In this document: in pieces, positions 1-64,000 of the stretch
How the letters are laid out: each line of letters opens with the position of its first letter
Numbering within the stretch: the first letter of the stretch is position 1
Assembly: GCA_965645245.1 (NCBI GenBank)
Contig: OZ287071.1
Span: 620,001-684,000, forward strand
Origin: Massalongia carnosa
Lineage: Eukaryota
Length of the DNA: 64,000 nt
Direction: 5' to 3'
Position numbers and translations under genes: made by a program
Notes under the pieces: model-generated
Told to the model about the DNA's origin: nothing
What the model saw: only the letters and a program-made list of their open reading frames with translations
The model's database searches: none

Positions 1-1960
1 CATCCTCATAGCTCAACTCTCATCCCTCAAGAACCCTCCCTGTTCCAGTGCCAGCTGTATTCCGGCTCTGGATCAGTATGAATAGTATACTGATCCTGGT
101 AGAAGTGAAAGTCACTAAAATTTTTGGTTTATTGACTCAAAGCTTCATTGCTGAGTAAATAAGGAGGTATCAAGCTTACATAAATCCCCACGACTCAAAG
201 TTAAACCGACATTGGTATGGTGCCTTAGGCTGAATCTTAATGCTATAATGATCTTCCATATGAGTGGGAGCAACCATGGCACCTCCAATAGGTGGCTCGA
301 CGCTTTATAGCCGATTCTCGCTCCGTAGCACCCAATTAATTCCAAACATACCTCCCTCAACCTAACATTAACTTAATATGTAACGGGTTCACGATGCTAC
401 TGACGGAGTCGCCAGCGAGCGCAATCGGAAGATTCCATTTTGGAGAAGTTTTTTTGTGTCTGAAGAACGTTTTCTCAGTGGTGTGGTCAAATGAGGCATC
501 GTGAGCTGATAGCCTTACAAGATGTCCCGGTACCATCATGATCACCAGCTTGCAAGGAGGCAAACTCCGTTAAGACTCAGACAAGGGGTTTTCTTCAGCG
601 CGAGGCACCATCCTCTTCCGTTCTTGCCCACGGAACACTACCTCGCAAAACAACACATCAGCCTATTCATCTGAAGGGACCCATGCACAATCTTACCTCG
701 CTGGAAGAGGATATAGCTTGTAACAATAGCGATCGGAAGGGCAACGATAGTCAACGTAACTCTACATACAAGTTAGGGGTAGTTGGCTTCAAATGGAGTT
801 TATATAGGGTAACGGCGGACCTTCGGGCCGTGGCCTTGTAGTTTGGAGGGAGTTGGGCGCTGGCCAGCGGAGGTTGGCGTGGAGGGCTCATATTTGGGTT
901 TTTGGAGTTATGACTGAAATCCTCCAGAGCATTCGCCTTCAGGGTTCTTGCCAGTTTTGTGCTCGAGAGGTTTGGGTTGGAGCTGGTCCTGGCTGTGAAG
1001 ACTGGCGCTATAGCGATCAATTGCGCAGGCCACTAGGCTTTCATATCGGGGGAAAAGTGTTTTGCGGTGTAGGCAGCTTCAGTTTTTGCATTCTGTATTT
1101 TGGTCTACAAGTAAGACCTATGAGGGTGAAGACTGCACGCCATCAAGGCGAGATAGATGACTACCTGCCCGACTAGTTAAGCTCCTTCGGGTTAGCCTTA
1201 AAGAAAGTTAAGTTCCTTCGAGTGACTAGCTTTGTTTAAATGGAAAATTCAAGTTTACGATCAGATATAACTTAACGGTAAAGGCGACGACAATTTCGAT
1301 TTCACAAAACAACATCACCATTTTTATTATCGATGAAGAAATTTTATTGCTGAGTTTTTGTTAACTCCATATCAAGAAGCGAGAAGATGAATACATATCG
1401 GTCGTCTGAGCATATACGACTGTCGATATTAGATGAGAAGAATACACTGATCAATCGATGATCATCTGCTGTCCAATTTCAGCTTCTATTAAAGGTGAAT
1501 AAGATAAGTACTCTTAAGGAGAATGAAAGCATTGTTGTGCGTCGATCCATGGTTAATTGATGCAATATTATCCTTATCGAACAGCTCCTCATCCTCTGTC
1601 TTATCCAGATCCTCGTCTGTGTTCTTGACATTCTCGACATCTTCGTCTTCGTCTTTCTTCTCCTTCTTGTTCTTCATACTAAATCACTTGTTTATCACGG
1701 TCGACACCTGAAATCTCATAGGTGAAGCTCTGCAAGATAAGATTATGAACTCGATTCGCGGTCGTATGCGCTTTCTCTTTCCTAGCTACTTTTCGAACCT
1801 CGATACTTTGCAGGTATTGTATTGCATGATGAGGATCGTCATCGTTAGTCCGTTGATCAATCTTGAATGAGTGAGTTTGATGAATTGAGCTCTGAGATTG
1901 ATTGACGCATCGACAGGTGCAATGATAAAATGACAAACAAACCTTCAAGCTCTTCATTAA
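1..1960 (-). pseudogene. Decayed multi-exon gene or transposon-gene remnant, unidentified, interrupted by an LTR-like insert
   Basis: Minus strand has canonical donors (GTAAGA near 696, GTAAGC near 179). Protein-like frames are peppered with stops (ADDHRLISVFFSS...VVL*NRNCRRLYR*VISDRKLEFSI*TKLYPLPA) and include an acidic run (1489-1677). Boundaries are approximate. Confidence 0.35.
719..1226 (-). mobile_element. Probable solo LTR (~508 bp)
   Basis: Begins TGTAAC at 719 and ends GAGTGAC at 1226 (terminal A missing). Flanked by a 5-bp direct repeat TAGCT (714-718, 1227-1231). TATATAA is present on the minus strand near 800-806. Confidence 0.5.
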
Positions 1961-2093
1961 CCGCTATAATTGCCTTTATTCTTTCATCGAACTTCGAAAA
2001 CATTAAATATGATATCTTTGTTGCCTTGCGCTTCTTTGCCTATGTAGATTTGTTTGCCTTTCCTGCAGTCCGCGGCAACTTGCATACAACAAC

Positions 2094-2630
2094 ATGGCCA
2101 ATGACGAAGTCATCCACTTGGCCCTATTCTTGGCAATCCTTATAGCTGCATGCTTGATGTTCTGTGGCGCTTCGGTGCAGGATACACAGCGGCATCATTT
2201 ACTGCACTTATGTATTTGCATCACCTTTCTACCTCTTGTAGTCGTCCTCAACATTTTGAGCGCGTTGCAGCTATATTGGATCTCAGGTGAGATCGAGATT
2301 TATTTATTTATCAATGACCCTGACTTTCTTTAGTAGGTGGAGCTATCATAATCGCGATTGATATCTTGGTTTGTCCTTCATTAGCAGTACCGCCAATATT
2401 CGAAGTATATGGTATATTGGTCATCATGCGCATATGCTAGCGTTGGTTGCAGTTCATAGCGTTATGGTAGATATTGCCCTTCATGGATTTTTTCTAACGT
2501 CTTACCAGGCTATAGGTACTCGTGTTCTTCGTTCTGAAGACAGCTCTGACTTTCAGGTAACTTTACTTTTTCCGGGTTTGACGAACGACTCATTAAATAG
2601 GCGGCAGTTTCATCAGCAGCCACGCTAGTC
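2094..2630 (+). pseudogene. Small hydrophobic (membrane) protein gene, probably degenerate
   Basis: ATG 2094 gives two hydrophobic segments, with a GTGAGA donor at ~2287 and a TAG acceptor at ~2333. The next exon (GGAIIIAIDILV...) hits a stop. Confidence 0.25.
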
Positions 2631-3491
2631 GGAGCATTATCTTGAAGATAATCCTACTCACTTGTTCAGGCGAATATAGTGTCTTGCTAGCTGGAGGTAT
2701 CTTAGCATACCGCAAACGCACGGAAAGAAGGTCATTGTGGAGACTTATATTCGTCGAGACGCTGATTCATTCCTTGATAGTAGTTGTTACTTGTTCCCTT
2801 CTGATCCTAGGCTAGCTTCACGTGTACGATGAAGGTTTTGCAAAAATCCTCATAGTCAGTCTACTGACTTATTTTTGACCTCGAGGCTTACGCTGATTTT
2901 CCTTTTCGATGGGCAGGTAGTAGTTGCAAGTATGATCACTTGTAGCGCACGTTTCGCTATTGGTCTGTCCTTCCGTACCCCCGCAAGACTGGACGATGAT
3001 GAGCTCGAGTTAACACGTCAGCACGGATATGGAAACCGGAAGGATGGGGAAATGCAACGTCCAGAGACGCGGTCAAGTACAAGTCCAAGAACAGGCCATA
3101 AGGATATGCCTTGCAAGCTACCTGAACGAGGCGTTGAGCCTGGATATAGTCGTATGCTTTCTGAAATATTCGAAAAAGTGGCTTCTGGCGATTCGGTTTC
3201 ATGGCAGGCATTCGAGAGTAGCAGAGTATCATAGCCTCGATAAGGGATACAATAAATAGTCATACAAATAGCCTTTATTTTCCTCCTATCTGACAATGTA
3301 TGTCTATGAATTATCATCAAAGGTTCTTCATGTTATTCTCATAGTAAATATGAGCGTTGCATTTCTTCAGAAGCTGCCATGATGCTAACATTATCAGCTC
3401 AAGCATCTATTCGAAGAACAAACTGTCAGCAAAGATGCCTCAGCTCCAAGTTCTTGAGAAAAGATCGCGCAAACGATGAAGTACGACAGCA

Positions 3492-3872
3492 ATGAGGGAA
3501 GACGACGGAAGTCGAGAGAAGATCGCACATACGCCAAAAGCAGCGGCAGCGAAAGAAAAAGGAAAAGAAGAAGAGAAGATTGATATGAGTGATATGATGG
3601 CTGAGATAAAGGAGATCGCAGAAGTAAGGCGCAAGGATGTGCAAAAGGCAAAAGATGACGGGTTGAGAGTTGTGAAGAAGGCTCGTCTGAGGCCCCTTTG
3701 TTGTGCGTGTGAGGAAAGACCAGGAGTCAACCGTAATGGAACGTGTGCTTACGAACATCGCCAGTTTCAGAATGCATATTGTTGGAATCGGATGCATCCT
3801 GAAGCGAACCAACAGGACCAAGTAAACATATGTTCTGTACCACTCCAGCTGAGTATATATTCGCTCAAATAA
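3492..3872 (+). CDS. Hypothetical charged protein with a C-terminal Cys/His cluster
   Basis: 126-aa ATG ORF with a K/E-rich helix followed by CCAC...C...H...C. No family recognised. Confidence 0.3.
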   Translation: MREDDGSREKIAHTPKAAAAKEKGKEEEKIDMSDMMAEIKEIAEVRRKDVQKAKDDGLRVVKKARLRPLCCACEERPGVNRNGTCAYEHRQFQNAYCWNRMHPEANQQDQVNICSVPLQLSIYSLK

Positions 3873-5910
3873 TCTCATCCGAGCACTTGAATGTCATTTA
3901 GCGACTGCAACATCTCGCACTGTCACGTCCACCAGTGCTGACCAAAATCGTTGACGCTGTGACTGCTCGGTCTATCATCCGGGCAAATGTTTGATGCAGT
4001 CGTGACATGCTCCCATGATACTGGTTCTGACTAATACTCATTTGTACCGCTGTCTCAGAAGGCTTCAAATGTCAAGCACTATGTTGCGGATCGTTATAAA
4101 GGGTTTCCGCTCAACTAATCCACTCTCCAAGTAAAGGCAATGTAGCTTTTGCGCTAATCTTTCCTACTCAACGCCTATAGTCAAGAGGTCTAGAGAAAGA
4201 ATGCGAAGAGTCTGTCATGCGAGGACAATGGTGTTTTCCAAAGTCTCGGTTCAATCACGCATTTATTAACGACAAGGAACGCTCTACAGAACAACCATCC
4301 ATGACTGCCGCGCATGTGGAGAAAGTCCTTTGCGCAGGCTATAACATGGGTTCTGTACGTGTGGCATATCTTTTAAGCTCTTGTTGCTAAAGTATATAAA
4401 TCCAAGGATAGTACTAGAATTTATTATGATCCAGAGACTCGCAAATTTTCTGCAGCAAAGCTTGAGACAATTCCAGACATAGAATGATACGACATGCCAT
4501 TTTCTGTGTCTTTATCGGTACCGGCGGCTAATCAGAGATATTTCTTCATCGTTTGTTGATTTGAATTCGCCCAAAAGCATCTCCTTATGATCTCAACGCA
4601 CCTCCAAAAAATCCTTTGCTACTCCAACAGCAAATTAATCTGCAAGGAGGCGAAATAAGACAACAGACCTGTCGTATTTGCAGCCTTGCTTTCAGCTGAA
4701 CTTATTTATATATAAATCAATGGCTATCGAGATACCTTTTGAATAATTTGATAGCGATGGTACTCAGCGCACTAGAGTCCTCTTTCTAGCATCTTTTTAT
4801 TCCAACGCGAATTAAACAGGCATCTTACATAGCTAGTCGCCAATTTAGCGACCAAGACGTCAAGACGCCAAAGCGACAGATTCTAGACCCATTATCTTTA
4901 TCATGCACTGTCGTGAAGTCGAATGTATGAATAGGAGCAGTAATAGACACAATAGGCCTGAATCGGAAGCATCGTGAAAGGAGCAATATGCCTGAATCAT
5001 GCCTGTTTTTTTTCATGTTTAGAAAGGATGGCGTCCAAAGAGGCTTAGCGCTGTACAAGTCAAGTCAATTCGTTGACTCCATTCCAGACTAACTAGCACT
5101 CACAAAGTGTAACGCATCTACCTCAACCGATTGAATTACTTCATCAGAAAACCCTCCTTCACCTTGTGACTTTTAACCGTTCCTTTCTCCCCCATTCATC
5201 ATCCCGTCTTCTCTTTCTGAGCCTCAGTTGGCTCCGTCCTCGTTCGCGCCCTCGTCCCCGCTTCGAAGATTTATTCAATGCCTCCTTTACATGTTCGAAC
5301 TTGAATAGCTTTCAGTGCATGCAGCACGGCTGATGCTTGACATATAATTGCAAAGACCTTGGAGTCTCTAGATGTAGAGAAGTTTTGAGCCGGTAGTCTC
5401 ACTTTTGTACTTAATCATTCATACCTCCGTGCCATTGATCTACTTTTACCGCTTCTCCTGCGAGCACCCTATCTCGTTCCAATCCAGCAGCAGTATAGAA
5501 GCATCTTCTTTGTTCTTTCCCCTCTTTCTAAGCGACATGTCTTGGGGTCAAACTAGGTCAAATCTTCAAAGAAACGGGCGGCAATCTTCACTGTTGAAAT
5601 CGCTTGCCAACGAAGATGACACATACACGTTAAATGCCTACCCTACCTCTTGCTGACCATTTATAAGGAAGCGACCTTATGGTATTGAGCGCAAAAAAAA
5701 AGCTCAAGCCTATTCGCAGAAGTACACGTGTACAAGAAATACAGCACAAGACTTTGGAGTGAAGATATCTAATTTCTTTTCCTTCAGCGAATCATTCCTT
5801 TGACAAAGAGGCATGTCCTAGCGGCCATTCCCATACTATATTACGAAGACTGACCCGAATCGTTCACATCAGTTGCTAACACCGACGAATCGGAATTATC
5901 TGATTCACAG

Positions 5911-6222
5911 GAAATAGCGACAAGCGCTTCTGCATTTCAAGAAATTATGAAGATGAAAATGCTAAGACTGACAATAGCTGTCATGCTTAAAGAGCAACTC
6001 GCCCAGCAGAAGCAAGAGAACAAGGAGCTTGTAGACTTACTGAAGCAGCAAACTCCATCAAATGAATCGGAGGACCTAAGAGAAATGAAGCAGGAGAATG
6101 ACCGGCAGACGCAGGAAACGAAGTAGGGAAATGATGGGTTGAAGGAGCAGAATAAGGAACTCATGGATCGGCTGAAGGAATTCATGGATCTGTTGAAACA
6201 GCAAAATTATGCTAAGACGTAA
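5911..6222 (+). pseudogene. Last exon of a coiled-coil protein gene with an internal TAG
   Basis: GCTAAC...CAG acceptor at 5910. The frame reads EIATSASAFQEIMK...KQENKELVDLLKQQ...KQEND...K*GNDGLKEQNKELMDRLKEFMDLLKQQ. TAG at 6124-6126 sits where the repeats have Gln (CAG). Confidence 0.45.
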
Positions 6223-6332
6223 TCGCAACGGTGGAGAAATACACACCGTTCACACTTCGGGAAAGTCAGCCCCGCCAGCTCTGATTGACTCAGCGGGACC
6301 TAAGGCCGATTCTGCACATGTCGCAGCTCATG

Positions 6333-6680
6333 AGCTCTCTGAGCACTTCCTAGGGGCACCAAGCTCCCTGAGTACCTTTTAGGAGCACCGAGCTAACTGC
6401 ACAAACTTGTGCTTGCATGTGCACGTCGCATGATTATCATACATGATATGCTATGATTTGCGCGAAATTAAATAATTTTGACGTTCGTTGAACGGTACAC
6501 GATTTGATGAAGTGTAAATGTCCGTGAACACGTACGAACATCAAAATTCTCACAGCTCAAATGACTCAGACAGCTCAGCGAGCTCCGGGCTAGCTAGGGG
6601 CGCGCTCTACTTGCTTAGAACGCAATTTGAACTCCGAGCTAGCCCCAAGTTAGCCCCGGGAGTTATTCGCAATTGCTTAA
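6333..6680. repeat. MITE/DNA-transposon-like relic with direct and inverted repeats
   Basis: Two ~29-bp direct repeats (6333-6361, 6362-6390). A 15-bp inverted repeat at 6474-6488/6534-6548 has 1 mismatch. Many GAGCT/AGCTC motifs on both sides. Confidence 0.35.
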
Positions 6681-7624
6681 AGTGGAAAAGATCTGCTGGA
6701 TAGAAAGTCGTGTTTCTTATAATGATGATGAATTCATACTACGATATTTTATCGGCTGAAGGCAGGCCCGTGTGGACTAAACTATCTAGCTTAAATTACA
6801 TGAAAACTCATTTTAGATGTAAAAATCATGTTCAGTGATAAATATTCAATGTGTCATCGAATTTATGTGTGGATCACTTGTTTGAAACAATTTGAAATCA
6901 TTTATGATGTCGTCTTGAAATGTTAAACGGAAAAAAATCAATTCGATCTTTATGTTAATATAATGTAAATCATGTTATATTACGATTTGCTTCATCTTTA
7001 ATTTACACATAATTATGATGTTACGACTTTTGAAGTTTTGAAAATCCACGCCAGAAAATACCTGCCCCGTTATCCAGTTTGTCTTGTTGCCCATTGAGTT
7101 ACGTTAACCCGAGTAGGAAGGATAAGACGAAGCTAACTAGAGTAGGTAGAGATGCCAGAAGCAGGTACTCTGGAGGTACTCTGCATGATCTGGGATATCG
7201 GAACAAAGGTTGTCAAATCTAAACGAAGTCGGGATCTGTCAAAGGATTGGACTGCTATGACAGTTTTTTGTTGGCCTCTCCACCCTAATTAGTACAAGAT
7301 ACTCCCATGAAGGTGCTTTAAGTAAAGGTTAAGCTTCTTGATTCGTCCAAAAAGTGACAAGTTCCTCAGCTGACGTCTAGGGATTTTCTTTCTATTGTAC
7401 AAAATCAAAACGCTTTTTACCCCGTCGTTCAGTTCAGGTCAACTCGCTGGGCCCAGCAATGAAAATGTAGACGCAGCAGTTTCACGCAGCAGTTTCGCGG
7501 CAGTAGTATCATTGGAGTTCCACTTCACCACCTCCCGTGGCGCCCAGCGCTCCCACGCCATTCCTTATTAGATAATAGCCTAGCGTTCACCAAATCTTCC
7601 CCGTTTGTTGAAGAAGAGAGCTGA

Positions 7625-9797
7625 TCAACGCTTCCTCTTCTGTCCGGGGCGAGATCCAGGCAAAGGCGGGAATCCATATTCCTGGACCTTTTTCGCTTCT
7701 GCTGCGTTTCGCGCACGAACAGGGGGCCCTAAGATATTCCCTCTTGACGGCAGTGAGGCTGTTTGTAAGACCTCTGTTGATGTTCTGGGTCGAGCAAGCA
7801 TTCGCTGGGTCATCTGAGCGGTGGTGCCATATGCGCTTGCGTGGCTGGGGTTTATGCCGCCTCCTGAAGTCGGGAAACGATTAGCACGGCTTGAAAGGTG
7901 GGCGTAAAGCTGAGAGGTCGCGATGCTCTGCTTGGCCGAAATGATTGTGTTGATCGAGACCCCAGCATGGTCGAGCAAACGTTTGAGAGCTGCGGCTTGC
8001 TCTTTGGCGGTGCTCGAGCCATGAATGCTAGTTTTTCGGGGAGGGTTAATCGATAGGCCCGGTCGATTCTCAAAATACCCTGGACTCTGGTTTGCGTCAC
8101 GTTCTGCCATTAACTCCCCAATAATGCGTTCTAGCATTGCGCTGACATCACCGTCAAGCTGTGGAATCGGTGTTTGACCGCCTGCTGGGCTAATATTCTC
8201 TTGTACATCGGACAGGGGCTCCTCATCCTCATCAGAAACCGAGCCTCCAGCAGCAAGTTTTAGGAAATCATCTATATCAGACGTGTCCAGAGTACATCTA
8301 ACAGGAGATTGGTTCGATTTTGCAGTATCGCTTAGGACTTGGGTACTTCCGTCCTCTGGTAAAGCTGTGCCGGTAGGGCCTCCGTTTGGAGGTGGATTAG
8401 CATAGGGAGTCACATAGGTGTCGGAATTTCCTTCAGCAATTTTATGTAGGATATTGGTTGCTGCCTCAAGAGCTTTGATTACATCGTCATTCTGTTCACA
8501 CTGAGGATCTATAGTGTACGATCCGGCCATCCCGCCACGAATCCCCGATGATCCCAAGGCGGTATTAGCGTCCTCACTAGCTTTGAATGCTGTCCACCCA
8601 CTTGTCAAGCTTGCAGGACTAGCGCTACTAGACTGCGGATCATTAGTGGTGGTTTCGGGGTAGTCCTTCAGTGCTGCATTGATCGCACGAATGATTTCAG
8701 GGGAAGCTCCAAGAGTACGCAAGGCCTCGATAAAAGGCCTTGAGTTGGTGGCGCTATCCTCGAGCGCGGATTTCAACGCTGCGGCTGCTTCACGATTTGA
8801 ATTCTGAATGCTGGTATTGCGTACGCCTTGCAGGGTATTTATGAACAAGGTTCCAGCGGCGTTGGTCTCACTCGAGACAGCCGTCCCTTTGGCAAAGAGT
8901 TTGGTTCCAAGGTTAGCCTCGAAAGTGAAGCCCTGGAATCCACGTTCTCGGCTCTCTCGCTGCTCACGTCGTTCTCGGCGTTTGATGAACTCCTCTTCCA
9001 TCCATTTGGTTTTTTCAATTGAAGGAGTAATACCGTAAATCTTCTTGGCTCTAGAGTTGACTCGGCAGCGGAGATCATTGTCTTTGTCTATTACGCACCA
9101 ACGTTACAAACTGGGGCAAGAAGCAAAAACAAAAACAACAGAAACCAAACATACTGCGTTCAAGATGATTGCCACGCCAATTTTGCTTGCGCTTCCTATT
9201 CTCGTCCCGCTGCTTATCCCGTTCCGCAATCACGGTGGCGTCAGCGCCCTCATCAGATTTATGGCGAATCTGAACTCCTGGTGCATGGGAAAGGGAACTC
9301 CTTCTAAAATCTTTGGGTTCGCTTTCGACCTCAGGCCCAGGAACAATCGGGACTTCGAATTGGCGAATCTGTTTTGCAACCCAGATTGCAAGTTCTACTG
9401 GGTCCGACGGCGCGCTTGAAAAATCTATACTGTCCTTCGGCGGAGATGCATCCGCTGTTGCGCCGGAGCCTCTTTGTGAATGACTAGGTGAAATATTAGA
9501 ATCTGACATCGTTTTATGCGAAGCATCTTTCGATTCTTGTACATTCGATGAATTGGGCTGTGAGCTTGAGGTATCCATTATAGAGGTATTAGGTAAATCT
9601 TCAATCTGCGTACTAGTCGTACGTCCGCCATCGATATTCTCAGTTCTTATGGCGCTTAGAGGGAGAGTCGGCTGCTCTTGGCTATTGAATGATGGATTTA
9701 TGTCGGATATTGCAAGGAGAGCTGTCTTCATACGTTTCACACGATGGCCATCAGCTTCCTGGTCGCCCGTTACAGGGTATGGACTAGTATTCGTCAT
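7625..9797 (-). CDS. DUF3020-domain protein (2 exons: 9797-9155, 9087-7625)
   Basis: Splicing GTATGT(9154)..TAG(9088) joins RDENRKRKQNWRGNHLER to NKDNDLRCRVNSRAKKIYG...KWMEEEFIKRRERR, the fungal DUF3020 signature. The C-terminus ends YGFPPLPG...KRKR. Confidence 0.85.
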
Positions 9798-10515
9798 TCT
9801 CGATGCTTTTGGGCAGTCCCCGATATAAGACTTAAAGAGGATGGATATACATAAGACTCATCGGGAGTAAAGTCAATGAGACACAACAACGAAGCGTGGT
9901 AGGTAATGTACCTATATTCTCCAAAGGGAGACCAAAAGGGTGTGATCTGTTTGCCGAGATCAGGGCTAAATAATGAAACGTGCTAGGCGAGGCGTGTGTT
10001 GATGCCCACTTTGAAAATTGAAGTTTCAGAGGATAGTTTCCGGACCACAAAGCCAAAGAGACACAGGAATACAGTGAGATATGATAGAACACAACGACAG
10101 AAACTTTTCTTGAGATGTGATCTTTGCGACCCGGGGAGAAAACTCGCAAACTTTAAGGAATCAAGTTATTGTGATGGCCCCGGACGCTAGAAGCCCTAAA
10201 GCAATGTCGAGGAGAGCAAAGGGGAGCTAAACATATGATAGTGACATTGTGCAAGGGCAATTCATGAGCCAGAGAGCAAGAAAAGTTCACTTTTCCAGCA
10301 AAATCCTAGAGTGTGAAGATTTGACTATAAACGATGTGGATGCTTTGTGATGCAATTGGTTGGATATTAATTGGAAACAGCAGTCACGGCCGGAATTGGT
10401 TTCGGTCCGAGGACGAGGCTAATACAGTAAAATACACAAGCTCCGGAATGAATGACACTTGGCTTTAAGCTTCAAGATTTGTCAAACTACAATCCATACG
10501 GTACAACGGCACATC

Positions 10516-11589
10516 ATGCGCTTTCCAATTCATATCCTGCGCTCCATCACAATACTGTGGGTGGCTTCCTTTGCCTGTGCCGCATCATCGTGGAGTTTCG
10601 ACGATGCCACAGTTTCAGTCCAAAGCAAAAAGGCCGGAGTAGGGGGGGCCATTAAAGAGAAGTAGGTATATAGCTTGATCGCTGGCAATTGATAGAAACT
10701 GAACATATGGGCTTATTCTTCGTTTAAGGATTGTGCCGAACAAGCCCCTATCGAAGCCTATTTCGCTCAGCTCATCGGATACCTTGAAAGTCCTGCTCAC
10801 GGTGAAGGAGGACAGAAAGGCCAAGCAACCACATCAGGTGTTTTTGCTTGTGCAAGACACAGTGACAAGACTGGATACATCATTCGCTCTGTCGGTGAAA
10901 GATAATGGCAAAGCTAAGGTTGAGCTTGTAAGGATTTCCATGCAAGAACCCTTACGTATCGGTCTACTAACTCCCTCCGCGTTCCAGACGCAAAAGGACA
11001 TTCCCGCCCAACTCCTGACTTCTTCCGCCCCTCTCTCTATATCTCTCGTTATCGCATCCTTCGGTTCCTCAAAGCCATATCATAGCCACGCCTTTGACCT
11101 GTCCATCCTCGATCCCACCCCCCCACCACCATCATCTGAAATTCCCCTTCGATACGGGAAACTCCTAGAGATCCATCATACGTTCAAATCGGACCCGACA
11201 AGCCCGCCAAAGATTATCACAATGTTATTTACCGCTGCTGTAATTTCGGCTTTGCCAGTGCTGGCTATCACGGTGAATCCCTCTCAACCTCGCCTTAGCA
11301 AGTGTGAGCTTACTTCGTGAGCTAATCTGGGTGAATATCCCCATTCCAGTGGCTGTCTCTCGGCGCAAACCTCAACCATCTTTCGAAAGCGCTGGGAAGT
11401 TCGCCCGTCTCGCATGGGCTGTTCTTTACCTCCATATTGGCTATGGAGGGCGTTTTCTTTATGTACTACACTTCGTGGAACCTGTTCCAAACACTACCAG
11501 GGGCCGCTGCTATCGGATTGGTTGCCTTCTTGAGCGGGAGCCGCGCGTTGCGCGAGGTTCAGGAGCGTAGATTTGCGGGTTTGCGGTAA
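10516..11589 (+). CDS. SWP1: Oligosaccharyltransferase subunit ribophorin II / Swp1 (4 exons)
   Basis: Signal peptide MRFPIHILRS..., PHQVFLL, RYGKLLEIHHTFK, three C-terminal TM segments ending LSGSRALREVQERR. Introns 10662-10728, 10928-10987, 11273-11349. Confidence 0.9.
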
Positions 11590-12548
11590 CTATAACGAGT
11601 AGGGGTAAGATAGCTCTATGAGCCTCCTCGTCATGTAAGATAGCAAAAGAAGCGGGACTGGTTTTTTGTTAGTACGAAAAGTAACGCCGTGGGTCCAATG
11701 AATCCTTCTTTTCCCATGCCTCCGCCTTGCTGATCTTAGCACCCTGATGACCTAGCTCACACAGCTCGAAAAGCCGATCCCCATACTATCTATCTGGCCA
11801 ACCACCAAATCCCCTTCCTCCATTCCCCACACCGCATCCTTCACTGTTGGTAATCCCCATCACTACCATCATCATCACCATCATCCTTCTTCAGAAAAAA
11901 CCTAAGCCCAACCCCTCCCAAAAAATGAGGCCACTAAATCATTTGCCCCCCACAATCATCCTACCATCCAAGACCCCCACTAGCGACCACCTCTCACTCT
12001 CTGCGCACAATCACACTTCTAGCTTCAAATAACCAATCTACTCCACGATTTACCACTTCCGTGTCTTACCAAACTACCTAATTCTTTCTCCTTTCCTGCC
12101 GCAGCTCCAGATGTAATCCGAGAGATTTTGAACATTTTTATTCATGGTCTGTTTATATGTAGTTTTTCCTGCGTTAAACCCCCCTAACGGGCCCCCCTCC
12201 TCAAGCCTGCACCGCAGTCAAGTAACCGTCGTTCTAATATCCACCATACCTAGCCTCCATTATTCGGGCACGAGGATTGAAGGAGTATGGACTGGGATTT
12301 GTGGTGGGGGGGAAGAGGAAAGATAGAACATGAAGAGGAAGGTGGATGGGAAATAGATGTGAAGGAGAGTCTTTATTAAATAAGTTTTGTGGCGAGTCAT
12401 GATATTCTTTTCTTCAACCCCTTTGTTGAAAGCATCACCGTCATTACATCCTCCCTGGTGAACCCATTCCCACCCTGCCCAGCCAAGTCCATCCATAACC
12501 CCTAGTCTATGGTCTCCTTTCCAGTCTGTTGCCCAACTATTCTGCCCT

Positions 12549-14119
12549 CTAAAGTATCGTTCCCAGATTTACATGCACAGCCTTCAAATTAGTATATGCC
12601 GCCAGGCCCGCCTCCCCTAGCTCCCTGCCAATACCGCTCTGCTTGACGCCCCCAAACGGCACCTGCACCGACGCATCCTGGCTACTATTCACCCATACCA
12701 TGCCCGCCTCAATGGCCCTAGCCACACGGTGCGCGCGCGTCAAGTCACGCGTAAAGACGGCCGAGCCTAGCCCGTACGTAGTGTCATTAGCCCGCTGTAC
12801 AGCCTCCTCCTCCGTCGCAAAGCTTGAGATCACGACGAAAGGGCCGAACACTTCTTCGCGGTAGATGCGCATGTGATCCTTGACGTCCGTGAACACCGTC
12901 GGCGCGATAAAGAAGCCTTTCCCGTTGCCGGCATCCAGGTGCGGGTGCCCACCTACGAGCAGAGTCGCGCCTTCCGCCTTGCCTGCCTCAATGTAGGAGA
13001 GCACGCGGTCGTACTGTGTTTTGGTGACCTGAGGCCCTTGGAAGGTCGCCTCATGGAAGGGATCGCCTACGGTGCTGATGGTCGTGAGGGTCTCGCGGAA
13101 GAGCTTGACGAAGGCGTCGTAGATGCTCTCGTGTACAAGAATGCGCGAGGTGGCGGTGCAGATCTGGCCCATGTTGGACATGATACCCGCGTGCGCCCAT
13201 TTGGCCGCTTGCTCAAGGTCTGCGTCGTCAAAAACGAGCAATGGGCTCTTGCCGCCAGTTTCCAGTGTGATGTTCTTTAGATTCACGCTGGCCAGCTTCA
13301 TGATCTCACGGGCCGTAACCGTCGAGCCCGTGAAGGCGATCTTGTCAACATCTGGGTGGCGGGCGATGGCGGCTCCGCATTCCCGACCAATGCCATTGAG
13401 GATATTCACCACGCCTGGGGGAAAGCCAGCTTCCTTGACCAGGGTTGCAAGGTACAGGATACTGAGCGGGGTTTGCTCGGCGGCTTTGATGACGACCGTG
13501 TTCCCGCAAGCCAGCGCGGGGCCGATCTTCCACGCAGCCATTGTGAGCGGGTAGTTCCACGGGATGATCTGCCCACAGACGCCCAACGGCTCCCGGATCG
13601 TGTACGCAAGTTTCGCCGGCGAGGTGTCGATGACCTGGCCGTGGAGCTTGTCCGCATAGCCAGCATAATAGCGGAGACAGGCGCCGACTTCAGCCACGTC
13701 TTCATTCAACGCCACTTGATACGGCTTGCCGTTGTCCCAGGTTTCGATTGTGGCGAGGACCTCGGCGTGGGTGTCCGTAAGGTCGGCGAGTTTATGGAGG
13801 AGAGCTCCGCGGTCACTGGGCGGCAGGTCACGCCACGAGGGAGATCGAAAAGCGGCTCGGGCGGCGGAGACTGCATCGTCGACATCTGCAGATGAAGCGG
13901 AATAAACGGATGTTATTTCAGTTTCATTGCTGAAGAGAAGGAGAAGGGGGTAAGCTCGTCTGAATGGAGTAGAAATGAGTCTGGGACGCACGTTGGGTTG
14001 ATGCTAGTTATCTTCTCCCCTGTTTTAGATTTCACAAACTCATTATTAATGAAGAGGCCTATTGGCTGTTTATACTTTCGTCCATTGGGCGCTGTGAGTT
14101 CAATTATCAGGTCAGACAT
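12549..14119 (-). CDS. NAD(P)-dependent aldehyde dehydrogenase (2 exons; intron 13991-13930)
   Basis: GQIIPWNYP, FTGST, LETGGKSP (catalytic Glu), GQICTA (catalytic Cys), EEVFGP, PFGGVKQSGIGRELG. Confidence 0.97.
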
Positions 14120-14650
14120 TTTGGAGACTGTAAATCAGTTATTCAGGCTGGGCTGGATATGAATAGCTGAAGAACAAAGCTCAACAAGCTTCAGCTCCAC
14201 AAACAATATGTGTGACTTCCAAAATGCCCCTATTCACGACAGTGGAGTGGAGAGTCAAATGCCAATCGATAATAGAATGACACCTTCCGATTACAGCGTA
14301 GCGCATCCGAATAATAACCGGAGTTTAGCCGTCGTTTACCACAAAAAGGCGAGAGGATCTACCAACTTTAAATGTTAGTCTTAGCTCTCGTTCGCTCCTC
14401 CAAAGCTACTCGGCATCGACCCCATCACAGTCGTGAGTTTTAGAATAGGGACTGACGAAGGTGATGAATGTAGAAGAAGATATCAACAGTTTAAGACAAG
14501 CTTGTGGCTCTTCTTTCGCATGCGCCTAGTGTCAATCTTGGAACATTCTTTCAGTCTCTCACACTTCGCTAAGTGGACGATCACAATCGTTATTACGTTA
14601 AAGTTTCAATCACCAATTTGCTTCACTACCAGAAGCCCGTACTTGTTGGA

Positions 14651-15349
14651 ATGTCCTTGACTTCTCAAGTTCCAGATGACCAAATCTCCCATTCAGATGC
14701 TCTTGCTTATTGGTACTCAATCCCCCCAACCGTAAACGGCATGCTTGGAGGATATCCTCAAATCTCAAGGGTCGACCTACGAGGATCGGCTAACTTTCTT
14801 GAGAAGCTCCTGCGTCTGTTTCCGTCGCAGGATGATCAGAAGAGATTGGGAAGAGGTGTGGATTGTGGTGCTGGCATAGGAAGAATCACTGCAGGCCTTT
14901 TAAGCAAGTTTTGCACTATTATTGATGTGGTGGAGCCAATCGAAAAATTCGCTAAAGAAGTTAAGACAGCAACAATGCTTGGAAATGGCCAATTGGGCGA
15001 AACATTTGTAATCGGGCTGGAAGACTGGATACCCGAAAAAACATATGACCTTATTTGGAATCAATGGTGCCTTGGACATCTTACCGACAAGCAATTGGTA
15101 GTCTATTTTCAGAGGTGCAGGAAAGTTCTGAATAATAGGGGGTGGATCGTGGTAAAAGAAAATATGAGCAGCGGCAAGGATGCAACAGACATATTTGACA
15201 AGCGAGATAGCAGCGTTACAAGGACGGACAGGAAATTCAGGGAAATTTTCGAGAAAGCAGAGCTTTCGCTGGTTAAGACAGAGCTGCAGGCCGGCTTCCC
15301 AAAGGAGCTTTATCCAGTCCGATATTATGCGCTCCAGTATGGAAGATAA
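14651..15349 (+). CDS. NTM1: Alpha-N-terminal protein methyltransferase (NTM1/Tae1 family)
   Basis: YW...TVNGMLGG, DCGAGIGRIT, YDLIWNQWCLGHLTD, IVVKEN, FDKRDSSVTR, FPKELYPV. Confidence 0.93.
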   Translation: MSLTSQVPDDQISHSDALAYWYSIPPTVNGMLGGYPQISRVDLRGSANFLEKLLRLFPSQDDQKRLGRGVDCGAGIGRITAGLLSKFCTIIDVVEPIEKFAKEVKTATMLGNGQLGETFVIGLEDWIPEKTYDLIWNQWCLGHLTDKQLVVYFQRCRKVLNNRGWIVVKENMSSGKDATDIFDKRDSSVTRTDRKFREIFEKAELSLVKTELQAGFPKELYPVRYYALQYGR

Positions 15350-15553
15350 CACATGCTGAAACTTATGAAACCGAGGTAAACGTCTTACTCCGAAAAGTTC
15401 TCTAAATGATATTAGTGTTCCGATTCTCGCATTATGATAATACCTTGATCTACAACGGGGGAGAACAGCCACTGCCTCGATTGGAACCAATCTAAAGATA
15501 CAAGAACCATCTAGCTCCTAGTTGGCCCAGCTTCGCATCATTACAAATCCAAA

Positions 15554-16693
15554 TTATGCATTTCCAGCAGAAGCAGATTCTTGGGCAGGCCCTGCCGCCT
15601 CTTCGGATTCCACCAAGCTCATGATGAAATTCCACTCTTGAGGACTAACTTTTGAAACGCTTAGTCGGGGCATTTTAAGGGTTTGCAATCGTTCAAGGAT
15701 GCCTCCTTCGCGAGAGTACTTTTGAAGATCCTTTAACTTGATCATTTGAGGAAATTTCTGGATCAACCTAACATTAACAATACACCATTTTGGAGCTTCG
15801 CGAGTTGCCCCAGGGTCATAGTAGGGGTGATTGAGATCCAAGGCAGTTTCTGAAACAATAATGCATCAGTTTTGGCGATTCAATCAGGGAACATGTCCTA
15901 CCATCGACCGAGTGCTCTTGGACGATTTGCATTGTACCGACAATACCTGGAACCTTGGTATTAGAGTGATAAAAAAAGGCCTGGTCTCCCTTCATCATCA
16001 GGCGCATATTATTACGAGCTAGATTATTAGCGAAGCTTCAAGTCCGGAGAGTTGATGTGGCAAACCTGTGGCATTGCGAACACCTGTCCGACATTGTCAG
16101 TATACAGCCTAGTAGCCTTTAGCTAGGAGCTGAGAGTTGCACTTACCATCCCACGGCTCCCCGTCAGGAGCAGTTGACGCCAAGAGATCATCGATGGAAA
16201 ATTTAACATCGATATTCTTGAGAATTCTCGTATCAGGCTCTGCCTTCATGAGCCAGTACGATCGTCCTTCGACGTCCTCAGGAGCGTTGTCTTCGGATAC
16301 ATCATTCAACAAAGCTGATGGAATGTTGATTGATAGCTCAGGACGCAGATTCGATGAAACCTCATCATTAGCTACTTTACTAGGTTTGCTTGCCTTATGT
16401 GCCTCTTTAGCCTTTCCACGAGCTGCTTTCTGCTCGGCCTTGGTAGCTTTGACAGGTTGCTTGGAGGCCTTCAAAGGTTTAGCAGCTTTCTTCGCAACAG
16501 CTGGTTTGGTGATTGCTCCTTTGATGGAGCTACGAGTAATCCTAGAAGCCACGATTTTTGCCGCTGCGGCGCGCTTCTTTGGGGTGGCCACTTGCTGATC
16601 TTTCTTTACTCCGGGAGGACGACCTCGCTTCTTCGTGGGAGTCGCTTGAAGCTCGACCTGAGTTGCTTTGCGCTTGCGCTTTGCTGCTGCCAT
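15554..16693 (-). CDS. AT-hook plus EVE-domain protein (THYN1/Thy28-like), 4 exons
   Basis: KKRGRPP AT-hook; YWLMKAEP...KFSIDDL...WDGVRNATARNNMR...FFYHSN...HPYYDP...RLSVSKV EVE motifs. Introns 16146-16084, 16065-16019, 15901-15850. Confidence 0.92.
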
Positions 16694-19600
16694 GTTTGAA
16701 AGTTATGGTTTTGATGTACAAAATAAACGGGTATGAACTCGAGTTTTGAAGGGTGGTATTAAAAGAGTCAGATCAAAATGATATGAAGCGAAACGTTTCG
16801 CTTAACTAACGTATACTAATTTGACGCTAGCGGCTTTTCGGTCCTGACGCGATGCTTAACACATTCGAGGTCTACGCTATCTTAGAAAAATCTGGGAAGC
16901 TTTTGTGATTGCTTGAAACTGCAGTTGGTCTTCTGGGTGTATTTTGCATGACTGATCGAGGGTTTCTTCTTGAATCTTAAGAAATCTACACACTAGAGGG
17001 GATGCGGAGGGCAATATGCCTCAGGATTAACCTGCTCACTGAATGGTCAAGGATATCGAGAAACTATCAGAAATGCTCTGGTTGATATGAGTCTCACACC
17101 CCCCTACAACTTACTTGGTATTTTTCTTCAATTACTTTACCCGTTTGAGAGATTGGCTTCTGATTATATACCTCTGAAGACTTTGCCCCTACTTTGTTAT
17201 TCCATTCAAGAAGAATCCAAGCTTCTTTGCGAAATGGAGACAGCTATCAAGAACTCAGTAACTGGGGCATTAAGGAAAATCAAATGCCATAATCGAGCAG
17301 CTACAAAATTTGAAGCTCAGAAAAGCCTTCCATAGTTTAGACTCTAATTTCTTTCTATCCCCCTTTCACTGAAGCTTCTTGGAACTACAGTTATCAAATA
17401 GTCTCCTAACAAGAATTCATTCGATGAGTTGTTTTCGGCTACTGCAGGCTCAGTTTTTAGTATCTACAGTTAGCTTGTAAGGTCATGGATTATTTTCACC
17501 ATTATCGTGAATGAATCTTATGGGTCTTTGGGAAGATCTTAGGGGGATCCAAATACGGTCACCTCAGGCATAAATTCAACTAGTTCTCGCTTCTAATCAA
17601 TGTATCGGTATCTAGTTGTCTATAACTTACCCGATCATAAATATCAAAGCCAGGGAGGACGCGTTTTTCGTACAATATTTCACACTACTCGCTGACTTGC
17701 AGAAGAAAATATAGTTGCGTTGGCTCCTCGCAAAAAGATCTATCGGTCGATATACCTAACCATTCTCTCTCCCTACAGCAGACACAACCGCCAGTAAAAA
17801 GGGGCGCAGGTTCATCGTTCAAGCCATCAACTCATGCTCCGCAGATACTATCAGCGCTTTTAATTTTCATCGTCTCTACGGATATTGCTTTCCATAACTC
17901 CAACAACGAAGTCAAAGTGCAACCACTAAAGATATTACACCGAATTTATAACGACCACACAACATGCATACTAAAAGCGCGCGGATTTTCGATCGCTCAA
18001 CCCTCAATATTCCAACTCTAGGTAGAACTTTGGCTGGCCTCTACAATCAAATTCTCATCTGGTATCGACAAAAAGACCCGGTCCCTACTGTTTACCCCTC
18101 CATTTCAGCGTTTAGATATTTATGTACCGCGTCTCAGCCGACCCCCAAGGTTTGCAGCGTGGGAAAATCTAAAGGGCTCTATCTCCTCCATGGCTTTTAG
18201 AGCTGGTAAATATTTGCGTTCTATATTATGAAACTGGAACTATTATACAGATTTAGGAGGACAGTTACATAAGGGCAGATAGTGAGGTGATCAGGAAGTG
18301 GAAAGGAGGGTATCTGGATTTCCAACTCCGGTGGACAAATAAGATGCTTATAGGATAGTCACTTTTGGTGTACTCCAGCCCAACAAGAGTGATACTATAC
18401 GTATCTAAACCCCCTGTCCTCCCTGTCCCTCTCCTACCTTCCTTGCCCGTTCATGGACAATCAACCAACCTGTCAAAACCGCGTCAATAGCGATTACATG
18501 TCGAGATATCCTTAGAACTATTCGTGGGGTCAATCTAGCCACCTTATTATACATGAGCTAGTTCTGTTCCTTTTTCATCCATCTCATGTTTTCCAAGAAA
18601 ACCCGTCTTTGCAAAGAGTTTGCCTCCCTTTCCTATCCCTATGTCAAATGTTTAGATGGAAATTCATTTGGTGGAGGATGGCAAAAAGAGCTGCTCACAT
18701 ACCAACCTCCTTTTCTAGTTTTTTCCCCGGTCAGATATTTCCTTTTCATTTTGTCCCATCTCTTTCCGGTCTATCTTAGATCCCCACCCCAAAAAAACAT
18801 CAACGACAGTAACAGCAACTCCCTGCAATTATTTCTCTCGTTCAATAAATCTTTAAATTTTCACACAAATTTTCCATCCAAACCTCATATGTATATTCAA
18901 CAGCTCGCATCAATTTTCCTTCCCAACCCGGTGCTGTCCGTCCCACCCCCCCTCTAAACCTAATGTTAGCTGCAATACTTTCTCATTCTTCCTCTCTGCC
19001 ACGAGCTTTGAAATAAATCGGAAGAAAAATTGTATGGGAACGGAGGGAGAAATTCTGATTGTCGGGAAAATCAAGTATCTCATGCTACAGTCCCTCCACT
19101 TTTATCCTTACCATTCTTTCCGTTTGCAATCTGTGCGTCTTTTACACTTTCTTAGAAAGACAGTTAAAGTTGAATTCAATTTTTGCTACTTCATCCTTCA
19201 GTCATTTAATGAACCAAGAACTTTCAGCACCTCCATAGTACTTCTATGCTGGAATCCCAGCCAGCCAGACAGCACCATGTATCAGCTCAGCGGTAATTCG
19301 AGGTCTCCCTCGTGTAGGGCTAAATAAGTACAACATTTATCTATAGTTGGGTAAGTTTCCCCCACCGTTGCCCCGCTGCGCTCAGTTTTGATGGGGGCTC
19401 ATTCTATCCTGGCTCTATCCTGGCAGCAGTGGAGAAAATAACCCATCGACTATTCAGCTATTTATCTAAGTGAGAGGAGAAAAAGCCCTTTTATTGCTAC
19501 ACTCTAAATCAATACTGATGATGAGGAGCAAATGCCAAAAAGCCATCTATTCTTCTTCTCTTCCTATCCAACTCATTGGTCACCACTCCTCGGCCTCCCC

Positions 19601-22600
19601 GATTTGTCTACTATCTATCTTTTTTTTCTAGCCACCGCCTGACCCTATTGATCGCCCCGACCACTTGGTCCCAGTTTTACCTTTCGCCCTAGCTGCATTG
19701 CCTACTCCGGCCCCCGGAGGATAGTTCTGGTGCCGGAATCTTAGCCAGCCAAGTAGAGCTATGTATCAACTTAGTATCAGCTTGTTTGAGGACGTTACAG
19801 TTCGACAAGCGGTACTACAAAACACAATCTAGGGTCATAATCCACCCATGCTCCTGGATGAAGAGGAAACCGGCCAATATCATGGCTTCATGTGCTCGCT
19901 ATTTGCACCTTTTGATGTATACGAAAAGAAAGGAAACCAATATGTGCAAAACTAACGCAGTGTGGGCGACCAAACGCCCTTATTTTCCTTCCGCATTCCG
20001 GCTTTTTCGATCGGGCGGAGGGGATCTTTCCATCGCTCGCTGCGTGGTTCACGGTAGGGAAAGCGGAAAGCAGAGAGCGGTCATGGCTGAGAAGACAGCG
20101 CAGGTGCCACAGATGTACGCAACCAAACCTAGCTGGTTCGAAGATAGAGGGGAAGGTCTTGGACGCAAAAGCTCAACATGTGAAATATGCCAAGCTGATG
20201 GTGTCCTGCGTTGGATGAGTGTTGCCGTCAAGGGGGGGGGTGACGCTCAAAGACAAAGGGCGGATTCAAACGGCACACACCCAAGTGAAAATGAAGCCAT
20301 TTGGCCAGTCTCCAGATGTAGGATATCTCAAGAATTCCCACGCTATCATTCGAGGGTTCTACAACCGCCGGTAGTTACAGAGCGTACATACGATTCACAG
20401 CATTACACACACGCACCCATCCTCTCCCCTATCCACCATACCTACCATCCTTTCTCTTTCCTCCCATCCACGCCACCTCCCTATCCCCAAACAAGCCCAT
20501 CTACCGCATCCGCCCTTTCCTCCCCCCCTCTCCCCAAACTCTAAAGGAGATATCATACCTTGGGCTGAGAACTAGGGTATGTAGCTCATATCTCCACATG
20601 TCCTTACCTACCGATATGGTAAGTGCCCTGTATGCCCCCCCCCCCTTCCTAAGTCCTTGTCCCCCTTATCTCCTCGTCGTCGCCTCGCCTGGGGAGAAGA
20701 AACTGTTTCGTAATACCCGGCCATCCATGTCACCCATCCATTTTTACGCTTAAGGAAACGTGTTCTTACACTACCCCCCAACCCCCCTCAGCATCGTCAT
20801 CACCGCAAGGTAAATCCTCATTTCCTCCAACCCCCCCCCCTAACCCCAAATCAACCCATCAATTATCCCTCTTCGTCCTCCAATAAATCACGCCAACCCC
20901 CCCCCCCCACGCGCGCCTTCCCATAGATAGCCTCTTGTACCTGCCTAATTCCACACACACTCTTCCACTCCGAGCTAAATCACCACCTCCACCAATCTAC
21001 GTAGAACTAAGCGCCTGTTGAAACCAGGGATCTTCGCCCCCCGGGTGCCTTAGCGAAATTTCGTCATACATGTTTCCACTCTGTTGGCCCGATCGGGTCA
21101 GATGATGGCATTTTGATGAGCCCGGCTAACTGGTTTAGTTGGTCAACTTGGTTCCCTCCCCCCCTTGGTGGCCGCTCGGTCGGTAAAGGGAGTTTGATTA
21201 GGTAGGCAAATTAGGGGAGGAGGAGGAGGAGGAGGAGGAGGGACGTATGGCTGATGACGCCGAGAGGGGGAATGGCTGGCGGATCACCGGCGGATGACCC
21301 GGCGGAACCGCTACTAGAGCTAGGTATACCTGGCTAGTCATGTTCGTTTCTTCAGCTAACAGACCGGAAAGGCGAATTCTCATTAGTTTTAGAAAGCAAT
21401 TGACTACCACGGGGTTTTGATTGCGTTATTGAGCGGTTTACTCGCGCACGCTCTCTCTCTCTCTTTTTCTGTTGGTCTTATCCGGGAGGCTCACTAACTA
21501 GGTAGGTAGTTAGTTCAAGCTCCTCCCTAACTATTCGGGCCTCCGGGGGACCCTTTCCGTTCAGGCTAGCGAAATATCTCCAGCCCCCAGACTAACAAAC
21601 AGCACACCGGTTCCGTCTAACTAACTAGAGTAGTCTCTACCTGTCCCCGGTTCGGACAAATGCCTTTTTTTAGCAACGTCTCCCCCCAAAAAAAGGCCGG
21701 CGGGTAACTAATTTGTGAAACCGCTTCCGAAAGACTTCGTAAGGAATATTAGAAGGAAATGGAAGTAGAGCAAGGAGGCAGGGATTATCCTGGCGGGAAA
21801 TAAGAGGGGTTTTCCAACAAGATCCCGATTTTGTCCCATGGGAACGTCAAGTGCCGCACAGCGATGCTGAACTGGTAAGTTTCCCAGCTCCCGTGCGATT
21901 GGTAACCACATTGTGTATTCCATGGTAACAGAGCACTTAAGCTTGTCGGGCTTGTCTGAAACCCTGATGAACGGATTTTGTTAGGCTAGACCCTTGGTAG
22001 TAAATATGACGCGATTTCCGTATCTCCTTAGTGCCTGGCAAGTCCCATCACCCCTGTCGTATCAACTTGGACCCGGTGTTCTGGCATTTGGGATCCAATC
22101 GCCCCCACCAGCGAACCATGGTTACGGAATAACGCCACACGATGACGTGCGTTTGGAAGAGGACAGAAGTGCCGAGGTTTAAGCGATGGGCGCGATTACT
22201 ATGGGTAACTGGCCTGTTCCATACAAGTGGTGAAATGGAAGAAGAGGGAGGGATGGTATCGATCGATGCCGATGAGTTTATTTGGGGGGAGAGGGCTCAA
22301 AAAACTGCATGTTAATCTCTTTTCTTGTTATGGGACCATCCTTGTAGTCATACGCGTGCTTTTCCCTCCAGTTGCCTAACCATCCACAAATGGTTTGGAC
22401 ACGTGTAAGATGCTTGGAAACAAGTGGGATGCGGCTCCATATGTCTCTAGACGCTTGTTGTGTCTAAGTCGAAGACATCATCCTGACTGCAATATCGCTT
22501 GGGGAGAAGGCAAGGCTCTGTGGATGGTCGGATTCTTTGCTTTAAGAAAAGAAGGGTTTTGCAGATTTGGCGAACGTGCATCGCTGGGGCCTAGACTTTT

Positions 22601-25600
22601 CTTGATAGAGGTGCTGGAGCGGCTGATGGACTTGACAAGTGCAAGGCGAGTTAAAGGTGAAGCTTGAAGGGAGCTGATGGCGAGCTCGTTCAATTAGTGG
22701 ATTATAGTAGCCGAGAATGCTGTTATGATGAAGCTTGTTTGTGTCTTGGCCGGTAATAATTTGTCTCCTCGACATTCGGTGGGAAACGGAAGGCTAACCC
22801 TTATTTGATACGAATCGACCATGCTAATACCTGTTTATCTGATTAAGATGTAAGAATAGTAGAATCGTGACAAATGCAACTTACTGACTGCAGGGTTGAT
22901 GATCCAAGAAGAATGGCGGAGTCAGTGGACGAAATGATCGAGCGGTGCAGCTGGTCGACTGAACTATCGAATAACTTAAATAACACCTCTATAGACAACT
23001 CCATAGACGGTGATGTGTTTGACAGAATGAATGTCAAGCAGATGGTTGGAAGGAAGAAATGGTGTTCATGTATACAAACATGGTGAACATAGAGCCGTTC
23101 AATCATTTTTCCTCAAGTAAAGATTAATACAAACAATAGACCCCAATCATCGGGTATAACTCCAGGAGTTAACCATAGAAGTACAGCTAGATTACTATGT
23201 ATTAGCAGTGTCAGCAACATCGATCCCTCGCATGTAACGGTCAGGTTGCTACTGTGCTTTGTTCGGTGTTCTTTTTCTTGATATCATGACAATAGCGAAA
23301 AATAATCACTGAATTGCACACTTAGCTACCACTCCGATAAAAATGAAGATATTTTGAAATCATCTTGTTCGTCTTCTCCGGCGTTTCCTTGACGGGTTTG
23401 GATTGGCATCGTCTGACGATAATGGAAGAGAGAAAATCACTGGTCCGCTGGTCCCGTTAGTCACCATCTTTTCATCCATTCGTCATTCCATGCCCGTAAC
23501 TAGCGGATCAACCCGCGTCCAACGTTTGCCGAAAAGTCAAAATGGCGGGAAGGATATTACATCAAGGTGAAGCCGAAACTCGAAAGACTTTTTGCATGGC
23601 AGTTTAATAATGATCATCATTCATCGGAATGTTATTGATCTCCGAAAGGAAGGGAAACGAACAAGTCAGCCAGCATCGAACCAAGAAGAAAGAATGTCGC
23701 ACATACCCTCCCTTTCCCTCCAACCTTACTTCGGGATAAATCTTACGCTTCACATGTACCGTCCTCTGACCAATCCAAAACCCCTTATCCGCCCATTAAC
23801 TCTAGCAAATCCCCAAAAGAGCCAACAACACCTCCCATGTCCACCACGCTTAAATACACAATAAGTACCAATCAACAAATGCCTCACATCATTGTGAAAT
23901 TCAGGGTAGCGTCGCCGCTTTCCCCCTAGAAGTTCTAAGCGAAGGATGCCTGACGTGCTCGACATCTCATGCATTTCATGCATGCAAACCTGCAGGTTCC
24001 CGGCCCCCCTTTCCCCCCCAAACCCAGATTGCGCAACTGCTCGCCTGCACCCTCGATCTTGCTTTTATCCTGGGTTAGTTTTGGGATAGGGTTGGTAGGC
24101 GTGCGTGCGTACATGCAGCTGCATGAATGGTCCTCGGGAGGAGGCATTGGTTGCATACGCAGCCTACAAGGCTTATGCGTGCGTTGTGTTACACCGTGCA
24201 AGCGACAATTTAGCTTGGAGTACGATGCGTTGTTTACATCACTAGAAGAGGGAGCTCGGATGTTGCATTTCATTGTTTTTTTTTTGTGTGTCAAGGGTTG
24301 GCGCAACTCGCTTACGTCGTGTGATGGTCCTGGTGCAATACGCTAAGTCACATTTTCATTTCCAGTTCTCTGCAGTTGTCCAATCCTACTCTGAATTCGG
24401 TATTTGTATGCTGTAGTGTGTTTAGGCTTTCCCTTCAACGAGGGTCGACGAGGACGTGGGAGTGGATGAGCCGAGGAGGGCGATCGCGATGAGCAAGATC
24501 TGCCCAGGACAAGTGTGCGATGATGTGATTATTGGTCTCTCTTCTTGGTCCCGGTCTGTACATCACGAAGGGGCTTCCACTTTCCACACATCGCTCGTCA
24601 CTCGTCGCTCGTCACCTCTCCACCGCTTTGGGTTGGTCATGGCTTACGTATCTGCTGATAATCGGTGATGAAAGGTGGTTTTCCGCGACCAGTATCGCCT
24701 TCACACAATAACAAAACCCGAGCACGTGGGTCCTCCGATTGGGGAGTCCACAAAGTCCACCGCCACACGGAGTTCCAAAAACCCATCCAGACCCTCCAAG
24801 AAACCCTCTCATCAACCAAACGAGAATATTTCCTTACCCCCTCGAGGACCCATTCCAATATCGCTCTTGCCCTGAAATCTAGACTATCAAACGTATCACC
24901 CTTTTGGTCCTACCTCCCCCGAAAAATGGCGGGTTTGGTTCGCTAACGTATCTCCAAATCTTCCACCGCGCCGATCAACGCATGGAATCCCTCGAACCGG
25001 AAAATTTCTCACAAGCCATCATTTGACTGATAGTATCAGAAACTGCCTCCCAATATGCGCAAGCAGCGCAAGCAAGGCAAGGAGGAGAACCCTTGCGGAT
25101 GTAGCGAGAAGCCAAAGCCCAATTGCGTACCCTGCGTGTTTTGCTCGAGGCCTACCCCTTACGAGCTGCAGAATCGTCAACGCGCGCGAGAGAGGGATGG
25201 ATCCGTATCCGGACGATCCCAACGCATCCACCGCCTCCCAGTCGCCCATCCAGACGATCATTGACGCAGCAGTTGTCCCTTTCGGGCAATTATGAACGTC
25301 AACACAGCGGGCCTCGAATCCGCAAGGGGAAAACCCCATGCTTTTCGCCGGACTCGATCTTACATCTCGGATCCCAAAAGGTTTGCCGGTAACCGTGACA
25401 ATGAAGGATTGTAAATGCTTTGAGGACTCCAGCACTTTAGTTTAACTTAGTGGCCGCACGAAGGAATCAGGAAGTGTTCCCCCCCCTTCCCTCTCTGGCC
25501 CTGCATTCGGAAAGAGTCCCCCCCCGCCCCTGCAACCATGACACCGCACCACCGGTACTTACCTAGGTAGCTATCATTCATTCAGGGCGCAGCTCCGCCC

Positions 25601-26168
25601 GGAAAGACCCCTCCCACCAAGAATAAAACGGCCACTTCGGTTTCGGCATACAGGGCAGGCAAGCGCACGCTAGTATGTTGAGGAAATGATTCGGATTCGG
25701 ACTCTCTCGTTTTGCATTGATATCTCACAGCTTATCCATCCATCCATCCACCAGCCAACCAACTAACAAGCCCACTAGCCAACCAGTCCAAAAATAAAGA
25801 CAAACCCTTACCAAATCAAACACTAGAATCAATGTTACCCACGTAGTTGGTTAGATCAGGCCGCCTTGCACCGCGCAAAAACCCTCTCCCATCCCCTCCA
25901 CACTTCCTCATCCCTACTCCCGTCTTTCCGAATTCCCTCTCCCAGTCCCTTCCCTTCCCTTCCCTCCCCTCCGTCCGTCCGTCCATCCGTCCATCCGCAA
26001 TCACACAAAAAATCGAGATTCCCGGGGTGCAGACGTCATAGGCATGGCGTGAACATCAAAGCATGGGGCAAGTGAGGAAGGGGCAGGGAGGTGATACACA
26101 TATGTATGTCGGTAGTTGCTCCACTGCCGGCATAATTGTGGTTAGGTGGGCTGTGCTGTGTGGCGCGT

Positions 26169-26195
26169 TGCGTGCGTGCGTGCGTGCGTGCGTGC
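26169..26195. repeat. (TGCG)n microsatellite
   Basis: About 6.5 tandem copies. Confidence 0.9.
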
Positions 26196-26250
26196 ATTCG
26201 TTCGTGTCCGTGTGTCCGTATTCGTGGGTTATATAATGCTAGGTAAAAGT

Positions 26251-26280
26251 CATGCCATGCCATGCCATGCCATGCCATGC
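26251..26280. repeat. (CATGC)6 microsatellite
   Basis: Six perfect copies. Confidence 0.95.
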
Positions 26281-27414
26281 GAGTGATAAAAACACTTTGG
26301 AGATAAAACATAGTTGGCAAACCGCAATCGGGGGAGGGATCGGAAGCGCGCTATGCTGTTTTAGGATGGGAGTTGTACATATCTATCGGGATAGGTTTTT
26401 GGAAAGGGAGGAAAGAGGGGGGAGGACTGAGGGAATAAGGGAGGAAGGGTCTCTGGGAGGGGGAGGCTTTGCTTGGTTGGTTGGGGTTGGGGGGAGAAAG
26501 TCGATAAGAAAAGGATAGGAAAGAACGGTAAGTGGTGGGAGGGAAACCAGGGGGTGGAAAGAGAGATCTGTGCTGATAGGGAGGGTTTCGCTGCTCTCGG
26601 CTGCAATCAAACAAGCTAAAAAGATTTCCCTCGAGTTAAGGGAAGGCGTTCGCTTAGGTGTAAATAGACCCAGAAGGTTAGCAGTTTCTTTTGAGCATGG
26701 TCATCATCCAGTTATGGACAACGCAACCCCCCCCCCCGCACCTCCCCTTTTTTTGTTGACACATCAGATTCGAATGGACGAATGCCGGCTTCTAGAAAGC
26801 CTGAAACAGAAAAAACCCCCCCTCCCCGTCCCATGCTAAGCAGTTATCGACGTGATTAGCCCCCTCTCCACCCTCCAAAAGGGGAACTGCGCAAACACCT
26901 TTCTTCATGCGTACAATCCTCACTCGTGCGCAAAAACCCCCGACTGGCTAGACAAAAACAAGCGTCCACAACACCCCCCCCCCCTGGCCCGCCGATAAGC
27001 GCCCCGACGATGCAGAACTACGTTCATATTGATATATAAAAAGCGCAAGCAAAACACGTGCAGGGCAAAACCCGCCCAGCGAACCAATCCATTTTGTTCT
27101 AAAAAACCCACATTGCCGGAAACCCTGCGCCTAGGGGTCAGAGAATATTTCAATATCGTTTACACGCTGGGAAAACGCTAATAAACTGCCGCTCCCGGGG
27201 TATCGATTGTTACGAAAAGAAAGGATATACGAAGCGGAAAGGAAAAAACTTCGAGCCAAGGAAACACACGATGGCTTTTCGAGAGTGCGAGGCAAGAGCG
27301 AAGCGCAATCTATGTAGTGAACGAAGGAAAACGGAATGCATGTACATGTAGATATATAAAGACATTCATAGCCCCAAGGCCTTTCTGCTTTGATTAACCA
27401 CTTGGAAAGCTGGA

Positions 27415-28983
27415 CTAAGAGCCCGGCTTCCGCCCACTATCGTAAAGCGGTGGTGGTGTAGGATCAAAAAGCCCGGTTTTCAACGATAAGGGGCCTGGGA
27501 GCCGATTTCTGGGCCCTGGCCCAGAGTTTTCTGAGGCGTTGGAGTTGACTTGAGGATGTCGAGGAAGATGAGGTGGGAGGTTGTTCGTCGGTGGAGCCAG
27601 ACCTTGGGCCGGCACGTACGAGCTGGTTCGCCTCCGGGTGTTTCGCCCATTGCGATTCCCCTCCTCCGGAGCGGGCCATTGAGAATTAACGTACACTGCT
27701 GACCCGCCCAGCTGCGCCTGACGAAGCAGTCGCGGCGACGGAGGACGCGAAGCAACTTGGGCTTGGCCAGGGTTGTTTTTGGCCAAGCTGCGGAAGTAAT
27801 CCCGTTCCATGCGATAAAATTCCCGGTCCTCGGCCACTTCTCGTAACTGATGCTCGAGCTTGGCAATGTTCTGCGACGTTTCCCGCTCCTTCTCTTTCCG
27901 GCGTTGGCGGAAGCGGTGGGAGGCGGTGGCATTACGCTTACGTTTCTCGTCAGCGACTTTCGACGCAGCTTGCACGTCAACAGGTACCTGAATGGGACCT
28001 TGATCCGTGTCGAGCGTCATCTGATACGTATTCTGCCCCATGGAGCTTGCTACCGGACTGTAAGATTCCTTTGAATCAAACCCTGCCTGAATGATGGTTG
28101 TAGCTGAGTTGTATGATTGCGGGAAATATCCCGATGAGGATGGCTGGTTGGTCGACGCATTTGGCAGCGAAACAGGCGGAGTGCGGCTAACGTGGCTGTA
28201 CGAGGAGTATGAAGTTGTTGGGCTGTCGCTTTGCGACGTGTGCACTTGGGAGGGGGCGCCAACACTTGTACGGCGTTCGGCCGAGGGTGGTAGCGACATA
28301 GACCCGATGCTTCTTCGCCGATTTGGAGGCGAAAGTGCAAAGGGACCATTGCAGCCGTGAAGACCCCCTGCCAAAGGCGGGTCGAGAGAGACTTCGGGGA
28401 TACCTTGTATATCGGGTCCCAGGATGTTGGTGAGCTCTCTTGACGCCCCAAACGGGGCCTTCTTGGCGTCTATGGTCCCCCTGGGAAAGTGGAACGAGTT
28501 TGTGGTGCTGGAGTAAGCGGAAGGCGATCTCCGCCGCGATGCTTGATCAATAGGGTTCGGATAACTGTTCATCGGCGGTGGGGTGAGACTTGGTAAGGCT
28601 ATGCTGCCCGATGATGGGGTAAAAGAAGTAGGCAACGTTCGAGGAGTGGTTCCGAAAAGTGCTGATGGCATATCGAAGTGTTCTGCACTTCGCCGCCGGC
28701 TCTCGCTCTGGCTCTCGGTCGTGTCTCGCGCAGTAGGGTTCAACAGGTTCTGCACCCCAATAGGACGTGAAGGCCGTGTCTCTGATCCCACGGGGGTTTG
28801 CAATGCTGAGCTGGGAAGGGTCGGGAGTACCGCCGGGTTCTGCCCCATCGACTGAGCACTTCGGGAACTATAGCTGTCATTGATCGGCGGCAACGTTCTC
28901 GAATCTCGGGGGGCAGGCAGATTCTGCCTGTTGTTTTGGAAAGGGGTGGAGGGAGAGCGTGATGCGCCATGCCCCTGCGACAT
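27415..28983 (-). CDS. bZIP transcription factor (first in-frame ATG 28983; frame open to 29271)
   Basis: VDVQAASKVADEKRKRNATASHRFRQRRKEKE basic region followed by a zipper (IAKLEHQLREVAEDREFYRMERDYFR). Ser/Pro-rich N-terminal region. Confidence 0.9.
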   Translation of the reverse strand: MSQGHGASRSPSTPFQNNRQNLPAPRDSRTLPPINDSYSSRSAQSMGQNPAVLPTLPSSALQTPVGSETRPSRPIGVQNLLNPTARDTTESQSESRRRSAEHFDMPSALFGTTPRTLPTSFTPSSGSIALPSLTPPPMNSYPNPIDQASRRRSPSAYSSTTNSFHFPRGTIDAKKAPFGASRELTNILGPDIQGIPEVSLDPPLAGGLHGCNGPFALSPPNRRRSIGSMSLPPSAERRTSVGAPSQVHTSQSDSPTTSYSSYSHVSRTPPVSLPNASTNQPSSSGYFPQSYNSATTIIQAGFDSKESYSPVASSMGQNTYQMTLDTDQGPIQVPVDVQAASKVADEKRKRNATASHRFRQRRKEKERETSQNIAKLEHQLREVAEDREFYRMERDYFRSLAKNNPGQAQVASRPPSPRLLRQAQLGGSAVYVNSQWPAPEEGNRNGRNTRRRTSSYVPAQGLAPPTNNLPPHLPRHPQVNSNASENSGPGPRNRLPGPLSLKTGLFDPTPPPLYDSGRKPGS

Positions 28984-31900
28984 AGAGACCTCGTCTTGGA
29001 AGCGGTTGTCCCTTGGGGGACCCTGGCATTGAAAAGGCACCAGTTCTCCGAGCTGATGATGGGCGTCCTGTCGATGCCACTGCGTAAGGGATTGATTTAC
29101 CGTTGCGTGAAAGCTGGCAAGACGCTCTTCGAGTATTGGTATGGAGGAGTGCCCTAAGAAAGTGGGAGGATAGATTGGGGTGGCCTGAGATACAGCAGCC
29201 AGGACGGCGGTTACGTGGGGACGAATGGCGTCCCAGGATGGAAGGGCGAACAATGTTTGATCACCTGTCACGGAACACGTATAAAAATCTGACAGCTATA
29301 GCGAGTAAGGTTTGACGTGATAAGCCGATCACAACCGAGATGCCGCACGATGCAAGAAACGTCTTGGAGGCGTCGGTGTCAATCACGATTGGATAGAGGG
29401 TGTGTCAACACCAAGAAGGAGGATCAAAACCAAATGGCAATAATGATGCCGTACATTCCAGTCGAGAGCAGGAGCAGATGTCAAGGTATTTAGGTTGCAT
29501 GGCCAAGCAGACCCAAGCCAGAGGAAGCGGTGAATAGCATGACGAGGGACGCTTGACCTCTTTCTGTCATTCAGGGACATGAAACTAACCAGACCAACAT
29601 AGTGGGCATTGAAGGCCAAAACTTTTCATGGCCAGATCAGAGTACGTACCGACCACCAAGCTCTAGGCTGGGGCCAGCTTTATTTTCTGGGGACGCGACG
29701 CCGCGGCCTCGGGGGCCACGGGAAAGCGCATCCTGGCGCATGGGGCTGCCATGGCCAAAAAGCCCTTGGGCCAACAACTCCCCCCCATCTCTTCCCAGGT
29801 CGAAGGCCTAAGAAATAAAAAAGGGACGGAGGTGCTCCTGCTCCCGTGATCAACCGCAGTTTTGATGTCGATAACAAACATCGAACAGAATACTAATACC
29901 CATATCACACACTCTCGGCTCTTGAAGTTGTCCAAGCAGCATCTCCCTCAAGGCCCCGCGACAGTAATTAATGGTAGCCACGTTACGGAGTAGACGCTTA
30001 ACGATAACTAAATAATCCCGCCGTGGCTCCGTCACCTCGTTGAGGTAAAGGGACTCTGTACAATTACAGAGTACAGCGATATCAAATGTTGCATCGGGAC
30101 CCATCACCAGAGCATTGGGATACGCTACCAAATGTCATACCTCGCATGACGCAAGTTGGATTTTTCTATCCTGGGCTGTTTTCTTTTGGGACAATGCCAT
30201 TCTCATCAGATCAGGGGTAAAATGGAGATGACACAATCTATCACTGCCGATCCCTTCGCTGGCTCAGCCATTGGCTCATGATGACATAAAGTATGAAGTG
30301 AGGCTGCAAACTTTTCACATCCCCCTATCTGGCACTTCTGTCTGCGCCCAGACGGAGTCTAGCAGCCTAGGCCAAGGAACTGGAGGACTGGCTTGAACCT
30401 TTCTCGAAGCCGCTCGCTCGGATGCTTTCTTCCTTAGGCTAAGGCTGCTCCCATGCCACGTTGTTCGGTAGCATGTCTCGTGTCGATCTCGCAGAATAAG
30501 CAACCCGACTGGCATGGGTATCAAACTTTCTTGCGACGGGAGGAGTCGTCGCTCCGAAACGGGTGACGAAACACCGCATACGGCGAATACTCAAATTGGA
30601 TTAGGTATACAGTGCAGAGTATTGCAATTCCGTTTGCCCGTTCAAATTATGCTATTTTAAAATAAAAAAGAGGCCATTTCGCTAGTGCTCTATGACTGGA
30701 ACGATGAAGCGAAGCACTCCGCACGGGGGGGGGGTTTTGGGGGGGAGGGGGAAAGGAAAGTAGGGAGAAAAGATTATGACGCCAAACTTTACTGCTGCGG
30801 GAAATTTCGTAATTGGATGAACGCCTTCTGGTGGTAGTAATGATGGTGGTAGGCGGTTGATGGTAGGTGATGGTTGTGTTGCTGCCGATCCGAAATCGGT
30901 TGGAGCAAGTAACCTCCTGAGGCTTACACGATATTCGCACTGCATGCGGTAATGTACAGTATGCAAAACATCAGGTACCCATACAGCAGAGAGTGCAGAG
31001 CTGCTGAGCACCCTCTCCGTTGTACCTCCTCGGTGCATAAATGGATCAACAATGAGGCTGGCCATGCAAGGATACCTTACTCCATCGGGTAAAGTTAATT
31101 TCAGAGTACCTTACCATTGACCTAACCCTAATTCCTCTAATGCCTTTACTATTTCTTGGATTAGGGCTGTGGATTTTCGACGGACTAGGATCCTCTTTTT
31201 GAAAAAATTAAATAAACATCGGAACGGAAGCCTAGATTATCCTGTTAGTGCAAGCCGGCAGTGTGCACGTGATTCAGGCTCTAACCTACCCGGTTTTATC
31301 ATACAACTCTTCATACTCTGTACTTTAGATTACAGAGCGGTAAAGAACAAGGAGTACGGAGTATGGAGTATCGAAGTAGAGAGTACCGAGTACAGGGTAC
31401 ATGTGCACAGCACCATTAATCGATTCCTTGGAAATATACCACTGTCGTATTCACTGTGATATGATAAGATATCTACGCGTTACTCCACTACTAGTACAGG
31501 GAAGAGGATGCACAAAGAAAGATAACCAACCAAACATTGGGTTCCGAGGTAGAATACCAAGTGCGAGTACCCTGTAAACTACATACCAAAGGGGTGGGAA
31601 TAGTGGGGAAGTCGGGGATCGTGCCAAACCAGATTAATCGTTCCACGAGATCTGAAGCCTTCCGTTCTCCTTTCTTATTGGGTCGTGGAATCACTTGGAA
31701 TCGCATTCGATCGGTGAGGTTCGTTTGGGGTTTGTGTAACCAAAATCTGCAAATTTCATGGTTTAATGGTGGTTTATTTGGTCGTACTATAACTAGTCCC
31801 CTCTATCCCCTCGTTCCTCGAGACAGATTTCCCCCCTCTTCAGAGAGCCCACGCCGACATAGAACAAATCAACGGTTTCGGCAGGAATTTGGGCTGCCCA

Positions 31901-32260
31901 ACTTCGGATTATGGGGGTCATGGGCCAGCTCTACGGTTCCGTTTGGCTTGACTCACCAAGCCAGTGATAGATCGATGCACAGCGACTGGACGTTTTGCCT
32001 TCCATCGACCGTTTCTGTTTCATCTCCTATCATTCTTCCCTCGAGTTAGACGGCTTGACAAATCCAGCTGTCGGTGGTCGGTGTTTTGACTGGCTCATTA
32101 ACACCGATTGGACGGAATCGCATTCGATGGGCGTATTCCATCACATGGAGTCACATCGAGCTTTGATCAAAGGAAACCAATAGATCTGATGCTCATCAAT
32201 GCAATGATCACAACTCGCAGCAAATGCTAGGCAAGGCATCGTTTAACCCCTGGTGATTAT

Positions 32261-32319
32261 CAATGCGAGTTTCAATGCGAGTTTCAATGCGAGTTTCAAT
32301 GTGAGTTTCAATGCGAGTT
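32261..32319. repeat. 12-bp minisatellite (CAATGCGAGTTT) x ~5
   Basis: Five near-perfect copies. Confidence 0.95.
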
Positions 32320-35300
32320 CCTAAGATAGACATGTTATTGTGATGTATTTACTGGTATCGTAGATTAGGATGGGATAAAATGGGATATGCTACGTAGTTA
32401 TTTCTTGGCAAGTTTCTCCAATAACTACCTTTGAGTGGCCTAACCTTACTTGTGTCGTAAAACTACGGTGGGCAGAAAGACTTTGGAAACCACATCTTTT
32501 CCTTCTCATCGTCCCATCGACTCATCGAGCCTTCTAGAGCTGATCGACCTATTTGCCCTTCCCTCCCTCATTCCGCATGGTTGACACATATGGTGTCACA
32601 TAAATTCAATTGTCGAGTCATGTCACTAACATTAGGCAAGGTATCCTAGCAGCGCCATTGATCGTCAGGAACTAGCTGTTAGCCTGGTGAGAAATGCATG
32701 CATCGCACATCGCCTCCAGCTCGCCTCATTTCGCCGCCATCCAAGGAGGCTTGATCGACGCTTCATCAGGCTGCCAAGACCGCCCGTCCCCCAAGCTCGC
32801 ATCGACCTCGTGGCAACGAGGAACCTTGATGATTTTGACAGCGCAGAGGCACAAGAGCGGTCAGAGCTTTGCCCACCATTGGATCCTCGGGTCATGGGAA
32901 ACGAGCATGGAGGACAGATAGCAATGCAGCAGTGCCAGGTTACGAAGACGGGAGAGTTCATCAGGGCTCTACTTTTGTACGGAAAGCGTGGTCAGAAATC
33001 ACCCCAAGGTCATTGCGGAGTCACCGGCAAGGTGGAGCGAAACGATCTTGAGATTGTAAGGTACTAGCGCATGATCGAGGCCTTATTTAACGTTTGTCCA
33101 GGAAAACGACTTCGAGGCTGTCGTTTTGGTTGCTCGTACATAACTAGTGGCGCCTGCCAGAGCGAAAGGGGTCACGCATAATAACAACACAGCTCGCCCC
33201 GTCGGCCTTCCCAGCTTGCAGTCTACGGAAGTAATCATGAGGTATTCTTGCTCTCACCAACCTGCTACTCTCATATAAAATGACTAGGTAGAAGCTGATC
33301 CTTTTGTCGCTTCTTGCCCGACGCACGACATTTAATGATGAATCATTTACTTTTTCCTCGCTAGTGGCTACCATTCACAATGGACCACGCAAAAAGAGTG
33401 TTTTTTCTCTGATAACTGACCAGGTTTATACGCAATCCTCGTGGCATGAGGCGTATACCAGGCGCTTTAGGTTCGAGATTCTAAACGATCCGTAGGATCT
33501 ACCGAGTTTTTACTAGATGAGACCCGGCTAAGCTCATCGTCAGAGCGTAAAGAATAAAATTTCCTCCTGACTACGGCTCACTGGCGTTGAGTGGCGTAAA
33601 TAACATAGTGCTCCCATATGCTCTGGAACGTATCAACGCTGACCAAGCTCTCTCTTCAGTGTATCATCAGTCCATTTCACACAAAAGTACCTATTCCACA
33701 CTAACAAGTTCGGAAAGCCCTAACGTGGCGCAACAAACCCCTTCATTATTAGGATAATATAAATTTTCTCGACGATCCATGTGGTAAAGAAGCATTAGAG
33801 TCAAAATATAGATTCTCGTACTATATAAAATTAATAACCACATCAGCAATGCTGTATCGGACAAATGCTTCTTTGTTGATCAACCATTTCATCTCAGGGA
33901 CATTCCCCAGTCTGAATATTCCGCAAGCCAATATCCTTAAATATTTTCTCCCAAACTGGGGCCCGAATGTCATGGATCTGCGTTACTATCCGTTCAACCC
34001 TTCGTCTTATGCAACGTTGTGATCCTGCTCGCTAGGATCATGCATTCGTGGCATCCGTCTCTCAGTGTCTCATATGTTCTTGATTGCTTACGGATTTATG
34101 CGATGGAAACCGTCAGATGCCAGTGTGCACTCGAAAAAAATTACCGCCGTGCCTGGTCGAGCCTAATTGGTTGTTAGGTTCGCTGTCTTCACCAAAGAGG
34201 ACAAGGAGCTCAGCGTCCATGACCGTGGGGAAGAGCATTAACTCGCATATCGAACTAGTCAGCACCAAACAACTAACCCATCGTTACTTCCGGTGCGATG
34301 TGGATGACTTTTGACCAGTAACAACATCGACTCAGAGACGACATGCAATATTGATAGTAGGGCCATCCCGGGCGGTCCTTTTTAAGACCAAATGGCAGAG
34401 CTTAAGTCAATCCAAGATCTCACAGGTGATAAAATAATTTATAAGATCTGAATATGTGCTTCATCCATGTATCGGTTAAGTACCCAGTTTCGTCGTTAAA
34501 GCTTTGATAAAACTCCGGTCCGGAATTTAGCCAACGAGTTTTGACGTTAACCGCGCCAGCCCACCACCTTTCGTTGCCATCAACCGCTCCATCGTTCAAT
34601 GGCCTCCTATGCTATTAGACAGTCCTCTCTGCTAATATCCACTAGAGGATGTGCACATCGGCGTGATCATTCTATGATCGGATTGCATCGAAACATCTTC
34701 TTTAGCGTTTCCACCGTTGCATCTGAGTCGCTGCTACTGATATTACTTATCAATCGCAGTTGTTAAGATCGATGACGTACATTAAGAAATCTTGACGCAG
34801 TGTCCCTTACCTACATATGGATCAACGTCCGTCTATTAATCGATTTGGTGAGGAAACCCTGCAGGAACCCTTTTATTCAGTGGAGTCGGGAGCTAATGCG
34901 AGCATTACTATGCGAGCATGGTACAGATTATGGGAAAGCCTTACGTCTATGCTCATTTGGTAGTGCGCTAGCGTGGTTGATTCCTTCGCTGCAGCTCTTA
35001 CCGTCTAGTTGAACGCAGAACGTACTAAGGGTTTACATCCACCTTTGGCCTACTATAAGTCGAACCGGCGAATAAATAAATCGAGGATAGGGGAGAGAAT
35101 ATAGGTAATACGCACCCTTAAAGCTCTGCCTACCGGTTTTCGCACTTTTTTCCATCATACCATGCCAGCTGAGGGTGGCATTACGTTATTCCGTCAAGGC
35201 TTACATCGAAAGTCGCAGCAGCTCTTTATGGCAATCCGGGCTTATCTAAATGGTTAGATCAGTTTCGTTCATAGGTGAGTCCTCCACCTCGAGAAAAAGT

Positions 35301-36003
35301 TTCAATCTTTTTTTTCCCCAGCAACTAATAAATATACAGGCAGTGAATCTTGTCTTCACTTACTACCCATAGATACAACCCAACTAGCCTAGCAGCCTAG
35401 CAGCCTTTTAGTAGTCTTGCAGAAGCAAGTCACCCTTACTCACGTTAAAGAGCGAGGCTTCGGGGAAAATAGCTCCTCTTTCCTGCCTGCTTTTTCACCT
35501 TAATGGTCTTGGTTGGTTTTTTCAAAGCCACGGCTCATTGTCTCGTCAATGAGATGGAAACCGTTATCAACAGCACATCGCATACTAGAATTGGGGTTTC
35601 CAAGTGGCCTCTGTACGCCACAATAAGCGATGGAAGCCCTTTTTCATTCCCTTTATTTTACTCGTTTTCTTTCTTCAACTCTCTCTACCCCCTAACTCCC
35701 CCTAAATCCATCAAAACTTTCCTTCCCCTATTCTTTAAACATTACTCCAAGTAAATCTAAAGGGCCCTAAAACCATATTGTATTTAGATATATTCTGGCT
35801 AACTTCTGACTTATTCACCTCTTCGCCTAAACTCACCCATTTCTCAAGTTGGCCCAATCCTTTCCCCTTTTTAAAGCCAATGGCAAATGCACTAGCAAAG
35901 ATCTCGCCCCACGAAGGCCCCCTCCCCCGGTAGTGCTTCATTTTCATCAGTATCCTCAACAATCCATATTCATTTACTCACCATCCCTATCCCTATCCTC
36001 TTC

Positions 36004-36535
36004 GCCTTCCGCGCCCCCGTGGTACGAGGCCAGTCCAGAATATCACAAGGAGCTGAGTGAAGCGCGAACGGCCCAACGGGCACATCATACGCGGCTCATG
36101 GAGCATCATATGAAAATATGGAAGTCAACATGGGTGACTTATCAAAATCGCATTCGACTCCCCACCGAAGCTCAACAAGCTTCGCTTGACAAAAAGAGAT
36201 TAAAAATTCACATCAATTTGGCAAAAGCGGAGAGTTCACTAGCAACGCAAATTCGCACGGAGAAAATCGGGCTAGCCAACTTTCTTTTCAACCGAAGGGT
36301 ACCCAATGTAAACTCACCGGCGTGCATATGTGGATGGCCAAGGCAGACGGCCAAACACGTCATCATGCACTGTCAGCTGATAGACGGAAGAAATGGATTA
36401 TTTAATCAAGTGAAAACTAACAATTATCGCACGATAATTGAAAATTCCGCAAAATTGAAAAAGCTGACAGAATGGCTAATGCGGGCAGATATACTAAAAC
36501 AGTTTTCATTTGCAGCGACCATGCTGTACGGATAA
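36004..36535 (+). pseudogene. C-terminal fragment of LINE ORF2 (post-RT CCHC region)
   Basis: LAKAESSLATQIRTEKIGLANFLFNRRVPNVNSPACICGWPRQTAKHVIMHC is typical of fungal Tad1-clade pol C-termini. Confidence 0.85.
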
Positions 36536-36565
36536 TTCCCGTCGACACAGCATTTGAAATGTTTG

Positions 36566-38372
36566 GGTTCTGCGGGGGCTCGTTAAGGCAGATCTGCACC
36601 CCGTTAATATCGGAGTACATATTTTTAGAGGTTCAAGTCCTTTCTAGCAGTCATCAGCTGAAAATAATGCATTTTGACACGGGTATGGTGTGGATTTGAC
36701 ACGGGTAGACCTCGATGGATCACAAAACGAATGAAAAGAGTTCAGTGGAACTTCGTTAATATTGTTCTCGAAGACCTCGTTAATAAGATTTTCATAGACC
36801 TCGTTAACAACGTTCGGTCATACTCTTAAAGGTTCAAGTCCTTTCATGCAGTCATCGGCTGAGAGCTAGAGACGTACGACACGGGTCAGCTATGTCTATC
36901 ACACGGTCTCCTTCGTCTACAACACGGAGCCCTCCGGCTAAAAGAAATAAAACATGTAGACACATAGTGTAGGGTCACACCCTACACGATACAAGGGATT
37001 TGGGTTATGAAAACCATCCGATTGATGGCTACCGTGAGCAACACGGCCCGAACCGGAGTCGTACTGGGGATAGTGGAGGCAACCTAGTCATTAAATAGGA
37101 CACCCTTGGGACAAGAAGAGGGCAATATACGAGGAACCCGTTAATTGATAACAGTCTAGGCCCTGAGCTAATAGACGAATTTCAAAACGAGCACCCCTCC
37201 GAGTTGTCCTCGACTCTTTTTGGTTAGTAGGGACGGAAAATCGATACTATACTGCCTGGTCAGGAGCATAGTGGTCGAAATCCCCGCGAGACATGGTCGG
37301 TTCATAAACGGGAGACCTTTATGAATAACGCGAAGTGGGCGTAAAAAACCCGTGAGGCGTGGTATGCAATGGCGGCTACCGTACGGAGACCGTCTGCATA
37401 GCCCGAGAGGACAGTATGCGCATGTCGGTGTATATAGAGCAGGGAATGTCTATCTCGCTCGTAACGAGACCCCGTCGGTTCGCCGGCGCATGGGCTACGG
37501 CTAGACTCGCCCTTGATATATGCTTAAGGAGTAAACTGGGTTTGACCTGGGCGAAAGGGACGTCGTTCACCCCAATCGTAGAACTCATCAATAGTCTTGG
37601 GCCGTAAAACGCACCAGTGAGATGAACGAAAACTGGAATAGAGACTTCACGAAGGAGATGTCAGCTCTATTTTATCATTCTTAGCCTCTATGTGGTGCAG
37701 GCTATCAACACCTCCTCGGAGGTGGCCAATATCTGATCATCGCCAACGCTGAAGCCCACCTCGGTGGCCGTTTGAATGATCAACGTCTCTACTGATCATT
37801 CATCACTTCGAAGGCATACAAAGCCCATTCATTCGGAATGGCCACACCCCTCAGGCGGAAGCCTTTCACCTCATCGAAAAAGTCCATTCAGTCGGAATGG
37901 CCACACCCCCCAGGCGGAAGCCTTTCACCTCATCGAAAAAGTTCATTCAGTCGGAATGGCCACACCCCCCAGGCGGAAAGCCTCTCACCTCATCGAAAAA
38001 GCCCATTCATTCGGAATGGCCAAATTTTCACATCTTCATTTATACGACACCACGATCTGCCCTCGATCATGGCCAGTCTATCATCTATTGAGTCAAAACG
38101 GTTAAAGAGAGAGAATGTTCGTCGAACGTGTGGAGATACACTGTCTAGTTCATCGGGTCTATAGGATTCCTAGCGCTTGAAGATCTGAGTGTATGCACCG
38201 CGTGGTAGAAGAACGATCTCGTTGCGTTCAATATGGAATAAAAGGGAGTGGTTTTACCCTGGGGGCCAGGTTTCCACTTCCTGACTGTTGTTTATGTACT
38301 TAAAAAGCAGTCACAGCGTCATATCCTAAGGATGCATACGCTTAATGAATAAATAAAAAAATTAAAAATAGA
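36566..38372 (+). mobile_element. Non-coding SINE-like retroposed element (1.8 kb) nested in the LINE 3' UTR
   Basis: 9-bp direct repeat AAATGTTTG (36557-36565, 38373-38381). tRNA-like head with B-box GGTTCAAGTCC at 36630 and again at 36831. 3' hairpins 38282-38342 and an A-rich tail 38348-38372. No credible ORF. Confidence 0.6.
37820..38021. repeat. ~59-bp tandem repeat, 3.4 copies
   Basis: Unit AAGYYCATTCAKTCGGAATGGCCACACCCCYCAGGCGGAAGCCTTTCACCTCATCGAAA. Confidence 0.95.
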
Positions 38373-39835
38373 AAATGTTTGACTTCTTCCCCTTTTCTTT
38401 CGCTCTTTTCCTTTTTCTTTCAAGGACCTCACAGATACACATTATTAGGTACACTGAGGGGTCATGGGGATCCCGCAGGCGATAATACTGGTTACTACGT
38501 TTTTATTCCTTAAAAGGTTTTCCTATGTACAATAGTCATATAGAACCACGCCCGTCATGGGCCGGCCTTCGGCCGGTGACATATCGGTGTAAGAATTTAT
38601 CATCATCATCATCCCTATCCTCTTCTTTTCCCATCAGCCCCTTCCCTCCCTTAAAAATTTGCTATCGAAGGCCCCATAACAACATTTCTTGTGCCCGAGA
38701 AGAAGAAGATCCTCTGTGCCGAAAGAAAGCGATACAACTTACCCCAACCGCTTATAGTTTGTTATTTCTTGATAAATTCCCCACGTTCCCGGCTTGATTA
38801 ACTCGATTAACGTTCTCTTATATGCATGCATGCAAAGTCTACCTCTCCCAAAACTTTATAAAAAATGTTTCTCCAAATCCACACCCTCCATCGCTTAACC
38901 CTTTATGTACCATCTACCTGCTAATCAAACAAACCTCCCAACCTAATAATACCTGATATCTCCCCCTTTCCCCCATTCCCCATCTCTCTCTCTCTCTCTC
39001 TCTCCCACGCTCACTCGCTAACCCCCCCCCCCCCCTTTCCCTCCAACCAACTCGGGGTCACGCCGCAGTTGAACGGGCCCTCCCTCCCTCCCGGTAAGAC
39101 AGGGGCACCAGCGTTCGAATAGTGTACGCGCGCATCCTTGCTGCTTCACCCATTCCTCCAACTTATCCACCTATCTCCACCAGCTACCACCACCCTTCCT
39201 CCGTGATCTGAATGGCCAGATTTCCAGAGTCTGGAAAAGAACCCGTGACTAGTAGAGGAAAATTGGGAGGAGTCGTATGAGGTCAAGAGAAAATAGAGGA
39301 AGGACAAGAAGAAAGGGGGGGGGAGGGGGGATTTTGTTTCCTGGGCTTGGCTTGGGAGTTTGGGGGGGGGGGGGTTTAATTGGTTGGATTGATTTGGTTA
39401 CCCCCTGATCTGGACCGAGAGTGTCTCGAGGAGGTGAAGGGGAGAATCAGAGATTTGCCTATAGGTATGTATGGCAGTCGGGGTGGAATAGACAAGATGA
39501 TTCGGAATGGGGTCCTTTTGCTAAAGTACCTGCCTACCTGCCTGCCTAGGTCAGGTATGTAAGTAGGTAGAATGCGAAAAAGTATGCGTTGTGCAACCCA
39601 ACTCCCAACCCCCAAACCCCCTGACGGCCGTTCCAACCGTTCCGTACATAAACATGCCTCCATCGGCTACTGGAAATACATGTTCTATAACAAAAGCAAC
39701 TTTGGGGGGGAGTTATTATATCCAACCCCGACCAGCTGGTCGGTTTCTAGATTGAGATTGATTTGATGAGTTTGTGGGTTTGTAGTCTGTTTTACATAGT
39801 TTGTTCACATACACACACACACACACACACACTCA

Positions 39836-41921
39836 CTAGCTAATCGCCACCATCGCTAGAACCGCCATTCCCACCACGGAGAAGGGAACCACCATTCTGC
39901 CTCTGCCGGCGGCGCTCTTCTTCGTGCTGATGGAGCTGAGCACGAGTTTCGGGTCGTATTTGGCAGGGGTGGTATTATTCACCGTGCCGTCCCAGCAGTA
40001 TTTCTGGAAACATTGATGGCAAGCGTCCGGCACGCGCGTATTGGTTCGTTCGAGGCTGCGGCTGAGGATCGCACATGCCACGCACGTGGGCCACTGGGAG
40101 TCAGCAGTCGCGTTCCCCATGGTGGCGGCTTCGTAGCCGTTCTGCACGATGGCATTGCGGGTGGAGGTGTTGTAGCTAGGGTCGAAGGTGGACACGTTGG
40201 AGTGAAAGACATAGGGGAAGTTGGGGATGTACACGACGAGGGGAGTGGGACTGCTCGTGTTGGAGGAGTTGCAGCCGAAGAAGGTAGGCCGTGTGTTAAG
40301 ACCTAGGTTGACGAAGGTGTTTTGGCCAGGCACGGCGGGGAAAGATGTTCCGTTGCTGAGCTTAGTGAGACTGCGCTCGTAGGTAGCGACCAGTGAAGTC
40401 CCGTTCGGCCAGAAGTTTTCCGTATCAGCGCTCGAGTCGACGGCAAAGATGACGTCGACATGACGGATAGGCTGGATGAGGGGGTGAAGGGGGATATTTT
40501 GAAGATCTTCGCCGCCATCCACGAGAGTGAGCCGTTGAGACTGTGAGTTCGGCGACGTAGCATTGTGAAAGCCCAAAAATGGATTAGGACTGAAGTCGGC
40601 GATGTCTTTGTTGTTTTGATCGACGCTTTGAAGAATCTTCTTGACAAAGTCCTTGGCAGCGGTAGGAGCATTTTTCTGATCGATTTGAAGGAGAAATGTG
40701 TTGAACAAAGACGACGAGGTACCCATAATATACCCGGCATTGTCAAAGCCACGAATACATTTCTTGTCTGAGGGAAGAACTCCGTTGGAGAAATTTGATC
40801 CCAGGTACTTCAGAGGCGCAAAACCGAAAGTGCTGGGGTCGAATGTCCCAAGCTCCCAAGGATTGAACTCAAAGACTGTAGCATTTCCGCCAACCAACAG
40901 CTCATCGGGAGCACGGCCGTCAGCCACAAGCAGAGGCATAGGAGTGCCACCCCGGGCAAAGTCGTCTTGCAACGCAATTGATGACCAGGTATATCCAGGT
41001 CCACCGTCTGTCGCGTTAACAAGTTGGTATGAAAGGGCCCGACCCCAATAATCAGTGATTGAAACTTGGAAATTAGCATCGGATTTTCCGATGACGGCTT
41101 TGTGTATTTCATCAAAATAGTCGGCCGTGTTCAAAAGCTGGACTCCGCTCATCGCCGGACCTTGGAAGATTGAATGATCGAATTGCCATACTGAACTTGT
41201 CTTTTCGCTGTGAAGTAGATTCGATACGGCCGTGAAATTGTTTATGAAAATACTCCCTACCAGCCATCCACCACCTGATAGACCAGCGAGGTATGTAGAA
41301 GCTTGCAGTAGACCTCCTAAATGACCTGATGCCGTTGAGTTCTCCTCTCGTAAGTCGAAGGCTTGTAAGGCGCCCCCTGTTATGTTTGAAGTGAGCACGA
41401 ATTCACCAGTATCTGATACCAATATATCGGTAGAAGAAGCACTGCTCACCTCCATTCATCAGGGCTCTGTATCCGCCCCCAGAGACCGCAATAGCAACGT
41501 TTGGAAGGGCTGTAGAGTTTTGGGCATGATTTGAGATATACGCAGCACCGTCAAAGTTGGCGATTTTCAATCTCCCCAACAAGTCTCGCATGGGATCGAC
41601 GGTTTTGTTCCTTCGTAGTTCCAGCCATGCAGTCTCGTTTGGCGATAGTTTTGATGCGCTGCGAATGGTAGGGCGATTGGACGGACAGCCCCCGTCCTTT
41701 GGCACATAGCCATCTGGTGCGTTCGGGAGGGCACGACGTTCAATTGACGCAGCGAGATCGGTATTTGTTGAATGAGTGTTCGAGGAGGCTGCAGTAATGA
41801 TCAATATCAAAATTGATTGGGGGAACTAGTTTATGGAGTGCATACAATGACCCGATGCAGCTAGAGCGAAGAATGCAAGCACTTTCAAGGCTGCGAAATA
41901 CCTAGACATCATTGAAGCCAT
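39836..41921 (-). CDS. Lysophospholipase / phospholipase B, secreted, probable GPI anchor
   Basis: Signal peptide, [27 protein letters not shown] catalytic motif, [17 protein letters not shown], hydrophobic C-tail. Introns near 41845-41792 and 41449-41378. The start could be 41921, 41912 or 41909. Confidence 0.95.
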
Positions 41922-42597
41922 ACAGACTACAGATTACTAGTGAACAAAGCAAACATGGAGAGAGCACGAATGCGCTCTGGAAGGAAGTTTGAGCGAACAC
42001 GTATAGAAATACCAAGAAATACCTACAGCCCGAGCCTCAGTCTGACGTGGCTAAGTACGGGGTTAAGAAGCGTGAGGCGTTAAAAGTGAGGCGTTAAGAA
42101 GGGTAAAGCGTAAGCTGATCGGCGCAAGGGTTTGCCGCACATATTTTTGGCATCCATCGGAGACCTTCCTCTTTTCATACTACATATGTACTCATCATGG
42201 GTTGACGAAACTGTCGTTACAAAAGATTTCCGTGTCAACTTCATTGGTTCATTTGCTAGATATGAGGGAACATGCAGGCCTATGCATGGGGAGGCGACGG
42301 TTTGAATGTTTGGTTTCGTAACGTAACGCTGTAACGCTCAGATCTTTGGCACGGTATCCTTAACACGACCATATGCTTGCATCAAAATCGAAACGAGAGG
42401 TATCAGCCTCGTGAATGCATTGCTTTTGGCTCATTCTCTTGTCACCTATCTTTCCTGTTCGTAAGGTATTTCCCCAAAACCAGATCATTGGCTCAAACTT
42501 CGGGATATTAACTGGCTACATAGCCCTAGGTTTTGGAGGGATGCTGGCTTACCCTCTCCCCAATCGATAACTATATACTTATCCGTCTGATCCTCCC

Positions 42598-43651
42598 TCA
42601 CCAAGCAGCGTGACCTCCGTCTATCCTCAAGTCGCTTCCCGTCATGAACGAGCTTGCCGAGCTGATCAGAAATACCGCTGCACCTCTGTACTCCTCGGGC
42701 TTACTCAGCCTCCCAAGCATGTTTTGTTTCGGCCACTCGGTTCTTCGCTCCGGGTACTTCTTGAACAGCTCCTCCACCATAGCCGTAACGATATAGCCAG
42801 GTGATATTGTGTTAACTCGAATACCATACTGACCCCATTCCGATGCCAGATTCCGTGCTAGCTGTATCACGCCGGCTTTGGATGCGTTATATGCAGGGCA
42901 AATCAACCCCTGAAACTATCAGCAGCGCCCGTACTTATATCTCAAGAAAGCCGCTTACTCGATTAGCTATGGTAGCGCTCATGGAGGCTATCAATACAAT
43001 GCTTCCGCTCTTCTCGTATCGGATCATCTGTTTAGCAACTGCCTGAGCCGTCATAAAGACACCGGTAGTATTGATTTCAAACATCAGATTCGCGTCCTTG
43101 GCCGTGTAGTCCAACGCTGTCGTTTCCTGCTGAATCCCCGCAGCCGCGATCAGTCCATCCACGCGGCTATGAGCCTTTCCAATGTCTTCGACAATCTTGT
43201 TTAAGCCCTTGACGTCCCGCACATCGATCTGTCGATAACTCAATGAAGTATCAAGCTCTTCTGCTGCCCGTTTCTGAACACGGAAGAAATATGGTGAAGG
43301 TTCTGACAGTCGGTCCAAAGCGTAGACAATGGCGCCAGCTTCCAGCAAAGCTTCAGCCTGGATAATGCCTAGTCCTCGAGCAGCACCCGAAACAATAACC
43401 ACCTTATTTTTGAGGTTGAACTCTGGCATTCGGCTTGTTCCCAGAAAACTCGAACTCTCGCTTTCGCTCTGTGAAGGCTTCAAAGCTTTCGAGAAAATAC
43501 CTGGGGGCTTATCTCCTAGAGCCTGTGGAGAGTCTTTCTGTTTTGAACCCTCGAGGCATGAAGCCCCCAGGTGAGAGAAGTACCGAGAGAACGGAGGAGC
43601 ATATACTCGCTTGGATAACAGGACTGCTCGAGAAAACTGACGTATATTCAT
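42598..43651 (-). CDS. Short-chain dehydrogenase/reductase (polyol/sugar reductase-like) with a putative mitochondrial presequence
   Basis: SGAARGLG, IASMS, YNASK, RVNTISPGY, IDGG. Intron 42958-42910. Arg/Ser-rich N-terminus MNIRQFSRAVLLSKR. Confidence 0.93.
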
Positions 43652-44120
43652 GGTTGAAACTGAAATATGGCTCTTAACTGAATTCGCCAAAATGAAAATT
43701 TCTTTCCCTTTTCTAATCCCAATCGTAGGATGCCCACGCAGCTTTTGTAACGAGCGGAGTAGTGGCAGATCAAGCTTAATTTCATAGACTTCAAGCAAAG
43801 GGGTTTCTCAACCATTGAAACATCTTCATTATACAGAAAAGACCCGTCCTGTAACCCTAAAGAAGTTGGGATCAAAGATACCTTACCTCAGTTTAGACGG
43901 GACACAAGAACTGCTAATACTGATTGGCAGCATTTGAGAAGGGGGGCTTTGCGGGGCAGGCGCCAAGCGATTTTCTACACCCCTCTGCACCCCTCTTCTC
44001 TAGGTACTCTATACAACGACTGCTCACTACTCTCTGAGTATCTACTTTTGTCCCCCAGTTGTATCATGGGGTCCTTGTTAGAGTTCATTTATTTGGTCCT
44101 TAAGGCTCACTTGGCTCAAG

Positions 44121-45957
44121 ATGGCTACTACAAGAATCCCCATAACCCCACATTGGCAAGAGATTGCTAAGAGAGCGCAAGAATACTGTGATGCGACCAT
44201 CAATCTTGTTGAGCCATCTATCCCCAAAGTTCCAGCAGAACTCCCGCTAGACATGACTGCGATACCCAGAAACCTGCTCTCGCCCGAAGAGTTGGATATT
44301 ACGCAGCTTGGGCCCGCGCAACTAGTCATATCCCTTGCGAGTGGGCAACTCAGGAGTGTGGAAGTGATCACGGCTTTCTTGCAGCGAGCTGGCATTGCAC
44401 AGCGGCTTGTGAGATGACTTGAACCTTGGAATAAGCTAATGCTAACTAACCAAGGTAAACTGTATCACAGAGCTCCTTCCTAAGAGAGCACTTATTAGAG
44501 CCAAATTTCTCGATGACTTCTACTTTGAGCATAAAAACCCTATTGGACCGCTACATGGTTTACCCATCAGCGTGAAGGAGCATATTGGGTTCAAAGATCT
44601 TGGGCTAAATGCAGGTTTTGTCAGTCGGTGGGACAACAAAGCGGAAGAAGATGCTGATATTCTTAAAATCCTTTGGCAAGCAGGCTGCGTGTTTTATGCC
44701 CGAACGACTGAGCCACAAAGTTTGATGCATCTGGAGACGTCAAGTAACCTCTACGGAACTACGGTCAATCCGTTCAATCGTAATCTTACCTCTGGAGGGA
44801 GTTCCGGGGGGGAGGGCGCTCTGATTGGTTTCCGAGGAAGCTGCCTAGGTGTTGGGTCGGACATTGGAGGAAGTATACGCAGTCCCGCGGCGAATTGTGG
44901 GCTGTACGGTCTTCGACCTACATCGTGTCGACTGCCGATATATGGTATGGACGCTACCGTGCTGGGATCAGAACAAGTTATACCAGTCTTTGGACCTTTG
45001 AGTACTTCTTTAGAAGGCATCAAACTTTTCATGAAGACCGTCATCGCAGCAAAGCCCTGGCGGGTAGACCCCCTATCAATCCAATTCCCTTGGCGAGACG
45101 AGGAGACCCGCTTGGCAAGGACAAAAAACTGAAGATAGGAATCATATGGAGTGATGAGGTTGTGAAACCCCACCCACCAGTTTTGCGAGCCCTCAAAGAA
45201 GTGTCGGAGAAACTACATGCCGTAGATAAATTCGAAGTTGTCAACTTGAGAGCTTATCGGCACGACGAAGCATGAGAGATCATTGCCCATCTCTACTTCT
45301 GTGATGGGGCCGAGGAAGAGAGAAGATCTATTGACGAGTCAGGAGAGCCGTGGCGACCATTGTCTAACTTCATCATCAAAGAAAACCCGTATGTGAAGCG
45401 TCTGAGCGTAGAAGAAATCTGGTATTGGACTGCCCGAAGGGATACATACAGACGTGCCTATGCTAAGATCTGGAACGATGCTGCCAGCACGATCGATAGG
45501 CAGGATGCGGAAGCTGCAAGACCTTTGGACGTCATCCTCTGTCCTGTTGGCCCCGGAGCTGCGCCTCCGTTTGATAACGCCAAGTATTGGGGCTACACAA
45601 GCCAATGGAACTTGTTACACTATCCCGCACTCGTGTTCCCCGTCTCCAAAGTGGACCCCCATGTAGATGTGGTTGACAAGCTCTACCAGCCATTGAACGA
45701 AAAGGACGAGTTCAACCACAGGTTATGTTAGAACCATAGGCCCCGCTTACATATTCCCCACTGATATACTAATAGACGACCCTGAGAAATATCAAGGCGC
45801 ACCCATTTCGCTACAACTGGTTGGGCGACGTTACGACGACGAGAAAGTACAGCCCACCTTTCATCCTGGTGAGAAGGAGCTAATTTTCTCTCAGGTCATC
45901 GCAGCACTCGAGTACATCACCGAGAAGATCGCCCTCCCATTCGCTCAATTCTCATGA
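44121..45957 (+). pseudogene. Amidase-signature (acetamidase/general amidase) gene with frameshift and premature stop
   Basis: GPLHGLPISVK, GGSSGGEG, GSDIGGSIRSPA. Introns 44409-44454, 45727-45775, 45848-45894. One-base frameshift near 45105-45125; in-frame TGA at 45273-45275. Confidence 0.85.
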
Positions 45958-46637
45958 GAGGACCGCAACGTCTATCTGCACCTAAGTTTCCGGGCTTTCG
46001 TAGGGCGTAAGCCAGGGGCCGGATCGAAGTAGATCGGAGAGCTTCCGCTCAACACCACAAGCGATGTATTAATACCAGCACCCCGAAATGGGAACTCCCG
46101 GTAATCCCTTTAAATGACCCCCTTAATCCTCTCCTCGGAACATACCTAGCCGTGAGCTGCCCCATCGATCTCTCACCCCCTATCGTTTGCCACCAAACCT
46201 ACCTGTCCCCCCCACCCCCCCGGCCAAAAAGTATCCCTTTAGCCCTCCGTATTCTTATACGAATCCTCCCTCCCAGCCTGTTTCTTTCTCTCCAATCTGT
46301 AAAACCCCCAACCTCCAACCCCCCCCCCCAAAACCCTCAAATCCACTGGACCGGATCCTTGGCGTCGTGAAATTGCCACAAGATTATATGTAGGCAAACT
46401 TCTGGTCTGCGCAACAGTCAAGAGCCGCGGTGTAGGAGGGAAAGCGAATTAGCGAGGGAGGAGAGTGACCCATACGGGGAGCGGATGGTTTAGTCGCGTG
46501 ATTGGGATAAGTGCTCGATGCCGCCTCGATAATGCGTGTGCCCTAACTCTTGACACCACCCTTTTGCATCCTATTCCTCTTCACCTCGTCACCTACCTCC
46601 CCAGCCCCCCCTCCCACCGCCCAACAGCCAAACACCC

Positions 46638-47472
46638 TCAACTCCCCCCAACATTCCCCACCACACCCCTCTCCCCCAAACCCGCTACCACTCCCCTCCT
46701 CAGTCCCAACCGCGCCTCAATCTCCCCCTCCCCCACGCCCTTATCGTCCCTCAACATCAACACCTGCCGCACCATCACCACGTCCAGGAACCTCCTCCCC
46801 CTTTCTCCTCCTTTTCCTTCTCCCTCTCCCTGGCCGCCGGTTCGGGCGCGCGCGAACTCCCGCTCCGCTGCGGCTGCGAGGCGGGAGCGCGCGGAGAGGA
46901 TCTGGAGGGCTGGATTGAGGAAAGTGGGGGGTTGGGATTTTTGGTTGTGGCGGTCGTAAGTGGGAGAGGGTGTGGATGTGGATGTGGAAGCGGGGGGTTG
47001 GAAAGGGGAAGAGGAGGCGAATGTGGAGGAGTGGGAGAATGTAGAGGAGGGCGTGACGGGGCCGATGGCGCGAAGAGATTGCGCGTAGGTGGGATCGGAG
47101 ACGTCGATGGTGGAGGAGTTTTTAATAGCTATTATTTTGGGAAGGGGGAGGGGGGAGGAAAGTAGTTAGCGGTTATGAAATCTTTGAGGGGCACGAAGGA
47201 GTGGTGTATTGATCAATTCCGTAGAGGTAACGGATAGGGGAACGGAATGAGAAGATAAAGTTAAATAGATAGATACCTTCTTCATTTTTCGAAGCTCTCG
47301 CTTTTACTGGATCGGGGGAAGTGCTTGCGGCGGAGGGACCAGTGGTGGTGTTTGAGGGGGGGGGCGGAGGGGCGCGGGCGGAGTGCGCGGGAGGAGGGGG
47401 AGGTTGCTGGGGGTATTTTCGCAGGGTTCGGGCGGGAGGGAGGCGCGTAGCCTTGGATGTGAAAGACCCCAT
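46638..47472 (-). CDS. Conserved fungal hypothetical protein (2 exons) with a possible myristoylation start and C-terminal helical domain
   Basis: MGSFTSK start; intron ~47276-47129. Exon 2 reads DPTYAQSLRAIGPV...NPALQILSAR...RFLDVVMVRQVLMLRD...IEARLGLRRGVVAGLG to TGA at 46638. Confidence 0.75.
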
Positions 47473-49026
47473 GTTTTTCTTCAGGGGAAAGGAGGAGGTG
47501 AGGTGTAGGACGGGGGGGGATTGGACAACACGCTTTCGTTTGTGATCTGGAAAGTATTCCGAAAGTGGTTGTAGCGTTTTGTGCTTAACTATGCTTAACT
47601 AGGCTTAACTAGCTGCAATGCGGATAGATAGGAGCAATAATCTGGATCTCGATAATACAGAGTCCCTTTGCTTCCAGACTCAGCCTCCTGAAGATATTGT
47701 ATACAGCGATTTCCTGCCTTGTGATCGGCAGTCATAACTACTAATGATTAAAACTAGATGGACACTATGATCATTCCTGCTCTAGTGATCTTGTGTTAAT
47801 ACAAAAAACTCTTGCTCTTCTCTTCCTCAATTCATCCTCTAGCTATATCTACATGATACGTGTAGAATATCCCCACACTGAATATTTCTAAAGGAAGATA
47901 ACACGAGAGAGCGATATCCATCTACTTTTCCCCTTTCTTCTTCTTCTTCTTCTCCTTCTCCCTGTCAGGCCACCTCGAAGGCTGAATAATGCTGATGCTG
48001 GTGCGTGGAATGTCTCGTTTCCGTCGCTATTCCAAGGCCGAGACTAAGGCATCAAGAACGAAGGTTCTAGGACTCGAGGCGGCTTGGGAGTGTTTTTAAA
48101 TGATCATAGCTGGTTTGGGGGGGGGGGGGGGGGGGTTAGTGAAGATATCCATCTATCGTGATAGGAAACTCTATTCGTGGTTTGGTCTGGGAAGGTGGGT
48201 GGGGGGGGGAGGGGGTTATGTAGGTAGGTAAGCGAGCGCTTGGATTTCTAGCTTCTGAAGATGGTAAGAGGTTAATGAGAGTTTATTTTTGGGAATGGAA
48301 TGGAATGTCATGGAAGCGGAAAGGGGGTTGGGTACCTATCTATCTGATCATAAGGTCTGCGTTATGGGCTTTAAATTTTTTGTGTGTGTGTGTGTGTATG
48401 TGTGAGAGAGAGAGAGAGAGAGAGCTCTTTGAGCATGGAGGGGGTTTTTTTATTGCGGTTGTAGGACGGGTATTCGACCACATTGCAAATGGAAGTTGAG
48501 ATGAAAGGAGAGGGGGGGGGAGGGGGGTAAGGTGGGAAAGGGAAGATTGGTTGCATATGAGATGTGGATATGTAGTAGTTACGGAGGGAGATAGATGCTA
48601 GATATGGGTATGGGTGGATGTGGATAGAGAAAATATATGGACAGGTAGGTACGGAGTAGGCTGTAGGTGGTTGTATGTAAATTAGAGAGATAGATTCAGG
48701 TATAACAGTTGCAATTTAATCTACTTTACTGTATGAACAAATTGATATAACCCATATTGCAAATCCACAAGGTAGAAACCGGACGTTACCTCTCTGAGCC
48801 CTTTTAGCTTCTGCGTGGTTGCGGGTGTTTAATTATTTTGGTTTTGGTGTTTCGTTTATGGTCAGGTTGGATGAAGCCAGGATCAGTTTTAGCGCCGAGG
48901 GTTTAGTATTGCCGTTAAAATAGGGGAGGGTAGGTACGTAGGTAGGTAGTACCCGTTTAGCCTGAATATCAAGAGACGTCAGGAAATCCGGCGTCCTAGA
49001 AAATTACAGCTGACCGCCATGGCGTT

Positions 49027-51150
49027 TTAGTCTATGATTTCCTAGACCTCTAGAGATTAGTTTTCCTACCAAAGGAAGAATCAATCCGAAAAAGCATCGC
49101 ATACGCTTGCGATTTTGCTCCGTGCACGGATTTTAGGTCCATAGAAGACAAGAACCCATGGCACAGTCATCAGCACAGCTCCCTATTTCGGCTGTTAGTG
49201 ATGAGTCAGTAGGAAAAGTAGCGCCCACATACCACGCCTCCTAGGAAACTTGAAGCCCCAGCAAAAGTCATTCGGGTAAACATTGCGTGCGTGATGAGTG
49301 GGAAAACCCCACCGAGCATGTTGCGGCCTGTATATTTGATCAGTCAGAATGTGTAGATTTAGGCTAGAGAGTATGCAATGGTCGAGGCTCCTTGGCGACC
49401 AAAAGACATCTGGATTCAGGGCTAAATCAAAACATACAAAACGACTGTGCAGCTAACGCTGAGCTTGCATAGCGATGATAGGTATCGGCAAGATAATTGA
49501 AGACGGCCAGATATACAGAAAATACCCCCATGGTAGCACATCCAATGGCTATTGTAGGGATAATCCAATGAATCTGAGGCGAGGATGTCCAACCTTGCAG
49601 GAAATTGATTAGTTTTGAGTAGTGATAGGGATGTTGGAGCGGGTGATCGTTACCAAACCAGAATAACCCGATCGGCATAAGAGTGCTCTCAATGCAGCAG
49701 AAATAAAGTCTTCCTTCTGGTGTAGGGGATATCCTCCCGTAATATTTCGCAATCTTTTCCTGATATATACTAAGGATTGTCGAAATAATAGCACCGACGC
49801 ACATAGCTAATCAGTCAGTGTATGACCCATTACTGAATTGCCATATATAGCTTGAAAGTCTGGTAAATTGCTATATGCGTGATTAAAGATTGTAAAAATA
49901 ACTTACAAGCAAAAACGGCCCCATTCTGCTGCACATTGAAATGGTGATTTGTACCAAATACCAACGGGATGGACGAAAACATCAGATATAGCACAGCCCA
50001 GCTAAATGCTATCCATAGGGAAAAAAAGAATACCACAGGCTCGGTAGAGAGCAAGTCTGGTAGATTATGAGGATTTGTTCCAGTATTCAGGACAATATAA
50101 CTTACGAAAAGGTCGGTAGATAGATATCCTAATCATCTTGCCTAGACTATCCCTTTCCTCGTCGGATCTGACTTTCCACCTGATTCGCTGTTTTACTCTT
50201 CCCATTCCATTAGAGGCTGGCATTTCGAACCCAACGAAACCAGCTTCCTCTCGCTTCGTGTACCATTCATTGAGTGCATGCGCTCTTCTGCTAAGCAGTA
50301 CACTTCCTCGAGTTTCTTTGAAAAACAAAACCACCAGAAGAATCATGAAAGCACTCGTCATGACCTGCACGTAGAAAACCCAGCGCCATGATAAGTGCTG
50401 AGCGATGAAACCGGAGCAAAAGGGGCCTAGCCCGGTTCCTAACAACGCCGCGCCGGCAAATAAGGCCATTGGTTGATTTCTATCATCGGATTCGTATATG
50501 TCCGAGACAACCCCTCCCACCATCGTTGAGAAGGTTGAGCCCCCTACTCCCAGAAAGAACCGAGCAACTAGCATTCCAGGGTATGAGCGAGTGAGGGCAC
50601 AGCATAGTTGACAGAACACAAAGAGAATTCCAGTGCCGACAAAGACAGGCCTTCTCCCGTTGATTTCGGAAAAAGGGGCAAGCACCATCGGAGCGATTGA
50701 GAAACCTGTCGTAAAGGTGGTGATACCGACGTAGATGGCTTCCTGGCTAACGCCCCAATAATCCGATAACTGGAGCGAAGCAGAACTGTAAGCACCGGCA
50801 CTGTATGCCGTGATGACCGTTACCGCCGATGAGAGCCAGGTGATTAATGTCTTGCAGGACTTGGACCAGGTAAAAGGCGAAACGAACAGGTGAAGGCTTG
50901 GTGGCTCCGGGGCAGACAGCACATCTAGCTGCGATAATCTCGAGTTTGACGGTAACGGGAGCTCAGTCTCAAAGGTCAAGTAGTGATATATTATTGGAAT
51001 ATCGAGGAAGGATGGAGTGGGCGATGCTGATATTTTCTCGTTCGGGCTAACATCCACTACGTTTTGGGACTCGCTCAGTTTCTTTGGCTTTGCCGGGCTC
51101 AATGACGGTTCTGAAGGGGAATATGGGAGCACGATCTCTGGTGTCGCCAT
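49027..51150 (-). CDS. MFS transporter, DHA1 (drug:H+ antiporter)-type, multi-exon
   Basis: APFSEINGRRPVF, RFFLGVGGS, FFKETRG, PEGRL, NYLADTYHRYASSALAA, YGPKIRARSK. Final exon EIID* ends at 49027. Confidence 0.93.
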
Positions 51151-52020
51151 GACCGATCGACCACTGAGACAATCTTTGTAAAACAGAAAATAGCTAGAAA
51201 GCCACCCCGCTTGAGTATACGGTGAACGTATTCCTTCGGGGCGTGCGTGTAGCCATACCAGTAACAATCCAAACAGAAAGGAATATGCACAACTCTTGGA
51301 CAGTAGAGGATGAAGTCAGAAAAAAAGACAGCTGTCTAGGATTTATAACAAGCGTCATGATGATATCTGTGTACACCAATATTTCTTCCCCCCCCCCCCC
51401 CCCCAACAGCGATAGATATGAACTAAGGATATTCTTTATCCGGAAAAAATGCCGGCCGGATACCAGAGCGGAATTAGAGCCGTGAGTGCAAGAGAAGATG
51501 ATTGGAAGAGGAGGAGGAAGAAGAAGGAGAAGACGAGGAAGAAGAATTCGTTCGACTCATCGATTGCAGACGGCTTAGAAAGCGATCCCACGTTATACGC
51601 ATCTCATACTTTTCCTGCCGAGTCGTCCATTTCAATTTCTCCGTGGCGCTCCGAGGCCTAAGTTATCGCCGTTAACGGACCAGGTGTCATTTAGCTACTT
51701 TAGTTATCGGCGTTCCCATTCAATATGTGGCAATTGATAATGACCTAGGTACCTTACATACCGACCTATCCAGATTTCAGATGACGTGTGGATGGAGCGT
51801 AAGAAAGTCACGAGAGTTCAAAGGTGCGCATTTATACATAAGCCCAGCCAATCGACTACCTTCTGGCATATGGCGTGATCACTCAAATTGTAAGAATTAA
51901 GGATTGCGAGTTTGCTCCTCTTTGTTGCTGTTGACAGTGATTGCTATAATTAAGGTAAGGGATTTCCCACCGACTCTGTTCCCAATTTGTCCCTTTATTT
52001 CAGTTATTTCTCCTTTCCTA

Positions 52021-52118
52021 TCTCACATCTCACATCTCACGTCTCACATCTCACATCTCACATCTCACATTTCACATTTCACATTTCACATTTCACGTTT
52101 CACGTTTCACGTTTCACA
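52021..52118 (+). repeat. 7-bp microsatellite (TCTCACA grading to TTTCACA/G) upstream of the peroxiredoxin start
   Basis: About 14 copies. Confidence 0.9.
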
Positions 52119-52154
52119 TCTCTTTCCCCCCCTTCCTGCCCTGCGCGACCTAAA

Positions 52155-52968
52155 ATGACTTCAACGAAAGAGCGCTCCGAACCGTACGTAACGTGTTTTA
52201 ATCCGCTACGTTTCAACAGCTGGATTGAATATGCTGATCTTATGTTCAGTCTCCGGCTTGGCTCTGTCGCCCCTAACTTCGAAGCGGACACCACAAACGG
52301 TCCTATTAATTTCCACGAATTCATTGGATCCAATTGGGTCGTCCTCTTCTCTCATCCTGAGGACTATACCCCCGTCTGCACCACAGAGCTCGGAGCTTTC
52401 GCAAAGCTCGAGCCAGAATTCACCAAGCGTGGGGTTAAACTAATTGGCCTCTCTGCCAACACGATCGAAAGCCATGGCGGATGGATCAAGGACATTGACG
52501 AGATCTCCGGCAGCAAGCTGAAATTCCCTATCATCGGAGACAAGGAGAGGAAAGTAGCGTATCTCTATGATATGCTGGATCACCAAGATATCACAAACGT
52601 TGACCAGAAGGGGATTGCTTTCACCATTCGCAGCGTATTCATCATCGACCCCAAGAAAACCATCCGTCTGATTCTCTCCTATCCGGCTTCAACCGGTCGC
52701 AATACAGCCGAGGTTTTACGTGTGGTGGATTCACTGCAAACGGGCGATAAGCATAGAGTTACTACTCCTATCAACTGGGTGCCAGGTATGTATAAATATA
52801 TATATTCCGTGCACACAAAAGCTCACCTTATTTGAAGGAGATGATGTTATTGTGCACCCGAGCGTCAAGACTGAGGAAGCCAAGGAGTTGTTCCCTAAGA
52901 TCAACATTGTCAAACCATACTTGAGATTCACGCCACTGCCAAAAGAGAAGACTAGCGCGGCCGTTTAA
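52155..52968 (+). CDS. PRX1: 1-Cys peroxiredoxin (Prx6/Prx1 type), 3 exons
   Basis: FSHPEDYTPVCTTE active site, YPASTGRN, PINWVPGDDV, KPYLRFT. Introns 52184-52249, 52786-52837. Confidence 0.95.
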
Positions 52969-53693
52969 GGGATTTTCTCTGGCCATGACCAATCGCGCCT
53001 CGACGAGCTTACTTAGCTAGTCTCTTGCAAGCACTTTTGTGGGCCTTGGAGCTGAAGACGAGAGGCGTTATGCAGAAGCGATGGATGAATGAAAAGCTGA
53101 TGTTGAGTCAACGGTCCAATCAAGCCAAGAAACTGCTTTTTCGTATACGTAGGACCATCCCCTTCTGTTCCGAAAGTAGTTTAGCACAACCAGATACCCC
53201 ACATCCCGCGTCAGATTACGCTAGGTCTTTTTTGATACTAGTGCAGCGTGTCGAAGAGCGGCGGTAAGAGTTGCCTTGCATGCTTCCAACGCGAAGATGT
53301 CGTTGTCGTCAACATCAATTCGCCCTTGCGCACACACCGGAAGGCGTTCTCCTTTCCTTTGCCTGACTACCGCCGTACTTCGTGTCATCTTGGACCTCTT
53401 TAGCTAGGCTTGCATGACGCAACGGTCTTAGACAGACGTAGGTTCCCGAGAAACATTGGATATCGTTCGCGGATGGGAGGCTCGGAATGACTCGTTCGGG
53501 CAGTGTGGAACATACTTGACCAAAGACAGAGAGGCTGCTTTCCGTGAACTTCGAGTTGCGTCAAGGGTACCTGAGTCTTGCGTGAGTAATTCTTTCCCAA
53601 CTCGAGAGCTCTGCAACATCACTTGCCCTACTCTTTATACTTCTTCGCCCTTATCAATTAGAGCGCGGTCCAGGCAGTGCAATTGAGCTCATT

Positions 53694-56600
53694 ATGATTT
53701 CTTTAGGCGCTCAGCGCTCTGACTGGCCCTACAAGTCTCATGTAGTACCTTCGCACGTTCACTCAGAATTTACCACCGTTCAACCAGTGAAAACTCGGCC
53801 CAAATATCAGGCATTGACGAAACGAGTTCTCTCTGTCGAAGACCCGCAAGGGCGCTTTATCTCCTCACGTCTGGAATCTTCGCTGGAGCTAGAGTTTCGG
53901 TCAAAGACCACTTATGATTTTGGCGAAAGAAATTGTCGACCAAGACATGTTCCCATTGTCATTTCACAAAGCGTTATTGAATCTGTTTTGAAAAGCCTCC
54001 CGGGCCCCCCCAGGTCTCAAAAAAGTGAACGAAAGCACGAGTCTCCCCCAATTTTTCAGGAGGATACGTTTAGGCTTGGCTCCTCGTCGATTCCTACTTC
54101 ACGACCACGGCACATACCCATTGTCATACCTACTTTCGCTCAGCCGCACGGCGTCCTTCTACCTTCACCACTACCCAACCACCGCGCCACCCCCAAGGCA
54201 CCGCCCACAACACCGTATTCATGCAAATTCTTGTTCACCACGATGTCACGCCCTACCACTAGCGGTAGCAGGACTAGTAATCAGGATTCAACCATTTTTG
54301 CACCTTCACCAAACCAGACATACCCCCGACAATCCAAACCAGGTTCAAGCGCATACGCCGCCGACATGAATAGTAGCCAGACCAGTTTGAGTCAGTCGGT
54401 TCACCATGGGCAGGAAAATCCGGATTTCTTGATGAGATTGGCGAGGGCTGGCGAGGTGACGACCTCTTCTGGAGCGACATCGCCCCCCACAGGGCAGCAA
54501 TCGCATTCTACCGGTGGGACTACGAATCTTTCGGGACTTGTTTGCAATGTCCACAAATGTACAGGACGGGAGCCGCATGCGTTGGTAGGCGCGACTACCA
54601 CGATCCTCGGAGATAAACTGTTTGTGTTTGGAGGTCGTGTACTGTCACGGCGGCGACCTCCACTGACTTCGGATCTGTATGAGCTGGATCTGATACGGCG
54701 GCATTGGACAAAGGTCGAGACGTTCGGAGACGTACCACCACCAAGATACTTCCATTCCGTCTGTGCTTTAGGGGACACTAAGTTGATATGCTACGGCGGT
54801 ATGTCTCCGGCTTCTTCACCATCTGCTCAAGCACAAGGGAGTACTGTTCAGCAGCAAGCTGGTGCAATGGAATCGCAGCCCGAAGTTGTCGTGCTATCAG
54901 ACATTCATATCTATGACGCGCCATCGCGGACCTGGACTTATGTACCAACATCCAATACACCGCAAGGACGGTATGCGCATTGTGCAGCTGTCCTGCCTTC
55001 GGCGGCCACTTTCACTTCTGCAAACGCGCCTCTTTCGGCGATACATCATAACCCCTCGTCTGCAAACCCCAACCAAGGAAGTATAGGCGTGGATCTGGAC
55101 GGAACTGGAGGCGCAGAAATGGTAATCGTTGGCGGTCAAGACAGCGCAAATCACTATATTGAACAAGTCAGCGTTTTCAATCTGCGGAGCCTCAAGTGGA
55201 CTGCGACGCACACACTTGGGAGAAGTTGCGGCGCCTACCGAAGTGTAGTTGCACCCCTGACAAATCTACCAGCCGTAAGGATTGGCAAGGGTTCTGAGCA
55301 GGAAGAAGATTCGGAAGAATCTGCGGCGAAAGCAGAGAAATCGCATGCGGATTCTTCAATGCTGATATACTCCAACTACAATTTCTTGGATGTTAAATTA
55401 GAGCTCCAAGTACGCTTATCAGATGGGTCAATGGCCGAGAAGCCGATGAATGGACAGTTTAGCCCCCCTGGTTTGCGCTTTCCGAACGGTGGTGTTCTGG
55501 ACAACCACTTCGTGGTCAGCGGAACCTATTTAACCTCGTCGAAACAAGAATACGCACTCTGGGCGTTAGATCTGGAGACTTTGATTTGGAGCCGTATTGA
55601 TGCCGGCGGGAATATCTTCAGTCAAGGAAGCTGGAACAGAGGCATCTTGTGGTCTCGTAGAAATGTGTTTGTCATTCTCGGGAATCGAAAACGCAGTCTG
55701 GTCGAAGACTACAATCACCGCCGCATCAACTTTTCCAACGTCTGCATGGTGGAACTTGAGGCCTTTGGTCTCTACGATAACCCTCGTCTTATCTCACCGA
55801 CGTCCTCGTACCCATCCATTAGCGCCCCCGTCATTCCTCGTTTTCACTCCCACCTCTCTCACAAATCTTCTGGTGCAGCTGGTCAACCGCTCTCCAATGC
55901 AGCGATCGAGCTCGGCCAAATGGCCATGAATTCTCGGGAGCTTGCCGACATGGATTTCGTGGCCATTGGCGGCGAACGCGTGCCGGTGAACTCGTACCTG
56001 GTGGCGCGCCGGTGGGGCCCGTACTTTGTTCAACTCCTTCGTGAAAGCGCTTCGTCGTCTTTGTCCAATCCCCATGTTCAAAACGACAGCTCGTCCTCCA
56101 AATCAGAATCATGCACTCTTCGGCCTGCTGGCGCCACCCAGTCCGTCACTTCGCGCAATTCGAGCATCACCATTACCCCTGGCGTCAGTAACACCAATTC
56201 TACGGGTGCCTCCTCTCTTTCTGCTCCATCCAACAATACAAATACCCCTGTTACCACATCTCTCGACCCTCCCAGCGCAATTTCCCTTGCCCCTAGCTCT
56301 CGCCCCCGTGCTTTGTACCTTCCCCATACAGTACTCACAATCCGCGCTCTCGTACATTACTTCTACACGGCTTCCCTGCCCCCACAAAACCACCCCCTCT
56401 GCACCCCGCAGATTCTTTGCTCCCTCCTCCAAATATCGCGCCCGTATCGTGTTGACGGTCTTCTAGAAGCTGTCGTCGAACGCCTCCACGAAGTATTGGA
56501 CGGAAGGAACGCGGCAGCCGTATTCAACGCAGCCGCTATGGCAGCGGGTGGCGGGAGGGGCACAGGTACCTTGTTCGGTCGTGAAGATGAAACCTTTCGG

Positions 56601-56981
56601 TTTGAGGAGGAAGAGGAGCTGGAGGAGGAAGCAAACGAACAGATTCGTGCGGGCGCCATGCGTAACAGCGGAGGGAGCCACCAGAGGCCAACGCCGCGGC
56701 CCGGAGCGGACAGCAGGGATGAATCGGAAAGCGAGGATGAGGACGCACGAAGCGAGCTGAGCGGAAGCACAATGAGCAGTGTGGCTGATAGCGAGCTCAT
56801 TGGCAGCAGCGCGGATGGCACGCAGGATGGAGTGGAGGAGGGGGATGAGGTGTGGGGTGGTGGGGTCAGCTGCGTGGTGGGGTTGCAGAAGAGGGGACTT
56901 AGGGGTCTGATGGAGGGGAGGAGAATGAGGGAGAGGGGGAAGAGTGGAGCCGTTAATGGGGTTGGCTTGGGGATTGCTTGA
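53694..56981 (+). CDS. Kelch-repeat / BTB protein, Ral2/Mds3-like
   Basis: Single 1095-aa ORF. Kelch motifs (LFVFGG, PPPRYFHS, GRYAHCA, VIVGGQ), BTB-like LADMDF...VARRWGPYF...ALVHYFYT, C-terminal GLQKRGLRGLMEGRR. The family-like part starts near ATG 54243. Confidence 0.9.
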   Translation: MISLGAQRSDWPYKSHVVPSHVHSEFTTVQPVKTRPKYQALTKRVLSVEDPQGRFISSRLESSLELEFRSKTTYDFGERNCRPRHVPIVISQSVIESVLKSLPGPPRSQKSERKHESPPIFQEDTFRLGSSSIPTSRPRHIPIVIPTFAQPHGVLLPSPLPNHRATPKAPPTTPYSCKFLFTTMSRPTTSGSRTSNQDSTIFAPSPNQTYPRQSKPGSSAYAADMNSSQTSLSQSVHHGQENPDFLMRLARAGEVTTSSGATSPPTGQQSHSTGGTTNLSGLVCNVHKCTGREPHALVGATTTILGDKLFVFGGRVLSRRRPPLTSDLYELDLIRRHWTKVETFGDVPPPRYFHSVCALGDTKLICYGGMSPASSPSAQAQGSTVQQQAGAMESQPEVVVLSDIHIYDAPSRTWTYVPTSNTPQGRYAHCAAVLPSAATFTSANAPLSAIHHNPSSANPNQGSIGVDLDGTGGAEMVIVGGQDSANHYIEQVSVFNLRSLKWTATHTLGRSCGAYRSVVAPLTNLPAVRIGKGSEQEEDSEESAAKAEKSHADSSMLIYSNYNFLDVKLELQVRLSDGSMAEKPMNGQFSPPGLRFPNGGVLDNHFVVSGTYLTSSKQEYALWALDLETLIWSRIDAGGNIFSQGSWNRGILWSRRNVFVILGNRKRSLVEDYNHRRINFSNVCMVELEAFGLYDNPRLISPTSSYPSISAPVIPRFHSHLSHKSSGAAGQPLSNAAIELGQMAMNSRELADMDFVAIGGERVPVNSYLVARRWGPYFVQLLRESASSSLSNPHVQNDSSSSKSESCTLRPAGATQSVTSRNSSITITPGVSNTNSTGASSLSAPSNNTNTPVTTSLDPPSAISLAPSSRPRALYLPHTVLTIRALVHYFYTASLPPQNHPLCTPQILCSLLQISRPYRVDGLLEAVVERLHEVLDGRNAAAVFNAAAMAAGGGRGTGTLFGREDETFRFEEEEELEEEANEQIRAGAMRNSGGSHQRPTPRPGADSRDESESEDEDARSELSGSTMSSVADSELIGSSADGTQDGVEEGDEVWGGGVSCVVGLQKRGLRGLMEGRRMRERGKSGAVNGVGLGIA

Positions 56982-57848
56982 GCCCGGTGCCTATTTTTTT
57001 TTTTTGCTGGGGGGTTTGGGGGGCTTGAAGGTTTTGGACGGAGGGTGTCTAGGATTTTTTGTGGATTATTGATAACGACGGGGTTCCGGGCGGGTAGATG
57101 GTGTTTTCTTGGGAGAGTTTCTATGGCCGGGATAGGATGGGAATGGGATGCGCGGAACTGGTATTGATGATTAGGGGGCCCCGGAGGAAAGGAGGGTTTA
57201 TATAGGAAGGTGAGTGAAAGTTTTTTTTGGGGGGAGGGGGTTTGGTAGGAAATCTTTTTAGGTCGATTGATCGATCGATCGATCGTCGTATATATTTGCT
57301 TTGCTCAAGAGTAGACTGTCAGTGATTTAATCGCCTGTTCGTGTTCAGCGACCCCCCTCCCCTTTTTGGGGGGGGGGGGGTAAGAGCTAGGTATGTAAGT
57401 AAATCGTCAAGCAAGTTTACCATTACCACTACTACTTGTCGGTAGATTTAGCTAGCTGGCTATGTAGCTAGCTTTGGTGGTGTGTGGCGGTTTGTGGGAC
57501 TGGGTTGGGGGGAAAGGAGGACGGCTGGAAATAAGAGGTTTAGCTGATCGGTACGGAGTAAGTGTATAGTTAACTAGTGGCGAGAAATCATACTCGTCGA
57601 AGCAAGCCATTCATATATTCATCCGTTTGTTCGTCACTCGAAGAAAACGAACAAAGCGCCCAGTCTCCCCCGCTCTCCAGGCTCCCCGGTGTTCGTTTCA
57701 TACCTGTATCGTTCATCACCCCCGCTAGTTTTCCACATAGATACATCAAGAAAATAATCAACCTCCCAAGCCATTTTTCCTTGCCTGCAAAACTTCCCAC
57801 ATGAGTCTCTTTCCACCTCCCCCCCCCCTTACTCCCTTTCTTGTCCCC

Positions 57849-58575
57849 CTACCCCATCTTCGCCTTCGAAAAGTCCATCTCGGGATGCTGTTCCTGGAAC
57901 TTGCGCAACATGTCTGCCTTGCGCGTATCGTCACTCGTCGGCCGCCCCAGCTCCTTCTGCCGCTGATCCCACATCATCTTCTCGACCATGCCGCGCGTCT
58001 CGCCGTCCAGGTCGCCCAGCTTGCTGTTCTCGGGCGTGATTTTCGCTGTGTCGATCGTGTAGGGCGCGTTGGTCACGACCGACGGCCACCATTGCATCTT
58101 GTTGGCTTTGTCGAGGTGGAGGGCGATTTCTTTGGTGGTCGCGGTGGCGGTGGTGGTGAGCGTCCAGGTGGATTCGTCTGCGTGGATAGCGTGCGGGAGG
58201 GGACCCTGGGTTTGGGGGTGGTTGGGTATTAGTGTTTAGAGGCGCGGATGGAAGGGTGGATGTGTATATTAGATATTTGACAATACAATTGGGGGGAGGG
58301 GAATGGCAAAACACCAAACAAATAGAAAAAAAAAATTACTCCCCACGTACATCAATCACCGGCTCCTCCCCCTTCACCCCTACCTTTAAGTGCTCCTTCC
58401 CGATCTCCACCGTGAGGTCCCGCCCACGTAGATTTCCCGCCACTGGCACCGTAATGTCCACGTCGGCGATCGTTTGCGTCCATTTATACGGCAACAGCGC
58501 CTGCTCGGCGGCTTCTTTGGTGCGGGCAGCAGCGTCTTGCTGTTCGCGCTCGGAGGGAGTAGGTGACGTAGACAT
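57849..58575 (-). CDS. nudC: Nuclear movement protein NudC (2 exons)
   Basis: [69 protein letters not shown]. Intron ~58350-58206. Confidence 0.96.
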
Positions 58576-59128
58576 TGTTGCGACGAGGGGATATAGGTTT
58601 TGGCGAGGTTTGGTGGTTTGTTTTTCGGATAGGACGGAGGTGGGGTATGTAAGGCTTCTTTGATAGGGTTGGGGAGGAAGAGGTTTCCGAGATATACGAA
58701 TAATGCTGTGCGAATAATGAGATTCTTTTTGTAGGAAGAGAGAGTGGCTCGAAAGCTGTTTGGACGGTTTTTAGGCTGTAATATTTTTCCGCGGTTGCAG
58801 CGCAAACGGAAAAAAATGCCGGGTGGAGGCGGCGGGACGTTATGTAGTTATGTACTTTTATTTCCCCCCGCTTCCAAACACCACAAAATCCCCAAAAAGC
58901 AACTCGACAAAATAGATGTCTTTTTCATATCACCCTAAACTGTCCTGAATTGAAAGAGTGAACTCGGCGTCGAGATCTTCTTGTAGTCGGATAAACTGGA
59001 AACCCCCGGAATTAAAGGAGCTCAAAAGATTCCTCAATAGCACGTTCTGCCCCTATAAACCCACGAGTCCCGATTGCAAACCCCTTCTCATTTTCCAGTC
59101 CACCTCCCAACCTCCTTGATAGTATGGC

Positions 59129-61370
59129 TCAAATCGCTTCTACCGACCCATCCTGATCCCCACCAACCCTCTCCGCTTGCCCAAGCAGCTCACCTCCGCT
59201 CGCCACAAGTTGCTTCAGGTCCTCTGCGTACCCAATTCGCACCTCAACCGCCCCAACCCCGTATTCTGGCAGAACCCCACGCTGAATATCACGTTCCTTG
59301 GCATAACGAACAGCAACCTCGAGGTCATCCAGAAAGCTGGCCAGTTTTGTGCGCGCTTGCGATTTTTCGTGCGCGGCCTCGAGGTCAGCCTTTTGCTGTG
59401 CGAGGTCCGCCCGCTGGCGCTCTAGAGATTTAAGTTCTGCACGTAGGGTTTTTTCTTCTTTATTAGCACGGCGGACGCGGGCCGTGAGGGCGATGTTGGT
59501 GTCTAGCGTTCGAGTCTGCCAGGTGAAAGGGTTGTTGTTGTTAGGTGACATGTTTGTTTGCAAGAGTTTTTCTTGCTTTACTTGATAAATAGAATTTAGG
59601 ATTTGCAACTCACCAGCTGAATAAGCCGACCATCTAGCTCCTCACCATAAATTTCGATGGTCTTCCGCTTTCGCTGCAAAGCCACTTTCTCAGCTTTATC
59701 CGTCTGGTTCTTCGCCGCTGTACTGATGGAGTCATTGGACTTGAATATCAGCTCGCGGCAGACCTGCGCCAGTACATCGACAGCATTCACGTTGTTATTT
59801 CGGCGAGCTATGAACGGGTCGACACCGGATGCAGGGTCCCCGTTGGCAGATGATATAGCATGACGTGATGATGCGCGGAAGACTGTGATTGGTATCGAGC
59901 TTTTGGGACCCTTCCGCGTGACAGTTGTGGTCTTCTGTTGAGTGGTAGAAGCAGCTTCTGCTTTTCGTTTCCGATTTTCTCGAGCATTGGTAGTGATTGA
60001 AGCTATGGGCATGTCGCTAGGATGAGACAGTTTTGGCCTACCTCTCTTCTTCAAAGCTACTCGTTCTTCTCTTCTTGGTACATGCATGGTATCATGCTCA
60101 GTGTCAACTTCGAGAGTTCTTGGTGTGGCGTTTGGCAGTAACTTTCGGGGTACACCACGGCCTTGAGACGGCTGTTCCTTGAGCAAGTAACTGCCATTGT
60201 TCACACTTGATGTGACAACATTTTGAAGGGCTTTCTTTGGTCTGCCTCTACCTCGCGTCTTGGTATCTATCGAATGGTCATCCGGATCTACTGGTCCAAT
60301 TCCGTTGTTGTTACTAAAGGTGAAAGAGGAAGCTCCCTCAGGCGCTGCTAAGCCGGCGGTTTTGCTTCGAGGCCTCTGTTGTCCAATTGACTTGCGCTTC
60401 TTCCGTCTAGGTTTATTTTCAGCTGGTGACTTCGACAAGATTGCGGTCGAAGTATGATTCTCGGCCTCGGCTCCAGGCTCTCGAGCAGGGCCTTGGGGTA
60501 ATCTTTGCGGCTCGATCGCTGATGTCTCTACCAGCACCTGAGGTGTTTCTTGGATCCTACCACTTTGTGGCTCTGCTAAAGGCCCAGAGTCATGGTCGGC
60601 GGAATCTGGAATCTCCTCCAGATCGCGAAAGAAATTATCGTGAGCCCTTTTTACATCCCCTAACCTAGGTTTCTTCCTAAAATTTTGCCCTATAGATTTT
60701 CGTTTCTTTCTCTTCTTCCCATTTATCCTTAAAGGTACTGTTCGGGGTGTAGTATTGCTGGGGTGTAAGAGGTTATGTTGTTCCTCTTGGATGATGAGTG
60801 GCTTTGCACCCAATACTGGTCCCGGTTCTGTAGAGCTCCTTGCTTCTTCGGCTGATTTTGGGCTTGTCTTACGCTTTTTCGTAGGATTCCCCTCCTCGTC
60901 ATCTTGAGTAGAAAGTGATCCAGGGCCACCGCTTGCATCCGTAATGATACCTTTATATAAAGCGGATGTATTGTCATCCTTTTTCTTCCGGGCTGTAGTT
61001 GACCGTTTTGAGGAGCGTTGGGATTGTAGCTGGGTTGGTTGGGAGGCTTTACGAGCAGAGCGTCTAGGCTGAAGATTCGCTCGAGCTGTTCGTCCAGCTC
61101 TACCGGATTTTTGGGGTTTTACAGGTGACTCTGGAATGACAGGTTGACCTGGTAGATGGAGCTCAAATCCAATGTCCTTGATTTGGCGTGTCCTGCACCC
61201 AAGTCAATGTGGGTGTTAGGAAGAATACCGGCACAGATATTATTACCCAGCCCCCCTTTGGCGCATGAGCAGACGCTCTTGTCGGTCTATAAAGTTTAGT
61301 TTTGGGGTATTCATAGGCGGAATCTCGAATAGAACTCACTACCAGCCAATTCCAACACTTGCATAGCCAT
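59129..61370 (-). CDS. AT-hook protein with a C-terminal coiled coil, probable inner-kinetochore Ame1/CENP-U-like, 4 exons
   Basis: N-terminal RQERLLMRQRGAGTR, AT-hooks RGRGRPKK and KRGRPK, duplicated RKKRKSIGQ, NAVDVLAQVCREL and coiled coil. Last intron 59613-59516. The Ame1 assignment is from recall. Confidence 0.7.
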
Positions 61371-62314
61371 GTCTATTGGAAGACTTCTTGTCTCTTTTTG
61401 TTCGATAAATCGTTGCAAAGTTGCGTCAAGCGCAGTCCCGAACGGCTGTTTTGTCACGTGACTAGTTGCATCACCCAATCTATCTACCTATCCAGAGTAG
61501 TATTACAATATCAAGCACAGTTTTAACACCCGACCCATCCCATGATTGGAATTGCTAAGCTACAGACTATAAGATAAGGTGTGGTCTAATAAAGAGCTTA
61601 CATTGTCGATAGTATTTTAGAATTCAGCGAGAAAGCCACGGTGACATCTTGCATCCTTCTACTTGAGCCGCTCAAGCCGAAGGTTCCTACGAACTCCAAA
61701 ATACCTTCTCTTGAGGCTCAACCTTTGCCCTAAAATAGACGTTCATCTTTCTAGCTTCTTTGGACTAGTATGGATATCTTGCCCTAGCAAGCCAACATTC
61801 GGAAGCCCGCCTCCAACTCCATAAGCCGATGGTGGCTCGTATATTTGACCAACAGTTACTCGTACCATACTTCCCTTCTCAACGCTGGCATGACATCAGT
61901 TTCTATTATGGTGTCACGTTGGTCGTAGAAGACTTTCCTGACATTCTCGAAATGCGTCCCCCACAGATCTGACAGCATTCGCAATGCTTCTTACCTTATG
62001 CCGAGTTTCAAACCCTAAAAGATAATATGAAATTGGATTATCAAGTCTCGCTAACATATCGTGGTTAATGCGCCGAAGAATCAGGTACTTATCGTGGCTT
62101 GACTAATGGTGATTCTATTGTTGCACCGAGATTGGCGAAGCAGTCCAACTTCTGCACATGTTTACGCTCCCTTGGGCTGTACCGCTTTCCCAGGGCCATG
62201 TCCCTTATCTGGCCGTGACATCGTTCATCTTTATTATGTATAAAACAAGAGCCGCTGTACAAGCTTCTCCATTGTATCATTACTCACGCTATTTGAGAAC
62301 TCTGTTCTTTCATC

Positions 62315-62863
62315 ATGTACTCTTCTTCGGGTGACTCTTTTCCAGCTCATCAATATATTCATCCACTTAAGGCGCCGCAAAGGTGCTCGTCGAGGTTCTT
62401 AACATCTATTAAAACCTTGGTACGGCGGCCATTTTTACCGAAGTTACTATTTCCAAGCCAGTTCCAGACAAACAAGAGAGGAGAAATAGGATCACCAATC
62501 TCGCATATTATCGATCCAACACAACAGCCTCGACAATTCAAACTAAAAACTCGCTTGAAGCAGCCTTCCTGGCACCGTCGCCGCCGCAACGTTCCAGTCA
62601 CCAGTATGGCTGACTATCTGACGCTGGCCCAGTTGGAGAACTTCTGGCATCAACAAGAATTCGATAGAGCAGATGTGATGATACCTCGAGCTATTCCAGA
62701 ACAGACTTGTGGACCCTTGGCAAAGCAAAACCGAGGTTGGCAGTTCAATCAGCTCAGCAACATTCATCCGGCTCTTCGGTCAGGATATATTTCTACTCTC
62801 GAGAGAGGGGACGAGTCGAGCACATGCTATCGTTGTTCAGAACTCGCGAGCCGGTGGATATGA
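62315..62863 (+). CDS. Hypothetical protein
   Basis: 182-aa ATG ORF with a MADYLTLAQLENFWHQQE segment and an IHPALR motif that look like conserved fungal hypothetical motifs. Confidence 0.5.
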   Translation: MYSSSGDSFPAHQYIHPLKAPQRCSSRFLTSIKTLVRRPFLPKLLFPSQFQTNKRGEIGSPISHIIDPTQQPRQFKLKTRLKQPSWHRRRRNVPVTSMADYLTLAQLENFWHQQEFDRADVMIPRAIPEQTCGPLAKQNRGWQFNQLSNIHPALRSGYISTLERGDESSTCYRCSELASRWI

Positions 62864-64000
62864 CCGATACTACCAAGGTTATAGAGAGTTCAACGTTGCA
62901 CCACCTATATCTATTTAACGGATATGAATCAGCCGATTCAGTTTACTTCAACCTTCACCCGGACGAATGCTGGGTTGGAGTTGAGTCGGAGAGGTGGTAC
63001 ACGATAGTAGCTCAATCCGTATCCCGCGTCATCTCAATTACCCATCGCCTTCTTCGCAAGAGCAATGGATAGTCACACCTAGCAACAGCATATTAGATAT
63101 ACCGTCGAACCTAATCTTTTCTAAGCAATCCTTGTATTTCATCACCTATCCCAGTCAAGTCATGCACAGATAGGGAGCTTGGAAGGGGGACAAATGCCGT
63201 GGTTAGCGTTTTGAAAGGATCATAATACATCACAGAATGTCAGGCAAATCCAAATCCGCAGTAAACAGGATTGAGGATCTTACGTGAGGACTTAATTTAG
63301 GCTCCTAACCAGTTGTTCGAGTCTACGGGATAAAGGGTAACGATAGAAGGCCCATTTAGGCTAGCCTCATGTTTTACAGGTATACCATTTAGGGTTCGGC
63401 GGCATCAGTGAGGAGAATAAAGTTTCTTGGCCCTTGGCCAACATGAAAATTGGGCCGAGAGCACGATGACTGTGCAGGAAGACTGTGCAGTGGCTTCACC
63501 TGACACCAGTGCCTCAATGCAAGAACAAGGCACTAGACTTACAACACTCAAATAGGATATAGGCACGCGGGTGACAAAATAAATTGCAACGTGTAAGCGA
63601 ATTTACCCCCCCTTTTTTATTCAAATTTTCATCTCATCAACCATCATCTGCATAGCTGATAAAATTCATCTAAATTACATGAGATCAATAACCAGTCATC
63701 GCCCCCTTTGCATCTTTTACCTCTTTCAATCTTTTGGGCATGGATAATACCCTTTCATTGATAAATTCCTGACTGACTCGAGCCCATCCCTCCCTAATCA
63801 GCTGCTCCAAACTTGCATCGTCCCAATGAGGAAATTTACGAACATGCTGCTTTGCGGGCTGCCAGCAATTTTCAATGGAGGCTAGATCAGGAGATAAAGC
63901 ACAATTGAAATAGTGCTCTAAATCGTGATCTAACTTCCACTTTTTGACCGCGTTTCGTGTCTTGCCCGTGCCATGACCAGAGTCTCCATCTTCTTCAAGT

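Follow-up and report, generated by a model that had tools for sequence, protein, structure and literature searches.

What is the 1.8-kb block that interrupts a LINE in the genome of Massalongia carnosa, and how were its parts brought together? The block lies in the window analysed here, a stretch of 64,000 nucleotides (contig OZ287071.1 of assembly GCA_965645245.1, positions 620,001 to 684,000, forward strand), and positions are counted from the first letter of this window. The initial annotation had read it as one unusually long, non-coding SINE with a tRNA head. The block is a single retro-insertion with a 9-bp TSD, composed of two repeat families, module A and SINE B. As an insertion, it has no evident host function. 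Its features and those of the host LINE are the following (joints are marked by an arrow):

35989..36003, +, left TSD of the host LINE, 15 bp, read directly; the identical 15 letters stand at 38611-38625
36004..36556, +, host LINE, 5'-truncated: end of ORF2 (stop at 36535) and start of the 3' UTR; 97% to L103/L105/L107/L019 across 36003-36565
36557..36565, +, left TSD of the chimeric insertion, read directly; empty site in contigs of other runs
36566..37684, +, module A: the final 1119 nt of a ~1.75-kb non-coding WEIRD-like passenger, with the 3' end ...TTCTTAG
36627..36661, +, T-arm/B-box repeat unit 3 of the 4 in A (the T-arm of the initial annotation)
36828..36862, +, T-arm/B-box repeat unit 4 of the 4 in A
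37491..37497, +, candidate guide strand TGGGCTA, complementary to the joint UAG↓CCCG; a weak lead, from pair probabilities
37685..38372, +, SINE B minus its first 18 nt, joint at AAA↓CCTC
37685..37738, +, predicted remnant of the HDV-like ribozyme of B, the 5' strands of P1 and P2 being lost here (RF02682 match on the intact copy L032; descriptor match)
37820..38022, +, 59-nt tandem repeats within B
38282..38372, +, two 3' hairpins and AATAAA tail; over the final ~50 nt, similar to the 3' end of a single resident LINE family
38373..38381, +, right TSD of the chimeric insertion
38382..38625, +, remaining host LINE 3' UTR, (ATC)n tail and right TSD (38611-38625); 96% to L103/L105/L107

The host is a 5'-truncated LINE end of ~800 bp with its own 15-bp TSD. 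Nesting in a LINE 3' UTR had been proposed correctly: the host LINE matches L019 and L103/L105/L107, and the block is absent there. The 9-bp duplication around the block (AAATGTTTG, at 36557-65 and 38373-81) is present as well. It is a true TSD: the uninterrupted host LINE copies (L019; L103/L105/L107) carry the sequence once, and contigs from runs X2 and X4 omit 1816 bases, the nine letters fitting both sides of this empty site.

The block divides at 37684/37685 into two families with separate boundaries, which are found separately elsewhere. When the genome was searched with the block, matches covered only its first ~1120 bases, and the last ~690 bases matched different places. The joint of A and B is unique to the window, as B is the partner in 1 of the 75 A junctions examined, and no other copy combines these two ends. 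A single tRNA-headed SINE family bounded by these ends is therefore hardly credible, and it is refuted by the test put forward with it, as copies do not have these ends in common. ARAGORN found no tRNA gene, and positions 36566-36655 fold like shuffled sequences (z 0.07), with no cloverleaf. Position 36566, taken for the start of the element, lies ~640 nt inside module A and marks where this copy is 5'-truncated. The hairpin described as a T-arm with a B-box is present at 36627-43, not as a head but as the third of four such repeats in A. The two 3' stem-loops (z -3.6, 0/200 shuffles) and the A-rich tail are real. The initial annotation was right in that the block is a single non-coding and non-autonomous insertion with a TSD and a LINE-type 3' end. 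In its front part no ORF reaches 120 aa; the back part holds one ORF of 122 aa over the tandem repeats, with no Pfam match.

The two families could also have arrived by successive insertions, B first and then A at the 5' end of B, or in the reverse order, and the site does lie in a repeat-rich spot. However, one TSD surrounds both parts and none surrounds either part, and the 18 nt missing from the start of B stop precisely at an AA↓CC site of the kind seen in 50 other joints. Moreover, no allele with only A or only B between the same TSD was seen in the contigs of other runs, which makes this order of events very improbable. The block would rather result from one LINE-driven (TPRT) insertion of a chimeric template with module A in front of SINE B.

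SINE B is 680-800 bp long, has a fixed first base and shows 11-16-bp TSDs in 17 of the 19 copies examined; its core motif occurs at 89 places. In the intact copy L032, the first 72 bases fit an HDV-like ribozyme (RF02682 positions 1-74, 31.4 bits, E 0.012), with a score below the gathering value of 44. The predicted head has the P1-P4 elements of the double pseudoknot, the catalytic C and its first G at the 5' end. All 16 hits of the HDV descriptor in 1.05 Mb are B heads, and the B copies are too alike for covariation. Comparison with resident LINE tails, as the initial annotation had suggested, was positive: over its last ~50 bases, B matches the 3' end of a single resident LINE family at 77-89%, and the base changes keep the hairpin paired. 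Judging from its structure, B would be an ordinary ribozyme-headed SINE: self-cleavage at the first base would set it free, and the LINE-like 3' hairpin would serve its mobilisation. A second HDV-like stretch (L104:4234-4313, minus strand) combines the P3/L3 core of B with another P1 and has no Rfam score. In run X2, several variants of B carry internal deletions, and one contig joins the B tail (38354) back to B position 19 (37685), the position used in the window chimera.

In other copies, module A reaches another ~640 bases in the 5' direction, and 5'-truncated copies are common. It starts with a 23-mer repeated 1-25 times in tandem and contains four repeats, each with a 5-bp stem, a TTCAAGT loop and a shared 17-mer. 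These T-arm repeats may be TFIIIC-binding B-boxes or remnants of a SINE head. The 23-mer at the 3' end of A occurs at 73 genome places, and at two further places with two mismatches. Around each of the 72 places outside the window, 8.5 kb were taken. A is always followed by a LINE piece (at least seven families), by SINE B or by one other repeat, and the partner LINE families encode EN/RT(/RNase H) ORFs. The non-LINE repeat 'C' is the partner in L052, L097 and L114. The chimeras cluster on few contigs (C8, C19, C20, C21 and C22, with 11/73 on C21), and B is spread more evenly. In L094/L159, the 3' tail of a LINE stands in three tandem copies inside an A copy. In L171 (C11, ~2294090), A breaks off ~645 bases short of its 3' end and runs straight into telomere repeats, so a chromosome end was healed inside A. 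Diverged homologues of A were absent from two metagenome pattern scans. In runs X6 and X7, A was found at about 97-98% with low depth, which adds no divergence. A lichen metagenome is among the runs listed as containing the sequence (share 0.44), and none of those listed is an RNA run.

A TSD around A and its partner together was flagged in 29 of the 73 copies, compared with 6/146 in the shuffled control. Inspection by eye left 25, the calls at L060, L089, L093 and L113 being judged false; the 5' boundaries of A were set by hand. No TSD of 9 bp or more surrounds A alone (0/73), and 44 of the 73 copies have no TSD within the 6 kb examined. Solo A was absent from these 73 places and from the 16 that were examined among ~25 further places with its 5' motif, in an assembly with gaps. 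These results show that A has no 3' end of its own and moves only when placed ahead of a 3' piece of a LINE or SINE. The arrangement resembles elements of the MINE type: a fixed non-coding 5' module precedes a variably 5'-truncated LINE or SINE in the same orientation, one TSD surrounds both parts and none the module, and the gapped assembly has no solo module. It departs from them in one respect, as the module is not always full-length at its 5' end (the window copy is short by ~640 nt).

How, then, is A joined to so many partners? In 71 of the 73 copies A ends in AG, and the partner starts at the next base. The junction set comprised 75 cases, 64 of them distinct. The mapping filter was passed by 61, which gave 51 distinct sites, or 50 after removal of one self-match. 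Among the 14 junctions outside the mapping, 8 abut directly, 4 have no usable donor, and 2 (L055 and L116) have 12-19 unexplained first bases. The 50 partner sites follow the motif AA↓CCCG, with A at -2 in 27 and at -1 in 34, C at +1 in 40, at +2 in 41 and at +3 in 27, and G at +4 in 25 (background: A 0.335, C 0.247, G 0.195). Of the 42 bases other than C at +1 to +3, 27 are T (p 3.5e-6). This pattern would be expected of pairing to G with wobble, and a transition mismatch tolerated by the RT would look similar. The joints are exact, without microhomology, almost without added bases, and alike across LINE families with different RTs. Sites inside A that match the joint motif were not used as ends in the copies examined. 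One of them, the heptamer TAGCCCG at 37399-37405, lies ~285 bases before the A end and can pair with the candidate guide. Ten of the 64 distinct junctions are recurrent; certain chimeras are therefore also multiplied intact or by duplication.

Two simpler origins of the motif were considered. Microhomology through a hidden CCCG tail of A is unlikely: the partner's non-consensus bases were kept 65 times and replaced 3 times, and the donor has AG before the cut in 3/50, which is about chance. Inheritance of the motif from the old partner was rejected as well. The joint of L054 is CTGG, yet the daughters of this locus follow the CCCG rule and have C at +2 in 6/6; the rule thus sits in A or in a host factor. 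To judge from the sequences, an exact and wobble-tolerant site rule points to an RNA guide. The candidate is a 7-mer 190 bases before the A end that could splint the joint. Its pair probability is 0.39 in one fold and ~0.09 averaged over 30 junctions, and its conservation (37491-37497) is not above that of its surroundings. Such a 7-mer could arise by chance; it leads one to expect both A and G at +4, yet A is not enriched there.

The many young copies in the present genome allow descent to be traced. L075 has an 11-bp TSD, one copy of which follows its (CAT)n tail while the other lies 1.82 kb upstream of the joint. The DNA upstream of this TSD adjoins A in 11/11 genome hits. Eight other copies carry the L075 flank with eight other partners, none of which is the partner of L075. 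Identity to L075 reaches 100% over 1937 nt in L084 and 99.9% over 2084 nt in L078. Five of the eight carriers have their own TSDs (L071, L079, L084, L086 and L090), and most copies with this flank fall in a supported clade with L075 (99/95, bootstrap not fully settled). Similarly, L054 is an insertion with a 16-19-bp TSD in another repeat, and its flank lies inside the TSDs of L057, L081 and L092, which have other partners. L070, L083 and L089 carry a longer L054-type flank than L054 has now and show no TSD; they probably descend from the L054 locus. L063, whose TSD lies at the start of A, has at least 389 nt of flank in common with L069, a copy with a different partner in which no TSD was found. 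Thus, three TSD-marked chimeric loci (L075, L054 and L063) gave their 5' flanks to daughters with different 3' partners. As each flank was made by a chimera insertion and now stands beside other partners, A very probably parted from one partner at AG and joined another. Chimeras thus appear to supply A for further rounds, which would account for the lack of a source gene.

These relationships could also reflect RT template switching or DNA recombination within the A shared by existing chimeras, each joint having arisen once, long ago. The 1.7 kb of near-identical sequence would be ample for homologous switching, L069 has no TSD, and ten junctions do recur. Nevertheless, switching within A needs a second donor locus for every daughter junction, whereas 13 of the 15 daughter junctions either occur once among the 75 or recur only in a short truncated copy, and the very young daughters L084 and L078 have no donor locus. 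Switching of this kind is quite improbable. It is distinctly unlikely, too, that A is a classical MINE module, i.e., a cellular non-coding RNA whose gene is missing from the assembly and to whose 3' end the LINE RT jumps, with the chimeras as dead ends. The architecture is that of WEIRD-MGL and WEIRD-MgSINE, the tree of most A copies is star-like, and the assembly is incomplete at several contig ends. Yet no solo locus was found among the 73 + 16 places, and an rDNA spacer is excluded. The inherited flanks of L075, L054 and L063 arose by TSD-marked chimera insertions, so their carriers descend from chimeras. Recycling of A from chimeric loci remains the preferred reading.

Several sources and activities of A were sought and rejected. 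An origin from the rDNA spacer or ETS was dismissed as A has no match to the full 9.3-kb rDNA unit. At the C3 end, L129 (rDNA) has an SSU match of 2329 bases, which exceeds the model by ~500, and a motif resembling a group I core lies in the rDNA unit. As for the 23-mer array, TTAGGG-type telomeres were found at 2 of the 12 contig ends examined and the 23-mer at none, which speaks against a telomeric origin. The genome is of fungal type, judging from the TTAGGG telomeres, from Pfam hits and from its LINEs, which encode endonuclease, RT and RNase H. The contig ends L146-L148, L150-L153 and L155 look bacterial by eye and may be contamination or misjoins. A group I intron was judged by its P3/P7/P8 core and by the U before the target cut: the descriptor gave 0 hits in A and a hit in the rDNA control, Rfam gave none, and position -1 is A in 34/50. 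Neither HDV (0 descriptor hits) nor another Rfam family was detected in A, the best Rfam match, SpR10, lying far below gathering and being taken as chance. A spliceosomal lariat is unlikely, since the daughters have contiguous upstream flanks and seven copies are without the best branch-point A. Furthermore, G precedes many first units, as from a cap (19/62 boundaries). The Ire1-type cut motif needs G before the cut; the target sites have A there, and such a cut was rejected.

The findings on joints and descent can be brought together in one explanation, which we regard as likely: a chimeric template of A and B was inserted by a LINE, and A is recycled among partners through chimeric loci. These loci would be transcribed from the repeated 5' units of A or from upstream host DNA, as the daughter insertions suggest. 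In all likelihood, A has no solo source gene. Very probably, A would leave its earlier partner precisely at the end of ...UUAG and become attached, at AA↓CCCG, to another RNA competent for TPRT; the LINE machinery of this second partner would then insert the new chimera. The exchange may be steered by RNA-RNA pairing, with a G-rich guide that reads CCCG with G.U wobble. For the joining itself, a reaction at the RNA level directed by A is tentatively preferred. A jump of the RT positioned by the same guide pairing is possible, and the use of a host nuclease and tRNA ligase is unlikely. Fungi use Trl1, not RtcB. Cutting and joining would more readily be placed at the RNA level, before reverse transcription. 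This is favoured because the joints are exact with few added bases, because they are the same across LINE families with differing RTs, and because RNA ligation has a precedent in the part of the literature available (PMC6789731). Rfam and the group I and HDV descriptors gave no known ribozyme fold in A, which counts against a ribozyme. It is rather doubtful that A is a new kind of mobile element, a non-coding RNA that lacks its own transposition end, excises itself from one LINE transcript and splices onto another by CCCG guide pairing; such an RNA-catalysed trans-splicing parasite would have an undescribed fold, and WEIRD would belong to the same class.

The architecture of the A chimeras is already known from the MINE/WEIRD elements of Magnaporthe, which have been unexplained since 2005-2007: an abundant non-coding RNA without a gene, always joined to LINE pieces at a short motif. 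If the present explanation is true, such modules are self-propagating passengers and not captured housekeeping RNAs. The exact, wobble-tolerant joint lends itself to a simple test-tube assay, and a programmable RNA 5'-replacement reaction would have interest as a tool.

Some known systems share single traits with the two families. Within the accessible text on R2 and R2/R1 SIDEs (PMC3414825) and on NARTc of trypanosomes, such elements, like B, begin exactly with an HDV-like ribozyme and borrow their 3' end from a LINE. Unlike the R2 SIDEs as characterised there (PMC3414825), B is not site-specific, and its ribozyme activity is predicted only. No LINE with the ribozyme head of B was found in the 1.05 Mb examined, which lends no support to a derivation of B by internal deletion. 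U6/L1 chimeras formed through RtcB ligation represent a demonstrated route by which an RNA becomes attached, ahead of retrotransposition, to the front of a LINE of variable truncation, according to the sections available (PMC6789731). There, U6 differs from A in having a real solo gene and a cyclic phosphate end, and recycling from chimeras is not described in those sections.

The closest likeness is to the MINEs of Magnaporthe grisea/oryzae, for which the accessible part of the report describes WEIRD-MGL, a single WEIRD-MgSINE chimera with a 12-bp repeat, and no solo WEIRD (PMC2104539). As far as described there, WEIRD and A are both non-coding modules with a fixed 3' end, fused to 5'-truncated LINEs or SINEs in the same orientation. 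Both kinds of chimera have one TSD, no solo copy, no microhomology, recurrent joints and a short joint motif, which is given as GCC*A/U in that text (PMC2104539) and is AA↓CCCG here; the two may be the same phenomenon. Compared by description and not by sequence with the published outline of WEIRD, A is longer, often 5'-truncated, starts with a 23-mer array and is found on at least seven LINE families. In the available text, WEIRD is taken as a housekeeping RNA whose gene is missing (PMC2104539), whereas here the chimeras themselves appear to be the sources. Neither propagation from chimeras by swapping of partners nor a wobble-tolerant joint rule was found in the literature searched, which included the accessible parts of PMC11838501 and PMC4476161 and few subscription papers. 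What is new here is that chimeric loci appear to seed chimeras with other partners, and that the joint follows a wobble-tolerant rule.
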